Shown: positions 1 through 64,000 of the stretch, in pieces
Layout: every line of letters starts with the position of its first letter
How positions within the stretch are numbered: the first letter of the stretch is position 1
DNA from: Bdellovibrionales bacterium
Lineage (GTDB): Bacteria > Pseudomonadota > Alphaproteobacteria > UBA9219
Direction of reading: 5' to 3'
Assembly: GCA_041649025.1 (NCBI GenBank)
Contig: JBAZNY010000001.1
Location: forward strand, 8,207-72,206
DNA length: 64,000 nt
Program-made: the position numbers and the translations under genes
The notes under the pieces: generated by a model
What the model saw: only the letters and a program-made list of their open reading frames with translations
What the model was told of the DNA's origin: nothing
Databases searched by the model: none

Positions 1-237
1 ATTGCAATGTCGACAGTACCCACGTGTCGAAAGCCATGAAAGAATGGGGATCAAATCGCGTACGCCCAAAACGGTATTGCATGACAAACAATGCGAACGG
101 GGAGATACAATCGAAAGACGCCGAGGCAATCGATAGGCAAGAACAGTTGCAAAACTGCCTAAGATGGCGCCGATGATAAAACCCGCCGCAAAGCGAATCC
201 ATAGGGCGTCGGGAAAAAGAGGAATATTCATAATCAT
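1..237 (-). CDS. Prepilin (type IV) leader peptidase, PilD-like, N-terminal part; the gene continues past the window start
   Basis: Reverse-strand translation from ATG at 237 reads MIMNIPLFPDALWIRFAAGFIIGAILGSFATVLAYRLPRRLSIVSPRSHCLSCNTVLGVRDLIPILSWLSTRGYCRHCN. It carries the C-x-x-C...DLIP..SWL..RG.CR.C zinc-binding N-domain typical of A24 prepilin peptidases. Its ATG overlaps the stop of the upstream glycosyltransferase (ATGA). It is not in the ORF track because it has no stop within the window. Confidence 0.55.
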   Translation of the reverse strand, partial: MIMNIPLFPDALWIRFAAGFIIGAILGSFATVLAYRLPRRLSIVSPRSHCLSCNTVLGVRDLIPILSWLSTRGYCRHCN

Positions 238-1955
238 GCCTGAGGTCGTTCAAACGTGCAGATGCCGCATTTCAGCATCCAGCCGAAGCAACGCCATAAC
301 AGGTCATGACTGTCATGAGGAAAAGCAGCCAGAATATCCTGAATTCTAGCGGCTCCGGCGCGGCGGATGACAGCAATCAGTTCCAGGAGTTGATCCTGAG
401 ACAACAAAAGCTGAGGCACAAAAAGGTTCATGCCGTGGCTCATAAGAACATTAACTTCCTTAGGTTCCATAACAACGCGCAATATATCGGTCGGTGTAAG
501 ATGCGTTGTGGGGAAGCTTCTGAACATTTGCCAAGGATTTGGGTAGCCGGGATGCATGGCTTGCCAGTTGTCGGGCAGGGAGCGGCATTGAGGCGCGGCT
601 TGGCGCTGTTCCGAAAGGGTTTTCCATAAATCGTCATAGGCACGAATAATATGTCGCCAATCAAAAACATTCTGCGCGCGCGTTCTTCCGTTTTTGCCGA
701 AGGTCTGACGTAAATCGGCATCACTAATAAGAACGGCATATGATTTTGCACACCATTCGATGTCGACGCCCGTGCTTTGAGAGGCTCCCGCAAGCGCTAC
801 GCCGTAATTATTTTCGTTGTAGTACATTTGCGCAATAGCCAGTCCTGCAGAAGGAGGCGGGGTCGTAACAGGGATCAAAAAGCCTTCTGAGCCATTTTGA
901 ACACCTTCGCGATAGCCGTCCCAATCTGTAATGACTGACGGCAACCCGCAAGCCATGGCCTCGATCGGCGTTAAGCCGAAGCTTTCCTGAACATTATCGG
1001 AGAGGGATGTAAAAATATCCGCCGCCGCCCATAAACCCTCGGGAAAACGCGGGTCGTCATTCATAACAAATTCAGCTTTGACTGTTTTGCAGATATCGAC
1101 CGCGAGATTCCGGAAATGGGGTTCCATATCCTTTGGTTTGAAATAACCGAACATCACAAGGCGCACGTTGCGTCCCGTAAGCTTTGCAGCTCGTTCCGCC
1201 GCCAAGAACATTGGCAAAGGATGCGCTTTGGTGGCAAAGCTCAAGCGTCCCACGAAGAGGATAATGATTTCATCTTCCATTGCGCCCAAAGCCTTACGTT
1301 GGGCTGCGCGTTTAGTTGGTGTTGTAAGACCCGCAAATTTTTCGCTATCAATGCCGAGCGGAATGATGGGGGTCTGTACGGGACAGGAAAAAGCACCGCC
1401 AAAACGATGGTTAAGATAGTCGCTATGTATTTTCCATAAATTACGTACGGCATCCCGAATAGCCGCCGAAGGACAGATCAATGCATCTGTACATTCGCTT
1501 GGGGCAAAACATAGGTCTCCAACCGCTTTTGCAATGCGCTCTCCGCTCATCGTATGGACAAGACCGCAGGCCGCAAAACCACGCCCATGTACCTGTTGTC
1601 GCTGCCAGATGAGATCGGCAATTAGGGGATCGGGGCGAAAGAGACATGAAATACTTTGGAGATTTTTATCAGGATGGCGGGGATCAAGCCCAATACAGCG
1701 TTTTTCAACGTCGACGCCTTCGGCGACGGCAATTTCCTTAAAATGGTCAAAACTCGGAAAATCGGTAGGGCGGCATATGAATTGCTGCGCATCGCTATGG
1801 CGGAAATAGGCTGAAAGAAAGCGGGTAACGGCAACATCGAAACCAAAGACTTCGCTGTCATTTTTACCGGAGGCAGGGCGGCTATATTGGATGCAGATCG
1901 ACATGAAAAACCGGGGAAAGGTAAATTTTATGACACGCTTGCCGGATGCGCACAA
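234..1955 (-). CDS. Glycosyltransferase family 4 (GT1-fold) protein with a C-terminal extension of about 150 aa
   Basis: The central region has the GT4 hallmarks ...FVGRLSFATKAHPLP... and ...ESFGLTPIEAMACGLPSVITDWDGYREGV... (E-x7-E-like). It is 573 aa if the first Met is used; the true start may be an internal Met. Confidence 0.65.
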   Translation of the reverse strand: MCASGKRVIKFTFPRFFMSICIQYSRPASGKNDSEVFGFDVAVTRFLSAYFRHSDAQQFICRPTDFPSFDHFKEIAVAEGVDVEKRCIGLDPRHPDKNLQSISCLFRPDPLIADLIWQRQQVHGRGFAACGLVHTMSGERIAKAVGDLCFAPSECTDALICPSAAIRDAVRNLWKIHSDYLNHRFGGAFSCPVQTPIIPLGIDSEKFAGLTTPTKRAAQRKALGAMEDEIIILFVGRLSFATKAHPLPMFLAAERAAKLTGRNVRLVMFGYFKPKDMEPHFRNLAVDICKTVKAEFVMNDDPRFPEGLWAAADIFTSLSDNVQESFGLTPIEAMACGLPSVITDWDGYREGVQNGSEGFLIPVTTPPPSAGLAIAQMYYNENNYGVALAGASQSTGVDIEWCAKSYAVLISDADLRQTFGKNGRTRAQNVFDWRHIIRAYDDLWKTLSEQRQAAPQCRSLPDNWQAMHPGYPNPWQMFRSFPTTHLTPTDILRVVMEPKEVNVLMSHGMNLFVPQLLLSQDQLLELIAVIRRAGAARIQDILAAFPHDSHDLLWRCFGWMLKCGICTFERPQA

Positions 1956-2021
1956 TATAATCTTGTGTTATACCGAGGTTTCGCGGATTCTTCACAAAAG
2001 ACGATTCGAAAGGGCGTTTCC

Positions 2022-2774
2022 ATGAGCATTTCTTTTATAAACGCTTTGACAGAGTACTGGACTCCGCAAGAGATTGCCACAAATGTTGGCGCAATTTTTA
2101 ATATTTTTATCGCGTTGCTTTTGGGGCTTTTGGTTGGGTACGAGCGCTCTTACCGCGGACGCGCTGCCGGTATGCGCACTTATGGCCTTGTATGTATGTC
2201 CTCATGCGCTTTTGTCGTTCTTTCGGCTCATCCGGAAACATGGTTCGGTGGACGATCTCTTGAAACCTTAAAGTATGTAGATCCGAGCCGCATTATTCAG
2301 GGAATAACGACCGGAATTGGTTTTCTGGGCGCGGGCGTGATTATGCGCGATGGATTGAGCATCAGCGGGCTGACCACAGCCGCATCAATATGGACGGTAT
2401 CTGCTATTGGCGTTCTTGTTGGTATCGGATTTTATGGCGCTGCAATCACGTTATCCCTCTTGGCGGCTATTTTCATGATGTGGGGGGCAAAAATTGAGGA
2501 TTATTTGCCCGTACGTCATGCCCTTTCAGTAACGCTTCTTTTTCATAAGCAAGTCGAACTTACGGAAACAGAGGTTTTTCAATTAATTCGTTCATATGGA
2601 TATGAGGTGGCGAGAGGCTCGTTTTCTATCAACCAGACATCGGGTCAGATAGAGTGGCGTTTTGTTGTTGTCTCGCAAGGAAAACGAAAAGGGGCTACAC
2701 TGGTAAAACTAAGCGAAGGATTAAGAAAAACTGCGGGTATTCAGGATTTCAAGGTTTCTCATGCGCGAAACTGA
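2022..2774 (+). CDS. mgtC: MgtC/SapB family membrane protein
   Basis: The motif LLLGLLVGYERSYRGRAAGMRTYGLVCMSSCAFVVLS is typical of MgtC. The ORF runs from 1887, but Met46 at 2022 gives the usual length of about 250 aa and avoids overlap with the divergent gene. Confidence 0.75.
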   Translation: MSISFINALTEYWTPQEIATNVGAIFNIFIALLLGLLVGYERSYRGRAAGMRTYGLVCMSSCAFVVLSAHPETWFGGRSLETLKYVDPSRIIQGITTGIGFLGAGVIMRDGLSISGLTTAASIWTVSAIGVLVGIGFYGAAITLSLLAAIFMMWGAKIEDYLPVRHALSVTLLFHKQVELTETEVFQLIRSYGYEVARGSFSINQTSGQIEWRFVVVSQGKRKGATLVKLSEGLRKTAGIQDFKVSHARN

Positions 2775-2804
2775 TAAGACGTCTTCACATTTTGGAGGAT
2801 CAAA

Positions 2805-4091
2805 ATGAGAGTTTTAGTTGTAGGCGGCGGCGGACGCGAACACGCAATTTGTAAAGCGATTGTTAAGTCGCCTTTATGCGACAAACTGTTTTGCGCTCCA
2901 GGCAATGCGGGGATTGCAGACTTAGCGACGTGCCTTCCGGTAAAAACTGACGAAGTCAAGAAAATCGTAGCTACGGCTCGTGAACATAAAATCGATTTTG
3001 TTATCATTGGTCCGGAAGTTCCTCTTGCTCTTGGTCTTGTTGACCAATTAGTCGCGGCGGGAATTACCTGCTTTGGCCCCAGCAAACTGGCGGCAGAATT
3101 GGAGAGCTCCAAAGGTTTTATGAAGGATTTGTGTACTAAAGCTGGCGTGCCGACGGCAAAATATAAACGCTTTAGAGACGTTGAAGATGCGCGAGCGTAC
3201 GTTTCAAAACAACAGGGCCCAATTGTCGTTAAAGCCGACGGCCTTGCTGCGGGCAAAGGCGTTACGATTGCAAGCACAGTCAGTGAGGCAATTGCGGCCG
3301 TTGATGCTGCAATGGTTGGCCAGGTTTTTGGCCCATCGGGCGCTGAAGTTGTGATTGAAGACTTTATGCAAGGCGAAGAGGCCAGTTTTTTTGCGCTATG
3401 CGACGGGAGAACGGCGCGGTTTTTTGCTTCGGCTCAGGATCACAAGGCTGTCTTCGATGGTGATAAAGGACCGAATACCGGCGGTATGGGAGCCTATTCC
3501 CCTGCGCCGATGATCGACGAAGGGATGAAAGAGCGCATTATGCGCGAGATCATCATCCCTACGGTTGAGTATATGAAAAAAGAAGAGCGTCCCTTCACCG
3601 GTGTTCTTTTTGCCGGGTTAATGATGACAAAAACGGGGCCAAAACTGATCGAATACAATGCCCGTTTTGGGGATCCGGAAGCGGAAGTCATGATACCTCG
3701 CCTGAAATCGGATTTGCTCGCGCTATTGTACGCCTGCAGCCAAGGCAAGTTGGATAAAGCCGTTATGGAGTGGAATGAGACAGCGGCACTGGGCGTTGTT
3801 ATGGCAGCGGACGGATATCCGGGAAATTATTTAAAAGGCAGTGTTATTCGGGGCATTGATTATGCGGAAGCTATCCCGAATGTTGCCGTTTTGCATGCCG
3901 GTACATCGCGTAATGCGCAAGGGGAAATTACAGCTAACGGGGGGCGTGTTTTGTGTATAACCGCCGTTGCCCCTACGGTTGCGGAGGCGCAAAAACTAGC
4001 ATATCAGGCTGTCGAGCGAATTGACTGGCCGGAAGGCTTTTGCCGTCACGACATCGGTTGGCGCGCTATTGCAAGAAAAAGAGGCGCTTAA
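2805..4091 (+). CDS. purD: Phosphoribosylamine--glycine ligase
   Basis: The start MRVLVVGGGGREHAI and ATP-grasp motifs throughout are PurD-like, at 428 aa. An AGGA RBS sits at 2791-2797. Confidence 0.95.
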   Translation: MRVLVVGGGGREHAICKAIVKSPLCDKLFCAPGNAGIADLATCLPVKTDEVKKIVATAREHKIDFVIIGPEVPLALGLVDQLVAAGITCFGPSKLAAELESSKGFMKDLCTKAGVPTAKYKRFRDVEDARAYVSKQQGPIVVKADGLAAGKGVTIASTVSEAIAAVDAAMVGQVFGPSGAEVVIEDFMQGEEASFFALCDGRTARFFASAQDHKAVFDGDKGPNTGGMGAYSPAPMIDEGMKERIMREIIIPTVEYMKKEERPFTGVLFAGLMMTKTGPKLIEYNARFGDPEAEVMIPRLKSDLLALLYACSQGKLDKAVMEWNETAALGVVMAADGYPGNYLKGSVIRGIDYAEAIPNVAVLHAGTSRNAQGEITANGGRVLCITAVAPTVAEAQKLAYQAVERIDWPEGFCRHDIGWRAIARKRGA

Positions 4092-4166
4092 AAAGCTGTT
4101 TTTCTTTATCAAATCCTTGGACGCCGCGAATTATTTTTGTTATCCCTGACGCCGTTTCTACAGCGT

Positions 4167-4243
4167 GGGCCTGTAGTTCAGTTGGTTAGAACGCACCGCT
4201 CATAACGGTGTTGTCGCAGGTTCAAGTCCTGCCGGGCCCACCA
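4167..4243 (+). tRNA. tRNA with a CAU anticodon, elongator Met-like
   Basis: GGGCCTGTAGTTCAGTTGGTTAGAACGCACCGCTCATAACGGTGTTGTCGCAGGTTCAAGTCCTGCCGGGCCCACCA forms a cloverleaf with a 7-bp acceptor stem, D-loop AGTTGGTTAGAAC, anticodon loop CTCATAA, a T-arm GGTTCAAGTCC and an encoded CCA. Met versus Ile2 (lysidine) cannot be decided by eye. Confidence 0.85.
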
Positions 4244-4260
4244 TTTTTCGACCTGTGTTG

Positions 4261-5100
4261 TTATCCGCCGCCGTAACTTTGGATCAAGCTGCCGCAGACG
4301 AGATACCAGCCGTCTACGAGCACAAAAAAGATAATTTTAAATGGCAGGGAGATAATAGAAGGCGGCAGCATCATCATGCCCATCGACATCAGAATGGAGG
4401 CGACAACCATATCGATGATCAAAAACGGCAGGAACAGCAAAAACCCGATTTCGAAGGCGCGTCGTAATTCTGAAATCATAAAGGCAGGGATCAAGGCGCG
4501 GAGAGAAACATCGTCTTTAGCTTCCTCAGCTTTGGCGGGGGCGGCGTCTTTTTTTGCTGCGGGGACGGCTTTTTCCGCATTTGGCGTTTTTGCCGCGGCT
4601 GCTGCGGCTTCGTTGGCTTTGCTGACTTCCACGAATAAAGCCAAATCCTTCGATCGTGTGTGCTTCAACATAAATTCTTGAATGGGCTCCACGGTGCGCT
4701 CAAACGCCGTTTCTTCGTCAATTTGATTATTCATAAATGGACGTATACCGCTTTCCCAAGCTCGATCAAAAGTCGGTTGCATAATGAACATCGTCAAAAA
4801 CAGAGCAAGACTAATGAGTACGATATTGGGAGGCGTCGTTTGTGTGCCTAATGCGGTTCGCAGGAAGGCCAGAATAACAATAGCGCGCGTGTAGCTTGTA
4901 ACCATCACAAGAATGGATGGCGCTAAAGACAGAACGGTCACAAGAATGACGGTTTGCACAATACGCGCTGTTGCCGAAGGACCTTGTCCCATATCGAAGT
5001 GAATGGATTGTGCGAAGGCCTCGGTTGAAGTAAAGGCGACTCCAAGAGCAATCAGTATTCCAGCAAGGAACAAAGCCAAAAATTTCAACGAACGCTTCAT
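4261..5100 (-). CDS. fliP: Flagellar biosynthesis protein FliP
   Basis: It has a signal peptide and conserved FliP blocks (...LRTALGTQTTPPNIVLISLALFLTMFIMQPTFDRAW..., ...LIPAFMISELRRAFEIGFLLFLPFLIIDMVVASILMSMGMMMLPP...). It also has an Ala/Lys-rich insert of about 35 aa. Confidence 0.9.
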   Translation of the reverse strand: MKRSLKFLALFLAGILIALGVAFTSTEAFAQSIHFDMGQGPSATARIVQTVILVTVLSLAPSILVMVTSYTRAIVILAFLRTALGTQTTPPNIVLISLALFLTMFIMQPTFDRAWESGIRPFMNNQIDEETAFERTVEPIQEFMLKHTRSKDLALFVEVSKANEAAAAAAKTPNAEKAVPAAKKDAAPAKAEEAKDDVSLRALIPAFMISELRRAFEIGFLLFLPFLIIDMVVASILMSMGMMMLPPSIISLPFKIIFFVLVDGWYLVCGSLIQSYGGG

Positions 5101-5396
5101 GAAATATCTTGTGTTTTGACGGGAGGGAGATTCGCTTCGACGACTATATCGTTTTGATCGCCTAAAAGAAGCAAATGTTCACGTTCGTCGCAACGCACAA
5201 TGACGCAGCGATGTTTTGTATCGAGAAGGAGGCTTTCGACAACTTTCAGCCTTCGTGCACGCTTTTCCTTTAAGGCAAGCATGAAGCCACGTGCATTAAT
5301 GTACTTTAATATGCCGCCAAGCCCCGCCATAAGCCCTAACACAACGCAAAAGGCGAGAATGACGCGTAACCAGGAAATATCAGAAGGATCGGTCAT
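5097..5396 (-). CDS. fliO: FliO-like small single-TM flagellar export component
   Basis: It is 99 aa with one TM helix (WLRVILAFCVVLGLMAGLGGIL) and sits immediately upstream of fliP, translationally coupled to it by a 4-bp overlap. Confidence 0.5.
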   Translation of the reverse strand: MTDPSDISWLRVILAFCVVLGLMAGLGGILKYINARGFMLALKEKRARRLKVVESLLLDTKHRCVIVRCDEREHLLLLGDQNDIVVEANLPPVKTQDIS

Positions 5397-5677
5397 TTCT
5401 GTGCGCTTCTGACCGTGGTTGTATGAAGGGCAGTCATATGGGTTTCACAATCATTGAGCTTTTGGAGGAGTTCGCCAAGTTTTATTAAACAGGTTTCCTG
5501 AATATCCAAAGGAGCGCCCTCTACATTAGAACACAAATGCGCGATTCTATCATCCAGATCAACGACATCAGGCATGTGCCCTTCTTGAAGAATCTCATGA
5601 ACGGCTTGAAGATAAGCGTCAATGGATTCAAATTCTTGAACTATTGATTCCGTCCTTATGCTTGAAAGAGCGGGCAT
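5393..5677 (-). CDS. Hypothetical acidic 94-aa protein inside the flagellar operon
   Basis: The ORF overlaps both neighbours, by 4 bp and 1 bp (coupled). No motif is recognised; it could be a chaperone-like or FliJ-like protein. Confidence 0.35.
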   Translation of the reverse strand: MPALSSIRTESIVQEFESIDAYLQAVHEILQEGHMPDVVDLDDRIAHLCSNVEGAPLDIQETCLIKLGELLQKLNDCETHMTALHTTTVRSAQK

Positions 5678-6033
5678 TACGCTTGTCCTTTAATAGCGGG
5701 AAGGGGGTCGAGCCTTGCATTTGCTTCATAAACCTTTGCCAATATTTCGGCAACCGCAACGATGGCCTCGCTTGGAATGGGCGTATCAAGATCAAGCGTG
5801 GCGAGCAGTTCTGCCAAATCCGCGTCCTCGCGAACTTTTATGCCTTTCTCAAAGGCCATCTCAAGAATTTGTTCTGCTAGTTTTCCATAGCCAGATGCGA
5901 TAACCTTTGGGAGAGAATCAGGACCTCCTTCTGACGGCTCCCCGATGCTTCCCTTTAAAGCAACAGCAACGGCGCGCCGCCCAGGCGAGATAATCGGTGA
6001 GATGTTGGGTTGAAAATCGCGACCTTCTTCCAT
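5677..6033 (-). CDS. FlhB C-terminal-domain-like protein (EscU/YscU/FlhB substrate-specificity switch family)
   Basis: It is 118 aa with ...PNISPIISPGRR... (cf. the NPTH cleavage region) and a downstream ...KLAEQILEMAFEKGIKVREDADLAELL... block that resembles FlhB-C. It is the first gene of the minus-strand flagellar operon. Confidence 0.45.
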   Translation of the reverse strand: MEEGRDFQPNISPIISPGRRAVAVALKGSIGEPSEGGPDSLPKVIASGYGKLAEQILEMAFEKGIKVREDADLAELLATLDLDTPIPSEAIVAVAEILAKVYEANARLDPLPAIKGQA

Positions 6034-6068
6034 GTGGTGAGTCTAGCTTAACTCTTCGAAAAGGGCAA

Positions 6069-6084
6069 TTAACCTTTTGTTAAC
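6069..6084. promoter_or_regulatory. CtrA box TTAA-N7-TTAAC in the divergent flagellar promoter
   Basis: TTAACCTTTTGTTAAC matches the consensus exactly. It lies between the flhB-C-like operon (minus) and flgB (plus). Confidence 0.5.
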
Positions 6085-6144
6085 CATCGAGGGCAAACAT
6101 ACTTCTTTCGTGCATCGGCCAGCTTTCTGGCGAGGGGTGTATCT

Positions 6145-6546
6145 ATGAGTTCTAGCATCTCAGGGCTGTTCGACATTCTGACGCAGAAGATGTCGTACCT
6201 CAATCAAAGGCAAGCTGTAATTGCCGAAAACGTGGCGAATGCCGATACGCCAGGATACAAGCAACTAGAGCTTAAACCTTTCAGTTTTGGGGATGCGCTT
6301 AAGCAGGCAGCCGGGAGCATGGCGACGACAAATTCACGCCATATTCTTCCGGCTTCGATGGCGGGAACTAATGCTCAAACGATAAAGTCGAAAGATACCG
6401 AGGTTCTTCCATCCGGCAATACTGTCGATATCGAGCAACAAATGGCGGAAGTATCGAGGACATCTATGGATTATCAGACGATGGCTGGAATCTATCGTAA
6501 AATGACGGGGCTTTTTAAAATTGCCATCAAGGGCAATAGCGGGTGA
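6145..6546 (+). CDS. flgB: Flagellar basal-body rod protein FlgB
   Basis: The N-terminus ...RQAVIAENVANADTPGYK... is the rod-protein signature. Confidence 0.9.
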   Translation: MSSSISGLFDILTQKMSYLNQRQAVIAENVANADTPGYKQLELKPFSFGDALKQAAGSMATTNSRHILPASMAGTNAQTIKSKDTEVLPSGNTVDIEQQMAEVSRTSMDYQTMAGIYRKMTGLFKIAIKGNSG

Positions 6547-6555
6547 ATGGGATAG

Positions 6556-6972
6556 GTGATGTCTAACGAGTTTACAGATATCTTCGCTATTTCTGGTTCG
6601 GCGCTTAAAGCGCAAAACCAGCGGATGAAGATTATTGCCGAAAACGTTGCAAATGCGAATACGACGCCGTCTGCGCCCGGTCAAAAACCTTATCAACGTC
6701 AGGTTATTACGTTTAAAAAAGAATTCGATAAAGCTTTAGGAGCCTACAAGGTCAAGGTTGATGGTGTTCGCACTGACAACTCGGAATTTGTAAAAAAATT
6801 CGATCCTGCACATCCTGCAGCAGATGCGCAAGGCTATATCATGCAGCCTAATGTCAATCCGCTGATCGAAACGATGGATATGAGCGCGGCCAGCCGATCC
6901 TATCAAGCCAATCTTGATGTAATCGCCGCGTCGCGCACGATGGTTCTGAAAACAATAGGGATGCTCCAATAA
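6556..6972 (+). CDS. flgC: Flagellar basal-body rod protein FlgC
   Basis: ...SGSALKAQNQRMKIIAENVANANTT... and a C-terminal ...SYQANLDVI... block. Confidence 0.9.
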   Translation: MMSNEFTDIFAISGSALKAQNQRMKIIAENVANANTTPSAPGQKPYQRQVITFKKEFDKALGAYKVKVDGVRTDNSEFVKKFDPAHPAADAQGYIMQPNVNPLIETMDMSAASRSYQANLDVIAASRTMVLKTIGMLQ

Positions 6973-6984
6973 AAGGGGGGACAG

Positions 6985-7299
6985 ATGGTTATGAATCCTA
7001 TAGATGCCGTATCGGCTTATAAAAAAAGCGGAGGAATTTTTGATTCTTCCGGAGATATTTCCGCAACGCCGACGGCTGGCGGAGAAGACTTTGGCAAAAT
7101 GGTCAAGGGTTTTCTTGGCGATGCTGTTTCCTCTTTGCACGAGGGAGAAAAGGCGGCTACAGCGGCCGTATCCGGTAAGGCCGATCTCGCTAGCGTAGTG
7201 ACGGCGATGGATAATGCCGAAATTGTCCTGACTGAAATTACGACAATTCGCGATAAGGTAATTAGCGCCTATCAAACAATTACCAGCGGCACAATTTAG
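6985..7299 (+). CDS. fliE: Flagellar hook-basal body complex protein FliE
   Basis: It is 104 aa with a FliE-like C-terminus (...VVTAMDNAEIVLTEITTIRDKVISAYQTI...). Confidence 0.8.
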   Translation: MVMNPIDAVSAYKKSGGIFDSSGDISATPTAGGEDFGKMVKGFLGDAVSSLHEGEKAATAAVSGKADLASVVTAMDNAEIVLTEITTIRDKVISAYQTITSGTI

Positions 7300-7499
7300 G
7301 CTGATTGGTTGACTCCAACGCCGCGAATATTCGATGTCGACACTGTTGCAAGTGCAGTGTAGGTAGCGGCTGCGTTTACAGAGGCTGCTGGCGGTGGCGT
7401 TGAGCTATCCGCAGGAGTTTGGACATTGTTTACGGGCGCAACAGAAGGCGCGCTGACTACAGGCGGGGTAGGGGCATTTACTGGATTTACGTCTGTCAT
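7296..7499 (-). CDS. Hypothetical Pro/Ala/Val-rich 67-aa protein
   Basis: A GGTGA motif lies 4 nt upstream of the ATG, and the region is GC-richer than its flanks. It is low complexity and convergent with fliE, so it could be spurious. Confidence 0.25.
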   Translation of the reverse strand: MTDVNPVNAPTPPVVSAPSVAPVNNVQTPADSSTPPPAASVNAAATYTALATVSTSNIRGVGVNQSA

Positions 7500-7721
7500 A
7501 CTATCACCACACGTGGCGCTGAAATAAACTGCGCCATATTTTTAAAAATTAGTCCTAATTACGACTGGAACTATATCAAGCCGAGCTTAATAGGAGATGA
7601 AGTTTGATCAAGAATATTCGTAACGCATTGAAAACTAAAGATTATTAAGAAATATGTTTTTGTGCCCATTGCATACAGCCGTCTGAGCCTGGTTCTCGGA
7701 TCAATATTTTGGAAACAATAC

Positions 7722-9521
7722 CTAAAGAAAAGTTGCCTCATTCACTTCAATTGTCGCATCTGATCCCATGCGGATAATTTCTGCAAGCCCTGTACTTTGT
7801 GGAAGGATTTGTGTGGCATAAAAACGAGCCGAAAGAATTTTTGAATCAAGAAATTCGAAATGTCCCTTCTTTGACGATAAATCTTCATGAGCGAGAAGGG
7901 CGGAGCGAACCAAATAAAATCCACCCAATACATTTCCAAACAATCGCAAAAAAGAGACAGATGAAGCTGCTGTTAGCGCGGGATTTGCCTTGCCGTTTTG
8001 TAATAACCAAGAGGCAGCATCCTTCAGTGCGGTTAAAGCATGCACCAGATTTTCACGTAGAACATTGAAATTATCAGGAAGAACGCTTGGCCATGATTTT
8101 AAAAAGGAGTCAATTTCATCCGTCATATTTTTGAAAGCAGCGCCTTGATCATAGATCAGTTTGCGAAAGACGAGGTCTTGGGATTGAATGCCGTTGGTTC
8201 CTTCATAAATCATGAGGACGCGAACGTCGCGCATATGCTGTGCTGCGCCCGCTTCTTCGATATAACCAACGCCGCCAAACACCTGTATGCCGGTTGAAGC
8301 CACTTCACTGGCTCGATCCGTTATCCAGGCTTTGACAATAGGGGTCAAAAGAGCGACCCGTGCCGAGGCTTGGGCTTTTTGCGCTTCATCTTTACTGTGC
8401 CGTGAGACATCAACTGAATAAGCGGCGTGATAGGCAATAGCTCGTGCGGCCTCTGTGGTGGATTTCATCTCCAGCAACATGCGGCAAACATCGGGATGAT
8501 GGATAATTGGTACAGGCGAACCTTTAGGGTCGTTGATCGGGCGACCTTGGACGCGGGTTTTGGCATAGTCGCGGGCGTGTTGGTAGGCCCGCTCCATGAC
8601 ACCAAGGGCCTGCACGCCGACGTTGATGCGCGCGTTGTTCATCATCGTGAACATTGCGGCAATGCCGCCATTTTCTTTGCCGATGAGATGACCAAGAGCC
8701 CCCCTCTGATCACCAAAGGCCATAACGCACGTAGGGCTGCTATGCATGCCCATCTTATGTTCGATGGAGACGACATGCACTTCGTTATTTTCTCCAAGGC
8801 TGCCATCGTCGTTGACGAGATACTTAGGTACAAGGAACAGAGATAAACCGCGTGTGCCTTCCGGTGCATCAGGCAGGCGTGCCAAAACCAGATGGATGAT
8901 GTTTTCGGCCATATCGTGATCGCCGAAACTGATGAAAATCTTCTGACCGGAAATTCGGTAATGATCGCCTTCTTTAATAGCTTTAGTTTTGATTGCGCCA
9001 ACGTCTGAACCTGCTTGGGATTCAGTCAGGTCCATCGAGCCGCTCCATTCTCCACTGACCATTTTGGTCAGATATTTTTTCTTGGTTGACTCGTCTCCGT
9101 GTGCCGTAAGAAGTTCAAGCGCGCCTACGTTCAACATAGGACATAAAGCAAGCGAGACGTTTGCCGCTTGCAACATTTCGAAGATCGACATTCCTATGAG
9201 CGAGGGCAGACCTTGCCCGCCGAATTTTTCTTCAACTTGCATTCCGTTCCAGCCGCCATCGATAAACGCTTTGTATGCGTCTTTAAATCCTAAAGGCATG
9301 GTGACATTACCGTTCGAGAACATAATGCCGTTTTTATCCCCAATATCATTTAGGGGGGCAAAAACCTCTGAAGCAATCTTTCCGGCCTCGGATAAAACGG
9401 CATCAACAATGTCTTCTCCTACTGATTCGTAGTCTTGGAGCGAAGATAATTTGTCGATTCCAATCAAACGGGTAAGGACAAAACGAATTTCTGACAGGGG
9501 GGGGGTATAAGGAAACGGCAT
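7722..9521 (-). CDS. Acyl-CoA dehydrogenase family protein, large AidB/FadE-like form
   Basis: It is 599 aa with ACAD middle and C-terminal blocks (...GSDVGAIKTKA..., ...YEGTNGIQSQDLVFRKL...). Confidence 0.85.
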   Translation of the reverse strand: MPFPYTPPLSEIRFVLTRLIGIDKLSSLQDYESVGEDIVDAVLSEAGKIASEVFAPLNDIGDKNGIMFSNGNVTMPLGFKDAYKAFIDGGWNGMQVEEKFGGQGLPSLIGMSIFEMLQAANVSLALCPMLNVGALELLTAHGDESTKKKYLTKMVSGEWSGSMDLTESQAGSDVGAIKTKAIKEGDHYRISGQKIFISFGDHDMAENIIHLVLARLPDAPEGTRGLSLFLVPKYLVNDDGSLGENNEVHVVSIEHKMGMHSSPTCVMAFGDQRGALGHLIGKENGGIAAMFTMMNNARINVGVQALGVMERAYQHARDYAKTRVQGRPINDPKGSPVPIIHHPDVCRMLLEMKSTTEAARAIAYHAAYSVDVSRHSKDEAQKAQASARVALLTPIVKAWITDRASEVASTGIQVFGGVGYIEEAGAAQHMRDVRVLMIYEGTNGIQSQDLVFRKLIYDQGAAFKNMTDEIDSFLKSWPSVLPDNFNVLRENLVHALTALKDAASWLLQNGKANPALTAASSVSFLRLFGNVLGGFYLVRSALLAHEDLSSKKGHFEFLDSKILSARFYATQILPQSTGLAEIIRMGSDATIEVNEATFL

Positions 9522-9700
9522 AACGCCTCACTATTTTGTGTAAAAACATCGGAAAGGATACTGAATGATCGGCTAAAACATACTAACAAAATGTACTAAC
9601 ATAAATAGCTGATGCCTGTGCGTTCTTGTCTGTTAATATATCGAAGAAGTATTTGGCACGTACATTGCTTATACGGGGGCAGGGAAGAGGAGATAATAAG

Positions 9701-10678
9701 GTGGGCTCGCAAATTTCCACAGCAAATGCGATAAATTCGCTTATAAAACAAGCGGATAATGCTGGTGCGTCTTCGCGTGTTATTCGTGCAATTCAAAACG
9801 CTGCGGCCAAGACAGGTGTCGATTTTTCCTATCTTTTGCAAAAAGCATCGCAGGAAAGCAGTTTTGATCCTTTGGCTACAGCCACAACAAGTAGCGCTAC
9901 CGGATTGTTTCAATTCACCAATCAGACATGGTTGCAGGTGGTCAAAAACTATGGAGATCAATATGGCCTTGGCAATTATGCCGCGCAGATTACGTCAGAT
10001 TCTGACGGCCGTTTAACCGTTGAAAATTCGGAAATGCGTAAGGCTATTTTGGCTTTACGCAAAGACCCTAATATCTCAGCGGAAATGGCCGGTGAATTGG
10101 ATAAAGAAAATGCCGCAGCGCTTCAGCAAAAAGTTGGAGGCAAGATCGGTGGAACTGAGCTTTATCTTGCCCATTTCCTTGGTGCAGGAGGGGCAAGCAG
10201 TTTTATTCGCGAGCTGCGAAATAATCCCAAAGCTGCTGCTGCAGAGATTTTGCCTACAGCAGCGGCTGCAAATCAGTCAGTATTCTATGCAAAGACGGGC
10301 GAAGCGCGTTCTTTGCAACAAATTTATCAACGTTTTTCAGAGAAATTCGACTCCGGCCTGAAGCAAGTCGCAAGCTTATCATCAAAAGCCTCGACGACAA
10401 AATTGTCAGAATTGTCCCCTTCGGCCAATATAACGGAAGAGACATCTACGGTTTCGCGAGCATTGGCTGTCACCAACGCTATTTCTTCTCTTCATTTGCA
10501 AACAGGGGCGGAAAACACAACTCTTGCTTCAAATAGAATGTCGACACTTTTTAATGCAATGATATTTGGACAAATTCAAGATATGCAACTAAACACGACA
10601 TCTTCGCTATCGATTGTTAATCAAGAAGTTGATGGCAAGAGGAAAAACGCTAATTCTATTTTATCCGCAGCAGCGTAA
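9701..10678 (+). CDS. Lytic transglycosylase (SLT domain) protein with a low-complexity C-terminal tail
   Basis: The SLT catalytic block is ...LLQKASQESSFDPLATATTSSATGLFQFTNQTW.... The ORF opens at TTG 9626, but GTG at 9701 has a GAGGAG RBS 7 nt upstream. No signal peptide is evident. Confidence 0.6.
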   Translation: MGSQISTANAINSLIKQADNAGASSRVIRAIQNAAAKTGVDFSYLLQKASQESSFDPLATATTSSATGLFQFTNQTWLQVVKNYGDQYGLGNYAAQITSDSDGRLTVENSEMRKAILALRKDPNISAEMAGELDKENAAALQQKVGGKIGGTELYLAHFLGAGGASSFIRELRNNPKAAAAEILPTAAAANQSVFYAKTGEARSLQQIYQRFSEKFDSGLKQVASLSSKASTTKLSELSPSANITEETSTVSRALAVTNAISSLHLQTGAENTTLASNRMSTLFNAMIFGQIQDMQLNTTSSLSIVNQEVDGKRKNANSILSAAA

Positions 10679-10682
10679 TTTG

Positions 10683-11333
10683 CTATTCTTTCCGATATAC
10701 ATAAACCACTTCCTTAAACGGTGAGCGGAAGGTCAATACCTTATCGGGTATCCATGCGCCGAGAAGGGGAAAGGTGTGCGAAATGACGATACTTCCTGAT
10801 TTCATTTCCCTATGTAACTTTTCACCAACGCGCTGCGCATACGTTGGGGTCAGATAAAAAACGACAGCATCAATTTTTGAACAATCGAAAGGCCAAAAAT
10901 CGCAACATTGATAGGATAAATTCTTAGGTCCCAACCAGCGTTGAACAAAGGCTGCCTGCATACAAGGAATTCGCGCTATTTCGATGCCGGTAACCTGTGC
11001 GACCGGGATTGAATTTGCTATGTACCGCGTTAATTCACCGCGTCCTGAACCAAGATCAATGATGGTAAAGGGGCTTTTTCCCCTCATTGATACTTCGCGT
11101 TGTAAGACAGCCGCAATTTTCCTGCGTCCGACAAAACCAGTCGCCAGAGTTGGTACATTGGCGCGGTTATAGGTCAATTCGAATATGACGCGAAAAGCTG
11201 CGTATCCTATGCACAGCAAAGGAAAAAGGGAATATCCACTTAAATGTTGTGAGGCGGCCCAAGCGGAAACTCCCAGCAAAGCCAGAAGCAAGACTCCAAT
11301 GATATTTAGCTTCATTTGATTTGAGATTTGCAT
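10683..11333 (-). CDS. Class I SAM-dependent methyltransferase with an N-terminal TM segment
   Basis: Motif I is IIDLGSGRGELT, and there is an N-terminal hydrophobic helix. Confidence 0.6.
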   Translation of the reverse strand: MQISNQMKLNIIGVLLLALLGVSAWAASQHLSGYSLFPLLCIGYAAFRVIFELTYNRANVPTLATGFVGRRKIAAVLQREVSMRGKSPFTIIDLGSGRGELTRYIANSIPVAQVTGIEIARIPCMQAAFVQRWLGPKNLSYQCCDFWPFDCSKIDAVVFYLTPTYAQRVGEKLHREMKSGSIVISHTFPLLGAWIPDKVLTFRSPFKEVVYVYRKE

Positions 11334-11415
11334 TTTTATGAGATTCGAGCCTTCAGGGGTTTTTTGTGATAAAGGATTCGTCGTATACCACGCCTATAAG
11401 AGATTGGGAATTCTC

Positions 11416-12204
11416 ATGCGCATAGCTACATGGAACGTCAATTCAGTCCGTGCGCGTTTGCCGAATATTATTGCATGGCTGGATGAGGCGAAGCCGGACG
11501 TTCTGTTGATGCAGGAAATCAAGTGCGAGACTGATGCTTTTCCGGCAATGGAATTTAAAGCTGCCGGATACGAAACATATGCCTTTGGACAAAAGGCATA
11601 TAACGGTGTTGCCTTGGCCAGCCTTCATAAAATTGAGGCTGCGCAGGAAGGCTTGCCCAATTTTAAAGAAGATACACAAGCGCGCTACTTAGAGGCCACA
11701 ATTAACGGCCTTCGTGTGGCTTCAATTTACGCTCCTAACGGCAATCCTGTCGATACGGATAAATTTACTTATAAACTTGATTGGATGACACGATTTAAAC
11801 GTCATGCCGCAAGTCTGCTTTGCGAAGAAAAACTTGTCGTTTTAGGCGGCGATTTCAATGTTATTTTTACAGAGCTTGACGTTTACGATCCTAAAGGCTG
11901 GGAAAAAGACGCTCTCTATCATCCGCAAATTCGCGCTGCATTTCGTGATATAATAAGTTTGGGGTATACGGAAATATTCCGCGCCTTACACCCGCATCAG
12001 AGGGCTTACAGTTTTTGGGATTATCAAGGCGGAGCGTGGCAGCAAGACAAAGGACTTCGTATTGATCATTTTCTTTTGTCCCCTGAAGCAGCGGATAGAA
12101 CAAAAGGGTGCGTTATTGATCGCGTAGCACGGGGTAAAGATAAAGCATCCGATCACACGCCCGTCATCGTCGATATTGCGAATGTGCCGGATTTAGACCA
12201 TTGA
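11416..12204 (+). CDS. xthA: Exodeoxyribonuclease III
   Basis: MRIATWNVNSVRARL...LLMQEIK...DHFLLS...SDHTPV is the ExoIII/AP endonuclease signature. The start was moved to Met27 of the track ORF. Confidence 0.9.
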   Translation: MRIATWNVNSVRARLPNIIAWLDEAKPDVLLMQEIKCETDAFPAMEFKAAGYETYAFGQKAYNGVALASLHKIEAAQEGLPNFKEDTQARYLEATINGLRVASIYAPNGNPVDTDKFTYKLDWMTRFKRHAASLLCEEKLVVLGGDFNVIFTELDVYDPKGWEKDALYHPQIRAAFRDIISLGYTEIFRALHPHQRAYSFWDYQGGAWQQDKGLRIDHFLLSPEAADRTKGCVIDRVARGKDKASDHTPVIVDIANVPDLDH

Positions 12205-14886
12205 AGCCTTGATTGGCAGAGTAACGATGATGTTGGTTCCAATTCCATCCTCACCTGTTTGTGCGCTAATATGCCCCTGGTGTGCTTCGATAAAGCCACG
12301 GCAGATGGAAAGGCCTAGCCCCGCGCCTGCTATAGAGCCCACTTCTGATGTATCCTTATTAATTCTATAAAACATATCAAATACGCGTTGTTGCTCACCT
12401 TCAGGAATGCCAATACCGCGATCGCTGATGATAGCTTTAATAAAACTTCCTTCTTGCTGCACGGTAATTTTTATTGGTTGATCGGGCATGGAATAAGAGC
12501 AAGCGTTCTCAATTATATTGATAAAAACACGCCGCAAGGCGGAAGCATCGGCCTCGATGAGAGGCAAATTTTCGGGACAGTCAAAAATGACTTTGCGGTT
12601 CTTAAGGCTTCGAACAAGACGCGCCATAGCCAATTCAATTACATCACGCAAACTCATTAATGCTAGGTTATAGTTCATGTTTCCGGTAACGAGTTCGGTC
12701 ATATCCAAAAAGTTTTCAATAAATCTATCAAGACGATCCGATTCCTGCTCGATATGAAAAACCAAGGCAAGCCGTTGATCTGCGGAAATTTCGTTCCAAT
12801 CGTTACTTAAATTTCTAGATGCTTGAACTATTTTGTCTAAGGGCGCGCGCATATCGTGACTGACAGAAGAAAAAAGGCTTGTGCGAAGCCTTTCCATTTC
12901 CGTTTGCAACCGTGCTTGTGCAACGTCCGTGACTAGTTTGGCCCGCTCGATGGCTGCGGCAGCTTGATAGGTTAAACTAGAGAGAAAATTGTTTTGTGTT
13001 GAAGTCAGGGCGCTCCCATCCTTTGTTTTGATAGCAATAACCCCAACGATGTTCGCGCCTGCTTGTAAGGGTAAACCGTAAAAGGGAGCTCCTGGCAACG
13101 TATCGGATTGAAATCCTGCCGGTTTGTGATGTCTCCACGCCCAATCCATCGCGGCATTTGATGCCGTATCCAATGTTAAATCAGCTGGAATTGAAGCTAC
13201 AATATTCAGCCTTTCATTATGAGGCATTAGGATAGCGACATATGCGCCCATTGTTGTTGCCACGCGTCTTACAGTTGCTTGGGAGACGTCGTCAATCGTT
13301 GCCGCTGCAGCAATGCTTTTTGTAAAATCATAGAGAGCTTGTGTGCGATCTGCATGGCGATGCGTAATATTGATCTGAAGGCGCACGCGGTTAGCAATAA
13401 AACTCGTCGCAAGGCAAATTGCAATAAAGAAGAACAACAGAACGCCATCTTCTTCTCTCTGTGGAAGAAGAGAGAAATTTGGCGCTGTTATAAAGAAATT
13501 TAACGCAAAAGCGGATAAGAACGTTGCAAAAAGAGAGGCAATAAAATCAATATCTAAAGCAACCAGGAGAACGGCGATTAAAAACAATAAAGACAGCGAT
13601 ATTGGTTCAGCGATAGGGGCTGACGCATAGGCCACTAGATAGGCAAAGCCTACAATAAAAAGCATTTTGCCAAAAGAAAGCCAGGAAAATTTCCACGAAG
13701 ATGTTTCGGAAATACTTGTTAATTTTTGGGTATCAGAGCTTCGTATTCTCCCCTCCAAATTGTTGATCAAAAGAAGATCAAAACCTTCGCCATTCTTGAT
13801 GAGTGCGTTTGAAACCGAGGGTTGTAAGAGACGCGACCAAAGAGACCGAAGTGATTTGCCAACAAGGATCGTGTTAACATTGCGTTCTCGAGCAATACGC
13901 AATATTTCACCGGAAATGTCTTCGCTTGCAACAGTCATCGTTTCTGCGCCCATGCTTTCGCCCAGTGCAAAAGCTTGTGAGATATTATTGTGCGCCTTTT
14001 CCGGCAGGGCTCTATGACGGCCGGTCTCTATGTGTAGAACGAACCAGGATGCTTTCCGCCGTTCTGCGCTGCGTTTCGCGGCGCGAACTAAAGGAACGGC
14101 TTGGTTATCATCAGAAATACAGACCATAACGCGGTTACTTGTTGGCCACGGTCCCGAAATAGCATGACGGCGCATTAAATCCGTCATCTGTTGATCGACG
14201 CGTTCTGCTGCTTGCCGTAGGGCCAGCTCGCGCAGTGCCGTTAAATTGCTCGGTGTGAAAAAGCGATTAACGGCCAACCGCGCCTGCTCTGGAATGTATA
14301 CTTTTCCTTCTTTTAATCGTTGCAAAAGCTCATCAGGCGGCAAATCGATTAATTCAATGGCATTTGCCATTTGAACCATACTATCCGGAACTGTTTCTCG
14401 AACTTTGACGCCGGTGATACGGGTGATGACATCATTCAAGCTCTCAATGTGTTGAACGTTAAGAGTTGTATAAACATCAATTCCGGCATCAAGGATTTCT
14501 TGTACATCTTGATAGCGTTTTGGATGTCTAGCGCCCGGAATGTTGGTGTGAGCCAGTTCGTCGACCAAAACGAGCTTTGGTTTGCGCTTCAAAAGGGCAT
14601 CCAGATCCATTTCCTCAAAGCTTAGTCCGCGATAATTAAGTTTTTGCCTTGGAATAACCTCGATACCCTGTGCCAAGGCTAGCGTTTCGCTACGTTGGTG
14701 CGTTTCAACAATGCCGATAATAGTGTCAGTCCCATCGCCCAATTTGGACTTCGCAGCGTTAAGCATCGCAAATGTTTTGCCAACTCCTGGTGCTGCGCCC
14801 AAAAAGATTTTCAATTTACCAACGTGTTCGCTTTTAGCTTCTTTAAGCAAAGCGTCTGGAGAAGGGCGTATTTCTTCGTCTGTCAT
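12193..14886 (-). CDS. kdpD: Sensor histidine kinase KdpD
   Basis: It has the N-terminal KdpD domain (GAAPGVGKTFAML), Usp, a TM bundle, the HisKA H-box (...SHDMRAPL...) and HATPase_c. It is 897 aa. Confidence 0.95.
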   Translation of the reverse strand: MTDEEIRPSPDALLKEAKSEHVGKLKIFLGAAPGVGKTFAMLNAAKSKLGDGTDTIIGIVETHQRSETLALAQGIEVIPRQKLNYRGLSFEEMDLDALLKRKPKLVLVDELAHTNIPGARHPKRYQDVQEILDAGIDVYTTLNVQHIESLNDVITRITGVKVRETVPDSMVQMANAIELIDLPPDELLQRLKEGKVYIPEQARLAVNRFFTPSNLTALRELALRQAAERVDQQMTDLMRRHAISGPWPTSNRVMVCISDDNQAVPLVRAAKRSAERRKASWFVLHIETGRHRALPEKAHNNISQAFALGESMGAETMTVASEDISGEILRIARERNVNTILVGKSLRSLWSRLLQPSVSNALIKNGEGFDLLLINNLEGRIRSSDTQKLTSISETSSWKFSWLSFGKMLFIVGFAYLVAYASAPIAEPISLSLLFLIAVLLVALDIDFIASLFATFLSAFALNFFITAPNFSLLPQREEDGVLLFFFIAICLATSFIANRVRLQINITHRHADRTQALYDFTKSIAAAATIDDVSQATVRRVATTMGAYVAILMPHNERLNIVASIPADLTLDTASNAAMDWAWRHHKPAGFQSDTLPGAPFYGLPLQAGANIVGVIAIKTKDGSALTSTQNNFLSSLTYQAAAAIERAKLVTDVAQARLQTEMERLRTSLFSSVSHDMRAPLDKIVQASRNLSNDWNEISADQRLALVFHIEQESDRLDRFIENFLDMTELVTGNMNYNLALMSLRDVIELAMARLVRSLKNRKVIFDCPENLPLIEADASALRRVFINIIENACSYSMPDQPIKITVQQEGSFIKAIISDRGIGIPEGEQQRVFDMFYRINKDTSEVGSIAGAGLGLSICRGFIEAHQGHISAQTGEDGIGTNIIVTLPIKASMV

Positions 14887-15482
14887 GGAATTGTTAGCGG
14901 TGTGATGGGAGGGGATGACAAAAGGTCAAGCGCACGATTTATGGCCAACACATTGATGCGCTTTTCTCCAAGAAAGCCAAAAGTGCGATGCGTTGTTTTT
15001 AACAATACCATTTTTTCGACTTGCTGCAAAGGAAGTCCCCTTGCTTTGGCAATTCGGACTGCTTGAAAGTGGGCCGATGCGACGGAAATATCGGGATCAA
15101 GCCCGCTACCAGATGATGTAACAAGATCAACTGGGATAGGACGGGTTTCATCCGCGTTTCGCAACTCTTTTACGCGTACGATGACGGCATCTATCATTTT
15201 ATTTGATGATGGCCCCAGATTGCTTCCCCCAGAAGAAGACGCATCATAACCAATGACAGATGCAGATGGTCGGGAATGAAAATAGCGATCGCTTGAGAAA
15301 TTTTGTCCGATAAGCTCCGAGCCAATAATTTTATCTCCTTCCTTCACGATGCTTCCATTGGCTTGGTATGGAAAAAAGGATTGCCCGACGATAGTCACAA
15401 ATAAAGGATAACCCACGCCGGTTAGAATGGACAGAAACGTAAAAAGCCCAAGGCTAGAGCGAATTTCCCGAAGCATCGTCAA
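14883..15482 (-). CDS. kdpC: K+-transporting ATPase subunit C
   Basis: It has the KdpC fold signature (...[25 protein letters not shown]...) and is 199 aa. Confidence 0.9.
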
Positions 15483-17515
15483 GCTCCCATGAAAGCAGAA
15501 ACCACCAAATCAATCGCCTTAATTCCCACGAACGGCACTACAATACCCCCCAGGCCATAAATAAAAAGATTTCGCCGTAAAACGATATTAGCGGGCGCAG
15601 GAGAAAATTTCACGCCGTTTAAAGCCAAAGGTACAAGCGCGATCAGAATCAGGGCGTTAAAAATAATCGCAGACAAAATAGCGCTTTCTGGACTATGGAG
15701 ATGCATAACATTTAAGGCCTTCATGCTGGGATATATGCTTATGAGCAAGGCTGGAAGAATTGCAAAATATTTAGCAACGTCGTTGGCGAGCGAAAAAATC
15801 GTAAGTGTACCTCGACTCATCAAGAGTTGTTTCCCGATCATGACAATTTCGATTAATTTAGTGGGGTTATTGTCCAGATCGACCATATTGCTTGCTTCAC
15901 GGGCAGCCATTGTTCCAGCGTTCATGGCAACGCCGACATCAGCTTGCGCAAGGGCAGGGGCGTCATTTGATCCATCTCCACACATGGCAACCATTCTGCC
16001 AGAAGCTTGCTCTTGTCTTATGATGGAGAGCTTCATTTCAGGAGAAACCTCTGCCAGAAAATCGTCAACTCCGGCTTCTGCTGCAACGGCCGCAGCTGTA
16101 ATCGGATTATCGCCCGTGAGCATTATTGTCCGGATGCCCATACGTCGCAAAGCAGCGAAGCGTTCATAAATCCCAGGCTTAATTACATCTTTCAAATGAA
16201 TAATACCCAGAATGCTTTTATTCCTTGCAACCAACAAAGGGGTGCCGCCTGTTTTTGCGACTCGTTCGATAGCTAATGCAATTTCCAGGTTTTCCTTGAT
16301 ATTACAATACGCAAGAATTGTATCAGGAGAGCCTTTGCGAATGGAAAGGCCGTTGATGTCAACACCGCTCATGCGCGTATTGGCGCTAAAGGGAACAAAC
16401 TCCATATTTGGTTTATTAACGGTTTCTGCAGTTAATCCAAAATTTTCTCTGGCTAGACGAACGATAGATTTTCCTTCTGGAGTCGTATCGGCTAAGGAGG
16501 AGAGCAAAGCGGCTTCGACTAAAAATATTTCCCCAATACCGTAAAGGGGAATAAATTCGCTAGCCATCCGATTTCCAAACGTTATGGTTCCTGTTTTATC
16601 GAGCAACAAAGTATCTATGTCCCCGGCAGCCTCTACGGCGCGACCAGATTTAGTGATAACGTTGAACATAACCAGTCGATCCATGCCGGCAATTCTAATT
16701 GCGGAAAGAAGACCGCCGATTGTTGTTGGGATTAAGGAAACAAACAGCGCAATCAGATAAATGACAGGAAGAAGTTTGCCGCTGTAGGCGGCAAAGCCTT
16801 GCAATGTTACACAAACAATTAGGAATATCAGGGTCATTCCAACCAAAAGAATGTTCAACGCAATCTCGTTCGGCGTTTTTTGTCGACGTGCGCCCTCAAC
16901 TAATCCGATCATGCGATCAAGAAAAGCTTCGCCGGGATTTGCGCAAATTTGGACGATAATCCGGTCAGAAATAATTCGTGTGCCGCCGGTAACGGCTGAA
17001 CGGTCGCTATCGGATTCGCGAATAACGGGTGCGGATTCGCCGGTAATTGATGATTCATCGACAGTGGCGATACCTTTGACAACATCACCATCTCCAGGAA
17101 TAATGTCCCCCACCTCAGCTACGATTAAATCCCCCGTTCGCAGTTCTGCAGCAGGGACGATCGTAAAATTTGTTGCATCAATGCTCGATATTTTTTTAGC
17201 GAGAGTTTCCGTTCTTGTTTTACGTAAACTATTGGCTTGAGCTCTGCCGCGGCCTTCGGCGAGGGCTTCGGCAAAATTTCCGAACAGAACAGTAAACCAC
17301 AGCCACAGAGATATTTGTAAATCAACGGCTGAAAAAGCTCCTCCAAAAGCGTTACGCAAGGTTAAAAAGGTAGCCCAAAGGCTCGCGACGCCGACTGTAA
17401 ACATGATAGGATTTCGGATCAAAACCCTTGGTTTAAGCTTAATAAATGCCCCTCTTGTTGCTGCACGCAACAGATCCGGATCGAATAAAGATGAGCGTTT
17501 GTGTTTTTTGGACAT
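15479..17515 (-). CDS. kdpB: K+-transporting P-type ATPase subunit B
   Basis: DKTGTIT phosphorylation motif, TGDN and [10 protein letters not shown]. It is 678 aa. Confidence 0.95.
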
Positions 17516-17524
17516 ACTACGTTT

Positions 17525-19243
17525 CTATCCCGCAAAAAGAGAAAGATGCTCGGCGATAGGGCCAAGCGCCAGCATGGGGAAATACACCAATCCGCCAAAC
17601 AAAAGGATGACGGCAATAAGCAAGGTGACAAAGAGCGGGCCTTGTGTGGGAAAAGTTCCGGCTGAGGGTGGGGTTATTTTTTTTGCGGCTAAAGATCCGG
17701 CAATAGCGATAGTAGGTATGATAACGCCAAATCGCCCTATGAGAATGACAAAGCCCAGAATAACATTTTGATAAAGTGTATTCGAATTAAAGCCGTTAAA
17801 TGCTGTACCATTGTTGCTTGCGGTAGAGGCATAAGCATAGACCGTTTGAGTAAGTCCATGAGGCCCATCGGCAGTGATAGAAACAGCGCCCGCAGGCGTT
17901 AATAAACTAAGGACACTTAGACAAAGCGTACAAATGGGAACAATAAGTATCACAAGGCCAGCAAGTCTAATTTCATTTACTTCGATCTTCTTGCCCAGAT
18001 ATTCCGGCGTGCGTCCGATCTTCAGACTGGCAATGAAAACGGCAATCATACCATATATCAAAAAACCATATCGTCCGTATCCAACCCCGCCGTATATAAC
18101 TTCACCAAACAGCATATTGAGAAGGGGAACAATCGCGCCAAGCGGCATGTAACTGTCAAGTGTTGAATTGACAGAGCCTTGCGTTGTCGACGTCGTTGCC
18201 ACGGACCATAAGGCGGAATTAAAAATACCAAAACGAACTTCTTTTCCTTCCATATTACCGCCTGAGTTAATGTCAGTGATAGTTTGATCGACATTAAGTG
18301 TTTCCAAAATTGGATGTGGCGTTTGCTCAAAATACATACACAGAGCCACAAGCAGCATGAATAAAAGCGTCATACCAATAAGCAAAGACCATCCTTGCTG
18401 TTTATCTCTCAGCATTTGTGCGAAGGAAAGAACAAGGGCAACCGGAATAACGAGAATAGCGACAATTTGAAAAAAATTAGAGAGCGGCGTCGGATTTTCA
18501 TAAGGGTGCGCAGCATTAGCACTAAAAAATCCGCCCCCATTTGCGCCGAGAATCTTGATAGCAATTTGGCTTGCAACAGGACCCTGCGCGAGGATCTGTT
18601 GTTCGCCCTCTAGGGTTGTGGCATGCACATAAGGAATCAAACTTTGCGGCACGCCCTGCCAGATGAGAAAGAGGGCGAAGATAAGCATCATGGGAAGAAG
18701 AACATAAATTATCGAGCGTGCAACATCGGCGTAAAAATTGCCAAGCACCGGGTTCTCTCTTTGAACAAAGGCACGCGCTATGACAAAAGCAACGCCTAAC
18801 CCAGTAGCGCAGGACAAAAAATTCTGCGATGTCAGTCCGACCATCTGGCTGAAAAAACTGAGCGTGGCTTCTCCGGCATAGGATTGCCAACCAGTATCCG
18901 CCAGATAAGAAAGGGTAATATTAAAAGCCAGAGGCCACGGTAAATCCCCAAAGTTTTGAGGGTTCCAGGGAAGATGCCCTTGATACCGAAGCATCAAATA
19001 CAACGCGATGGCTCCGATGAAATTGAAAAAAAGCAACGAGAAAAGATATTGTTTCCAATTTTGTTGTTGAAAAAATTGTGGTCCGACGACTTTTGTGATC
19101 AAACGTTCGATGGGTGAAAAGGTAAAACCACCACCCGAGGCTTCGGTGGCGAATAATCGCGTAAAGCAATATGCGATGGGCATGGATAAGGCTAGTGTCA
19201 CAAGGACAAACACGAAATATTGGAGCAGCGCATTTCCGATCAT
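17525..19243 (-). CDS. kdpA: K+-transporting ATPase subunit A
   Basis: It is 572 aa and polytopic, with KdpA conserved blocks. Confidence 0.95.
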   Translation of the reverse strand: MIGNALLQYFVFVLVTLALSMPIAYCFTRLFATEASGGGFTFSPIERLITKVVGPQFFQQQNWKQYLFSLLFFNFIGAIALYLMLRYQGHLPWNPQNFGDLPWPLAFNITLSYLADTGWQSYAGEATLSFFSQMVGLTSQNFLSCATGLGVAFVIARAFVQRENPVLGNFYADVARSIIYVLLPMMLIFALFLIWQGVPQSLIPYVHATTLEGEQQILAQGPVASQIAIKILGANGGGFFSANAAHPYENPTPLSNFFQIVAILVIPVALVLSFAQMLRDKQQGWSLLIGMTLLFMLLVALCMYFEQTPHPILETLNVDQTITDINSGGNMEGKEVRFGIFNSALWSVATTSTTQGSVNSTLDSYMPLGAIVPLLNMLFGEVIYGGVGYGRYGFLIYGMIAVFIASLKIGRTPEYLGKKIEVNEIRLAGLVILIVPICTLCLSVLSLLTPAGAVSITADGPHGLTQTVYAYASTASNNGTAFNGFNSNTLYQNVILGFVILIGRFGVIIPTIAIAGSLAAKKITPPSAGTFPTQGPLFVTLLIAVILLFGGLVYFPMLALGPIAEHLSLFAG

Positions 19244-19255
19244 GAAGGGATCTTT

Positions 19256-19351
19256 CTAAAATTTTTCAGGATGAAACAGCGCGTAGCCAAGATAAATCGC
19301 AAGGGCTAACGAAACCAAGCCACCAAGATACATGTCGATACTCACGGGCAT
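19256..19351 (-). CDS. kdpF: KdpF-like small membrane peptide (31 aa), not in the ORF track
   Basis: The reverse-strand peptide is MPVSIDMYLGGLVSLALAIYLGYALFHPEKF*. It ends 12 bp upstream of the kdpA ATG. Its length and the ...LGYL.YAL...E.F pattern resemble E. coli KdpF. Confidence 0.5.
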   Translation of the reverse strand: MPVSIDMYLGGLVSLALAIYLGYALFHPEKF

Positions 19352-19578
19352 CCTCAATGATTTAGGATAAGGGGAAATATTGGGTACGAAGTCCTTAAAA
19401 GCAGGTTAAATAGGGCAAAAGCAAACAGCCGAGCCTGTGTTATTTGGGCTTTTTATATCTTCTGGAAATTGGTTGTTTTCAGGGTGTTAAATTGATTCTC
19501 TAAGATTCTATCTCTTGACCATCTTTATACGGACATACATAGTGATATCCATATTTACCCCAATTAAGGGAGCCCCTC

Positions 19579-21318
19579 ATGAGTGCAGCAAAAAAGGATG
19601 TTTCCAAGGACAAAGTGAAAGGAAAAAACAATCAACATTCGGCACCGAAAACAGATATTGAAATTTCACAGACTGCCTCATTAAAACCAGTTGTTGATCT
19701 TGCTCGTGACAGGCTTGGTATTCCATCCAAGTACGTTCTTCCTTATGGACATTACAAAGCGAAGATTTCTCTGGATTATATTCCCACGCTGAAAAATCGT
19801 CCCAACGGAAAAATGATTTTGGTCACCGCAATCACGCCAACCCCGGCGGGCGAGGGCAAAACCACAACGACCATTGGCTTGAACGACGCTTTGAATCATA
19901 TTGGCAAAAAATCTCTTATTTGCATTCGTGAACCAAGCCTTGGTCCCTGTTTTGGGCAAAAAGGGGGGGCTACGGGTGGTGGATATGCTCAAGTTGCGCC
20001 GATGGAAGACATTAATCTCCATTTTACGGGCGACTTTCATGCCATAGGCACGGCCAACAATCTGTTGGCGGCAATGGTCGATAACCATATATATTGGGGC
20101 AATTCGCTAGGTATAGATGTGAGGCGCATCGCATGGCGCCGAGCGATGGATATGAATGATCGTGCCTTGCGCCACATCGTGCAGTCACTTGGCGGCGCGG
20201 GCAACGGCTATCCTCGCGAAGATGGCTTTGATATCACTGTTGCATCCGAAATCATGGCGATCTTCTGTCTCGCCAGCGATCTTGCAGATCTTCAACGCAG
20301 GCTCGGCAACATCATTGTAGGCCAAACAAAAGATCGCCGTTACGTCCGCGCTAACGAACTGAGTGCCGTTGGATCGATGACGGCTTTGTTGGTAGATGCT
20401 CTACAACCAAATTTGGTTCAAACGCTCGAAAACAATCCTGCGATTATTCATGGCGGCCCGTTTGCCAACATCGCACATGGATGCAACTCTGTTATCGCCA
20501 CTAAGGCTGCGCTAAAGCTCGCTGATTACGTTATCACGGAAGCGGGATTTGGCGCTGACTTAGGGGCAGAGAAGTTCTTCGACATTAAATGCCGTAAAGC
20601 TGGCTTGAAACCCGATTGCACCGTTCTTGTTGCAACAATCAGGGCTTTGAAAATGCACGGCGGAGTGGCTAAGGAAGATTTGAAAACCGAAGATATCAAT
20701 GCCTTAAAGAAAGGTTTTGCCAATCTTGATCGCCATATCTCTAACCTCAAAAAATACGGCGTTCCGGTTGTCGTTTGCATCAATCGATTCAGTTCCGATA
20801 CGGAAGCCGAGATGGAATTGCTTCGCAAGCTAGTTGAAAAGCGCGACGTTCCTTGCGTTCTTTCCGATCATTGGGGGATGGGCGGTTTGGGAGCCGTTGA
20901 TCTTGCTCACGAAGTCGTTCGCACAATTAAGACAAAACCGTCGAAATTCAAGCCGCTATACCCAGATTCGATGTCGTTGGTGGAAAAAATCCGCACTGTT
21001 GCGAAAGAGATATATGGAGCGGTCGATATTACGATTGATGCAGAAGCGCAAAAGAAGCTGGATGAATTTGAAAAAGATGGCTTTGGAAAATTACCAGTCT
21101 GTATTGCCAAAACGCAGTACAGCTTTACAACCGATCCTGCAGTTAAAGGCGCGCCGACTGGGCATATTATTCCTGTGCGAAATGTGAGACTGTCGGCTGG
21201 GGCGGAATTCATCGTCGTTCTTTGCGGAGATATCTTGACGATGCCGGGGCTTCCACGCATTCCCGCCGCAAATAATATTTCCGTAACAACGGATGGAAAA
21301 ATTACGGGGTTGTTCTAA
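19579..21318 (+). CDS. fhs: Formate--tetrahydrofolate ligase
   Basis: ...[20 protein letters not shown]... P-loop and FTHFS blocks; 579 aa. Confidence 0.95.
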
Positions 21319-21364
21319 AATGCAGCACTACACTCGGCGTTGCGTCAAAAAACGCAGGGAAAAC

Positions 21365-22156
21365 CTATAATTTTCTTATCTGCATTTTGATCGGCCCTTC
21401 GGCGCGGCCGTGGATGAATTGATCGACGTATGGATTGCCGGAGTTATCAATATCTTTTTTGCTTCCCTGCCAGATAATGCGGCCTTCATATATCATCGCG
21501 ATGCGGTCTGAGATTTTTCGCGCGCTCGCCATGTCGTGCGTGATTGAAAGTGCCGTAGCCCCAAGTTCGCGAACGCATTTAACGATCAGTTCGTTGATGA
21601 CATCGGCCATAATGGGATCGAGGCCCGTCGTTGGTTCGTCAAAGAAAATAATTTCAGGTCTTGAGGCAATGGCGCGCGCCAGCGCAACGCGTTTTTGCAT
21701 GCCGCCGGAAAGCTCAGCCGGATAAAGATTTGCGATGTCCGGAGCAAGACCGACAGAGGCTAATGTTTCAATGGCGCGTTCTTTAGCTTCTTTTCTTGAG
21801 AGTCTGGGCGTTTGGATAAGCTTGAAAGCCACATTTCTCCAAACCGGCAATGAGTCAAAAAGTGCCGAGCCTTGAAACAACATGCCGAACTTTGTCTGGT
21901 GGGCATCGAGGGCGCTGCGTCTTAAATTAGTGACGTCCTGCCCATCGACTTTGATCGTTCCTTTATCGATGTCCATTAATCCCAGTATGCATTTAAGCAT
22001 AACAGATTTACCGGATCCTGACCCGCCGATGATGACAACGGATTCACCTTTCCCGACGGATAAATCAACACCGCGCAGGACGTGATTCTTGTTGAAGGAT
22101 TTTGTAACGCCGGAAAGCTCTATTTTAGGAATATCTGTCATTTTATTTTCCGGCAA
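21365..22156 (-). CDS. mlaF: ABC transporter ATP-binding protein, MlaF-like
   Basis: Walker A GGSGSGKS, signature LSGGMQKRVALARA and Walker B IIFFDEPTTGLD. It is 263 aa and is paired with a MlaE-type permease. Confidence 0.85.
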   Translation of the reverse strand: MPENKMTDIPKIELSGVTKSFNKNHVLRGVDLSVGKGESVVIIGGSGSGKSVMLKCILGLMDIDKGTIKVDGQDVTNLRRSALDAHQTKFGMLFQGSALFDSLPVWRNVAFKLIQTPRLSRKEAKERAIETLASVGLAPDIANLYPAELSGGMQKRVALARAIASRPEIIFFDEPTTGLDPIMADVINELIVKCVRELGATALSITHDMASARKISDRIAMIYEGRIIWQGSKKDIDNSGNPYVDQFIHGRAEGPIKMQIRKL

Positions 22157-22919
22157 AGAACAGGCCGGTCAGCAAATAGTTGACCACAAGGATAAGGATG
22201 GATGCGGAAACAACGGCATTGGTAGTCGCCTTGCCCACGCCCTGCGCTCCGCCTTTAGAATTAAATCCGTGATAGCATCCCATCAGCGTAATAATAAAGC
22301 CGAAGGTTGCAGCTTTCCATAGGCCCGAGGTGACGTCTCTAAATTCGAGATACTGCCAAGTCTGCGAAATATAGTTTGCGGCATTAAACCCTAAATCATA
22401 GACGCTGACCACGAAGCCGCCGAAGACACCGATAATGTCGCCAATTAAGACAAGAAGAGGCAACATGAGTGTTCCCGCAATCAACCGGGGAGCAATCAAA
22501 TATTTATACGGGTTTGTTGAAAGCGTAGACAACGCGTCGATTTGTTCTGTCACCCGCATCGTCCCTAATTCGGCAGCAATGGATGCGCCTATCCGCCCCG
22601 CGACCATCAGACCCGCCATAACCGGCCCCAATTCGCGCGTGATGGAGAGTACGACGACGGTCGGGATCGCACTTTCGGCGTCAAACCGGGAAAAGCCTGT
22701 GTGGCTTTGCAGTGCAAGAACCATACCCGTGAACAGGGTTGTTAATCCCACAACGGGAAGGGAGTAATAACCAATGTCAAGAAACTGTTTTAATGTCTGA
22801 CGAAGATAAAAAGGCGGCAAAAAACAATGTCTAACGCTGCGAATCGCAAATTGCGACAAACGGCCTACAACCGACAAAAAATCAAGGAGAGTACGTCCAA
22901 TAAGAGCAAGGGGATTCAT
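22143..22919 (-). CDS. mlaE: ABC transporter permease, MlaE-like
   Basis: It is 258 aa with the MlaE topology and blocks, and overlaps mlaF by 14 bp. Confidence 0.85.
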   Translation of the reverse strand: MNPLALIGRTLLDFLSVVGRLSQFAIRSVRHCFLPPFYLRQTLKQFLDIGYYSLPVVGLTTLFTGMVLALQSHTGFSRFDAESAIPTVVVLSITRELGPVMAGLMVAGRIGASIAAELGTMRVTEQIDALSTLSTNPYKYLIAPRLIAGTLMLPLLVLIGDIIGVFGGFVVSVYDLGFNAANYISQTWQYLEFRDVTSGLWKAATFGFIITLMGCYHGFNSKGGAQGVGKATTNAVVSASILILVVNYLLTGLFFAGK

Positions 22920-23028
22920 GCGGAGATATGGCCTTTATGCGCTATAAACGAGGCAAACCCTATCGAAGGGGCTGTCCCAAGTCAAAGAAATTGATAGGGG
23001 ATTGATGTAACCCCATGATGTCGCTATA

Positions 23029-23048
23029 ATCCACATCGTTGTGGATAA
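23029..23048. promoter_or_regulatory. Perfect 7-4-7 palindrome ATCCACA-TCGT-TGTGGAT containing the DnaA-box-like 9-mer TGTGGATAA
   Basis: The palindrome is visible in the sequence. It lies in the divergent mlaE/ompA-like intergenic region, about 40 bp upstream of the ompA-like ATG. Confidence 0.3.
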
Positions 23049-23083
23049 CCTCCTTTCCTTCCCCTCTAACAGAAATCGAGAGA

Positions 23084-23620
23084 ATGAAAATGACCCCCTT
23101 TTCAAGCAAGACTGTTGCCCTGGCTGCTGTTATCGCTTTGGGCTCTTTGATGTCCAGTTCGGCTCATGCCGCCATCCTTCATACCGCCGGCGGAGCCGCT
23201 GTCATGACGAAGGACGGATCTGCCGTTCTTGTTGATGAAAACTTTGACATATGCGATGGGCGAATTTATGCCGACGAGAACGTTGTGTTCTTTGACTTCA
23301 ACAAGAGTGGATTGACGAAGCAATACAAAGACCAGCTTCGTCATTTGGCTTCAAACCTTCGAGCCGGTAATGGCAAAACCATTTCGATTGTTGGTTATGC
23401 CGATCGCATTGGCAATGCGGCCAATAACGAGAAGTTGGCATTAAATCGTGCCAAGAATGTCAGAGATTTCTTGGTTGCCAAAGGCGTGAAGGCCAAGAAG
23501 ATTGAAGTTCGTTCGCTTGGTGATTCCTCACCACAAACGGACTGCCCTGCTGATTTGTCTCGTGCCAGTATGATTTCTTGCTTGAGCGCGGATCGTCGTG
23601 TCGAGGTTGAAGTCAAGTAA
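23084..23620 (+). CDS. OmpA-family peptidoglycan-binding protein (secreted)
   Basis: A signal peptide (MKMTPFSSKTVALAAVIALGSLMSSSAHA) is followed by an OmpA_C block (...FDFNKSGLT......ISIVGYADRIGNAANNEKLALNRAKNVRDFL...). AGAGA precedes the ATG. Confidence 0.8.
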   Translation: MKMTPFSSKTVALAAVIALGSLMSSSAHAAILHTAGGAAVMTKDGSAVLVDENFDICDGRIYADENVVFFDFNKSGLTKQYKDQLRHLASNLRAGNGKTISIVGYADRIGNAANNEKLALNRAKNVRDFLVAKGVKAKKIEVRSLGDSSPQTDCPADLSRASMISCLSADRRVEVEVK

Positions 23621-23644
23621 CGAACAGCGAGGATTGGATTTCAG

Positions 23645-23700
23645 GGGGCGAAGGCCATGAGACGCATGTTTCTGGTCTTCGCCCCTTGACCTTTGTTTGT
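23645..23700 (+). terminator. Putative rho-independent terminator after the ompA-like gene
   Basis: GGGGCGAAG ... CTTCGCCCC is a perfect 9-bp stem with a long loop, followed by TTGACCTTTGTTTGT. Confidence 0.4.
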
Positions 23701-23776
23701 ATCTAAAGTGTATGTTTTTGGGCACTGGACAGGATGAGAATGTTCTATGCTTTTTGACTGTAATGGAGAGGATTAT

Positions 23777-24157
23777 ATGATTGATCTTACAAGTATTTTT
23801 GTTTCCTCAGCATTGGCGCAGGATGCTGTTTCCTTGGGGGCAGAGGATACTCAGTCGGCGATGATGAATTACCTTCCGTTTATCCTTATTTTCGGTGTTT
23901 TCTATTTTTTGGTTATTCGTCCGCAGCAAAAGAAACTTGCTGATCAGGAAAAAATGATCAAAGCCTTGCAACGCGGGGAGCGCGTTGTGACGTCAGGGGG
24001 AATCCACGGCAAAATTGCTAAAATAGATGGTGAGGGGCAGTTGATGCTTGAGATCGCTGAGGGCGTGCAGATCAAGATTGATCGCGATAACATAGCCGCT
24101 CTGGAACCTAAGCCGCAGTTGGCCGTTGTTTCAGCAAATGAGGGCGAGAAAAAATAA
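23777..24157 (+). CDS. yajC: Preprotein translocase subunit YajC
   Basis: ...LPFILIFGVFYFLVIRPQQKK...GDEV.TSGGI.GKI... is the YajC signature. A GGAGAGG RBS precedes the Met at 23777. Confidence 0.85.
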   Translation: MIDLTSIFVSSALAQDAVSLGAEDTQSAMMNYLPFILIFGVFYFLVIRPQQKKLADQEKMIKALQRGERVVTSGGIHGKIAKIDGEGQLMLEIAEGVQIKIDRDNIAALEPKPQLAVVSANEGEKK

Positions 24158-25722
24158 TGGTTTATCTGGAACGCTGGAAAGTCATCCTTGTCGTTGCTAT
24201 ATGCGCGATTGGTCTTTTGTATTCAGCACCAAATTTGTTAGGTCGCGAACGTGCGGCGTGGTTGCAAGAACATACGCCATCTTTTTTTCCCAATCAGACT
24301 GTAAATTTAGGGCTAGATTTGCGGGGTGGGTCGCACCTTTTGTTGGAGGTTGAAGTAGACAGCGCGATCGAAGAACGCACGCAAATTATTGTCGATCAGG
24401 TGCGCGCATCATTACGCGCCGCAAAACCGACAATTGGTTATACAAATCTTGGCATTACGGCGGGCTCGGTGCATTTCAAGCTAACGAATATTTCTCAGGG
24501 CGATGAAGCAAAAAAAGCCATTAGAGAAATGGATCGTAATTTGGATATTACTACTAAGGAAGGCGAGTTTTCTTTGCGTATGACCGACGCCTACGTTGCT
24601 GAGCGTAAGCGCTTGGCAATGGACCAATCGGTCGAAATTGTTCGTCGGCGTATCGATGAAACAGGCACGCGGGAACCATCTATCCAACGCCAAGGCGACA
24701 ATCGTATTTTGGTGCAATTACCTGGTGTTGATGATCCAGAACGCATCAAAAATTTATTGGGACAGACGGCAAAATTGACGTTTCGTCTTGTCGATGAAAC
24801 GGCCAATCCTTCGGATTTGCGTGCGCCTCCGGGCGAAGAAATTCTACCTTCGACGGAAGATAATCGAAACTATGTTGTTCAAAAGCGCGTGATGGTTTCC
24901 GGCGATACGCTGGTTGATGCTCAACCGTCTTTTCAGGATGGAATGCCCGTTGTGAGCTTTAAATTTGATTCCATTGGCGGTCGTCGCTTTGGTGAGGCAA
25001 CACGAACCAACGTTGGACACTTATTCGCCATTGTTCTTGATAATAAAGTCATAAGTGCACCGGTTATTCGAGAAGCAATCATGGGTGGGAGTGGCGTTAT
25101 TTCCGGCCATTTTACGACACAGTCGGCGCAAGACCTTGCTTTGCTTCTTAGAGCGGGCGCATTGCCTGCGCCAATTAAGGTATTGGAAGAACGAACCGTT
25201 GGCCCAGGATTAGGCGCGGATTCAATAAGCGCCAGCACAACGGCTTGTCTTATCGGAATTGTTCTGGTTGTTGTCTTTTTTGTTTTTGCCTATGGCTTGT
25301 TCGGGATTTTTGCCAATATCGCTTTGATGTTTAACATCGCGCTGATTTTTGCAGTTTTATCAATTCTTCAGGCGACTCTTACTTTACCAGGAATTGCGGG
25401 AATTGTGCTGACGATAGGCATGGCTTTCGATGCGAATGTTCTTGTGTTTGAGCGTATCCGCGAAGAAATTCGGCTTGGTCGATCTGTTATCGGTTCGATT
25501 GATGCAGGATTCAGAAATGCTTTGTCGGCGATTATGGATTCAAATCTAACAACTTTAATAGCCGCCTTTCTCTTGTACATCTATGGTTCTGGCCCTGTTA
25601 AAGGCTTTGCCGTGACGCTTTCCATCGGCATTCTCACATCGGTATTTTCGGCACTCATGGTCACGCGCTTAATTATCGTTTGGTGGTTGAAAACAGCCAA
25701 ACCAAAGACGATTCCCCTCTAA
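24157..25722 (+). CDS. secD: Protein translocase subunit SecD
   Basis: It is 521 aa with the SecD periplasmic domain and a C-terminal six-TM bundle (...LGLDLRGG..., ...GPGLGADSI...). Its start overlaps the yajC stop. Confidence 0.9.
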   Translation: MVYLERWKVILVVAICAIGLLYSAPNLLGRERAAWLQEHTPSFFPNQTVNLGLDLRGGSHLLLEVEVDSAIEERTQIIVDQVRASLRAAKPTIGYTNLGITAGSVHFKLTNISQGDEAKKAIREMDRNLDITTKEGEFSLRMTDAYVAERKRLAMDQSVEIVRRRIDETGTREPSIQRQGDNRILVQLPGVDDPERIKNLLGQTAKLTFRLVDETANPSDLRAPPGEEILPSTEDNRNYVVQKRVMVSGDTLVDAQPSFQDGMPVVSFKFDSIGGRRFGEATRTNVGHLFAIVLDNKVISAPVIREAIMGGSGVISGHFTTQSAQDLALLLRAGALPAPIKVLEERTVGPGLGADSISASTTACLIGIVLVVVFFVFAYGLFGIFANIALMFNIALIFAVLSILQATLTLPGIAGIVLTIGMAFDANVLVFERIREEIRLGRSVIGSIDAGFRNALSAIMDSNLTTLIAAFLLYIYGSGPVKGFAVTLSIGILTSVFSALMVTRLIIVWWLKTAKPKTIPL

Positions 25723-28004
25723 CGACGCCATTTTTTTAAAACTGCAGCGATTTGCTCCTGTTTAAAAGGCTTGCCGATATGGTCATCCATGCCGATCGCA
25801 AGACAACGTTCTTTATCCCCTGCCATTGCGTCTGCAGTTAATGCGACGATAACAGTATGTTTGTTGGTTGCTTTTTCAGCCGCTCTAATCCGACGCGTTG
25901 CTTCAAAGCCATCTACTTCCGGCATATGGCAATCCATGAAAACAACATCATAATTGTTCATCTTCACCATCTCTGCGGCTTCGTCCCCATTTATGGCTGT
26001 ATCGACACTACAGCCGAATTTGTCTAAAACTTTTGTCATAAGCATACGATTGAAGGATAGATCCTCAGCAACAAGAGTTCGCATGCCCATTAAAGAATGT
26101 ATAAGCTCTTGCGATTTATCACTGGAGCTGTCTTGCAGCATTTTTATAATAGTATGTCGGGTTACAACAGTGGATGGAGTGTTGTTTTGTCTATCATTTA
26201 GAAGAACCTTCAAGATGCCTTCTAAGTGAACTGGGAAGAATGGTTTTACCAAAAAACCAGAAATTCCGTGTCGCGCCATATTTTCTAGCGACGTTAAGCG
26301 CCCATAAGCCGTCAACATAACAACAAGGGGCGATGCTGCGTTTTCTCTATTTGTGATCCATTTACAGAGATCTAGCCCACTATCGTTGCCGAGTTTGTAA
26401 TCAAGAATAACAAAAGTATATGGATCGTTTGCTTGAATGGAGGTGAGAGTTTTTTGTTTTGCTTCTTCTACCGTTGCAGCCGTGTCACAGTGTAACAACA
26501 TATTTTTTTCAAGACATTTTTTTATAATTGTCGTGCTGGTTTCGTAATCATCTATAATTAAAGCCCGATGTCCTTTTAAAACGACATGGGGCATCGTAAT
26601 TATTTCTTGTTCAATTTTTCCGCGTTTGACGTGGATGTCGTAGAAGAAAGTCGCCCCCGTTCCTTCTTCGCTTGAGACGTTTAGCTTTCCACCCATGAGG
26701 ACGACAAGCTCCCGTGCTATTGTCAATCCTAATCCGGAGCCCCCAAAGCGGCGCGTTATTGATTCTTCACCTTGAGCGAACTTTTCAAAAATGTGTTCCA
26801 ACTTGTTCTGAGGAATGCCGATACCTGTATCTTGGACGCTTATGTTTAGCGTAAGGAACTCTTCGCTGATGTATCCTACGGCAATTTGAATCAGCACGTG
26901 TCCCGTTGAAGTAAATTTAATGGCATTGCCGACAAGGTTGTACAAAATTTGTTTAAATCGCCCCGGATCGCCAATAATATATGGAGGAACATCGGCAGAA
27001 ATATCGACCAAGATTTCAAGTCGTTTTTCGCGAGCTTTGATCGAAAGGCCGTCTGTCACGTCGGCGATGATGGCGCAAAGATCAAAATTAATTGCTTCGA
27101 GCCGAAGCTTTCCATCCTCAATCTTTGAAAAATCAAGAATGTCGTTGATGAGGGCAAGCAGATTTTCTCCTGATTGGTAGATAATTTTTCCCCAAGTTAA
27201 TTGTTCCTCCTTGAGATCGGTATCAAGCAGCAATTGTGACATGCCAATAATGGCATTCATTGGTGTGCGTATTTCATGGCTCATGGTGGAAAGAAAATCG
27301 TTTTTTGCCTGATTGGCGGCTTCAGCGGCCTCTTTCGCTTTTTTCAGTTCGGCGATGGGTTTGGAGATAGTTCTGCCCAGGTAAAATGCGATCAAAAACA
27401 GAAGAAAAATGGGAAACGATATTTTAATTCCCCAAGATTTGGCTTGTTTAAGAAAGGCATCGTCAATGTCATCAACATAATCACCGCTCGCAATCACCCA
27501 ATTCCAAGGTTTGTATAAAACGGAATAAACAATTTTGGGAAACGCCTTTGTTCCTTCCGGTTTTGGCCAATAGTAAGAGGTGTATCCACCACCGTTGAGA
27601 CTTGTTTCAATAATTTCCCGGAAAAAAAATTTTCCATTGATGTCTTTATTATCTATAAATTTTTTTCCTACTAGCGAAGGCGTTACCCCATGAAAAACCA
27701 TAAAGCCCTCAGGTGGGACGAGCGCATACATGTATCCATTTGTGCCATAGCGCACGGTTTCAGCGACTTTTATTGCGTATTCACGTGCAGCGGCATCGGA
27801 AAAGACACCTTTCTCTGCCATCTGGTGATAAAAATCTATCGTGCTGACCGTAGTCTCAACAAGCTGGCGAATAGCGATTTTGCGTTCCTCCAGCATTGTT
27901 TTTTTCAAAACCACTAAATTGAGCGCAAGAAGAGACAAAAGAAGAATTGCGCAAAGGCTGGCTAGAGTGATCAGTTTTGGGTATATATTAATGGCCTTCT
28001 TCAT
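25719..28004 (-). CDS. Hybrid sensor histidine kinase/response regulator with a periplasmic Cache-like sensor
   Basis: It has an N-terminal TM helix, a Cache-like block (...YVDDIDDAF...), a second TM helix, the H-box HEIRTPMNAIIGMSQLL, HATPase (GLGLTIAREL) and two receiver domains (...VFMDCHMPEVDGFEATRRIR...). Confidence 0.85.
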   Translation of the reverse strand: MKKAINIYPKLITLASLCAILLLSLLALNLVVLKKTMLEERKIAIRQLVETTVSTIDFYHQMAEKGVFSDAAAREYAIKVAETVRYGTNGYMYALVPPEGFMVFHGVTPSLVGKKFIDNKDINGKFFFREIIETSLNGGGYTSYYWPKPEGTKAFPKIVYSVLYKPWNWVIASGDYVDDIDDAFLKQAKSWGIKISFPIFLLFLIAFYLGRTISKPIAELKKAKEAAEAANQAKNDFLSTMSHEIRTPMNAIIGMSQLLLDTDLKEEQLTWGKIIYQSGENLLALINDILDFSKIEDGKLRLEAINFDLCAIIADVTDGLSIKAREKRLEILVDISADVPPYIIGDPGRFKQILYNLVGNAIKFTSTGHVLIQIAVGYISEEFLTLNISVQDTGIGIPQNKLEHIFEKFAQGEESITRRFGGSGLGLTIARELVVLMGGKLNVSSEEGTGATFFYDIHVKRGKIEQEIITMPHVVLKGHRALIIDDYETSTTIIKKCLEKNMLLHCDTAATVEEAKQKTLTSIQANDPYTFVILDYKLGNDSGLDLCKWITNRENAASPLVVMLTAYGRLTSLENMARHGISGFLVKPFFPVHLEGILKVLLNDRQNNTPSTVVTRHTIIKMLQDSSSDKSQELIHSLMGMRTLVAEDLSFNRMLMTKVLDKFGCSVDTAINGDEAAEMVKMNNYDVVFMDCHMPEVDGFEATRRIRAAEKATNKHTVIVALTADAMAGDKERCLAIGMDDHIGKPFKQEQIAAVLKKWRR

Positions 28005-28189
28005 CGTTCACCGCTTGTGAAAATTATAGTGAAGGAAGGTGCTAAATTTTGGGATGTTCTGTTCTTATCTACACAAAGCATTTAAGTATAATATACAAAA
28101 TATACAAACAGCTAAAAACAGGCATGCCGGTGTATGGCTTTTGATTGCAGGTGTTCAATTTATGATTTTCGCGTGAAGAATTATTCAGG

Positions 28190-28520
28190 AAATAAAAAGA
28201 ATCGATTCGCTTTAATAATTTTAAAACGTGCGAATCTGATTCGATTCAAAAAAGTTGTGGATAAAATCCCCAAAATTGCCTCTTATTTGTGCAAATTGAA
28301 TTTCTGTTGCCTGTTAGTAAGTTAGCAATACACAAAGAATTCATAGACTTAAAAAACCATATTTAGTTGCTATTCACAATTCATCCACAAGATGATGTGT
28401 TTTGTAGAATCGATTCGCTCTCCGTGGTATGAACAACACCAACAAACCACAAAATCTAGTGGTTAACAGTCTAAAGATTAAAGGGCTTATTTCGGGATCG
28501 CATTGATTCTGGGCGAAGTT
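28190..28520. promoter_or_regulatory. gcrA upstream regulatory region: a cluster of eight GANTC (CcrM-type) sites, a repeated GAATCGATTCGC module and a DnaA-box-like TCATCCACA
   Basis: GANTC sites are at 28199, 28204, 28232, 28238, 28243, 28407, 28412 and 28505. TCATCCACA is at 28381-28389. The region is AT-rich and sits 40-360 bp upstream of gcrA. Confidence 0.45.
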
Positions 28521-28560
28521 CTTCCCGCCAACAAACCACCAGGACAGGAGCTTATAAATT

Positions 28561-29091
28561 ATGACATGGACCGAGCAAAAAATTCAGATGCTCAAGGATA
28601 TGTGGGGGCATCACAGTGCAAGCGAGATTGCAGAGCACATTGGCGGTTTGACCCGTAATGCGGTTATCGGCAAGGCACATCGCTTAAAATTATCGGTTCA
28701 AAAATCTACCGATACACCTGGAACTGGGCTTCAATGCGCGACAGGGGGGCTGGGATCGATAAAATCGAGTCGCAAACGAATGTTGCGGCATCTGCCTATG
28801 GTTCCTGCTTCTTCAAGCGCAGCTTCGATGCGTACAATCCCGACGGCGAGAGATATTTTCCGCTCGCTGGAAGGCATAGGCGGGGCCGTGAGAAGCGAAG
28901 GTATTGCGATGACCAAGGCGGGAGATCGTCATTGCCGTTGGCCTGTTGGGGATCCGCGTTCTCCGGATTTTCGTTTTTGCGGTTGCCCGGCGCACGAGGG
29001 GCTTCCTTATTGCGTCGACCATGCGCGCATCGCCTACCAGAACGTCGGTAAGCGCACGCGCGGCTCTTCAGATGACGATAAGACACGCTAG
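28561..29091 (+). CDS. gcrA: Cell-cycle transcriptional regulator GcrA
   Basis: MTWTEQKIQMLKDMW...SASEIA..IGG.TRNAVIGKAHRL... and a C-terminal ...CRWPVGDP...FCG... block; 176 aa. Confidence 0.9.
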   Translation: MTWTEQKIQMLKDMWGHHSASEIAEHIGGLTRNAVIGKAHRLKLSVQKSTDTPGTGLQCATGGLGSIKSSRKRMLRHLPMVPASSSAASMRTIPTARDIFRSLEGIGGAVRSEGIAMTKAGDRHCRWPVGDPRSPDFRFCGCPAHEGLPYCVDHARIAYQNVGKRTRGSSDDDKTR

Positions 29092-29107
29092 AATAAACTA
29101 AAGGAGT

Positions 29108-29162
29108 GCATCCAACATCATGGGAAGATAAACTCTTTTCAGGATGTTGGATGTTTTTTTAT
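29108..29162 (+). terminator. Rho-independent terminator between the convergent gcrA and hpnE
   Basis: GCATCCAACATC ... GATGTTGGATG stem followed by a T9 run. The T run overlaps the hpnE stop codon. Confidence 0.6.
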
Positions 29163-30409
29163 TTCCAGCGCATGACAACTTGCGCGGCTTTCATTCCGGA
29201 ACGCAAGGCGCCTTCGATAGTTGAAGGCAAACCGGTTGCCGTCCATTCGCCTGCTAGCGCCACGTTTTTCCAGCCTGTATATGATGCGGGACGGCAGATA
29301 TTTTGCCCTGGCGTTGCGGCAATGGTCGCGTACTTTTCCAAAAAAATTCTATGTGAAGGAAGTTTTTTAGGATCAAGATTAAAAACAGCAGCGACTTCTT
29401 CCCATACTAATTTTGCCATATCGCGAGCCGGAATGTTTTTATATCGCTCGGCGCAGCTAATCGTAACGGAAACGAGGCCGTTTCGCGCAAAAGCCCATTC
29501 TGAATAACCGCCGACAATACCAATAAATCCGTCTTTAATGGACGTTTCATCAACGCGGTAATGAGCGTTAAGAATAGAACGAAAATCGGTCGGCGTTGGG
29601 ACTTCGGGCAAAAGTTCGCGCATAAACCATGCTGGCAGGGCAAGAACTACCCAGTCTTGGGGATCTAGCTCGACAATTGTGCTATTGAAATCCAGTTCTC
29701 GCACGCAGTCGCCTTCCCACAGCATAGAACGCAGGCGTTGGTAATATTTGACCTCTGTGCCGTGCTGACGCAATACATTGAGGCACGGTGTAACAAAACT
29801 TTCCGATAATCCAACTTTTGGAATAAGGGGAATACAGGCATCGCCGCCAACAGCAAAGCTTTGAACAAGAACATTGCGTAACAAACGAGCCGACGCGATT
29901 TCCGGTTCCGTGTTTAAGGTGCCAATAATTAAAGGTTCCCAAAAACGGGTATACAGATCGTTTTTATTCCCAGCTAACCCCCTTAATGTATCGTTTTTTC
30001 CGGCGAACATAACGCGCAAGGCAGACAGATAATCAAGAATCTTTGTTCCTGGAATGCGACGATTTTTATCAAAAATCCACCAGGGGAAAGGGCTTTTGCC
30101 CATTTCGATTACCCAGCGGTTTGTGTTGGTCATATCCATAAAAGAAAAAGAGGGCTCACCGGAATCACCCATCGTGTTCAATGCGCCAATCAAAAACAAA
30201 TAATCCCGAACAGCGGCGTTGCCGGACAAAACCAAATGATTGCCGTTATCGATACGACAGCCGAGCTCGCGATCGAGAAAAGAACGACACCTGCCTCCTG
30301 CAAAAGGGGCGGCTTCGTAAACCGTGACTTTTTCTCCCGATAAAGTTAGTTGTAAGGCGGCGGACAAGCCAGCCATTCCCGCGCCGACAATATGTACGCG
30401 CCGTGAGGT
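29159..30409 (-). CDS. hpnE: Squalene-associated FAD-dependent desaturase HpnE (amine-oxidase fold)
   Basis: The dinucleotide-binding start is MTSRRVHIVGAGMAGLSAALQL...YEA...GGR. Its ATG overlaps the hpnD stop (ATGA). It is 417 aa from the internal Met. Confidence 0.8.
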   Translation of the reverse strand, partial: TSRRVHIVGAGMAGLSAALQLTLSGEKVTVYEAAPFAGGRCRSFLDRELGCRIDNGNHLVLSGNAAVRDYLFLIGALNTMGDSGEPSFSFMDMTNTNRWVIEMGKSPFPWWIFDKNRRIPGTKILDYLSALRVMFAGKNDTLRGLAGNKNDLYTRFWEPLIIGTLNTEPEIASARLLRNVLVQSFAVGGDACIPLIPKVGLSESFVTPCLNVLRQHGTEVKYYQRLRSMLWEGDCVRELDFNSTIVELDPQDWVVLALPAWFMRELLPEVPTPTDFRSILNAHYRVDETSIKDGFIGIVGGYSEWAFARNGLVSVTISCAERYKNIPARDMAKLVWEEVAAVFNLDPKKLPSHRIFLEKYATIAATPGQNICRPASYTGWKNVALAGEWTATGLPSTIEGALRSGMKAAQVVMRWK

Positions 30410-31257
30410 CATAGAAGGATGTCCTTTATGTAGATAAATATTTTTTTCCACTTTGGTATTGTTACGCGAAAGGACAAATCGCGCCAATTTTCCTTAAGCA
30501 GAAGGCCAAGTATTGCGCCATAATAATCCCGCATGATACGGGCAGGGCGCATAGCCGAAGCAGGGCATTTTTTCATATAGATATCAGCCTGCGTATAATG
30601 TGTTCGGGCTATGGAGGCTAAGTCGCGGCAAACGAGAGGAAGCTGCAGAAACTGTAACACCTCGCTTGGGTTGCGTGAAGATATACTGTGTTTTTCCAAC
30701 AACTCACAAGGCAGATATAACCTTTTTCGCGCGGCATCTTCGGACAAATCGCGAAGAATGTTTGTAAGCTGAAGGGCGCGACCCAGGTGATATGCGACTT
30801 TCATCGCGTCCGTACCGGCATCGCCAAAAATCCTTATGGAAATTCTGCCAACGGCGCTAGCAACGCGATCACAATATACGTCGAGAGTTGCAAGAGAAGG
30901 CGCGACGATGGTCATAGAATCCATTTCCATGCCGTCGATAATTTCTTGAAAATCTTTTTCGACAAGATCATAGGCGCGAAGCGATGGTAAAAGCGCAGTC
31001 GTAACGGCATCTGAGGTTTTGCCTCTAAACATGTCTGAAATGCGCACGCGCCACTCTTGTAATTTGCTCGCAGCAACTTCGGGAGAAAGGCTCTCATCTG
31101 CGATATCGTCTACAACCCGACAAAAGCCGTAAAGCGCATACATAGCTTCACGTCGATTTTTTGGAAGAACAGCCATTCCGGCATGAAAAGACGAACGCGA
31201 GGCGGAGACTTGTTTCTTAACTTGATGTATTGCTTCAGTATAAGAGAGAGGGGTCAT
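30409..31257 (-). CDS. hpnD: Presqualene diphosphate synthase HpnD (squalene/phytoene synthase family)
   Basis: ...YALYGFCRVVDDIADE... and a second Asp-rich motif. Its start Met overlaps the hpnC stop (ATGA). Confidence 0.8.
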   Translation of the reverse strand: MTPLSYTEAIHQVKKQVSASRSSFHAGMAVLPKNRREAMYALYGFCRVVDDIADESLSPEVAASKLQEWRVRISDMFRGKTSDAVTTALLPSLRAYDLVEKDFQEIIDGMEMDSMTIVAPSLATLDVYCDRVASAVGRISIRIFGDAGTDAMKVAYHLGRALQLTNILRDLSEDAARKRLYLPCELLEKHSISSRNPSEVLQFLQLPLVCRDLASIARTHYTQADIYMKKCPASAMRPARIMRDYYGAILGLLLKENWRDLSFRVTIPKWKKIFIYIKDILL

Positions 31258-32090
31258 GGCAAGGCTCTTACCATACCGACTATTGTCGCGCAAAAAATGG
31301 AAGATTTTCCGAGTTTAACATTATCACGTAATGGATCGCGCTTACGAAGCAAATTAACTAAACTCTCGGCGAGAGAGCAAATAATAGAGGTTTCAGCTCT
31401 CAAACGAATGTCCGGAATATGGTGCGGCAGCTCACGGGCGTCTTGCAGCAAAGGAGCAAGGCGTTCAAGCAGCGCGTCATATGTTGCGCGTAGTCCTTCG
31501 GAGGATTCTATATCGGATAAATCTTCAATGTGCGCACCATAGACGGCAAGCATATCCTGTGGAAGATAAACGCGATTCAATTGACGATAATCGTCCGAAC
31601 AATCTTGGATGTGATTAATAATTTGTAGGGCGTTACATAAAGCGTCGCTGGTTCTCCAGGCGCTTTTCCCAATGCCGTGCAGCGCGAGGACATGTCTTCC
31701 AACGGGGGCAGCAGAAAAATTGCAATAGTCGATCAAATCGTACCAATCGCGATAACGTAACTGGATGGCATCACGTTTAAACGCTGTCAGAAGATCAAGG
31801 CTGTGCTGAGGGGAAATTTCTAGTTGACGAAGACTTTTTCGTAATTCGACGGCAGCAGGAATATCGTTGTTGTGATCGTCCAAAAGGGTTATGGCAAATT
31901 TTTCGAGACGCAAAACCTTTTCTTGTGCTTTCAGAGAAGGGTGGTCGCTTATATCATCAGCGGCACGGGCAAATTCATAAAAAGCATGAATATGGGGACG
32001 CAAATCTGGACGGATCAAAAAAGACCCGACCGGAAAATTCTCCGTTTTGCGGTTTTTCCCGCTTTCTATATCGAAATTATCTAAGGTCAT
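31254..32090 (-). CDS. hpnC: Hydroxysqualene synthase HpnC (squalene/phytoene synthase family)
   Basis: ...NFPVGSFLIRPDLRPHIHAFYEFARAADDISD...; 278 aa. Confidence 0.8.
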   Translation of the reverse strand: MTLDNFDIESGKNRKTENFPVGSFLIRPDLRPHIHAFYEFARAADDISDHPSLKAQEKVLRLEKFAITLLDDHNNDIPAAVELRKSLRQLEISPQHSLDLLTAFKRDAIQLRYRDWYDLIDYCNFSAAPVGRHVLALHGIGKSAWRTSDALCNALQIINHIQDCSDDYRQLNRVYLPQDMLAVYGAHIEDLSDIESSEGLRATYDALLERLAPLLQDARELPHHIPDIRLRAETSIICSLAESLVNLLRKRDPLRDNVKLGKSSIFCATIVGMVRALP

Positions 32091-32331
32091 TTTATGCTCA
32101 GAAACGGTATTTCATGGGTAGACCCTGTATTGAGAACATATTTCAGGGTCGCAGCAGCATATACGAAAGCTGTGGCAGGTAAAGATAGTCTTCAAGCTTA
32201 TGGAAATTCATTAAAATAGGCCAAGGCAGAATATTAAGTAGGGTATTTCCGTTAATATATTTTTTTGGCAATAGGGGAGGTTTTTGAGCATACTCCTCCG
32301 TTCTCGCCCGTTATTTTGTACGCAGTTTGTC

Positions 32332-33084
32332 ATGTCTAGAGAAATCCTATTTGCAGATAATTTAATCACACTGCCTAACGTGCGGCACGCATTCTTTACG
32401 CGGGCATGTGGAAATATATGTTTTTTAAAACTTCGCGCGGCAGAGCCGGAAGCACTAAGTTCACGAAAAAAGGCGGCGGCGCATTTCGGGGTTCCTCCGG
32501 AACGTCTATTGTTTTGCCGTCAAATTCATTCGCCAAAGGTTGTGAGAGTCCATGATATATGGCTCCCTGAGAATGCGCCTGAAGCCGATGCGCTTGTGAC
32601 GAACAAGGCGGGCATAGCTCTTGCAGTTTTAACAGCGGATTGCGTGCCCGTTTTATTGGCTGCGACGAATGTACCCGTTATCGGCGCGGCGCATGCGGGA
32701 TGGCGTGGCGCCATAGGCGGCGTGTTGGAGAATACCATAGTGGAGATGGAAAAACTTGGGGCGCAAAGAAAGTATATTCAAGCCGCTATTGGTCCGTGCA
32801 TCTGGAAAGAATCCTATGAAGTTGGTTCCGAATTTTTAGCGCCATTTCTGACTGAAAACCCGTCAAACAAACTCTTTTTTACGGAATCCGCTAGAGGCGG
32901 TCATTATCAATTTAATCTACCCGCTTATGTCGAGGCTAAATTAAAAGGTCTTGGAATAGGTTCTGTTGAACCCTCGCCTGCGGATACTTGCGCCGACTCT
33001 CATCTTTTCTATAGCTATCGCGCATCGACATTGCGTGGTGAAAACAGCGAAGGACGATTGGTTTCAGCAATTGCGCTTATATAG
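32332..33084 (+). CDS. pgeF: Peptidoglycan editing factor PgeF (YfiH laccase-domain family)
   Basis: ...HAFFTRACGN......ALVTNKAGIALAVLTADCVPVLLA......GAAHAGWRG.... The ORF opens at 32284, but the internal Met at 32332 gives the usual length of about 250 aa. Confidence 0.8.
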   Translation: MSREILFADNLITLPNVRHAFFTRACGNICFLKLRAAEPEALSSRKKAAAHFGVPPERLLFCRQIHSPKVVRVHDIWLPENAPEADALVTNKAGIALAVLTADCVPVLLAATNVPVIGAAHAGWRGAIGGVLENTIVEMEKLGAQRKYIQAAIGPCIWKESYEVGSEFLAPFLTENPSNKLFFTESARGGHYQFNLPAYVEAKLKGLGIGSVEPSPADTCADSHLFYSYRASTLRGENSEGRLVSAIALI

Positions 33085-33202
33085 GTTCGGTTAATTGAAA
33101 CCCCTTATTTTAAGCCTTTTCCCCTTGTTTGCATCGAATATGCGAGAAATCTTGAATTTACATAGGCGGTATGCTCAAAACACGCCTTAACAAGGATATG
33201 TA

Positions 33203-35008
33203 ATGACAGATCAATCTCACATCCGTAATTTTTCGATAATCGCACATATCGACCACGGCAAATCGACTCTCGCGGATCGCCTTATCCAGAAATGCGGCGC
33301 AGTCGAAGAACGCGACATGCGCGAGCAAATGCTCGATAACATGGATATTGAACGTGAGCGCGGCATTACGATCAAGGCGCAAACAGTACGCTTGACCTAT
33401 AAAGCCAAAGACGGCGAAACATATCAATTGAATTTGATGGATACTCCCGGACATGTGGACTTCGCGTACGAAGTCAGCCGGTCTTTGGCGGCATGCGAAG
33501 GATCTATTTTGGTTGTCGACGCTACACAAGGTGTCGAGGCACAGACGTTGGCGAATGTTTATCAGGCTATCGACAACAACCACGAGATAGTGCCTGTTCT
33601 GAACAAAATTGATTTGCCTGCTGCCGAACCTGAAAGGGTCAAGCAACAAATCGAAGACGTGATCGGACTGGATACATCAAATGCAGTACCAATTTCCGCT
33701 AAGACCGGGCAGGGAGTTGAAGATGTGCTTGAGGCGATTGTAAAGCATCTGCCTCCGCCGAAGGGGAATCCAGACGCGCAGCTTAAGGCATTGCTGATCG
33801 ACAGTTGGTACGATTCCTATCTTGGAGTTGTTGTCCTTGTACGTGTTGTGGACGGCGCAATTAAGAAGGGTCAAAAAGTTCGTTTCATGGTAACAGGCGC
33901 AGTGCGCGATCTCGATCACGTCGGTATTTTTACGCCCAAAAAAATCGAAACCGGAGAATTGAGCGCAGGCGAGATCGGTTTTATTACCGCTGGCATCAAA
34001 CAGATCAGTGACACAAAAGTCGGCGATACAATTACCGACGACAAAAATCCGGCAGAAAAACTTTTGCCCGGCTTTAAACCTTCTGTACCGGTCGTGTTTT
34101 GTGGCCTGTTTCCTGTCGATGCGACGGAATTTGAACATCTGCGGGAATCCCTCGGCAAGCTTGCGCTTAACGATGCCAGCTTTAAATTCGAGCCGGAAAG
34201 CTCCGTTGCCTTAGGTTTTGGATTCCGTTGCGGTTTTTTGGGATTGCTGCATTTGGAGATCATTCAGGAGCGTTTAGAGCGCGAATTTAATTTAAATTTG
34301 ATAACGACGGCGCCGTCAGTGATTTATAAAGTTCATTTGACTGATGGCAGCGTAAAGGAATTGCATAACCCCGCTGATATGCCCGATCCCGTGCGCATTG
34401 TACGCATTGAGGAACCATGGATTAAGGCGACAATTCTGACCCCGGACGAGTATCTCGGAAACATCCTTGCTTTGTGTAATGACCGGCGCGGCGAGCAGGT
34501 AGAGCTGACTTATGTCGGCTCGCGCGCAATGCTTGTTTACAAATTGCCGCTTAACGAGGTCGTCTTCGATTTTTATGATCGCCTCAAATCGATCAGTCGT
34601 GGTTATGCAAGCTTTGATTATTCGATTGAGAGCTATCGTGACGGCGACCTTGTCAACATGTCGATTTTAGTCAACGGCGAAGCGGTTGATGCGTTGGGCA
34701 TTATTGTTCATAAAGCAAATGCAGAAGGACGCGGGCGCATTTTGTGTGAACGGCTTAAGGATTTGATCCCAAAACATTTGTTTAAAATTGCTATTCAGGC
34801 TGCCATCGGTGGGCGCATTATTGCCCGCGAAACGATATCGGCATTACGCAAAGACGTAACAGCAAAATGCTACGGCGGCGACATAAGTCGCAAACGCAAG
34901 CTTCTCGATAAGCAAAAAGAAGGTAAAAAACGCATGCGCCAATTTGGTGAAGTCGAAATTCCTCAAGCTGCGTTTATTGCTGCTTTAAAAATGGGTGACG
35001 GAGATTAG
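33203..35008 (+). CDS. lepA: Elongation factor 4 (LepA)
   Basis: [21 protein letters not shown]... G-domain, the LepA C-terminal domain ...[16 protein letters not shown]... and 601 aa. Confidence 0.95.
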
Positions 35009-35019
35009 GGTAAACTCTA

Positions 35020-35844
35020 ATGCCAACCACACGCTTTGCGCCAAGTCCGACAGGATATTTGCATCTCGGTCATGCCTATTCGGCGTTATTTGCTTCGCGC
35101 GCTGCCGATGGCGGAACGTTTCTCTTGCGCATCGAGGATATCGACCCTATTCGATGCAAGCCGGAATTCACCGAATCTATATTTGAAGACTTGCATTGGG
35201 TGGGTCTGAAATGGCCGGAACCCGTACGTCGTCAATCGCAGCATATGTCCGATTATACATCGGCGCTTGATAAGCTGCGCGAAAAAGGATTGGTTTATCC
35301 ATGCTTTTGTACGCGCCGCGAAATTGAACAAGAGGCGCTGAAGTCCGGCATGGCGCCGCACGTCGAAGATGGAACCGTCGTTTATCCCGGAACCTGTCGC
35401 CATTTATCGGAAAGAGATCGCACGCGAAAATCAGCGCAACAAGAAACTGTGTGTTGGCGGCTTGATGTTAAAGCCGCTGTGCGGTCGGCGGGCTCTCTTT
35501 TTTGGCACGATCGTGTGCGAGGTAAAATTGAGGCTACGCCGGAAATTTTCGGCGACGTCGTTCTGGCGCGTAAAGATGTGCCGACAAGTTATCACCTCAG
35601 CGTTACCGTTGACGACCATATACAGGGCGTAACGCTTGTTACGCGGGGAGAGGATTTGTTTGCCTCTACGCATGTTCATCGTTTGTTGCAGGCCTTGTTG
35701 GGATTTGAGACGCCGGAATATTATCACCATGCAATTCTAATGGACGCGTCGGGGCACCGCTATGCCAAGCGCGATAAATCGGCGACACTGAGAGAACTAA
35801 GAAAGCAAGGCAGAAAACCGGAAGAGATAATTATAGGGACATAA
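35020..35844 (+). CDS. gluQ: Glutamyl-Q tRNA(Asp) synthetase (truncated GluRS paralogue)
   Basis: RFAPSPTGYLHLGHAYSALF (HIGH-class) and C.C....C Zn motifs. At 274 aa it lacks an anticodon-binding domain. Confidence 0.85.
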   Translation: MPTTRFAPSPTGYLHLGHAYSALFASRAADGGTFLLRIEDIDPIRCKPEFTESIFEDLHWVGLKWPEPVRRQSQHMSDYTSALDKLREKGLVYPCFCTRREIEQEALKSGMAPHVEDGTVVYPGTCRHLSERDRTRKSAQQETVCWRLDVKAAVRSAGSLFWHDRVRGKIEATPEIFGDVVLARKDVPTSYHLSVTVDDHIQGVTLVTRGEDLFASTHVHRLLQALLGFETPEYYHHAILMDASGHRYAKRDKSATLRELRKQGRKPEEIIIGT

Positions 35845-35902
35845 ATGACAAAGATTGTGTATACTTCACTGAGATAATTTTTTCTTTTGCGAGGGTTAGC
35901 CT

Positions 35903-37216
35903 TTGTCTTTAATTGCCGAGATTGGCATCGTTTTTTTGCTCGTTCTCTTGAACGGGTTTTTTGCCATGTCTGAATTGGCGATTGTTTCAGCTCGCCGCGC
36001 TCGTCTCCGGCAGTTGGCTGACGAGAACAATGAGGGTGCGCAGCTTGTACTTGATATTGACGAATCCCCATCTTCTTTTCTTTCAACCGTTCAGATAGGG
36101 GTGACGCTTAACAGCGTTTTTGTAGGGGCGTACAGCGGTGCGACGTTATCAGGTGAATTTGGAATCTATCTGAACACGTTTCCGTGGATATCTCCACACG
36201 GCGAAGCCATCGCTTTAGCCATTACAGTTGTCGGGATCACATATCTTAGTTTGGTCATAGGCGAATTAGTTCCTAAGAGAATTGCCTTAGCATATGCCGA
36301 ACCAATAGCCATACGGGTCGCCCATATTATGGGTGTGCTGGCAATAATAGTCGCGCCGATCGTATGGATCCTATCTTTTTCGACGGAAATTGTTTTGAAA
36401 ATTTTACGTCTTCATAAGCCACCCGATCAGGGCGTAACGGAGGAAGAGGTCAAAGACGTCATTGCCGAGGGAATGGAATCCGGAGCGTTGAAACCAGCTG
36501 AAAGAGACATGATGGAAGGCGTTATGCGTCTCGCCGATCGTACGGTAAGAACGATCATGACGCCTCGGATAGACATGGTGTGGCTGAATATCGATGATCA
36601 GCCCAGAGATCAAAAAAGCATTATTCGCGCGAGCGGTTACAGCCGGTTTCCGGTGGCCAGAGGAGATATGGAAGAGGTATTGGGGATCGTCCATGCCAAG
36701 GATTTACTTAATGCAAGTTTTGATGGCCTCTCGTTATCGCTTACAACGGTTATGCGCGCGCCTTTGATTGTGCCGGACACGACGCCGGTTTTGCGGTTGC
36801 TTGACCAGTTCAAACGAGTAGGGCAGCACATTGCCGTTGTTGTTGACGAATACGGAAGTGTAGAAGGTTTAGCTTCAATTACCGATATTATGGAATCCAT
36901 TACAGGTGGTTTTCCTGGACGGGAACAAGAAATGATTGCCAACCCCGTGCAACGAAAAGATGGAAGCTGGCTTTTGGATGGTATGATGCCGATTGACGAA
37001 GTCGAAGCCCTGACGGGACTGAAAGAAATGCGTGGCGAGGGTGATTTTCAAACAATCGCTGGGTTCATGCTCGATCGTTTGGGGCGTATTCCGGTTGAAG
37101 GGGACAATTTTCTATGGAAAAACGCGCGTTTTGAAGTCGTCGATATGGACGGACGCCGTGTCGACAAGGTCATCGTGACATTGCCTGAAGAAGATTCCTC
37201 GATGAAAGAAAAATAA
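35903..37216 (+). CDS. HlyC/CorC (CNNM) family transporter: DUF21, tandem CBS and CorC_HlyC domains
   Basis: TTG start. It has the DUF21 TM region, a CBS pair (...IMTPRIDMVWLNIDD...) and the C-terminal transporter-associated domain; 437 aa. Confidence 0.85.
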   Translation: MSLIAEIGIVFLLVLLNGFFAMSELAIVSARRARLRQLADENNEGAQLVLDIDESPSSFLSTVQIGVTLNSVFVGAYSGATLSGEFGIYLNTFPWISPHGEAIALAITVVGITYLSLVIGELVPKRIALAYAEPIAIRVAHIMGVLAIIVAPIVWILSFSTEIVLKILRLHKPPDQGVTEEEVKDVIAEGMESGALKPAERDMMEGVMRLADRTVRTIMTPRIDMVWLNIDDQPRDQKSIIRASGYSRFPVARGDMEEVLGIVHAKDLLNASFDGLSLSLTTVMRAPLIVPDTTPVLRLLDQFKRVGQHIAVVVDEYGSVEGLASITDIMESITGGFPGREQEMIANPVQRKDGSWLLDGMMPIDEVEALTGLKEMRGEGDFQTIAGFMLDRLGRIPVEGDNFLWKNARFEVVDMDGRRVDKVIVTLPEEDSSMKEK

Positions 37217-37224
37217 CTTTTTGC

Positions 37225-37716
37225 CTATGCCTTCGTCTCGGTTTTCTCCTCGATAGGCACCCCCGGAGCATATTTTACGCGACGCATGGCGGGCATTGAT
37301 TTAATGTGCGCGACGTTTGGTGCGCCGCTTATCTGGCTTGTAACAAACTTTTGGAAAGCTTCCCAGTCTTCAGCCACAATCTTCAGGAGAAAATCTGTAT
37401 CTCCTGTCATCAAATAGCTTTCACGCACGTGTGACCAACTTTCGATTAATTTTGAAAAATGGGCAATATCGCTTTCACTGTGGTTTGTTAAGGAAACCAT
37501 CACAAACACTGTAATGCCAAAACCCATTTTGTCTGCAGCAATGTCGGCGTAATAGCCGCGAATGTATCCTGCCTCCTCCAAAGCCCGTACGCGCCTTAAG
37601 CAGGGCGGCGGCGAGATTCCGACTTTCTTTGATAAGGCAACATTTGTAATGCTGCCGTCCTGCTGCAATCCGCGCAAAATACGAAGATCTGTAAGGTCGA
37701 GTTTGACGAGCTTCAT
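37225..37716 (-). CDS. lrp: Lrp/AsnC family transcriptional regulator
   Basis: LDLTDLRILRGLQQDGSITNVALSKKVGISPPPCLRRVRALEEAGYI HTH followed by a RAM domain; 163 aa. Confidence 0.85.
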   Translation of the reverse strand: MKLVKLDLTDLRILRGLQQDGSITNVALSKKVGISPPPCLRRVRALEEAGYIRGYYADIAADKMGFGITVFVMVSLTNHSESDIAHFSKLIESWSHVRESYLMTGDTDFLLKIVAEDWEAFQKFVTSQISGAPNVAHIKSMPAMRRVKYAPGVPIEEKTETKA

Positions 37717-37861
37717 GACGCAGCCTTTGGCTTGAGAGCCTACTTCAATGCTAGCACAAAACGGCTATAACTTCCATTCTATGAAACCACTAGTACTCTG
37801 TATAAATACTGATATTGTGTAAGACATTATCTTTTTCAACGGGTAGCCCTATCTTTTTTAC

Positions 37862-38866
37862 ATGCCAACCGCCAAAGCCCATCTTTCGACCCAGAATTCT
37901 TACCTCCAGCCACCTTCCTGTTGGGTTGTTACCGATGGTGGGGCGGGAATGGAAAACCAATGCCTAGGTTTAGCGGTAGCGCTTGGGCTATCACCTGCGG
38001 TTAAGCGTATTAAACTGCGCAGCCCATGGAAACAGCTAAGTCCTTATTTGCGCTGCGGACTTGGGTATGCAGTCAGCGATGAAGGGGACTCCATAACACC
38101 TCCATGGCCCGATATTCTTATTGCTTCTGGACGTGCCAGTGTTCCCGCATCGCTTTATGTTCGAGAGATGTCGAGAAAAAATGAAGAAAAAGGAACTTTT
38201 ACCGTTCAAATTCAGAACCCTGTTATTGATTCGACACATTTCGACTTAGTCGTTGTTCCTCGCCACGATCAATTAAAGGGCGAAAACGTAATATCCACGA
38301 TAGGTTCATTGCATCGCGTGACGCTGGAAATGCTGTCCAGCGAAGCTGCAAAATTTTATCCGCAAGTTGCGCATTTGCCCTCACCTCGTGTTGCTGTATC
38401 GATTGGCGGGAGCAACGCCGTATACAGACTAACTCCGCGAGAAATGAAGGATATTTCTGAAAAACTAAAATCCCTCGCCGGACGCGAGGGGAGTTTGATG
38501 GTTACAACTTCTCGCCGTACGGGCGCGGAAAATCTCGCAATACTCAGGAAAGCGCTGCTAAACACACAATCGTATATTTGGGACGGCCATGGGGCAAACC
38601 CCTACTATGGTATGCTTGGCTTGGCAGACGCAATTTTAGTCACGTGCGACAGCGTTAATATGTTGTCGGAAGCGTGTTCGACTGGAAAACCAGTCATGGT
38701 GATCGATTTACCGGGTGGCTCAGATAAATTCCGGCGTTTTCATCAGACAATGCGTAATGAGGGGCTTTCACGTCCTTTTACGGGGCACATCGAAAAATGG
38801 AATTATACTCCGCTTGATGAGACGCATCTTGTGGCGGCGCGCGTCAAAGAAATGATGGGGCAATAG
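37862..38866 (+). CDS. ELM1/DUF1022 family protein (mitochondrial-fission ELM1 family; putative glycosyltransferase-like)
   Basis: CWVVTDGGAGMENQCLGLAVALG is the family's N-terminal signature; 334 aa. Confidence 0.7.
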   Translation: MPTAKAHLSTQNSYLQPPSCWVVTDGGAGMENQCLGLAVALGLSPAVKRIKLRSPWKQLSPYLRCGLGYAVSDEGDSITPPWPDILIASGRASVPASLYVREMSRKNEEKGTFTVQIQNPVIDSTHFDLVVVPRHDQLKGENVISTIGSLHRVTLEMLSSEAAKFYPQVAHLPSPRVAVSIGGSNAVYRLTPREMKDISEKLKSLAGREGSLMVTTSRRTGAENLAILRKALLNTQSYIWDGHGANPYYGMLGLADAILVTCDSVNMLSEACSTGKPVMVIDLPGGSDKFRRFHQTMRNEGLSRPFTGHIEKWNYTPLDETHLVAARVKEMMGQ

Positions 38867-38871
38867 GAGTT

Positions 38872-39420
38872 ATGAGCAAAGCCTTTACCAAAGACACTGA
38901 TGGCGAAGCCGACGAAAGCCTTGAAGCCGAAGTCGTTCCGTCGGATGTGAAAAATTATATGACCCCATGCGGTTTTACGGCGTTGAGGGAAGAATTGCGA
39001 CAACTTATGCGAGTCGAACGCCCCAAAGTCGTTGAGGTCGTTTCCTGGGCGGCGGGTAATGGCGATCGTTCGGAAAATGGCGATTATATTTATGGCAAAA
39101 AACGATTGCGGGAAATTGATCGGCGCATCCACTATCTGACCAAGAAATTAGAAACAGCGGAAATTGTCGATCCTAAACAGCAGAAAAACCGCGCACAGGT
39201 TTTTTTTGGTGCAACGGTTACTTATGTTCGTCAGGATGACGGTACGCATTCGGTAACGCTTGTCGGTATTGATGAAGCCGAACTTTCTAAAGGAAAAATT
39301 AGCTGGATATCGCCGATTGCCAAGGCGCTGCTTAAAGCGCGTGTTGGCGACGCCATAGAAGTGCGTACGCCGTCAGGTATTGATACAATCGAAATTCTTT
39401 CGATTTGTTATGAAGAATAA
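38872..39420 (+). CDS. greB: GreA/GreB-family transcription elongation factor, GreB-like
   Basis: It has the coiled-coil N-domain (...LREELRQL...) and the FKBP-like C-domain with acidic tip residues (...GDRSENGDY...). It is 182 aa and has an N-terminal acidic extension. Confidence 0.7.
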   Translation: MSKAFTKDTDGEADESLEAEVVPSDVKNYMTPCGFTALREELRQLMRVERPKVVEVVSWAAGNGDRSENGDYIYGKKRLREIDRRIHYLTKKLETAEIVDPKQQKNRAQVFFGATVTYVRQDDGTHSVTLVGIDEAELSKGKISWISPIAKALLKARVGDAIEVRTPSGIDTIEILSICYEE

Positions 39421-39596
39421 CAATCCAAGGTTCCCGAAATTTAAATAGTCTCTATCAGGCAGGCTCAAATCAGGATCATCCTTCTGAAATTTCAAAGGGG
39501 AGGGCAAAAAACTGTATTCACATCATCGGTTTACGAGTGACATTGACCTTAGATTGAGATAATTCTTTAATCCCACCTTCCTGCATAGGTACAGAC

Positions 39597-41378
39597 GTGC
39601 TGAAATTCATAATAAATTGCTTTGCGTTAATAGGCTTCCTGATTGTTTCGCTGATCATTTGGGGCTGTGTTGTCGCTTTTGATGCGCAAAGCCGCATAGA
39701 GCCGGAACCTGCGAACGTTGTTCTAACAATTGATTTTAATCGCTCTATCGTCGAGCAAAGGGATTCGTCACCATTTAGTATAGCCATGGACGATGATCCA
39801 ATGGCTCTGCTGGATGTTTTGACGGCGATTGATCATGCGGCACAGGACTCCCATGTCAAAGGAATCGTGGCGCGTTTTGGTACAAAACAGCCAACACTAA
39901 CGCAGGCGCAGGAACTTCGCTCAGCCTTAGATCGTTTTCGTGCAACAGGAAAATTTACATACGCCTATGGAACGGACTATGGCGAATTTGGATTGGGAAA
40001 CCGCGCCTACTTTCTTGCTAGTGCTTTTGAAAACATTTGGCTTCAACCTGTTGGAACTGTCAGCTTAACGGGAGTTTCCATCCGGTCGCCATTTGCCAAA
40101 ACGGCATTAGATAAAGTAGGCGTTGTTGCCGATTTTATGCAACGCGAAGAATACAAATCTTTTATGGAAATCGGCCAACGCGACAGCTTTTCTCCGCTCG
40201 TCAAAGCGGAAATGCAGGAAATGATTGATAATCTATCCGATCAGATCGCTCAGGGCATTGCGGCAAGCCGGAAATGGGATGTCGATCACGTCAAGAATCT
40301 GATGGCGCGGGGACCCTATACGGATGAAGAGGCTATACAGGAGGGCTTGGTTACGAGGCTTGCTTATGCCGATGAATTTGAAGAAGAAATTGACCATAAG
40401 GCTGGTAAGGATGCCGAACAAACCACTGTTGATGATTATCTTGCTTACGTCGAAGGAAAACTAAGTTCGAAAAACGAAACGGCCATAGCACTTATCTATG
40501 GAACCGGCGTTATCGTGGACAAAGGCTTCGATGGCGGAGACTTGTCGGGCGAACGGATTATGGGGGCGGATATTGTTGCTTCGGCTTTTTTTGATGCCGT
40601 AGAAGATATATCCATAAAAGCGATATTGTTCCGCGTCGATAGCCCTGGCGGTACGCCTTCGGCTTCGGAAACCATTCGCCGTGCGATCATTCATGCTCAG
40701 AAAAAAGGTAAGCCGGTAATAGTATCGATGGGTGAATCAGCAGCATCGGGCGGCTATTGGGTTGCCATGAATGGCGATAAAATCATTGCCGATCCTGCAA
40801 CATTGACCGGTTCCATAGGCGTGATTGCCGGAAAGTTTGCTGCCGAAGGATTGTTGCAGAAAATGGGTGTGTCGGTTGATGGCGTTTCTACGGCGCCGAA
40901 TTCCGGTATGTGGAATATGATGTCCTCTTTCACGCCCATACAAAGAGCAAGAGTAAATGCGCTTCTGGATAATACATACCGTACTTTTGTCAGCAACGTA
41001 GCGACGGCGCGCAAAATTCCGTTAGAGAAAATGCCGGATATAGCTAAAGGCCGCGTCTTTACAGGAGAACAAGCAGTCAAAATAGGTTTGGTTGACGAGC
41101 TTGGAGGTTTTGACGTGGCATTAAAGGCTGTTCGCAAGGTGTTAAATCTTGATGATCAGGCGCTTATTTCTCTCGAGGCCTTTCCTGTGCCGCCGACCCC
41201 GGCGGAACGTCTGCTAAAATTTATGCGACGGTTTGGTGTGGAAAACGCATCCATGGCGTCGACCCTCGCGAAATTTGCAAAAATACAGGAATCATTAAAC
41301 CCCATCTTCAGGATGATGTCTTTTTCCGAACACCCAATTGTAGCGCGCATGCAACCAATGGAGGGGGCTTATGAGTGA
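39597..41378 (+). CDS. sppA: Signal peptide peptidase SppA (67K type, tandem S49 domains)
   Basis: Two ClpP/crotonase-fold repeats carry the catalytic Ser and Lys blocks (...SMGESAASGGYWVAM...). It has an N-terminal TM anchor and is 593 aa. Confidence 0.85.
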   Translation: MLKFIINCFALIGFLIVSLIIWGCVVAFDAQSRIEPEPANVVLTIDFNRSIVEQRDSSPFSIAMDDDPMALLDVLTAIDHAAQDSHVKGIVARFGTKQPTLTQAQELRSALDRFRATGKFTYAYGTDYGEFGLGNRAYFLASAFENIWLQPVGTVSLTGVSIRSPFAKTALDKVGVVADFMQREEYKSFMEIGQRDSFSPLVKAEMQEMIDNLSDQIAQGIAASRKWDVDHVKNLMARGPYTDEEAIQEGLVTRLAYADEFEEEIDHKAGKDAEQTTVDDYLAYVEGKLSSKNETAIALIYGTGVIVDKGFDGGDLSGERIMGADIVASAFFDAVEDISIKAILFRVDSPGGTPSASETIRRAIIHAQKKGKPVIVSMGESAASGGYWVAMNGDKIIADPATLTGSIGVIAGKFAAEGLLQKMGVSVDGVSTAPNSGMWNMMSSFTPIQRARVNALLDNTYRTFVSNVATARKIPLEKMPDIAKGRVFTGEQAVKIGLVDELGGFDVALKAVRKVLNLDDQALISLEAFPVPPTPAERLLKFMRRFGVENASMASTLAKFAKIQESLNPIFRMMSFSEHPIVARMQPMEGAYE

Positions 41379-42507
41379 TTTTATTCCCTTCGTCGTTCTC
41401 GCTGCCGGGGGAACCGGAGGCCATATTTTTCCTGCAGAGGCTTTAGCCCGTGAATTGTTGGGGAGGGGGTATCGCGTTGCCTTGATCACGGATCATCGTG
41501 GTTCAAAGTTTAGCGATGATTTGCTTGTTCCTGTTTATCGCATTCGTGCCAGTTCATTAGGGAGTGGCGTTTTTGATAAGATTCGAAGCGTTGCAGAAAT
41601 GTGCATCGGCGTTTTTCAGGCACGATGGCGCCTAAGTAAACTGCGCCCGACTGTTGTGGTCGGTTTTGGCGGCTATCCTTCCGTTCCTACGCTATTTGCC
41701 GCAGCTCAATTGAATATCCCCATCGTTATCCACGAACAAAATGCAATTTTGGGTCGTGCTAATCGTGCATTGATGGGTAAAGCGCGTGTCATAGCGACAT
41801 CATTCCCACAAGTTATTGGATTGAATCCTCCGGTTGGCTCACGCTTGGTTTATACTGGGAGTCCCGTTCGTCCAGACTTTATAGCATTACGTGCCAAGCC
41901 GTATGGGACCTTATCCGAAGAAGGCCCAATGAAAATTCTTATCATTGGCGGAAGCCTTGGCGCGCGCGTACTAAGCAAGGTTGTGCCGCAAGCTATGGCT
42001 TTAATGCCTGAGCATCTGCGTCGCCGCATCGTGATTTCGCAACAGTGCCGCAAGGAAGACATTGAGGCCGCGCGCTCTTCATATGCTGCTATCGGCGTCG
42101 AGGCAGAGCTTGCGACGTTCTTCCATGACGTTCCCGAAAGAATGTCTGAGGCGCACCTTGTAATATGCCGTTCCGGCGGCTCGACTATTGCTGAGCTTAC
42201 AGTAATCGGGCGACCCTCAATTTTAATTCCATTCACCGGCGGACATGCTGGAGAACAAACGGCCAATGCTGAAGCTGTAGCAGAAGCAGGCGGCGCGTGG
42301 TTGATTCCAGAACAGGCATTTACGCCGGAGTCCTTAGCCGTTAGATTGGAATCATTGATGGCTCTTCCGTCGTCTTTGACAAAAACGGCAGCCGCCGCGC
42401 GTGCTTGGGGTAAAGTAACGGCGGTTGACAATCTTGCTGATTGTGTTGCTACGCTTGTTAAATCTACCGGAGTGTTTTTTGAAAATTTAAAGGTGTCGGA
42501 TAAATAG
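41371..42507 (+). CDS. murG: UDP-N-acetylglucosamine--N-acetylmuramyl-(pentapeptide) pyrophosphoryl-undecaprenol GlcNAc transferase
   Basis: ...[17 protein letters not shown]... G-loop, GT28 N- and C-domains; 378 aa. It overlaps sppA by 8 bp. Confidence 0.9.
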
Positions 42508-42508
42508 G

Positions 42509-43975
42509 ATGAACTGGACTCAAGCAACAAGCCGCGAACATTTTTCGCCGCAATCCGTCGGAATTATCCATTTTGTAGGAATTGGCGGAATCGGCATGAG
42601 CGGGATCGCAGAAATTCTGCATAATCTCGGTTACAAAGTTCAAGGTAGCGATTTAAGCGATAACGCTAACGTTAAGCGCTTGCGCGACAAAGGCATCACA
42701 ATCAACATCGGACACAAAGCCGAAAATATAGCCGGAGCAAATGTCGTCGTTGTTTCCTCCGCCGTAAAAAAAGACAACCCGGAAGCTGTCGCCGCGCGAG
42801 AGGCCTTTTTGCCCGTTGTTCGCCGTGCCGAAATGCTTGGCGAGCTTATGCGTCTTAAGTGGGCCGTTGCTGTCGGGGGCACGCATGGAAAAACGACCAC
42901 AACGTCGATGATTGCATCCCTATTCGAAATGGCAAATTTTGATCCGACAGTTATCAATGGGGGTATTATTAATGCTTACGGGACAAATGCGCGGTTGGGA
43001 TCTGGCGAGTGGATGGTTGTAGAGTCGGACGAATCCGACGGCAGCTTTACTAAACTTCCCGCTACGGTAGTTGTTGTCACCAATATGGATCCTGAGCATA
43101 TGGATCACTACCATGATTTTGATGCGGTAAGACGTGCCTATGAGACTTTTGTGCAGAACATCCCATTTTATGGCTATGCCGTATTGTGCGTTGATCATCC
43201 CGAAGTTCAGGAGCTTGTCGCGCGTGTTCAGGATCGTAAGATCATCACATGCGGCTTTTCTCCGCAAGCCGATGTGCGCGCGATTAATATAGAACCAAAA
43301 ATGGATGGAACGCGTTTTGATGTTGTTGTGGCGGATCGTAAAAAAGGCGTTACTCGAACAATTGATAATTTCTTTTTGTCTGTCATTGGACTTCACAACG
43401 TTCAAAATTCCTTAGCTGCGATCAGCGTCGGTTTGCAGCTAGGTATTAGCGATGATGTATTGCGTTCATTTTTGGCAAAATTTGAGAGTGTAAAACGGCG
43501 TTTTACGCGCACCGGAGTCGTGAAGGGCATAACTATAGTTGATGATTATGGCCACCATCCTGCTGAAATCGTTGCAACGTTGAAAGCCGCGCGGCAAGCC
43601 ATAGGAGACAAGGGCAAGATTATTGCTGTTATGCAGCCGCACCGTTATACGCGCTTGTCAAATCTGTTCAACGATTTCTGCAAATCGTTTAACGATGCCG
43701 ACAGTGTCATTGTTGCGGATGTCTATACTGCAGGTGAACAGCCCATCGAAGGAGCCAATCGCGATGCTTTGGTCGCGGGGTTGCAAGCTTATGGTCATCG
43801 CAATGTTCATTCTTTGAGCGACCCTAAAGAGCTTGCCTCGATCATTGCTGAATTAGCAACAGAAGGCGACTATGTCATTTGTCTTGGCGCGGGTTCGATT
43901 AGTGCGTGGGCTTACGCTTTGCCGGAAGAGTTAGAAGCGCTTTTTGCCAAGAGCAAGCATAAGATGAACAGGTAG
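42509..43975 (+). CDS. murC: UDP-N-acetylmuramate--L-alanine ligase
   Basis: ...[18 protein letters not shown]......[13 protein letters not shown]... Mur ligase domains; 488 aa. Confidence 0.95.
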
Positions 43976-43986
43976 TATTATATTAC

Positions 43987-44442
43987 CTATTTTCTGCGCG
44001 CACTACGTCTTTCCCAAATCATTTTCATTTTCAGATAAGCAAAGGCCGCTGACCAAGCGATCATCATCATACCGACGAGAGACTCACTTGCGGCAAGTGC
44101 GCGAACGGGGCCGATCAAACGGATGCCATTATCTCCGAGGGAGGTGTAATTCACAGACGACAAGTATAGAAGAATGCTAAAATCATTTCCAAAGGCACCT
44201 TCTGCCGCGCCCAGAACGGGGAAAGCAACCAAAGCGTTCATCGCAAGCGCAAATAGCCATATTTCTAAGATATGACCAAACAGAAGACCCGCAATGGCGT
44301 ACGCCATGACTCGACGCGAACGGGCGCATTTTTGTGCCCAAGGAATAATCCGGTCGGAAACGACCATGATGACTTCATAATGAAGAATCACGGTCGCAAT
44401 CACCATGATGGTGGAGATGAACCAGACAACGTAATCAATCAT
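43987..44442 (-). CDS. Small ion-channel-like membrane protein (Ion_trans_2-like with a non-canonical pore motif)
   Basis: It is 151 aa with two TM helices flanking a re-entrant ...YLSSVNYTSLGDNGIRLIGP... segment (cf. the TVGYGD filter). Confidence 0.45.
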   Translation of the reverse strand: MIDYVVWFISTIMVIATVILHYEVIMVVSDRIIPWAQKCARSRRVMAYAIAGLLFGHILEIWLFALAMNALVAFPVLGAAEGAFGNDFSILLYLSSVNYTSLGDNGIRLIGPVRALAASESLVGMMMIAWSAAFAYLKMKMIWERRSARRK

Positions 44443-44563
44443 AGTTTTGCCTCTAAAGATAATTTTTCAGGCCGTCTCGCTAAGATCAGCATGAAATTGA
44501 TAATATTTTAATAATGCGCAGGCATGGTCTAGTCAGACTTACATTTATCTGGCAGAATAAGGC

Positions 44564-45574
44564 ATGAGCAAATATGACCCAGAGAAAATTTCCCTTGCAT
44601 CTCATGTTGTTATGGCGGTTGGCCTTATAGCCGTTTTGCTGCTTGGTTTGCTTCCGGCGTTGCTCGCGGGACTTCTCGTTTATAATATCATTGTATTCGG
44701 AGCTAAAAGTCTATGCCGTGTCGGCGTTTTGCCGAATGCGGCAAAGATTATGCTGTTGGCGATAATTTTTCTGGTGGTTATCTCCCTATTTACGATAGGG
44801 GGCGTCAAGCTCGCGTCATTTGTGAGCGATGAGCCGGAAAGCCTTGTCGTTTTAATCAAGCATATGGCGGACGTCGTTAATTCAGCACGTAAAAGCATGC
44901 CGGATTGGATTATAGGGAATCTGCCTTCGAACATTGAAGGATGGCAGGCAGAGGCTCACGAGTGGCTGCTCAGTAACGCCCGATATTTGAGCGCGTTTGG
45001 GCGTGGCGCCGGAATGTTTTTTGTAAACATCATTTTTGGGATGATCATCGGTGGCTTGGCGGCAGTGCATGCGACGGATGAGATAAAAGAGAGGCCCTTC
45101 ACCAAGGCTCTTGATGACCGTGCGATATGCCTAAGTCTTGCTTTTCGTAGAGTTGTGTTCTCCCAGATCAGGATTTCTGCTCTTAACACCTTTTTGACGG
45201 GGATTTTCCTTGCCATCGTTATGCCGACGCTTGGTTTTCATCTGCCGCTCGTCAAAACGATGATTGCCGTTACCTTTATCGTCGGACTAATGCCGATTAT
45301 CGGGAACATCATCTCGAACACGGTCATTTTCCTCATCGCGCTAGGTGTTTCCCCCGGAGCTTCTGTCGGCGCGCTGGTTTTTCTTATTTTTATTCACAAG
45401 CTTGAATATTTTATCAACGCCCGCATTATTGGATCGCGGATTAGCGCCCATGCATGGGAACTTCTTGTTGCCATGCTTGTCATGGATGCTGCTTTTGGGG
45501 TTGCAGGGCTGGTTGCTGCACCTATTTATTACGCTTACATCAAAGACGAACTTGTCAACAAGGGACTCGTCTGA
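44564..45574 (+). CDS. AI-2E (PerM/YhhT) family transporter
   Basis: It is 336 aa with 7-8 TM helices, the family-typical arrangement and a C-terminal ...GLMPIIGNIISNTVIFLIAL... block. Confidence 0.7.
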   Translation: MSKYDPEKISLASHVVMAVGLIAVLLLGLLPALLAGLLVYNIIVFGAKSLCRVGVLPNAAKIMLLAIIFLVVISLFTIGGVKLASFVSDEPESLVVLIKHMADVVNSARKSMPDWIIGNLPSNIEGWQAEAHEWLLSNARYLSAFGRGAGMFFVNIIFGMIIGGLAAVHATDEIKERPFTKALDDRAICLSLAFRRVVFSQIRISALNTFLTGIFLAIVMPTLGFHLPLVKTMIAVTFIVGLMPIIGNIISNTVIFLIALGVSPGASVGALVFLIFIHKLEYFINARIIGSRISAHAWELLVAMLVMDAAFGVAGLVAAPIYYAYIKDELVNKGLV

Positions 45575-45757
45575 TTCCTCAAATTTTCCACGCAAATTGG
45601 GTTCGCATTTTGTCTGCGAAGACGCTGTTATTGTTCGTATCAAGCGTGATATTCCCCTCTTAACCATCCCTTGCGGACTCTAGGATTAATGCGCTAGAGT
45701 CGCCTCGGTATTTGTTAGAATCCCTTCAAGATGCCTTATCAATAGGAGCTTTTCCCG

Positions 45758-46402
45758 ATGTCATCTACAGAACGCCACCCCCTTGAGACGTTTGACAATA
45801 TGCTTGTTCCGATTGTAATTGAACAAACCTCACGCGGAGAGCGGTCATTCGATATTTTCTCGCGGCTGCTCAAAGAACGTATCATTTTTCTATCAGGCGA
45901 AGTGAACGACAGCGTTTCTAGCCTTGTCTGTGCCCAGCTTCTTTTTCTTGAATCCGAAAATCCGTCCAAGGAAATTTCGTTCTACATCAATTCGCCGGGA
46001 GGCATCGTTTCATCCGGACTCGCGATGTACGATACGATGCAATATATCAAATCGCCCGTTTCAACCATATGCGTCGGCCAAGCCTGTTCGATGGGGTCGC
46101 TCCTTTTGGCGGCAGGGGCGGCAGGAAAGCGTTATGCCCTTCCCAACAGCCGCATTATGATTCATCAACCCTCTGGCGGTGCGCAAGGGCAGGCGACGGA
46201 TATCGAAATTCAGGCGCGTGAAATTCTTAAGCAACGTCAACGGTTAAACGAGATATATGTCCATCATTGTAAGCAATCAATCGAGAAGATTTCTGCGGCA
46301 GTTGAGCGCGATAATTTTATGTCTGCAGAAGAGGCAAAGGCCTTTGGTCTGATCGATGAAGTGTTTTCAAAGCGTCCGGAAAAGACGGAAGGAGATAAAT
46401 AA
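45758..46402 (+). CDS. clpP: ATP-dependent Clp protease proteolytic subunit
   Basis: ...[21 protein letters not shown]...[14 protein letters not shown]......MIHQPSGG...; 214 aa. Confidence 0.95.
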
Positions 46403-46476
46403 GCAACTTAACGCCTTGGTAACCAATATTTTTTAGAGTGTGGATCAGCTAATACAGCTAGGATTAAGAGAGTTTC

Positions 46477-47751
46477 ATGACAAAGCCAACGACCCCAGAT
46501 TCAAAAAACACGCTTTACTGCTCCTTCTGCGGTAAAAGCCAGCACGAGGTGCGTAAGCTGATCGCTGGTCCGACTGTATTCATTTGCGATGAATGCGTCG
46601 AACTCTGCATGGACATTATCCGTGAAGAAAGCAAAACGACGCTTACCAAGTCCAAAGAAGGCGTTCCATCGCCGAAAGATATTATGGCGATCCTCAATGA
46701 TTATGTGATTGGCCAAGATCACGCCAAGCGTGTTTTGTCGGTTGCGGTGCATAACCATTACAAACGGTTGGCTCATGGTGCGCGCAGCTCGGATGTTGAG
46801 TTGGCAAAATCGAACATTCTTTTGGTGGGGCCGACCGGTTGCGGCAAAACGCTTTTAGCGCAGACATTGGCGCGCATCATCGATGTGCCGTTCACGATGG
46901 CCGATGCGACAACATTGACTGAAGCCGGCTACGTCGGTGAAGACGTCGAAAACATTATCCTCAAGCTGCTTCAAGCCGCTGATTATAACGTCGAACGCAC
47001 TCAGCGCGGCATCGTTTATATTGATGAAATCGATAAAATCAGCCGTAAATCGGACAATCCTTCAATTACCCGCGACGTTTCTGGTGAAGGCGTGCAACAG
47101 GCTTTGCTTAAGCTGATGGAAGGGACGATTGCCTCTGTTCCCCCACAAGGCGGTCGCAAGCACCCGCAGCAGGAATTTTTGCAGGTTGATACGACTAACA
47201 TATTATTTATATGCGGCGGCGCGTTCTCCGGACTTGAAAAAATTATTTCAGCTCGTGGACGCGGCAGCTCGATAGGTTTTGGCGCTGATGTGCGAGGCCC
47301 CGATGAGCGTCGTACGGGGGATATTTTGCAGGGAACGGAACCGGAAGATTTGTTGAAATTCGGCCTCATCCCTGAATTTATCGGACGTCTGCCCGTCATT
47401 GCGACGCTTACGGATCTTGATGAAGCGGCGCTCATCGATATTCTGACGTCGCCCAAGAATGCGCTTGTCAAGCAGTTCCAACGCTTGTTTGAAATGGAAG
47501 ACATTAAGCTTGAGGTTGATAATAATGCACTAAAGGCCATTGCTAACAAGGCCATTGCCCGCAAAACAGGTGCGCGCGGTCTGCGTTCAATTATGGAAGG
47601 CGTCTTGCTTGATTCCATGTATGAACTTCCAGGAACAATGGATGTTGAAAAGGTTCTTATTACTCAAGACGTTGTTGAGGGCAAATCGAAGCCCATTTAT
47701 GTTCACGGCGAAAAACGTGAAGGTACGTCCATGGCCGCTGCCAAGGCGTAA
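46477..47751 (+). CDS. clpX: ATP-dependent Clp protease ATP-binding subunit ClpX
   Basis: C4 zinc finger ([11 protein letters not shown]...CDEC), Walker [16 protein letters not shown], Walker [11 protein letters not shown]; 424 aa. Confidence 0.95.
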
Positions 47752-47772
47752 CGACGAAAGGGAGGCTGTTTT

Positions 47773-48147
47773 ATGCCGGAAAGCCTTATGCGCGCGAAAA
47801 TCAAGGAAGCTTTGGCGGCGACGGGTCAAAATCGACACGACGCTCACAAGCTCCTTATCACATGGGCTGTACGCGATCCCGCATTGCTCTTGGCAATGAC
47901 CAAACCTCATCTCAAAGCGATAGCCACGGGGCATATCGACCATTATTTGAGGCTTACCTCTGACAACAATGTGGACGATTCAAGCCCCGAAAAACTATCG
48001 CGTTCTGCCATCGACGATATCGTCTCATCGTCGCGGCTTCCCTCTGACAGGCGTCAAAATCCGGCAGTGCCTCCGCCAAAATCGACCGAACGCCAGGCTT
48101 CGACAATGCGCAAATTAGCCGCAGCGTTTACGAGGAAGAAGAAATAA
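47773..48147 (+). CDS. Hypothetical protein (124 aa, basic C-terminus)
   Basis: An ORF immediately downstream of clpX with no recognised motif. Confidence 0.35.
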   Translation: MPESLMRAKIKEALAATGQNRHDAHKLLITWAVRDPALLLAMTKPHLKAIATGHIDHYLRLTSDNNVDDSSPEKLSRSAIDDIVSSSRLPSDRRQNPAVPPPKSTERQASTMRKLAAAFTRKKK

Positions 48148-48153
48148 ACGCAG

Positions 48154-48570
48154 ATGAAAAACGCGAAAAAGACCGTCGGCGATTTTATCGATCGGCTTAG
48201 TGTTTGCGTTATGACTTCCGTCGATAAAGACGGTTTTCCTCATACAAAAGCCATGCGCCCGAGAAAAAGGGACGGCATTAAGCATATCTATTTTTCGACA
48301 AATGCCTTGTACGATGGAACAGAGCGTTATCTGGAAAATCCGAAAGCTTGTGTATATTTCTTTACAGAAGATAAAGCTGTTTTGCTTATCGGAACAATGG
48401 AAGTGTTGAGCGACAAGGCTTCCAAAAAAATGATCTGGAAAACCAGCGACGAACAATATTACACAAAAGGCATGGATGACCCTGACATCCGCGTTTTAAA
48501 ATTTACAGCACAAAGCGGAAGATATTATGGTGACGGCGAATCCGAGGATTTTGCAGTGGAGTTAACCTAG
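48154..48570 (+). CDS. Pyridoxamine 5'-phosphate oxidase-like (FMN-binding split-barrel, general-stress-protein-26-like)
   Basis: It is 138 aa and the pattern ...VCVMTSVDKDGFPHTKAM......ACVYFFTEDKAVLLIGTMEV... matches the PNPOx-like fold family. Confidence 0.55.
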   Translation: MKNAKKTVGDFIDRLSVCVMTSVDKDGFPHTKAMRPRKRDGIKHIYFSTNALYDGTERYLENPKACVYFFTEDKAVLLIGTMEVLSDKASKKMIWKTSDEQYYTKGMDDPDIRVLKFTAQSGRYYGDGESEDFAVELT

Positions 48571-48574
48571 CCGT

Positions 48575-48690
48575 ACGACGAATTAATTACTCCACGTCTC
48601 CCAATCTCTTTTCGAGATTCGAGAAGCGCGTGAACTGTCCATCGACGTGCAGCTTGATCGTGCCGATGGAATTCCGGGGACACAATACTT
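48575..48690 (-). repeat. Left (attL-like) direct repeat: a displaced, diverged copy of the dnaB 3' end
   Basis: A 45-nt stretch (48587-48631) is identical to the 3' terminus of dnaB including its stop, followed by about 58 nt at about 80% identity. The reverse strand encodes ...PRNSIGTIKLHVDGQFTRFSNLEKRLGDVE*, against ...RHGPIGTIELHFDGQFTRFSNLEKRLGDVE* in the real dnaB. Confidence 0.8.
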
Positions 48691-48935
48691 AATGACTGTC
48701 AAATTTGCGGAAAATGGTTAAAGAGGAACTGCCGAATTGAGGTGGCGGACTCCTTTTGCTGCCGAAAAATGAGGATGTTCTATATTTGTGGTTAAGAGGT
48801 GAGCAGAAAAAACTCTCCATATTCTTGGGAACAGGAGGGTTTTTATGCATAGAAAGTATTTTAATCACAGACTCTGGTCTGGAAGATCAGTAAAGATAGA
48901 GCCTTATAAGAATCTGGCTTTGCCATAATGCGAAT

Positions 48936-51263
48936 ATGAAAAACCGTTTGGAAATTATTACTGAAGCCGTTTCTCGCGCCCTTAAGGATGGCACGTTATC
49001 GCCTGGACGGCCTCTTAACGTTCCACAGAAGGAAGCTCTTAAGGGGTATCTTGCTTTTTTATCATCGCCGAACAGTCCCGAAGACCTCAGCCGCGCTTAC
49101 GTCGACATGGCAACAGGCACCGGAAAGACCGGATTGTTCGCTGTCATAACGCGCTATGCCCATTTGGTTGCACAGGAGCGGGGACAAGGGGAACATTTCA
49201 AAACAATCATCGTCGAACCAACTACACTGCTTCTGGAGCAGACGAGGGACGAACTTGCAACGGTCATACCCGAACTCAAAGAGGATATCGGCATTTATGG
49301 CGGCGGAAGCAAAGAGCTTGGTCAGCCTATCACGATTATGACTTACGACGCGTGGGTTGAGCTTTTCGAAAGCGGCCAGATGCGCGCCGAAGATATCGGA
49401 CTGCATATTACGGACGAGGCTCATTATGGGCTATCTGTGCGTCGCCAGCAGCTCATGAATGATCGCATGGCAAACACTGTTCATTTTGGTGTGACGGCAA
49501 CGGCTGAATACGATCAGGAAAAGACGCTTGAACTGACTCATCGCAATATGGTGTATCACATCGGTATAAATGAGGCGATTGAACAGGGCTTTTTATCCGA
49601 ATATGCACATGTTCAGTATGCAATCATGCGCGTTGTACCGTCCTTGACCGATCCCGCGAGAACGGACATCGATAATAAAGAGAAATTGGTATTCAAGAAG
49701 CAGGAATGGTCTCGAATGGTGGTTAGTACCTATGCCACCATGGAAGACGGAATTAGCGGGCAACCACTCTCCGATAAGATTGCCATTTTCTTTGCTGCTG
49801 ACACCCGCCACGCCGATGATCTGGCTGAGGAACTGAATAAAAACGATGACCTTCAGAAGAAAGCTCGCGCCAACGGTTTTGATGGCGTGGCTATTTCGGT
49901 ACATTCAGTAGGCCATAGCAGCGCGGAACAGAACCGTCGGCTCGAAGCTTTTAAACAGGGCCGCTATATGGCCGTAGTGGGCGATCAAAAATTCAAGGAG
50001 GGTTTTAATTTTCCGCGGGTTAAGTTCATAGCAAGCTATCCCGGAAACTCTTTAGTCGATACTGTTCAAAAATTGGGGCGCGCCATGCGTTCGTGGACCG
50101 CCCCTCACACCTCAACGCCCCAGGGAACGGTTATTCTCGAAGCGATCCCCTACATCGGAGATACCGAGCCTGTACTGGATAAGAGATCGCGCAGCTTCGC
50201 AATGGCCCACTGCATTACGGCCTATGACATTCTCAAAGGGACGACGGTCCTTGCTCCTGGGCGAGAGGTTAGGCCATCCCAAAAAACCAGCGGACACAGA
50301 GAGCGGCTCCTTTCCCCAACCTGTACGGTTGAAGTATTCACGACAGATGAAGAAACATTGACCATAAGCCAGCAAATTGATGGTGCTCGGGCTATAGACC
50401 GCACTCCGCTTACGGAAGAGATGATTGCTGAGCTTAAGAACAAAATTGCCGAACATGGCGGCTGGGGAGCTGATTGGTTAGCCAAAGCGGTCGCTCAATA
50501 CGAGCGAGACAACAATCTTCAAGACAGCGGTTTGACGGACGGCAAAATAGTCACCCTTATAAACGGGCAATTGAAAACGTTTGACGCCGAACAATGGAAA
50601 AGGCTGAACGACACCTTGGATTCAATTCCGAAGAGTTCGCTCAATCTGAAGCTCAGACACGCGGGTTCCGGTTCAGGCAAGGTGTGGACCGTTGACAAGA
50701 CAGAAAAGACCCTCCTTTTTGAAAAACAAGACAGCATTTCGCAAAATGAAAGAACGCGGTTCTTTTGGGCAATGATGCTGATGAACCTCGGTGCAGATAT
50801 AACGACAAATCGTGCATCATTATTTTCTCCGCTACGGCCCTCTGAAGGATATTTGGTATCTGCATTTGCGCAGGTCTATCTAGCTTATTGGAAAGCCGCT
50901 CAGCCAAAAAATATTTCCTATCGCTCGGGTCTTCCGACAGACCTAATCATCGATAACTATCCGGAAATGGGAGAGCTTTTTGATGCCTATGCGAAAGCGG
51001 TTATGCGAAGAGGAAAACGAAACGACACAAGACTCGCACTAGGCACAAAGGCCATTCAATCTGGAATGAAGTTTTTGGAGGACTTTCGCTCTTCTTATTC
51101 TTTGGAGATATTCAAGGCGCTCGAAGAAGAATGGATTCAAAAGATTAAAACCCCTGTGGATCAAGCAATCATGCAGACTGTAGATGCAGAATGGGGCGCT
51201 GCGTCAGGCCTCCAGGATCCCATGGCGAATTCTACATCTCTCGTTGTTCCATCGCCGCCATAA
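48936..51263 (+). CDS. SF2 (DEAH-type, ResIII-like) helicase-domain protein with an unassigned C-terminal domain of about 390 aa
   Basis: Motif I DMATGTGKTG, Ia IIVEPTTLLLEQT, II ITDEAH, III TATAEY, a V-like block AVVGDQKFKEGFNFPRVKF and VI QKLGRAMR. The C-terminal half has no motif I can recognise. It is the only gene in the islet. Confidence 0.75.
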   Translation: MKNRLEIITEAVSRALKDGTLSPGRPLNVPQKEALKGYLAFLSSPNSPEDLSRAYVDMATGTGKTGLFAVITRYAHLVAQERGQGEHFKTIIVEPTTLLLEQTRDELATVIPELKEDIGIYGGGSKELGQPITIMTYDAWVELFESGQMRAEDIGLHITDEAHYGLSVRRQQLMNDRMANTVHFGVTATAEYDQEKTLELTHRNMVYHIGINEAIEQGFLSEYAHVQYAIMRVVPSLTDPARTDIDNKEKLVFKKQEWSRMVVSTYATMEDGISGQPLSDKIAIFFAADTRHADDLAEELNKNDDLQKKARANGFDGVAISVHSVGHSSAEQNRRLEAFKQGRYMAVVGDQKFKEGFNFPRVKFIASYPGNSLVDTVQKLGRAMRSWTAPHTSTPQGTVILEAIPYIGDTEPVLDKRSRSFAMAHCITAYDILKGTTVLAPGREVRPSQKTSGHRERLLSPTCTVEVFTTDEETLTISQQIDGARAIDRTPLTEEMIAELKNKIAEHGGWGADWLAKAVAQYERDNNLQDSGLTDGKIVTLINGQLKTFDAEQWKRLNDTLDSIPKSSLNLKLRHAGSGSGKVWTVDKTEKTLLFEKQDSISQNERTRFFWAMMLMNLGADITTNRASLFSPLRPSEGYLVSAFAQVYLAYWKAAQPKNISYRSGLPTDLIIDNYPEMGELFDAYAKAVMRRGKRNDTRLALGTKAIQSGMKFLEDFRSSYSLEIFKALEEEWIQKIKTPVDQAIMQTVDAEWGAASGLQDPMANSTSLVVPSPP

Positions 51264-51309
51264 ATTTATTATCCGACCGCTCGGCAGGGGTGGTTTGCGC
51301 GCCAATTCA

Positions 51310-51460
51310 GCCTATAGCTTGAGTCACAGGCTATAGGTTGAGAAAAGGGCCGAATAGACAGCTTATAGTTCAAAAAAAACACGAATATTCAAACTATAGT
51401 TCAAGAAAATCGGAAAATACCGATTTTAATAAATGCCAAAAAACTCAGGCTATAACCTTA
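51310..51460. repeat. Block of five iteron-like 12-mers (YTATAGNTYRAR) in direct orientation
   Basis: CTATAGCTTGAG (51312), CTATAGGTTGAG (51331), TTATAGTTCAAA (51363), CTATAGTTCAAG (51394) and the degenerate CTATAACCTTAG (51450), in AT-rich DNA between the helicase gene and the right repeat. Coordinates are ±1. Confidence 0.5.
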
Positions 51461-51552
51461 GGCAAATTCTAGGGACACGTGTAAAACTCTGGGAGAAAAT
51501 AATCGTGGACTGACGGGAGCAAAAGCAAAGAAGTCGCTTGAGAAGATAGAAA

Positions 51553-51669
51553 TGACAACGAATGCTTACTCCACGTCTCCCAATCTCTTTTCGAGATTCG
51601 AGAAGCGCGTAAACTGGCCGTCAAAGTGCAGTTCGATTGTCCCAATGGGGCCGTGGCGTTGTTTGGCCA
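51553..51669 (-). repeat. Right (attR-like) direct repeat, the functional 3' end of dnaB
   Basis: The same 45-nt core is followed by the genuine dnaB coding sequence. Similarity to the left copy extends about 12 nt beyond the stop. Coordinates are ±1. Confidence 0.8.
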
Positions 51670-53071
51670 CGAGAATTTCCGCAATGTTTTTGACTTCCTC
51701 GCCGCGCGACATCCAACGGCTATAACGGTCATTAAACCGGCCTTCGTCTTCATCTTGTCGGCGGCTCGGTTCGCTGCGCGCATGATAATATTCTTCGCGG
51801 TAGACAAACATCACGACGTCGGCGTCCTGTTCGATGGAGCCGGATTCACGTAAGTCCGCCAATTGAGGCTTTTTGTCTTCGCGCATTTCAACGGCGCGGG
51901 ATAGCTGCGATAGAGCAAGTACAGGAACATCCAATTCCTTGGCTAACGCTTTGAGACTACGGGTAATTTCAGATACTTCCTGTACGCGGTTTTCCTCGCG
52001 CCTAGTCCCTGTTCCGCGCAGCAATTGCAGGTAATCAATGATAATAAGGCCTAAATTGGGAACCATACGCTTAAGTCTCCGTGCGCGTGTGCGTAAGGCG
52101 GCGACGGAAAGGCCAGGTGTATCGTCGATATAGAGAGGCACGCGCGATAAGATCTGTGATGCTTCGACAAATTTCGTGAAGTCCTCGGTTTTGATTTCTC
52201 CACGGCGGATTTTATCGGAAGGCACGCTGGAAAAATCGCCTAATAAGCGCGTTGCTAATTGTTCGCTCGACATTTCAAGAGAGAAAAAAGCAACACCCGA
52301 TCCTTCGCGTCCCTCGCTTTTAAAATAAGCATGAGCGGCATTAAAGGCCATGTTGGTAGCCAACGCGGTCTTACCCATCGACGGGCGTCCAGCTAAAATA
52401 ACCAGATCTGAACGCTGCAAACCGCCCATCATGCGATCCATGCTGGTAAAGCCCGTCGTGACGCCTGTGATATGGTTGTCGCGTCGATGAGCTTCTTCGG
52501 CAAGCTTGATGGAAACGAATAACGCTTTTTCAAGTTTAACAAAACCACGATCGGTTTCGCCCGTGCGTGCCAGTTCGAACAATTTGGCTTCTGCGGATTC
52601 GATCTGCGATGATGCCGGCTTTTCGAGATCTTGCTGGAAAGCCTCGTTGACGACATCGGTTCCAAGCGATATCAACTGACGGCGCAGATGGAGGTCGTGG
52701 ATCAGGTGCGCGTAATCTTCGACGTTAAAAATCGTAACGACATTGGCGGCCAGATCGACGAGATAGTTTGCGCCGCCGACCGCTGCGAGGGCGGGATCAT
52801 TTTCGAACAAGCCGCGCAATGTCTTGGGATCCGCAATTTGACCGCGATTGATGAGTGTCGCAATCGCGCCATAAATACGGCCATGAACGGGATCGTAAAA
52901 ATGATCTTGTTCAAGAAACTCGCATATTTTTTCATGAACGACGTTGTTGACAAGCAAAGCGCCCAGTAAAGCCTGTTCGGCCTCAATGTTGTGTGGAGGT
53001 GTACGAACGGCGCCAATGGCGTCAGAAGACGAAACGGCGCGCAAAGCTGGAAGATTGGATGAATTTGCCAT
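51566..53071 (-). CDS. dnaB: Replicative DNA helicase DnaB
   Basis: N-terminal domain, Walker A GRPSMGKTALATN, Walker B and RecA-fold motifs (...LIIIDYLQLL...). At 501 aa it has no intein. Confidence 0.95.
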   Translation of the reverse strand: MANSSNLPALRAVSSSDAIGAVRTPPHNIEAEQALLGALLVNNVVHEKICEFLEQDHFYDPVHGRIYGAIATLINRGQIADPKTLRGLFENDPALAAVGGANYLVDLAANVVTIFNVEDYAHLIHDLHLRRQLISLGTDVVNEAFQQDLEKPASSQIESAEAKLFELARTGETDRGFVKLEKALFVSIKLAEEAHRRDNHITGVTTGFTSMDRMMGGLQRSDLVILAGRPSMGKTALATNMAFNAAHAYFKSEGREGSGVAFFSLEMSSEQLATRLLGDFSSVPSDKIRRGEIKTEDFTKFVEASQILSRVPLYIDDTPGLSVAALRTRARRLKRMVPNLGLIIIDYLQLLRGTGTRREENRVQEVSEITRSLKALAKELDVPVLALSQLSRAVEMREDKKPQLADLRESGSIEQDADVVMFVYREEYYHARSEPSRRQDEDEGRFNDRYSRWMSRGEEVKNIAEILVAKQRHGPIGTIELHFDGQFTRFSNLEKRLGDVE

Positions 53072-53117
53072 GAAGGGATGCTAACAGATAAAACACCCTA
53101 TGTTACAACAATCAGCC

Positions 53118-53135
53118 TGTGGATTATGTGGATAA
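53118..53135. promoter_or_regulatory. Tandem DnaA boxes (TGTGGATTA and TGTGGATAA) in the divergent dnaB/mfd promoter region
   Basis: The two 9-mers are directly abutting. The second is a perfect complement of TTATCCACA and the first has one mismatch. They lie about 50 bp upstream of the dnaB ATG. Confidence 0.4.
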
Positions 53136-53192
53136 CGGGGGCAGTTTGAATGCCATTGAAATTTTATGGTAAATGGATAAAGGTCTCGCCAA

Positions 53193-56100
53193 ATGTTTAC
53201 CGCCGACTGGAATATTGACACAAAAGACCGCAGGACGCTTGCCGGAGCGCCTGAAGGCCATGACGCGCGACTGCTAGCTGAAATCGCAGACCGAAGCATG
53301 GGTGTACCGGTTCTCTATGTAGCACAGGACGATACTCGAGCGGCTGTGATGGCCGATACTTTGGCCTTTTTCGCGCCACATTGCGAAATTGTGCCTTTTC
53401 CTGCGTGGGATTGCCTCCCTTATGACCGCGTATCTCCGCATACCGATATTGTGGGTCAAAGAATTGAAGCTCTGAGCAGGTTGCGGAAGGGTTTTAAACA
53501 ACCCTGCGTTGTTATCGCCACAATTAACGCAATTACTCAAAAGACATTGCCACCGGATATTCTGGAACAATCCAGTTTAGATATTGCCGTTGGTGATTCT
53601 TTACCTCTCGAGAAAATACGCGGTTTTCTGGCACAGAATGGTTATGTAAACGCTGGAACGGTTCGCGAGGCAGGAGAGTGTGCCGTGCGGGGCGGAATCG
53701 TCGATTTGTTTCCATCAGGATATGAAGCGCCTTTGCGCCTCGATTTCTTTGGCGATGAAATAGAGAACATCCGCGTTTTTGATCCTCTAACGCAAACGAC
53801 AACCGATAAAATCGACCGGTTTCATTTGAATCCGAGCGTTGAAGTAATTTTAAGCGAAACATCAATCGCACATTTTCGTTCATCCTACCGCGCGTTGTTT
53901 GGTGCGGTGACGGACGGAGATGCCCTTTACGAATCCGTGACGCAAGGTAAAAGATTTTCGGGCGTTGAGCATTGGCTTGGGCTTTTCTACCCTCGTCTTT
54001 TTAGTTTGTTTGAATATTTGCCGGAAGCGCCAGTAGTTTTTGATCACCAATCATTTGAGGCCATAACATCGCGTCTTCAGCAGATCGATGATTTTTATCA
54101 GGCACGCCTTTCCCTTTATGACGCTACGAAGCGGGCTAAAAAGAAAGCAGATGGAGTTTTTTACAAGCCTGCGCCTGTTGAAAGTATTTATCTATCGCAA
54201 GCAGCGCTTGAAAGATCGCTTGAGGGCAGGGCTGTCTCTACATTGTCGCCGTTTGCGTCCGTTGATTCTTCAACCCTCAACTGTCAAGGTCAGCGTGGAC
54301 GTGATTTTGCTTCCGCACGTGCCGCACAGAAGGAAAAAGACCTATATAGCGAAGTCCAAACATATATTGCCGATCAGCAAAAACATAACCGTCGTGTTGC
54401 GCTTGCCTGCTACAGCCAAGGCTCCGCAGATCGCATGGCCGGTCTTCTCCGTGCGCACGGAATCTCGGCTCAAACTCAAGTGCCAAGTTATGAAGCGTTG
54501 CGGAAGCTTGATACAAAGCTTGTCGGGTTAATTATTATTGGGCTTGAACACGGCTTTATATCGCCTGATCTCGCTGTGCTTACCGAGCAGGATATTCTCG
54601 GCGACCGTTTGGTTCGTCCGCCGATAAAACGCCATGCAGCCAAACAATTTCAGCTTGAGCTTGGGTCGCTCAATCCGGGGGATTTTGTCGTTCATGCCGA
54701 ACATGGCATAGGGCGCTATGAAGGATTGGAGCGCTTATCTGTTCTTGGATTGTCGCATGATTGCGTGAAATTGATTTATGATGGCGGCGACAAGTTGTTT
54801 GTGCCTGTTGAAAATTTAGACCTTTTGACACGCTACGGCGGAGAAGAGTCCGGCGCCGTTTTGGATAGACTCGGCGGATTAGGCTGGCAGCAGCGCAAAT
54901 CACGCGTTAAGAAGCGGCTTAAAGATATGGCCGAAGCCCTGATGAAAATCGCTGCCGAACGTGAGATAAAAAAAGGCGAAGTCATCGATGTTCCGGAAGG
55001 AAGCTATCAAGAATTTGCTGCACATTTTCCCTATTCCGAAACTGAAGATCAGGAACGCGCCATTTCCGATGTGCTTGCTGATTTATCAAGCGGCAAGCCA
55101 ATGGACAGACTTGTTTGCGGCGATGTCGGTTTTGGAAAAACCGAAGTTGCCCTAAGGGCGGCCTTTGTTTCTGTGCAGTCTGGGCTTCAGGTCGCCATTG
55201 TTGTTCCGACGACGCTTTTGGCGCGGCAGCATTTCAATAATTTTACAGATCGTTTTCGAGGGTTTCCCATTCGCATCGCTCAATTATCGCGCATGATATC
55301 GGCCTCTGAGGCCAAACGCGTTAAGGAGGATATGAAAGAAGGACGCGTCGATATAGTCATTGGAACTCACGCGCTTTTAGGTAAAGAAATTAGCTTCCGT
55401 GCCCTTGGTCTTATGATTATCGACGAGGAACAGCATTTCGGCGTAAAGCAGAAGGAGCGGCTTAAAGAGCTACGCTCCGAAGTGCATGTGTTGACGCTAA
55501 CTGCAACGCCCATTCCGCGAACTCTGCAATTAGCCCTTGCGGGAGTGCGCGAGCTAAGCCTTATTGCCACGCCGCCTCTTGATCGTCTCTCGGTACGAAC
55601 CTTCGTCTTACCCTACGATCCATTGGTTATTCGCGAAGCGATCATGCGCGAACATTTCCGTGGGGGACAGTCCTTTTATGTCTGCCCATATATCGAGGAT
55701 TTGGCATCTGTTGCCCAAAAACTACGAGAACTTGTTCCTGAGGTTAAAATCGTCAGTGCACACGGGCGAATGAATGCGACCCAATTAGAAGACATCATGA
55801 CCGCTTTTGATGCTCGGCAATTTGATGTGCTGTTGGCGACAAATATCGTCGAATCCGGGCTTGATATTCCAAATGCCAATACGATTATTCTCCATCGAGC
55901 CGACAGATTTGGTTTGGCGGGGCTTTATCAACTTCGTGGGCGGGTAGGGCGCGGTAAACTTAGGGGGTACGCGTATCTAACCTATGACCCGGAAAAAGCG
56001 TTATCGAAAACGGCTCAGCAGCGGCTTGAGATTATTCAGACGTTGGAACAGCTCGGCGCGGGATTCCAACTTGCAAGCCACGATATGGATATTCGCGGCG

Positions 56101-56681
56101 CAGGCAATTTGCTTGGTGAAGAGCAGTCAGGACATGTACGCGAAGTCGGGGTCGAGCTTTATCAACAAATGCTTGAAGACGCTGTTATTGCAGCGCGGGC
56201 GGGAGGGGGCGACGCTACAGGAGCGCCGGATCGTTGGACTCCTCAAATTAACCTTGGTCTGTCCGTGCTTATTCCCGAAACGTACGTTGTCGATCTTAAC
56301 GTGAGACTTGGTTTGTATCGTCGCTTAGCCGAAATAGCAGACGATGCTGAAATTGAATCTTTGGCGGCCGAAATGATCGACCGTTTTGGCCCCCTGCCTA
56401 CTGAGGTTGAAAACCTTCTGCAAACGGTGGCAATCAAACAGATTTGCCGTAAGGCAGGGGTTGCGAAAGTCGATGCTGCGGCAAAAGGCGCGATAATAAC
56501 TTTATATAAAGACACCTTCAGCCACCCCGAACGTCTAATGGCGTGGATTAGCAAGAACGTGGGAACGGTTGCCGTGCGGCCGGATCAAAAACTGGTTGTC
56601 ATGCGAGCATGGGATGACCCGACACGCAGACTGGAAGGAGTCAAAAAACTCCTTGGCGAATTAGCCGCAATGGCCGCCTAA
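53193..56681 (+). CDS. mfd: Transcription-repair coupling factor
   Basis: It is 1162 aa with a UvrB-homology N-region, an RNAP-interaction domain, the SF2 translocase (GDVGFGKTEVALRAAF, DEEQHFG) and a TRG motif. Confidence 0.95.
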   Translation: MFTADWNIDTKDRRTLAGAPEGHDARLLAEIADRSMGVPVLYVAQDDTRAAVMADTLAFFAPHCEIVPFPAWDCLPYDRVSPHTDIVGQRIEALSRLRKGFKQPCVVIATINAITQKTLPPDILEQSSLDIAVGDSLPLEKIRGFLAQNGYVNAGTVREAGECAVRGGIVDLFPSGYEAPLRLDFFGDEIENIRVFDPLTQTTTDKIDRFHLNPSVEVILSETSIAHFRSSYRALFGAVTDGDALYESVTQGKRFSGVEHWLGLFYPRLFSLFEYLPEAPVVFDHQSFEAITSRLQQIDDFYQARLSLYDATKRAKKKADGVFYKPAPVESIYLSQAALERSLEGRAVSTLSPFASVDSSTLNCQGQRGRDFASARAAQKEKDLYSEVQTYIADQQKHNRRVALACYSQGSADRMAGLLRAHGISAQTQVPSYEALRKLDTKLVGLIIIGLEHGFISPDLAVLTEQDILGDRLVRPPIKRHAAKQFQLELGSLNPGDFVVHAEHGIGRYEGLERLSVLGLSHDCVKLIYDGGDKLFVPVENLDLLTRYGGEESGAVLDRLGGLGWQQRKSRVKKRLKDMAEALMKIAAEREIKKGEVIDVPEGSYQEFAAHFPYSETEDQERAISDVLADLSSGKPMDRLVCGDVGFGKTEVALRAAFVSVQSGLQVAIVVPTTLLARQHFNNFTDRFRGFPIRIAQLSRMISASEAKRVKEDMKEGRVDIVIGTHALLGKEISFRALGLMIIDEEQHFGVKQKERLKELRSEVHVLTLTATPIPRTLQLALAGVRELSLIATPPLDRLSVRTFVLPYDPLVIREAIMREHFRGGQSFYVCPYIEDLASVAQKLRELVPEVKIVSAHGRMNATQLEDIMTAFDARQFDVLLATNIVESGLDIPNANTIILHRADRFGLAGLYQLRGRVGRGKLRGYAYLTYDPEKALSKTAQQRLEIIQTLEQLGAGFQLASHDMDIRGAGNLLGEEQSGHVREVGVELYQQMLEDAVIAARAGGGDATGAPDRWTPQINLGLSVLIPETYVVDLNVRLGLYRRLAEIADDAEIESLAAEMIDRFGPLPTEVENLLQTVAIKQICRKAGVAKVDAAAKGAIITLYKDTFSHPERLMAWISKNVGTVAVRPDQKLVVMRAWDDPTRRLEGVKKLLGELAAMAA

Positions 56682-56685
56682 AGCA

Positions 56686-58362
56686 TTATCCTTTACGAAC
56701 GCCGGCTATAAAGTCCTCAACGACCTTACGCAACGTTTCGGACTCATGTGCCAACTGACCGGCAGTATCGAGCAATTGCCCCGATGCCGTACCGGTCTCA
56801 GAAGCAGCTCGCGTAACGCCCGCAATGTTCCGTGTTACTTCCTTCGTTCCCTGTGCCGTCTCCTGAATGCTCCGGGAGATTTCCTTAGTGGCAGTGCCTT
56901 GCTCTTCGATGGCTGCGGCAATAGCCGTAGAGATCTCATTGATGCGGCGGATGGTTGACGTAATCGTTTCGATGGTTCCTACCGCTTGACCCGTCTGAGT
57001 TTGAATTTCCCCGATCTGCTGCGTGATGTCTTTGGCGGCGTGGCTAACCTGATTTGCCAGACTCTTGACTTCGTTGGCGACGACAGCAAACCCGCGTCCT
57101 GCATCACCAGCACGGGCAGCCTCGATCGTCGCATTGAGCGCAAGAAGATTGACTTGGCTTGCGATGCTTTCGATCAACTTTACGACATTGCCGATGTCTT
57201 CGGCGGACTTGCTCAGCGATTTCATCACCTTGCCCGTTGATTCCGCTTCCGTCATACATTCGGCTGCGACCTTGACGGAATCGCCGATCTGACGGTTGAT
57301 TTCTCCGATAGATGCGTTGAGTTCTTCAGAAGCAGAAGCAACAGTTTGGATGTTTGTCGATGACTCTTCTGCAGCGGAAGCTACGGCGGACGATTGACTG
57401 CTCGTTTCCTCCGCAATGGCCGACATAGACTTTGCGCTGCTTTGCATCTCTGTAGCTGCGGCTGAGACGGTGTTGACAACCCCTTTCACACTGCTGTCAA
57501 AGTCATCCGCCATCTTATTCATAAGCTTACGACGCTCTTCCGCCGCGCGTTTTTCCTGTTCTTTTTGCTCTTTCTCCATAGCCTCCATTTTGATGGCATT
57601 GGATTTGAATGTCTCTAAAGCGCGCGCTAAGCCACCAATTTCATCTTTATTTTTTGTAAAGCGGACTTCAATGGTCTTATCGCCGCCGGCCAACTTGTCC
57701 ATGCCCTTGGTAATAATACCAAGAGGTACGGTGATGCCCCGGCTGATGGCGAGAGCTCCGCCGCCGATTGACAGAAAGAGAACCAACGCAATGCCACCCA
57801 TAATTTTTACATTCCGCATAAACTCGGCATCGACATCATCGACATAAATGCCTGTGCCGATGCCCAAACCCCAAGCGGAATATGGTGCGACATAGCTAAT
57901 TTTGGGGACGGGGGGCTTATCGGCATCGCGTTTCCACATATAACCACCGAAAGAACCGCCTTTTTGCAGATCGTCAACGAAACTTTTGACGAAAGCAAAT
58001 CCGTTGGCGTCCTTTGCATCAATATGGTTCTCCCCAGCCCACTTCGGATGAGCAAGAAAGGTGCCCGTGGAGTCGAGAACAAACACATAGTTACTATTGT
58101 TATCGTACTTCATGCCGCCAACAGCTAACAATGCGCGCTTTTTTGCATCCTCCTCCGTGAATTCACCCTTTTGAAAGCGCTTATAATATGAATCGATAAT
58201 GCCAACCGCAGTTTCGACAGTTACCTTAGTCTGGGACTGACGATCACGAAGCAGGTTATCCTTCAAATTAATCAGCCCGATCACACCGATTGCTGACATA
58301 CCAATAAGCATTGCAACGACAATCAACAACAGACGTTGGCTAATCTTCAGGTTGCTTAGCAT
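56686..58362 (-). CDS. Methyl-accepting chemotaxis protein with a Cache-like periplasmic sensor
   Basis: TM, a Cache-like block (...YVDDVDAEF...), a second TM, HAMP, and the MA domain with the highly conserved ...[30 protein letters not shown]...; 558 aa. Confidence 0.9.
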
Positions 58363-58520
58363 TTGGATCTCCCACTAAAAGTTGCATTGTTGAGGTTGAA
58401 AACCACGACGCATACACCCGTAACCGTCTGAAAATACCGGAGAATCAGACTTGTTAACCAAAACACGATTCGCAATTTCGGAAATCTAGAATCTTATAAA
58501 AGGAATCGTTTGGTGAGAAT

Positions 58521-59105
58521 TTAAGCGTAGCCAGACGAGTGAACGATCTGTTCCAAGACTTCGTAGTGCCGATTCATAAGATTTATTTTTGTTAAAGGTA
58601 GTTCGGATTTTTCAATATCGTTTAGCAATCTATGAGAATTATCGAGTTCCATTTTTAAGTAATCACACATATTTTCTAAATCGCGCAGCATGTAAAAATG
58701 TTCGATATGTACGCATATGCGCAGCGTGAGTTCTGCCATGTCTAAGGGCTTTGTCAGAAAATCATCAGCGCCACAGGAGAGGGCATGCATCCACGATTGG
58801 CGATTTTTCATGGCTGTTTGTACGATAATAGGCATACGGGGCAACGTTTTATCGTTACGAACCATCTCGCAATAGCCGAATCCGTCAAGATTAGGCATAT
58901 TCAGATCAAGAAGAACGAGATCTGGGCAAAAATCATAAGTTTTTTGGACCGCCTCGGCTCCATCGTCGGCAGTCATAATTTTGTGAAACCCCGCCTTTTT
59001 CATAGCTATAGAAATAAGGCGACGATCAAACACACTATCGTCGACGACAAGAATACGAGCATGGGGAAATCTTGTTGAAATATCCATTTTGTCTTTCTCC
59101 CGCAT
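58521..59105 (-). CDS. Response regulator (receiver domain plus a short C-terminal region)
   Basis: ...ILVVDDS......LVLLDLNMPNLDGF......FLTKP... are the REC motifs, and the gene is adjacent to the MCP gene. Confidence 0.8.
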   Translation of the reverse strand: MREKDKMDISTRFPHARILVVDDSVFDRRLISIAMKKAGFHKIMTADDGAEAVQKTYDFCPDLVLLDLNMPNLDGFGYCEMVRNDKTLPRMPIIVQTAMKNRQSWMHALSCGADDFLTKPLDMAELTLRICVHIEHFYMLRDLENMCDYLKMELDNSHRLLNDIEKSELPLTKINLMNRHYEVLEQIVHSSGYA

Positions 59106-59299
59106 TGGTTGTGTTCGACATATACAATGTCGGGAGTGAATTTTTTATTAATTACAAACGATAAACGCATGTTTTGATATTATACGATAACATACAAAGG
59201 AATGTTAAGGGCCGGAACGTACTAAAAATATTCAATTATACATACAATAAAACTCAACCAATGCGTGTCTATATAGAGGGGGCGATGAAAACTGTGATC

Positions 59300-60646
59300 C
59301 TAAGCACATCGTCCCGATAATCTTGCTTCCGCTTTTTCCTTGCCGATTAAAGGCAAAAGAAATTTCATCTCCGGCCCATGATCGAAAGTAGTAAGAGCAA
59401 GACGTAACGGCATAAAGAGATCTTTGCCTTTGAGTCCTGTTTTTGCCTTCAGGCTTTCAGTCCAAGTGTGCCACGTGTGCTCGTTCCACGGCGTTGCGGG
59501 AAGAAGATCGGCAGCCTGTTTTAAAAATCCGGCATTGCTAACGATGGGCGTAATCGAACCATAAACCACCTTTGCCCACGTGTTCACATCGCCGAAAGTC
59601 ACGATATTGGCGCGCACGGCGTTCCAGAAATTTTCATCGATGTTCGCATGCCCCATCGCTTCAAACCGCGAACGAACCGAGGTGAAAGGGGTTAGATGTA
59701 AAATCTTGGAATTGAGAGCTTTAAGTTCTTCCAAATCGAATTTCGGCGTTGCATGAGAAATTTTGCCGATATCGAATTCCTTCGACAGTTCATCAAGCGT
59801 CAGCCGCGGTGCGACGGAATCCGATGTGCCCAGTTTGGCAAGTAGGGAAGTAATGGCTATCGGTTCGATGCCTAGGTCGTCACGCATGCTGGCAATGGAT
59901 AGCGTGCCGAGGCGTTTGCTCATTTCGATTCCATCGGCGCTTACAATCAGGGGAAAATGCGCAAATACAGGCGGCTGCGTTTTTGTTACGGCAAGCCAAA
60001 TCTGAATTTGCACGGCGGTGTTGGTGACGTGATCTTCGCCTCGGATGATATGCGTTGTTTTGTCGTCAACGTCATCCACAACCGAGCAGAAGGTGTACAG
60101 GGGCACGCCATCCTCGCGCACCAAAACAGGATCGGAAATTGCAGTCGTATGAAGAACCTTATGTCCTTGAACCAAATCATCCCAGACGACGTCAGAAGAA
60201 TCGAGCTTAAAGCGCCAATGCGGTTTGAGGCCCTTTGATTCAAGATTGGCGCGGTCGACCGCTGATAATTTTAATGCAGCGCGGTCATAGATGGGTGGCA
60301 ATCCGCGCCCCAACTGTGTCTTGCGTTTCAAGTCCAATTCACCCTGCGTCTCATAGCAGGGATAAACACGACCCGATGATTTAAGCTCTTCCAGTATTTC
60401 TTTATAACGTCCAATGCGATCGGATTGTCTGGCGAAAGTGTCCCATGTTAATCCAAGCCACGTCATGTCGCGTTTGATCGCATCGGCAAACGCTTCGGTC
60501 GAGCGTTCTCTATCGGTATCGTCGAGCCGCAGCATGAAGGTTCCGCCATGCCTGCGGGCAAACAGGTAGTTGAACAGGGCTGCGCGGATATTGCCGATAT
60601 GCAGCAATCCGGTGGGCGAGGGGGCAATGCGAACGTTGATGTTCAT
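59300..60646 (-). CDS. gltX: Glutamate--tRNA ligase
   Basis: RIAPSPTGLLHIGNIRAALFNYLFAR (HIGH), KMSKR (...IEMSKRLG...); 448 aa, full length with an anticodon-binding domain. Confidence 0.9.
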   Translation of the reverse strand: MNINVRIAPSPTGLLHIGNIRAALFNYLFARRHGGTFMLRLDDTDRERSTEAFADAIKRDMTWLGLTWDTFARQSDRIGRYKEILEELKSSGRVYPCYETQGELDLKRKTQLGRGLPPIYDRAALKLSAVDRANLESKGLKPHWRFKLDSSDVVWDDLVQGHKVLHTTAISDPVLVREDGVPLYTFCSVVDDVDDKTTHIIRGEDHVTNTAVQIQIWLAVTKTQPPVFAHFPLIVSADGIEMSKRLGTLSIASMRDDLGIEPIAITSLLAKLGTSDSVAPRLTLDELSKEFDIGKISHATPKFDLEELKALNSKILHLTPFTSVRSRFEAMGHANIDENFWNAVRANIVTFGDVNTWAKVVYGSITPIVSNAGFLKQAADLLPATPWNEHTWHTWTESLKAKTGLKGKDLFMPLRLALTTFDHGPEMKFLLPLIGKEKAEARLSGRCA

Positions 60647-60810
60647 AGAGTTTCTTCTTTAAGAACCTAATAAAGAGGCTTGTTTTAGCACGATTTTTGA
60701 GAGAACCAACTCCAAAAATCAGGGGATTGAAAAACCATCTTCTTCTTGTGCTTTATGTGGCGAGACTCTAACTTTCCCCCTTACCTCCTTGATTCTATGG
60801 CATTGCGGAT

Positions 60811-61620
60811 ATGAGTTTAAAAACAGAAGAAATACCCATCGATCAAAACGGCGATCCTGCTGATTTGGTTCTTTCCTTGGATGGGTTTGAGGGCCCGATT
60901 GACCTGTTGTTGTCGCTTGCGCGCGAACAAAAGGTCGATTTGTGCAAGCTCGCAATTTTACCGCTTGCCGAACAGTATCTATGTTACATCGCTGAAGCGC
61001 ACCGCTTAAGGCTAGAAATTGCAGGCGATTATTTGGTTATGGCCGCGTGGCTGGCCTATTTAAAATCGCGCCTGCTGTTGCCGGAGCCAGAACGGCCTCA
61101 GGACGAGGACGATCCTGCCGCCATGGCCGAGGCGCTGAAGTTCCAGTTGCTGCGCTTGGAGGCGATGCAGAAAGCGGCAAAACAAATTCAGGAAAGGCCG
61201 CAATTGGGATCGGATATTTTTATGCGCGGCATTTCTGAGCCGGTTGAAATAGAAGAAAAGCCGATTTACTTTTTGCCGATACAGGATTTGCTGACGGCTC
61301 TCAGCGCGCCATCGCGGCGTCGTAAGCCCGAAACCTATAACGTCAGACACACTCGCCTTTATAGTCTTGAAGAAAGCGTATCGCGTTTGCGGCATTTGCT
61401 CCGTATGGTGCCGAGCTGGGGCGTCCTCCAAAACTATCTGCCTGACATCGTGGCGGCGGAAGAGCCCTTAGAGATTCGTTCCGCCATTGCTTCGACTTTT
61501 GCGGCAACGTTGGAGCTTGTGAAAAACGGCGAACTTGAGCTTCGGCAAGAAGGAACTTTTTCTCCTATATATTTACGCCGCCGTGAAAAACCTGAAAGCA
61601 ATCCTGTGAGTGAACAATGA
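60811..61620 (+). CDS. scpA: Segregation and condensation protein A
   Basis: ...LDGFEGPIDLLLSLAREQKVDL... is the ScpA signature; 269 aa. Confidence 0.85.
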   Translation: MSLKTEEIPIDQNGDPADLVLSLDGFEGPIDLLLSLAREQKVDLCKLAILPLAEQYLCYIAEAHRLRLEIAGDYLVMAAWLAYLKSRLLLPEPERPQDEDDPAAMAEALKFQLLRLEAMQKAAKQIQERPQLGSDIFMRGISEPVEIEEKPIYFLPIQDLLTALSAPSRRRKPETYNVRHTRLYSLEESVSRLRHLLRMVPSWGVLQNYLPDIVAAEEPLEIRSAIASTFAATLELVKNGELELRQEGTFSPIYLRRREKPESNPVSEQ

Positions 61621-62285
61621 CCGATAATGCCGACATCCCCTCAGACCTGCGTCTTTTAGAAGCCGTGATATTTGCGAGCGCCGAGCCCGTGACAACCGAA
61701 ATGCTTGCTCAGCAGTTCGGCGAAGATGCGAATATTTTGGATATGCTTCAAGCCTTGAAAAAAGAGTATGAGGGGCGGGGCGTTAATCTGGTGCAAACGG
61801 ATGGACAGTGGAGCTTTCGTACGGCGCCTGATGTCAGTCCTCATATGAAGATTACGCGCCAGCCTCGCCGTAAACTGCCACGCGCGGCGGCGGAGGTGTT
61901 GGCAATTATTGCCTATCATCAACCCCTGACGCGTTCGGATATTGAAAGCATTCGCGGTGTTGAAACGAGCAGGGGCACGTTGGACATTCTTCTTGAGCTT
62001 GGATGGATACGCCCGGGTAAAAGACGGGATACGCCAGGACGTCCTTTGACATGGCATACGACGCCTGACTTTCTTAGCCACTTTAATTTGGAGTCTTTGA
62101 AAGATCTCCCGGGCCTTGATGAATTGAAAGCCGCAGGACTTCTTGATGCGCGTCCCGCGATGTCAAACTTGCCGCGTGAATCCGACAACGAGCCGGAATC
62201 CGAAACATCCGAGGATGACGAAGATTTTGCCGCCTGGATCAGCGAAGAACCCGATCCCGAAACGGAACCTGTCGCCGCAAAGTGA
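61617..62285 (+). CDS. scpB: Segregation and condensation protein B
   Basis: ...LLEAVIFASAEPV......LAIIAYHQPLTRSDIESIRGV... winged-helix pair with an acidic tail. It overlaps scpA by 4 bp. Confidence 0.85.
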   Translation: MTDNADIPSDLRLLEAVIFASAEPVTTEMLAQQFGEDANILDMLQALKKEYEGRGVNLVQTDGQWSFRTAPDVSPHMKITRQPRRKLPRAAAEVLAIIAYHQPLTRSDIESIRGVETSRGTLDILLELGWIRPGKRRDTPGRPLTWHTTPDFLSHFNLESLKDLPGLDELKAAGLLDARPAMSNLPRESDNEPESETSEDDEDFAAWISEEPDPETEPVAAK

Positions 62286-62358
62286 GGCTTTTTCTTAGTT
62301 CTCGCCCCTTTGCGAGAGCTTAGAAAAACCTCATCCCCGCGAAGCGGATCCATGCAAA

Positions 62359-63234
62359 TTACGGTCTTCCCGTCGCAATAATCTCTATGCCGCGCGCGAC
62401 GAGATCCACCAACGGCTCGACCGTCACATCCATTGTAAAGGATGCATTAGCGTGAATAATGTGACTGCTATCGGTCATAAAACCGGCGTGATTGACTTTA
62501 TCGGAAAGGAAAACAATGTCGCCGCGTTGCCATGCCAGATCGCGCCAGTGCGCGTCTAAAGGCTTTCCGAAGGCGGCGCACTGCAAATCACAATCACGGG
62601 GCGCGTCGATGCCCGCCATTTCCAGACACAACTGTATCATTGCAGAACAATCAATGCCCTTAGGTGTTCTTCCGCCCCATAAATAGGGCGTATGCAGTAA
62701 TCGTCCTGCGGTAAAGACGTAATCGGCAGTATTGGCAAATTCGGTTGCCATAACGTGCGATTCAAAAACAAAACCGCCGTTCGATAGTTCGAGAAAACGC
62801 CCGCTCTTTCCGCTAATGCTGACAAAAGATCCAAGCGTCAATTCATCGCATGGGGGCGTTCTAAAATCAGGTTCTGGATAAACAAAGGTACGTAACGCCG
62901 TGACTCTATTGGACATCATGGCTATGGACTCTCCCAAACCGCCCGTGTCTGGAACATAACCTACGTAACGGTCAGTTCTGTTTTGCACCCACAAAAACCC
63001 GTCCTTGCGGGTTTCAAACACGTCCATGAACTCGCCATACCGAATTTGGCTGACCTGCCGCGCATCTTCTTTAGGTGCCTCAAGCATCGGTAAAACGCCG
63101 CATAGGCACTGTCGTATGACAGGATCGACGTATTTCGCGGCTTTAACGGAGTCACACAAAGACCTGTCCGCTAAATCGTTACGGTAGGCGTTAATTCGAG
63201 GGTCGATTTTCATTCGGCGGCGTCGCGAGCCCAC
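62359..63234 (-). CDS. NlpC/P60 (C40) family peptidase with an SH3b-like N-region (DPP VI-like)
   Basis: Catalytic Cys block ...YLWGGRTPKGIDCSAMIQL... and a His block ...HAGFM......H.... The start may be Met8, which gives a 4-bp overlap with marR. Confidence 0.75.
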   Translation of the reverse strand: MGSRRRRMKIDPRINAYRNDLADRSLCDSVKAAKYVDPVIRQCLCGVLPMLEAPKEDARQVSQIRYGEFMDVFETRKDGFLWVQNRTDRYVGYVPDTGGLGESIAMMSNRVTALRTFVYPEPDFRTPPCDELTLGSFVSISGKSGRFLELSNGGFVFESHVMATEFANTADYVFTAGRLLHTPYLWGGRTPKGIDCSAMIQLCLEMAGIDAPRDCDLQCAAFGKPLDAHWRDLAWQRGDIVFLSDKVNHAGFMTDSSHIIHANASFTMDVTVEPLVDLVARGIEIIATGRP

Positions 63235-63665
63235 ATCTCTGCCGCAGGCGCATGCACGCCCGAAGAAGCCGCAGGTTCGGCCTCAATTACAAAGTCGATC
63301 ATTTTAGCGGGAATCGAAGCGACGTATTCTTTAGCTGCATCGATAAGGCTGGAAAACTCAGTCAGAAAACCTGCGCCACCGGCAGTTTTTTGCACCAAAA
63401 CGTTACGATGGTCGAGGTCGTCGCGTTGGCGGCGGATATAGCCAAGCTCGCCTAAACGATCAAGGGCGCGGCTAACGGCTGGCTTTGATATCTTTAAAGC
63501 CATGGCAAGGCCGCGAACTGTATGAGGGCCATCGCCCAAATACACGGAAAGCATGAGAGCCATCTGGCGAGCGGAAAGATCGGGTGCATCGCCGCGTACG
63601 CTGGCAACAAAGGCATGACGCCATAATTCTAGGGAATGTAATTGAGCGGACACGAAAAACTCCAT
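63210..63665 (-). CDS. MarR family transcriptional regulator
   Basis: ...LSARQMALMLSVYLGDGPHTVRGLAMALKISKPAVSRALDRLGELGYIRRQRDDLDHRNVLVQKT... is a winged HTH; 151 aa. Confidence 0.8.
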   Translation of the reverse strand: MEFFVSAQLHSLELWRHAFVASVRGDAPDLSARQMALMLSVYLGDGPHTVRGLAMALKISKPAVSRALDRLGELGYIRRQRDDLDHRNVLVQKTAGGAGFLTEFSSLIDAAKEYVASIPAKMIDFVIEAEPAASSGVHAPAAEMWARDAAE

Positions 63666-63874
63666 AACGGAGAAAACTGAGGAATCACGAAGTGCGAGTT
63701 TGAGTCAGAGTGCTTTGATTCGCAAGGGTCTTTAGAACTTTATTTGCACTTGAACCAAAGATTCGAATAGTGAATCGAAACAGGGGTTTGTTGAGACAAG
63801 AAGAACTTCATGTAAAGAGAGAAGAAGACGCAGATTTGTTTGGAAGCTCTTGTCATAGGGAAAAGTGAGTCATT

Positions 63875-64000
63875 TTAGACGAGTATATCAAGTCCGGTTT
63901 TTGATCTTTCTTCCGCCCTTTTTTCGCATTTGTCCCTGATGTCTTCTGCCATTTGCCTTCTCAGAGCCTCTTGCTGCTCGGGCGACATGGCGTCGAACTG
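63875..64000 (-). CDS. C-terminal end of an unidentified gene that continues past the window end
   Basis: Reverse translation gives ...QFDAMSPEQQEALRRQMAEDIRDKCEKRAEERSKTGLDILV* with the stop at 63875-63877. Only 42 codons are visible. Confidence 0.3.
   Translation of the reverse strand, partial: QFDAMSPEQQEALRRQMAEDIRDKCEKRAEERSKTGLDILV

Follow-up and report, generated by a model that had tools for sequence, protein, structure and literature searches.

A single-helicase islet between two copies of the dnaB 3' end in an uncultured alphaproteobacterium, a probable decayed integrative element

In Escherichia coli, e14 and phage 21 integrate into the 3' end of icd, where a duplicate, pseudo-icd', is found (PMC6379469). 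That system resembles the locus described here in that a housekeeping protein gene, itself kept intact, has an integrative element at its 3' end, and in that the opposite side of the element bears a short homologous copy of the gene end with mostly synonymous differences (PMC6379469). The target at our locus is not icd but dnaB, for which no report of use as an attachment site was found in a (not exhaustive) search of the full-text literature. The two cases also differ in that e14 retains an integrase and provides a new gene end through crossing over at the upstream boundary of the duplicate, whereas the islet is integrase-free, has its sole long identical block at the very end of the gene, and has a resident arm that was probably not exchanged.

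CIMEs derived from ICEs or IMEs, for example those at the 3' end of fda in Streptococcus thermophilus, served as another comparison system. CIMEs are devoid of integration and transfer genes, and so is the islet; their definition also includes functional attL and attR sites for a trans-acting integrase and descent from an ICE or IME that shares this att site. The repeats of the islet are att-like by sequence, but neither a parent ICE or IME with the same att site nor tandem accretion was found, and the host is an uncultured alphaproteobacterium instead of S. thermophilus.

The islet is located in a metagenome contig, of which a stretch of 64 kb was analysed (further called the window; for the features see Table 1). 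A preliminary description of this stretch had reported a second dnaB 3' terminus in the same orientation about 2.9 kb away, and this was borne out: the two copies are in direct orientation with a start-to-start distance of 2979 nt. The right copy is the genuine dnaB end, since the intact dnaB reading frame on the minus strand runs through it. As described before, the first 45 nt, stop codon included, are identical between the copies; this core occurs exactly 2 times in the window, against 0 occurrences in 100 shuffles. The diverged arm had been given as about 58 nt at about 80% identity, which had to be corrected: 32 of the 58 nt following the core match, and the arm proper is 38 nt with 28/38 matching (74%), beyond which the similarity ends (4/20 in the next 20 nt). 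Translation of the left copy gives (P)IGTIKLHVDGQFTRFSNLEKRLGDVE*, in which the K for E and V for F replacements noted earlier are indeed seen. The right-copy core contains the dyad AATCTC-TTTTC-GAGATT at 51582-51598 (direct reading), and this AATCTC-N5-GAGATT arrangement looks like that of a recombinase core site. Past the stop codon, about 11 nt are still alike between the copies (8/11 with a 1-nt shift). On the left side these are the last nucleotides of the spacer between the PNPOx and dnaB' stops, which resemble both the resident dnaB stop flank (8/11) and the ancestral 9-nt dnaB/orf124 spacer (CGAATTAA here versus CGGAATAAA in L103, by direct reading); as the match is short, this likeness is weak evidence.

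Table 1. Positions in the window of the islet, the dnaB 3'-end repeats and the neighbouring genes
Feature	Position	Strand	Description
orf124	47773..48147	+	conserved hypothetical; ancestral convergent neighbour of dnaB; left insert edge
PNPOx-like gene	48154..48570	+	138 aa; outside the repeats, within the 3.4-kb insert
PNPOx/dnaB' spacer	48571..48586	none	16 nt, between PNPOx stop and dnaB' stop
Left copy (dnaB')	48587..48669	-	83-nt fragment, corresponding to the last 27 codons and stop of a putative congeneric dnaB
Left copy, identical core	48587-48631		
Left copy, diverged arm	48632-48669		
Left islet spacer	48670..48935	none	266 nt, non-coding, upstream of hel775
hel775	48936..51263	+	SF2 helicase, 775 aa, intact; only gene between the repeats
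Right spacer	51264..51565	none	302 nt, hel775 stop to dnaB stop
Motif array	51305..51461	none	five copies of a partly palindromic motif of about 16 nt, TCARNCTATAGNTTGA, with A/T-rich spacers
dnaB	51566..53071	-	replicative helicase, 501 aa, intact
Right copy	51566..51648	-	true dnaB 3' end
Right copy, core	51566-51610		
Right copy, arm	51611-51648		

Eight of the 10 arm differences between the left and resident copies are synonymous (P = 1.3e-4), which indicates that the left copy comes from a different, functional dnaB within the genus; its earlier reading as a different dnaB version held. The K of the left copy is common to all 18 nearest DnaB proteins, and its V is unique; the resident E-type end recurs in another close relative, P0017. 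Over 83 sites the left copy differs from the resident end at 10 positions, from that of the sister species L102 at 8 and from that of the sister species L103 at 10; the resident arm is 79% identical to L102, in line with the whole-gene average of 81%. With this synonymous bias and this likeness to congeneric dnaB ends, the copies behave as alleles of a functional gene, which supports a foreign and once-functional dnaB end from the same genus as the source of the left copy.

The differences are unevenly distributed, with 0 in the 45-nt core and 10 in the adjoining 38 nt (Fisher P = 2e-4). The identical core with diverged arms had been interpreted as the scar of a crossover. The pattern itself was confirmed, but as proof of a crossover the core is weaker than it looks: it is the most conserved dnaB stretch across the three sister species, and the longest identical dnaB run against L102 and L103 (81% overall) consists of 33-38 nt of this core. 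Any congeneric dnaB end would for that reason show an identical core and a diverged arm, and core identity alone would not mark a site-specific crossover. The claim that recombination had restored the gene was abandoned; if the crossover took place in the core, the resident dnaB retained its own arm and the element had nothing to restore.

In the two closest relatives, L102 and L103 (DnaB 93-94%), the dnaB stop is followed after 9 nt by a convergent orf124 homolog; with L003 (DnaB 83%) included, the distance in such empty sites is 6-9 nt. Measured against the empty site of L102 and L103, the lineage-specific insert spans 48148-51565. The PNPOx-like gene is part of it, is itself lineage-specific and has the lowest G+C content of the neighbourhood (0.42). 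Of the islet of about 2.9 kb bounded by repeats that was first proposed, the repeats therefore stand, but the full lineage-specific extent is larger. The empty site had been predicted as the PNPOx-like gene directly followed by dnaB, but the relatives are without PNPOx as well and orf124 adjoins dnaB. The right empty-site junction is the dnaB stop; at the left, the PNPOx-like gene intervenes between the repeat and the ancestral neighbour. Because it separates the left copy from orf124, the left copy is not at the insert edge and a second event is required. Comparison of the right flank with the ancestral orf124 end gave a non-significant 16/23 matches, located in a T-rich stretch. As anticipated, the duplication is absent from relatives: none of 80 GTDB relatives contained a second dnaB end or a hel775-type helicase up to 10 kb downstream of dnaB. 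The sole second DnaB-like match among the 80 GTDB loci was a divergent one in L032, located upstream and on the opposite strand.

One large ORF and a repeat array lie between the copies, as reported earlier. The ORF, hel775, has Pfam matches that exceed the cutoff for ResIII (64 bits) and DEAD (42 bits), and a weak one to Helicase_C (20.7 bits, just under the cutoff of 23.5). Two RecA-like domains, a Walker A motif, a DEAH box and motif VI, by which SF2 helicases are recognised, are all present, and the motifs (Walker A GTGKT, the DEAH box and QxxGRxxR) are invariant in the homolog alignment. The top fold matches are helicases of the XPB, RadD and SauUSI-helicase-domain type, which share ResIII/DEAD and Helicase_C with hel775; hel775 itself showed neither a nuclease nor any other effector domain. 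Residues 489-565 form one family-specific repeat module, and the AF2 model is confident for residues 1-565. The C-terminal part of about 200 aa (568-775) has no detectable homolog and no confident model, its sole database match being itself; a frame-shifted fusion or gene remnant was rejected as its origin, since the other frames showed no homology. Three samples encode the identical protein. Because the G+C content of hel775 is host-like and its codon usage is indistinguishable from that of host genes, the compositional test is uninformative on foreignness; such codon usage would fit an old insertion or a congeneric donor.

Homologs of hel775 are rare (11 matches). One (L084) is located in a 13.9-kb, IME-like island with tRNA-3'-like repeats at its ends, a tyrosine integrase, a MobA relaxase and Fic, and another (L089/L090) is the last gene after a P4-type integrase, AlpA, a primase and DUF3631. 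Others adjoin type IV secretion genes (L087), sit amid IS elements (L086) or lie beside a Rep_3 initiator and ParA in a plasmid-like context (L098). These gene neighbourhoods support the view that members of the family are regularly carried by integrase-bearing islands and other mobile elements. A lone homolog is present between coaE and aroE (L085), and no duplication was found around it; a lone helicase gene is therefore not always accompanied by att repeats. Identity between hel775 and the helicases of the L084 and L089/L090 islands is 30-51% over the helicase core. The ends of the L084 island, like those of the islet, are direct repeats of the target's 3' end, in this case resembling a tRNA 3' end on a contig without a complete tRNA gene. 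Unlike the islet, these islands are 8-14 kb and keep an integrase together with a relaxase or primase, and the C-terminal modules of their helicases are longer than and different from that of hel775. No hel775 relatives were found in viral contigs, and a helicase profile search of metagenomes returned 5 distant loci and nothing else. A known anti-phage defence system was rejected on the basis of PADLOC, which gave helicase-domain matches only, such as PbeA (E = 5e-12, partial model coverage), and no partner genes.

The pattern CARNCTATAG has 5 matches in the window, all inside the array, versus 0.43 expected, and array copies 1 and 2 fold as a 15-bp hairpin (51307-51341; z-score -2.7). At all other loci compared, the TCARNCTATAGNTTGA array was absent. 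The islet spacers gave no Rfam matches, and promoter-like or terminator-like sites were no more frequent in them than expected by chance. Gene remnants were not found in the left spacer, which showed no tblastn match to the island proteins and no homology in other frames. The array may be a leftover attP-arm, a regulatory site or an origin of transfer. An iteron-type plasmid replicon was considered and rejected: the array is there, but the islet is without a Rep gene.

Genes for an integrase, excisionase or transposase were not found in the islet, in agreement with what had been noted, nor among the ORFs of at least 150 aa of the 64 kb (Pfam and gene calls); the Pfam scan of these ORFs and the gene calls yielded housekeeping genes only. 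A tblastn search of the window with the L084 and L089 integrases, the relaxase, AlpA, the primase and other island proteins gave nothing below E = 0.07, and no integrase remnant was detected in the islet or the 64 kb. Repeats of the target's 3' end flank the inserted DNA with an intact target ORF, as at an e14/icd-type scar (here 83 nt and 501 aa of dnaB), but the integrase inside the element that also belongs to such a scar is absent from the islet and the window. The islet is also not an IME, as it has no integrase and no relaxase, nor a transposon or insertion sequence, as there is no transposase and there are no terminal inverted repeats, and the 83-nt repeat is gene sequence that is not fully identical.

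The core was not found a third time in the window and was absent from viral contigs; a 24-nt core pattern had 0 matches in the JGI metagenome collection. No intact related element at a dnaB end was detected in the 80 relatives or in the collection scans. Three independent metagenome assemblies contain the identical occupied islet, and exact-protein look-ups (DnaB, helicase, PNPOx, orf124) gave occupied sites only, with no empty-site allele within the species. Of the two options offered initially, a decayed island or an element moved in trans, the decayed, CIME-like one was retained. No sign of present mobility was seen: all three samples carry the identical islet, and no excision product is visible in the assemblies.

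Taken together, the foreign left copy, the relatives without islet, the mobile helicase family and the lack of a nearby recombinase make a decayed integrative element with CIME-like anatomy (two att-like repeats, no recombinase) the best reading of the sequence, and we consider it rather probable. In the ancestry of the present species, a circular integrative element, of the type of an integrase-bearing genomic island or an IME, would have entered the conserved final 45 nt or so of dnaB, presumably through a site-specific integrase and with the crossover located in the core. Because the attachment region of the element would have been a copy of a sister species' dnaB end, a Campbell-type crossover would have resulted in an intact dnaB on one side and the 83-nt dnaB' on the other. 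Later deletion of the integration, excision and transfer genes would have left the intact SF2 helicase gene, approximately 570 nt of non-coding DNA of the element and the putative protein-binding palindromic array. The helicase may have been kept because it is useful. The PNPOx-like gene would be a separate gain in the same small orf124/dnaB slot.

The same arrangement could have arisen without a site-specific recombinase, by RecA-dependent homologous recombination with congener DNA (circular or linear) carrying a dnaB end and the helicase. This could involve a single crossover in the 45-nt stretch, or a double crossover (at orf124/clpX and the dnaB end) introducing PNPOx, dnaB' and the helicase. 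The core, with its 33-38 nt identical to L102/L103, is a ready homologous-recombination substrate because it is conserved across the genus. In addition, two strains that are otherwise identical differ by 15%, mostly at synonymous sites, over a tract of about 230 nt lying only 180 nt to the left of the insert, which indicates that recombination with congeners is active at this spot. Compared with the empty site, the 3.4-kb block with PNPOx amounts to one insertion, and the codon usage of the helicase gene is host-like. However, a double crossover shifts the problem to the donor, in which dnaB' must first arise beside a mobile-element helicase, and the integrase association of the helicase family favours an integrative origin. 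The lower homology limit of efficient RecA recombination is close to 45 nt, so that the shared stretch is near this limit. We regard the RecA route as possible but unlikely. Local duplication of the resident dnaB end, with unrelated DNA in between and divergence in place as a pseudogene, would explain the V of the left copy at an otherwise invariant F position, as in a drifting fragment. It is extremely improbable, however, since the predominance of synonymous differences is not a product of non-coding drift, the left copy has the K of the sister species and not the resident E, and the differences avoid the core (see above). An assembly artefact joining two strains or species at the shared 45-mer might be suspected in a metagenome contig, the more so as Logan contigs break within the core, but such breaks are expected of a k=31 assembler at a 45-nt repeat. 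A k=141 ENA contig (214 kb) crosses both junctions, and the JGI contigs L093 (left junction) and L101 (right junction) agree, in each case with 100% identity around the junctions, which makes an artefact hardly credible.

A still working cis-mobilizable element, served by an integrase from another part of the genome or by an incoming element with the dnaB att site in common, is quite improbable. In such an element the array would represent arm-type, directionality-factor or oriT sites. The perfect 45-nt core with an internal dyad in both repeats, the statistically real palindromic array on the element side of dnaB and the intact helicase gene would all suit it, and the anatomy matches the published CIME definition (PMC5704250). 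Against it, the 64 kb are without a cognate integrase or a third core copy, all three samples are occupied and identical with no empty-site allele seen within the species, the array was found at no other locus, and the perfection of the core is accounted for by coding and genus-level conservation. A bolder version, in which the conserved 45-nt dnaB end with its dyad would be a dedicated att site of the genus and helicase, array and att would form a minimal recombinase-free cassette of 3 kb still moving in trans, is very improbable; in its most radical form the orphan C-terminus of hel775 would supply recombination or replication initiation at the array.

The type of scar is ordinary, but the site is unusual. 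If the islet is indeed a decayed integrative element, the end of an essential replicative helicase gene joins the protein-gene 3' ends that serve as landing sites for integrative elements, and the locus is a case of decay of an element to one retained gene with survival of att-like repeats. In annotation, a label such as second-dnaB pseudogene should be avoided for the 83-nt dnaB' fragment, and the short orf124/dnaB slot should be treated as a variable spot in the clade. The analysis also documents a very rare SF2 helicase family in association with integrases, relaxases, type IV secretion genes and plasmid replication genes. As the helicase would have been kept intact after loss of the element, the family is a candidate for a function beneficial to the host, for example in defence.

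A repeat search of the window identified two direct copies of the 3' end of dnaB, 83 nt long, 88% identical and 2979 nt apart (left copy, dnaB', and resident copy). Over the first 45 nt (the core), which comprise the last 14 codons plus the stop, the copies do not differ at all; the 64 kb contain this sequence just these two times, and 100 shuffles not once. In the arm that follows, 28 of 38 nt match, and past the arm the similarity is at chance level (4/20 nt). About 11 nt beyond the stop codon are also alike (8/11, with a 1-nt shift). The left copy translates as (P)IGTIKLHVDGQFTRFSNLEKRLGDVE followed by the stop, the resident copy as ...IGTIELHFDGQF... The second dnaB end of the preliminary description, in the same orientation and with 45 identical nt, was therefore confirmed by both the repeat search and the exact-match count. 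The duplication is real; only the length of the arm, given as about 58 nt at about 80%, had been overstated, as 32 of those 58 nt match.

Features of the dnaB locus and of loci with helicase homologs
Feature	Location	Coordinates	Strand	Description
orf124	window	47773-48147		124-aa protein, no Pfam or NCBIfam match
PNPOx-like gene	window	48154-48570		within the 3.4-kb insert, outside its repeat-bounded part
Left copy (dnaB')	window	48587-48669		core 48587-48631
hel775	window	48936-51263		775-aa SF2 helicase
Motif array	window	51305-51461		five motif copies
dnaB	window	51566-53071	-	501-aa ORF with DnaB and DnaB_C domains
Resident copy	window	51566-51648		core 51566-51610
Core dyad	window	51582-51598		AATCTC-TTTTC-GAGATT
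Island repeats	L084	1-50 and 13879-13928		13.9-kb island between 50-nt direct repeats (94% identical) of a tRNA-like 3' end (T-arm, acceptor, CCA)
Island cargo	L084			tyrosine integrase, MobA/MobL relaxase, Fic, 1266-aa helicase homolog
Helicase homolog	L085	1700-5670		1248 aa, alone between coaE and aroE
Helicase homolog	L086			amid rve-type IS elements
Helicase homolog	L087			beside TraI, DotD and VirB11-like type IV secretion genes
Helicase homolog	L089/L090			last gene after P4-type integrase, AlpA, Toprim primase, DUF3631
Helicase homolog	L098			beside Rep_3 initiator and ParA

The closest relatives fetched were L102 (JGI, DnaB 94% identical) and L103 (NCBI MAG, 93%). The alignment with L102 runs over window positions 53540-51565 and continues directly at 48147-46765. 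Beyond the dnaB stop, L102 and L103 alike have 9 nt, then the stop of a convergent orf124 homolog, then clpX; L003 (DnaB 83%) has the same dnaB/orf124 layout with a 6-nt gap, and in L053 (DnaB 75%) the slot holds one unrelated 183-aa ORF. This layout delimits the lineage-specific DNA to 48148-51565 (3.4 kb). L102, L103 and L003 thus have an empty site, but not in the form proposed earlier (PNPOx-like gene directly followed by dnaB): the PNPOx-like gene belongs to the insert, the order of which is PNPOx-like gene, 16 nt, dnaB', 266 nt of non-coding DNA, hel775 and 302 nt of non-coding DNA. None of 80 GTDB relatives (DnaB 55-87%) contained a second dnaB end or a hel775-type helicase in the up to 10 kb of DNA covered downstream of dnaB, where housekeeping genes such as murB and uvrB were found. 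L003, L053, L102 and L103 all have orf124 conserved as the convergent neighbour of dnaB; the gene upstream of orf124 varies (rpoC in L053, clpX in L102, L103 and the window). In a Rhodospirillales MAG (L032), positions 7580-7669 on the strand opposite to dnaB, some 2.3 kb upstream of it, encode a further DnaB-like C-terminus (63% identity over 30 aa), which may belong to a second dnaB-like gene.

Exact-protein look-ups led to the source contig (ENA ERZ27247363, 214 kb), Logan contigs of SRR8542065 and contigs of JGI 3300037067. The left junction is spanned by L093 and the right junction by L101, 100% identical to the window, and the Logan contigs stop 30 nt into the core, as required of a k=31 assembler at a 45-nt repeat. 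These contigs practically exclude an artefact of metagenome assembly. No empty-site allele was seen among them; the islet appears fixed within the species. The JGI contig L093 is otherwise identical to the window and differs at 34 positions packed into 234 nt (47735-47968, 85% identity), covering the clpX 3' end, the spacer and the 5' half of orf124. The differences are mostly at third codon positions (3 amino-acid changes), and both alleles are equally far from the sister species. By its sequence the tract looks like a short homologous-recombination import from a congener; such a tract, with 15% divergence between otherwise identical strains, indicates that recombination with congeners occurs at this locus.

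The 10 differences between the arms are spread over 8 codons and 8 are synonymous (P = 1.3e-4, given 21% synonymous sites), leaving only the K/E and V/F substitutions already described. This bias indicates that both arms diverged while each belonged to a working dnaB, and hence that the fragment is not a drifted local duplicate; duplication of the resident end in place, which the synonymous differences contradict, is very improbable. K occupies the E/K position in all 18 nearest DnaB proteins (P0014 to P0031, 85-94% identical, from a collection of 5.8 billion proteins), E was found only in the window's own DnaB and P0017, and V at the F position in the fragment alone. Over 83 sites the fragment differs by 10 from the resident end, 8 from L102 and 10 from L103, similar distances that identify it as a fourth, congeneric dnaB end.

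None of the 82 relatives examined has the PNPOx-like gene near dnaB. Its G+C (0.42) is lower than that of any neighbouring gene, and only one gene in the window deviates more in codon usage. Pieces of the 9-nt dnaB/orf124 spacer are recognisable on either side of the gene, which was apparently gained as a small, separate addition within that spacer. Between this gene and the fragment lie 16 nt similar to the ancestral spacer (CGAATTAA vs CGGAATAAA), a match too short for proof; the likeness would be compatible with a fragment still abutting the old chromosomal flank and a PNPOx-like gene gained separately in the same slot.

hel775 matches ResIII (64 bits) and DEAD (42 bits) in Pfam, with Helicase_C slightly under the cutoff, and phrog_16 'DNA helicase' (E = 3e-33). 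Among solved structures its fold is closest to the SauUSI helicase domain, RadD and XPB, and an alignment with nine homologs shows no variation in the catalytic motifs. AlphaFold predicted residues 1-565 confidently and residues 568-775 with pLDDT < 50. For the latter part the only homolog was itself; the other reading frames gave no similarity, and there is thus no obvious sign of a fusion scar. Codon usage and G+C are indistinguishable from those of host genes, which is compatible with insertion long ago or with a donor from the same genus. The family is rare (11 matches in the protein collection) and every informative context is mobile (see table). For the L084 island, ARAGORN and Rfam found no complete tRNA; the contig begins at the repeat. 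L085 offers another case of a helicase inserted as a lone gene into a housekeeping operon: the homolog separates coaE from aroE, two genes that usually adjoin, and there is no flanking duplication or other foreign gene around it. The family shares a common core followed by differing tandem C-terminal modules: about 8 copies of ~80 aa in P0001 (L085, 3400-5650), at least 4 of ~86 aa in P0002 (L084, 7727-8760), and a single module plus orphan tail in hel775.

As the preliminary description stated, the islet lacks an integrase, excisionase or transposase; indeed no recombinase gene is present in the 64 kb, where all ORFs of at least 150 aa are housekeeping (e.g. kdp, secD, gcrA, clpPX, mfd, mur). 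Neither spacer contained an Rfam family, an integrase remnant or a significant promoter or terminator signal. In the 302-nt spacer next to dnaB a partly palindromic motif of ~16 nt (TCARNCTATAGNTTGA) occurs five times, with A/T-rich spacers in between. All 5 window matches to CARNCTATAG lie within this array (0.43 expected), other loci showed no clustering of the pattern, and the first and second copies pair into a 15-bp hairpin (z = -2.7). The array is real and putatively of a protein-binding type. Its position, 105-260 nt from the core, would be suitable for attP arm-type or directionality-factor sites, and the array may equally be an operator, an oriT or an origin remnant.

On balance, the islet is probably a decayed integrative element at the dnaB 3' end, with the anatomy of a cis-mobilizable element (CIME: two att-like repeats and no recombinase). 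In the simplest history, a circular element carrying a dnaB-end mimic would have recombined into the chromosomal dnaB end, leaving dnaB intact and dnaB' on the far side, and later deletions would have removed the integration and transfer modules. The same route, from ICE or IME to CIME, is described for streptococci (PMC5704250), and e14, at the icd 3' end in E. coli, follows the same duplication logic (PMC6379469). That the islet can still be mobilized in trans is distinctly improbable. Insertion or import by RecA, with no site-specific recombinase, is unlikely, yet a conserved core could serve as RecA substrate and the congener-like tract of about 230 nt lies 180 nt left of the insert. The contrast between core and arm (0/45 vs 10/38 differences, Fisher P = 2e-4) cannot alone place a site-specific crossover, because the core is conserved at genus level: the longest identical runs of the window's dnaB with L102 (33 nt) and L103 (38 nt), at 81% overall identity, lie in it, so a core without differences next to a diverged arm would be expected from any congeneric dnaB end.

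If the crossover of the decayed element took place in the core, the resident arm would be native, consistent with its 79% identity to L102, like the gene average, and the element would have brought the fragment's arm. An e14-like event would instead make the fragment the displaced native end, which its K residue would fit, and the last 27 resident codons would then derive from the element. The dyad within the core (6-bp arms, 5-nt spacer) has the layout of a recombinase core site and could equally be an RNA hairpin between the convergent genes. These last 33-38 nt of dnaB, noted for window 51462-51610 and the L102 and L103 ends, are the longest identical runs in three species; this conservation could reflect an att site, such a hairpin or chance. 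The host clade is an uncultured alphaproteobacterium with GcrA encoded in the window. The kind of feature is well known; new are its target, dnaB, the clade and the rare helicase cargo.

Follow-up and report, generated by a model that had tools for sequence, protein, structure and literature searches.

A single gene for a large helicase is the sole gene of a 2.9-kb islet beside dnaB in the genome of a Micavibrio-like bacterium, and its isolation raises the question of whether it works for a mobile element, for the host cell or no longer at all. The locus was analysed within a 64-kb stretch of DNA (64,000 nt, hereafter the window), following an earlier note, made from the same sequence, which had suggested a defence or mobile-element protein.

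The gene (48936-51263, plus strand, as are all parts of the protein given below) is one complete open reading frame of 775 aa, with an ATG start that is consistent with the homologues in the family alignment, and it encodes an SF2 (ResIII/XPB-like) helicase followed by one helix-turn-helix-like (HTH-like) unit and an orphan tail. The first RecA-like domain (residues 28-191, 49017-49508) contains the Q motif at Q31, motif I (DMATGTGKTG, residues 57-66), motif II (ITDEAH, residues 158-163) and motif III (TATAEY, residues 185-190); it is defined by a Pfam ResIII match at 1.8e-17 (64 bits against a cut-off of 22.5), invariant columns and a pLDDT of 82-95, and the protein also matches Pfam DEAD at 8e-11. 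The second RecA-like domain (residues about 280-390, 49773-50105) holds the motif V block GDQKFKEGFNFP (residues 349-360) and motif VI (QKLGRAMR, residues 378-385). Here the Pfam Helicase_C match is sub-threshold (5e-4, 20.7 bits against a cut-off of 23.5), and the assignment draws on the AF2 fold and Foldseek as well. Both domains are modelled confidently by AF2, with residues 1-485 mostly above a pLDDT of 70, and the best Foldseek matches of the core model are SauUSI, RadD and XPB (E about 1e-13). The residues expected of SF2, namely Walker A, DEAH, motif III and the arginine finger of motif VI, are thus found together with two RecA-like domains in tandem. In a ten-member alignment, T60, G63, K64, T65, D160, E161, H163, T187, A188, Q378, G381, R382 and R385 are invariant, and the copy in the window keeps all 50 of the 50 family-invariant core residues. 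Every SF2 motif listed in the earlier note is accordingly present and invariant across the family, and the ResIII/DEAD-like core that it had proposed is borne out by Pfam, fold and structural matches alike. Judged from its sequence, the gene appears to encode an intact ATP-driven DNA translocase or helicase of the ResIII/XPB-like branch of SF2, translocation being the predicted activity.

XPB/Rad25 (SSL2) and ResIII-type SF2 translocases are the best sequence and fold matches of this core. With XPB, the SauUSI helicase domain and RadD it shares the two RecA-like domains and motifs Q, I, Ia, II (DEAH), III, V and VI, but the identity to XPB/ResIII-type translocases is only 17-22%. Unlike XPB, the protein has no damage-recognition or thumb domain; unlike archaeal XPB-Bax1, it has no partner nuclease gene such as bax1; and unlike any of these translocases it carries a core extension of 95 aa and HTH-type units. 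The alignment to SauUSI/mREase_IV covers only residues 53-386 (profile positions 244-545 of 953), and neither the PLD nuclease nor the DUF3427 domain of this type IV restriction enzyme is matched in Pfam.

The C-terminal half, taken in the earlier note for a single domain of about 390 aa, resolves into three parts. The first is the core extension (residues 391-485, 50106-50390), which is common to 10/10 aligned family members and is modelled as mixed strands and helices with a pLDDT of mostly 61-88. The second is a unit of 74 aa (residues 492-565, 50409-50630) that models confidently as a lambda-repressor/POU-specific-like HTH, specifically a four- to five-helix bundle with a helix 2-turn-helix 3 arrangement. 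It occurs once here, and homologues have between 0 and 9 such units in tandem. Two short beta-strands bracket the family's unit and the units form tandem arrays fused to a helicase, which distinguishes them from the lambda-repressor-like (Xre/Cro/CI) and POU-specific HTH. Sequence-family membership is also lacking: residues 492-565 have no Pfam HTH_3-type match, and in a Pfam search of 33 units one matches HTH_31 (E = 0.032) and none passes the cut-off. A PDB profile search gave no significant match, and a profile of the unit run against a set of 5.8 billion proteins found no other protein at E <= 1e-3. The HTH-like units may bind DNA, but for the copy in the window this is doubtful, because its unit is acidic, with a net charge of -4 and a pI of 4.8, and is missing the Arg that is conserved in the family.

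The third part is the orphan tail (residues 566-775, 50631-51260). It contains PTDLIIDNYPEMGELFDAYAK at residues 667-687, a string that had been put forward as a candidate PD-(D/E)xK nuclease core. A search of 1.84e9 representative proteins returned a sole match, an identical fragment of the same gene; the tail is unmatched in every other family member, and no nuclease family matches it. With no homologue of the tail, conservation lends the motif no support. The AF2 model of the tail consists of helices with no beta-strands at low confidence (pLDDT <50), and a PD-(D/E)xK nuclease was therefore rejected as unsupported. A reading of the tail as frame-shifted or degenerate HTH repeats was discarded as well, as a repeat HMM run over the six frames of 50301-51600 recovers only the known unit. 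The tail, which shows an in-frame GC1>GC2 codon-position pattern, may be a recent fusion without function.

These results bear directly on the architecture favoured in the earlier note, a single-protein helicase-nuclease abortive-infection factor; Hna and Nhi would be the models for such a protein, with the tail as a divergent PD-(D/E)xK nuclease. Hna of Sinorhizobium is a protein of 845 aa in which a DinG/XPD-like SF2 helicase core is followed by a conserved C-terminal PD-(D/E)XK nuclease domain (PMC13381803). The resemblance lies in a single large SF2 protein of about this size, an alphaproteobacterial-type host, the position of the gene as lone acquired cargo and the D...ExK-like string. 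The present core, however, is XPB/ResIII-like (its best matches being XPB, SauUSI and RadD), the string stands in a sequence with no relatives, the other family members have neither the tail nor a nuclease domain, and none is detectable here, so that a helicase-nuclease of this kind is very improbable.

The islet itself is delimited by two direct copies of an 83-nt stretch from the 3′ end of dnaB (48587-48669 and 51566-51648, both minus strand). The right copy is the 3′ end of the intact gene for the replicative helicase (dnaB, 51566-53071, minus strand), which is the insertion target, and the left copy is a displaced or foreign version of its last 27 codons and stop. Mismatches between the two copies are unevenly placed, with 0/45 next to the stop codon and 10/38 beyond it (Fisher p = 2e-4). 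The change is synonymous in 6/8 altered codons, from which it follows that the second copy diverged in a different lineage, where it was real dnaB coding sequence. The codon-usage score of the helicase gene is 0.014, against 0.076 +/- 0.023 for host genes (minimum 0.041), and is lower than in all 25 neighbouring genes tested. The repeat and the codon usage agree with the earlier view that the gene stands alone on a small islet of acquired DNA, which would have entered by recombination inside the terminal 45 nt of dnaB. Every contig found to encode identical PNPOx and DnaB proteins carries the islet as well, the relatives of DnaB in metagenomes reach no more than 77% identity and are not syntenic, and no empty site that would date or prove the insertion was found in relatives.

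Between the repeats, the 5′ flank (48670-48935, plus strand) is 266 nt of non-coding DNA with no notable ORF, and outside the shadow of the helicase frame no ORF of >=60 aa exists. Directly 3′ of the gene, at 51306-51457 and 110-260 nt inside the right repeat, lie five copies of a 14-nt repeat (RSYTATAGNTYNAR, core CTATAG) in a cluster with an A+T-rich centre. The 5′ flank has no copy, and the remainder of the 64-kb window has three one-mismatch matches. The iterons suggested in the earlier note are thus real as repeats, and could serve as recombinase arm-type sites or as iterons. No integrase was found in the 64-kb window and no recombinase family match among its called genes; an Rfam search for non-coding RNAs returned only a distant tRNA-Met. 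Because the att-like and short repeats are kept and the recombinase is absent, the islet looks like a decayed, CIME-like integrative element of putative mobility. As in a CIME, a short segment with no integrase, excisionase or transfer gene is bounded by direct repeats (here with an identical core of 45 nt) to which the 3′ end of the target gene belongs. It differs from the known CIME case in that the target is dnaB and no cognate integrase or related intact element was identified; viral contigs contain neither the att core nor the sequences of the repeat cluster.

Homologues number about 20, all in Alphaproteobacteria or Micavibrio-type MAGs, and the nearest (about 50% identity) are proteins of 1227-1266 aa with 3-9 HTH units and further C-terminal regions. 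On sequence grounds, the family is a very rare, uncharacterised group of SF2 motors with 0-9 tandem 74-aa HTH units. Several members have an evident mobile context: one adjoins a tyrosine integrase and a MobA/MobL relaxase (L004), one is the distal cargo of a P4-like island with integrase, AlpA, Toprim and DUF3631 (L008), one is flanked by a serine recombinase and a fragment of an integrase (L019), one is in an IS-rich region (L005) and one is beside Dot/Icm-like T4SS genes (L006). Four intact lone copies stand in unrelated housekeeping contexts, namely the one in the window and those between coaE and aroE (L003), between pntA and acrB (L016) and adjoining rho (L018). Flanking direct repeats were not found around the homologues, except for one of 92 nt in L005. 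At L005 and L019 the family is represented by pairs of paralogues in tandem. The expectation that homologues might lie beside integrases or in defence islands holds for its first part (integrases, recombinases, a relaxase and T4SS genes adjoin several) and fails for its second, with no known defence genes in these neighbourhoods; an association of the family with mobile elements is supported. A phage or plasmid origin was considered and rejected: tblastn against plasmids and phages gives at most 28% identity in the core only, IMG/VR matches are mostly at 20-25%, also in the core only (with one segment of 166 residues at 33%), and BFVD yields only generic SSL2-like helicases.

The same distribution speaks to a role as a domesticated host factor in DNA repair, replication restart or transcription, for which the gene would have been placed beside dnaB and mfd. 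It does adjoin both (its neighbours in the window being a PNPOx-like gene and dnaB, with mfd also adjacent), and its core is similar to those of XPB and RadD, which are repair helicases. Against this, the flanking repeat indicates insertion, not co-evolution, the contexts of homologues are unrelated to one another, and the family, far from being a universally conserved core gene in a fixed setting, is patchy and missing from nearly every one of 185,579 species genomes. A host function of this kind is highly improbable.

A second use of the gene, raised as an alternative in the earlier note, would be as the islet's own replication or mobilisation helicase, with the HTH unit recognising the five 14-nt repeats as an origin- or oriT-like site and the motor unwinding there. 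SaPI or P4-type Rep proteins unwind at adjacent iterons in this way, and the repeat cluster with its A+T-rich centre immediately 3′ of the gene, the HTH fold of the unit and the relaxase, T4SS genes and recombinases next to homologues would all suit such a role. However, a comparable cluster is present within 500 nt in 0/8 homologous loci, and the distance of the repeats from the att-like core fits recombinase arm-type sites too. The helicases known to initiate replication in such elements are hexamers of SF3, SF4 or SF6 and do not belong to the ResIII/XPB-like SF2 type. Moreover, the P4-like island (L008) already encodes its own Toprim and DUF3631 primase-helicase, and the intact lone copies persist without element machinery. 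A replication helicase acting on these repeats is hence unlikely.

It is also conceivable that the gene is a decaying relic, whose HTH array and original C-terminus were deleted so that the frame now runs into unrelated sequence and has no current function. The single unit and orphan tail, set beside the much longer relatives, the loss of the islet's recombinase and the missing Arg of the unit would be expected of a relic. They are met by the full retention of invariant core residues, by an uninterrupted frame of 775 codons in which a stop-free tail of 210 codons is unlikely by chance, by the in-frame GC pattern of that tail and by the recovery of the identical gene in three independent samples, which together make decay without function rather improbable.

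The reading tentatively preferred, which falls somewhat short of being probable, is that of a mobile-element cargo gene for a DNA translocase that would be targeted by HTH modules and might act in a conflict- or defence-like role. Cargo is favoured over element machinery because four lone copies stand in housekeeping contexts and because the L008 island has its own primase-helicase. The relaxase (L004) or T4SS genes (L006) beside homologues fit element maintenance equally well.

Comparison with defence libraries adds a further perspective. The sequence models closest to the protein are without exception translocases of restriction or defence type (PbeA, SauUSI-type, DpdF, dnd_restrict_1 and the EcoAI R subunit). 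The suggestion of a single-protein defence factor was not sustained by PADLOC, whose matches (PbeA, itself a PADLOC candidate system, at 5e-12 and SauUSI-type at 3e-8) are confined to the helicase core. The other library matches are to the core too, with scores far under their cut-offs (28 bits against 600 for dnd_restrict_1; 25.9 bits against 550 for the NCBIfam EcoAI R model) and no partner genes, the PNPOx-like gene and dnaB being the neighbours where a type I/III R subunit would have methyltransferase or specificity genes beside it. A search of ten neighbours of homologues found no defence match apart from another helicase, and a known defence system was rejected on these grounds. Several observations count against the preferred reading: no defence model matches past the generic helicase core, known defence genes are missing next to homologues, and no nuclease or other effector domain was detected in any member.

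If the gene is such a cargo translocase, the HTH unit or the tail would guide the motor to a partner or to particular DNA, and ATP hydrolysis would power translocation or strand opening, by which nucleoprotein complexes might be remodelled or cleared. The element-borne cargo would then pay its way in conflicts with other mobile DNA, in a defence-like manner and with no nuclease of its own. In the window, the rest of the HTH array would have been replaced by the lineage-specific tail of 210 aa. A bolder and rather unlikely extension is that helicases with Xre/POU-like HTH arrays are a new kind of nuclease-free mobile-element motor, in which the array would read repeated DNA and the motor would evict or block foreign replication or transfer complexes, which would amount to a new type of system for defence or for conflict between elements. 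On this view, the lone and tight insertions where housekeeping genes end could even be the mark of an unusual mode of spread that needs no integrase.

The practical value of the copy in the window is limited, because a single unit is followed by an orphan tail and there is no handle for experiments. If functional, the family would represent an architecture for which no description was found, in which a tandem array of repressor-type HTH units is joined to an SF2 translocase; the carriers are integrative elements in Micavibrio-like and other Alphaproteobacteria. It would offer a candidate nuclease-free mechanism of defence or element competition, and would show how nature directs a motor through modular units that read DNA. 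Such elements can be traced cleanly by integration at the 3′ end of dnaB, where a piece of foreign dnaB remains as a scar.

The helicase gene (48936-51263, forward strand) is flanked by an 83-nt direct repeat derived from the 3′ end of dnaB, and no other gene lies between the two copies. The right copy (51566-51648) forms the 3′ terminus of dnaB, which is intact (51566-53071, minus strand), and the left copy (48587-48669) is a variant of the final 27 dnaB codons plus the stop. The 45 nt adjoining the stop are identical in both copies, all 10 differences falling in the remaining 38 nt (Fisher p = 2e-4), and in six of the eight affected codons the changes are confined to the third position and synonymous. 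This clustering and the mostly synonymous changes contradict a decayed duplicate; judging from the sequence, the left copy appears to be the dnaB end of a different lineage, and the pattern points to recombination inside the conserved core at the dnaB end. Recombination at gene 3′ ends is the usual signature of integrative elements targeting such ends. The codon-usage score of the islet (0.014 vs 0.076 ± 0.023) is lower than that of all 25 host genes tested, and the window is otherwise ordinary core chromosome (kdp, flagellar genes, secDF, gcrA, lepA, greA, clpPX, dnaB, mfd). The direct repeats and atypical codon usage bear out the earlier note's proposal of a lone gene in a small, horizontally acquired islet, which we regard as real. 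An identical islet occurs in three independent samples. No recombinase was found in the islet or across the 64-kb window, nor was an empty site; the nearest metagenome DnaB relatives reach no more than 77% identity and lack synteny. Separately, a 124-aa ORF between clpX and a PNPOx-like gene (47773-48147, forward strand) has no match in Pfam or NCBIfam; its codon usage (score 0.004) is as atypical as that of the helicase gene, and it may therefore represent foreign DNA that entered this site earlier.

The adjacent ‘iterons’ reported previously were also recovered: a 14-nt motif (RSYTATAGNTYNAR, core CTATAG) occurs five times at 51306-51457, i.e. 110-260 nt inside the right repeat, four times in one orientation and once inverted. 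The 150-nt cluster is A+T-rich in the middle, and the motif is absent from the islet's left flank. The proximity of these repeats to the gene is what the main rival explanation builds on, namely that the helicase acts on these repeats in replication or mobilisation of the element. This explanation is weakened since a comparable cluster is absent at eight homologous loci and SF2 ResIII-type enzymes are not known to act as replicon initiators. An independent assembly, with the helicase alone on a short contig (L002; Logan SRR8542065, 2735 nt, equal to window positions 48602-51336), does not speak for a free element: one end lies within the 45-nt repeat core and the other within the CTATAG repeats, reflecting assembly breakage at repeats.

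The ORF comprises 775 codons from an ATG, a start backed in the family alignment by homologues that share the N-terminal helix at their beginning. Every SF2 motif listed previously was found, namely I (DMATGTGKTG, residues 57-66), II (ITDEAH, 158-163), III (TATAEY, 185-190), a V block (GDQKFKEGFNFP, 349-360) and VI (QKLGRAMR, 378-385), and the key residues fall within 50 columns that are invariant in an alignment of 10 family sequences. Pfam assigns ResIII (1.8e-17) and DEAD (8e-11), with Helicase_C slightly below threshold. An AlphaFold2 model with the family alignment as input predicts residues 1-485 with confidence as a core of two RecA domains; in Foldseek this model best matches, among PDB structures, the SauUSI helicase domain, RadD and archaeal XPB (E ~1e-13), and XPB/Rad25 ranks first in sequence and profile searches of PDB. 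Together these confirm, at the level of sequence and predicted structure, that the gene encodes a ResIII/XPB-like SF2 DNA motor.

Instead of the single uncharacterised C-terminal domain of about 390 aa described earlier, three parts can be distinguished. Residues 391-485 are conserved family-wide and belong to the core. Residues 492-565 are a single copy of a 74-aa unit, modelled as a lambda-repressor/POU-specific-like helix-turn-helix (HTH), that recurs among homologues: nine times in P0001, seven in P0004, once in P0005, three to six times in each of six other members, and not at all in the two paralogues of locus L019. Arrays of such HTH-like units without a detectable helicase domain also occur in P0013, P0018, P0022 and P0019 (990 aa, 10 units). 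The remaining tail (566-775) is modelled as low-confidence helices and resembles nothing among family members; when all 1.84 billion representatives were scanned with HMMER, the only match was an identical fragment of the same gene. A frame-shifted relic of more 74-aa units was ruled out by a search for further units. The suggested PD-(D/E)xK candidate (residues 667-687) lies inside this tail and is unsupported, since there are no homologues to show conservation and no beta-strand is predicted. The reading as an Hna-like helicase-nuclease fails on two counts, the class of helicase and the nuclease. The shortened unit array and the orphan tail make it possible that the gene is a decaying relic, but the retained invariant core residues and the long open frame speak against this.

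The family is remarkably rare: a search of 5.8 billion clusters matched 11 proteins, of which nine are true members, and about seven loci were found among 185,579 species genomes, all from MAGs labelled Alphaproteobacteria, Rhodospirillales, Micavibrio or Pseudobdellovibrionaceae. No true member was found in phage, plasmid or IMG/VR collections. The source MAG is labelled ‘Bdellovibrionales bacterium’ at NCBI (MFA4993733.1), which files Micavibrio under Bdellovibrionales; this, with GcrA and an alphaproteobacterial-type DnaB (PRK09165) in the window, points to a Micavibrio-like predatory alphaproteobacterium as the probable host.

By context, homologues form two groups: lone genes in housekeeping regions, and genes within mobile elements. 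Intact lone copies lie between coaE and aroE (L003; 16 nt from the aroE stop, 5655-5670), between pntA and acrB (L016) and next to rho (L018; 3 nt from its stop, 12797-12799). The insertions at L003 and L018 are thus very tight and, unlike the window's islet, have no detectable flanking repeats. The second group bears out the mobile-element association proposed earlier, with homologues adjoining a MobA/MobL relaxase, integrase and Fic (L004), adjoining DotB/DotC/DotD-like genes (L006), in a P4-like island with integrase, AlpA, Toprim and DUF3631, of which the homologue occupies the distal end (L008), and as tandem pairs, one with a serine recombinase on one side and an integrase fragment on the other (L019, 6796-12844) and one in an IS-rich region (L005, 10001-15788). 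At L005 a perfect 92-nt direct repeat (9921-10012 and 16938-17029) adjoins an IS3-like element and encloses the two paralogues and two HTH_3 genes, its first copy taking in the opening 12 nt of a helicase gene. The tandem pairs at these two loci suggest that some members may act as heteromers.

The analysis shows that the SF2 motor is intact, that a module of HTH fold accompanies it and that integrative elements are the carriers. We favour a role as cargo of the element because intact lone copies persist without element machinery, one gene-carrying island (L008) has its own primase-helicase, and the nearest sequence models (PbeA, SauUSI-type, DpdF, dnd_restrict_1, EcoAI R) are all restriction- or defence-type translocases. 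The HTH modules, or the novel tail in the window's copy, would likely address the translocase, and on invading or competing DNA the motor would then likely clear away or remodel nucleoprotein complexes. Several findings count against such a role: no defence model matches outside the helicase core, known defence genes are absent among the neighbours of homologues, no effector domain is visible, and the window's unit is acidic and lacks the conserved Arg of the family. The earlier suggestion of a known defence architecture is not upheld. As read from sequence and model, the islet gene joins a repressor-type HTH module to an SF2 translocase of XPB/ResIII-like type. Its family is very rare and element-borne, and within it the window's copy is atypical and possibly degenerate; both this architecture and the integration scar at the dnaB end are unusual, and the function is putative.
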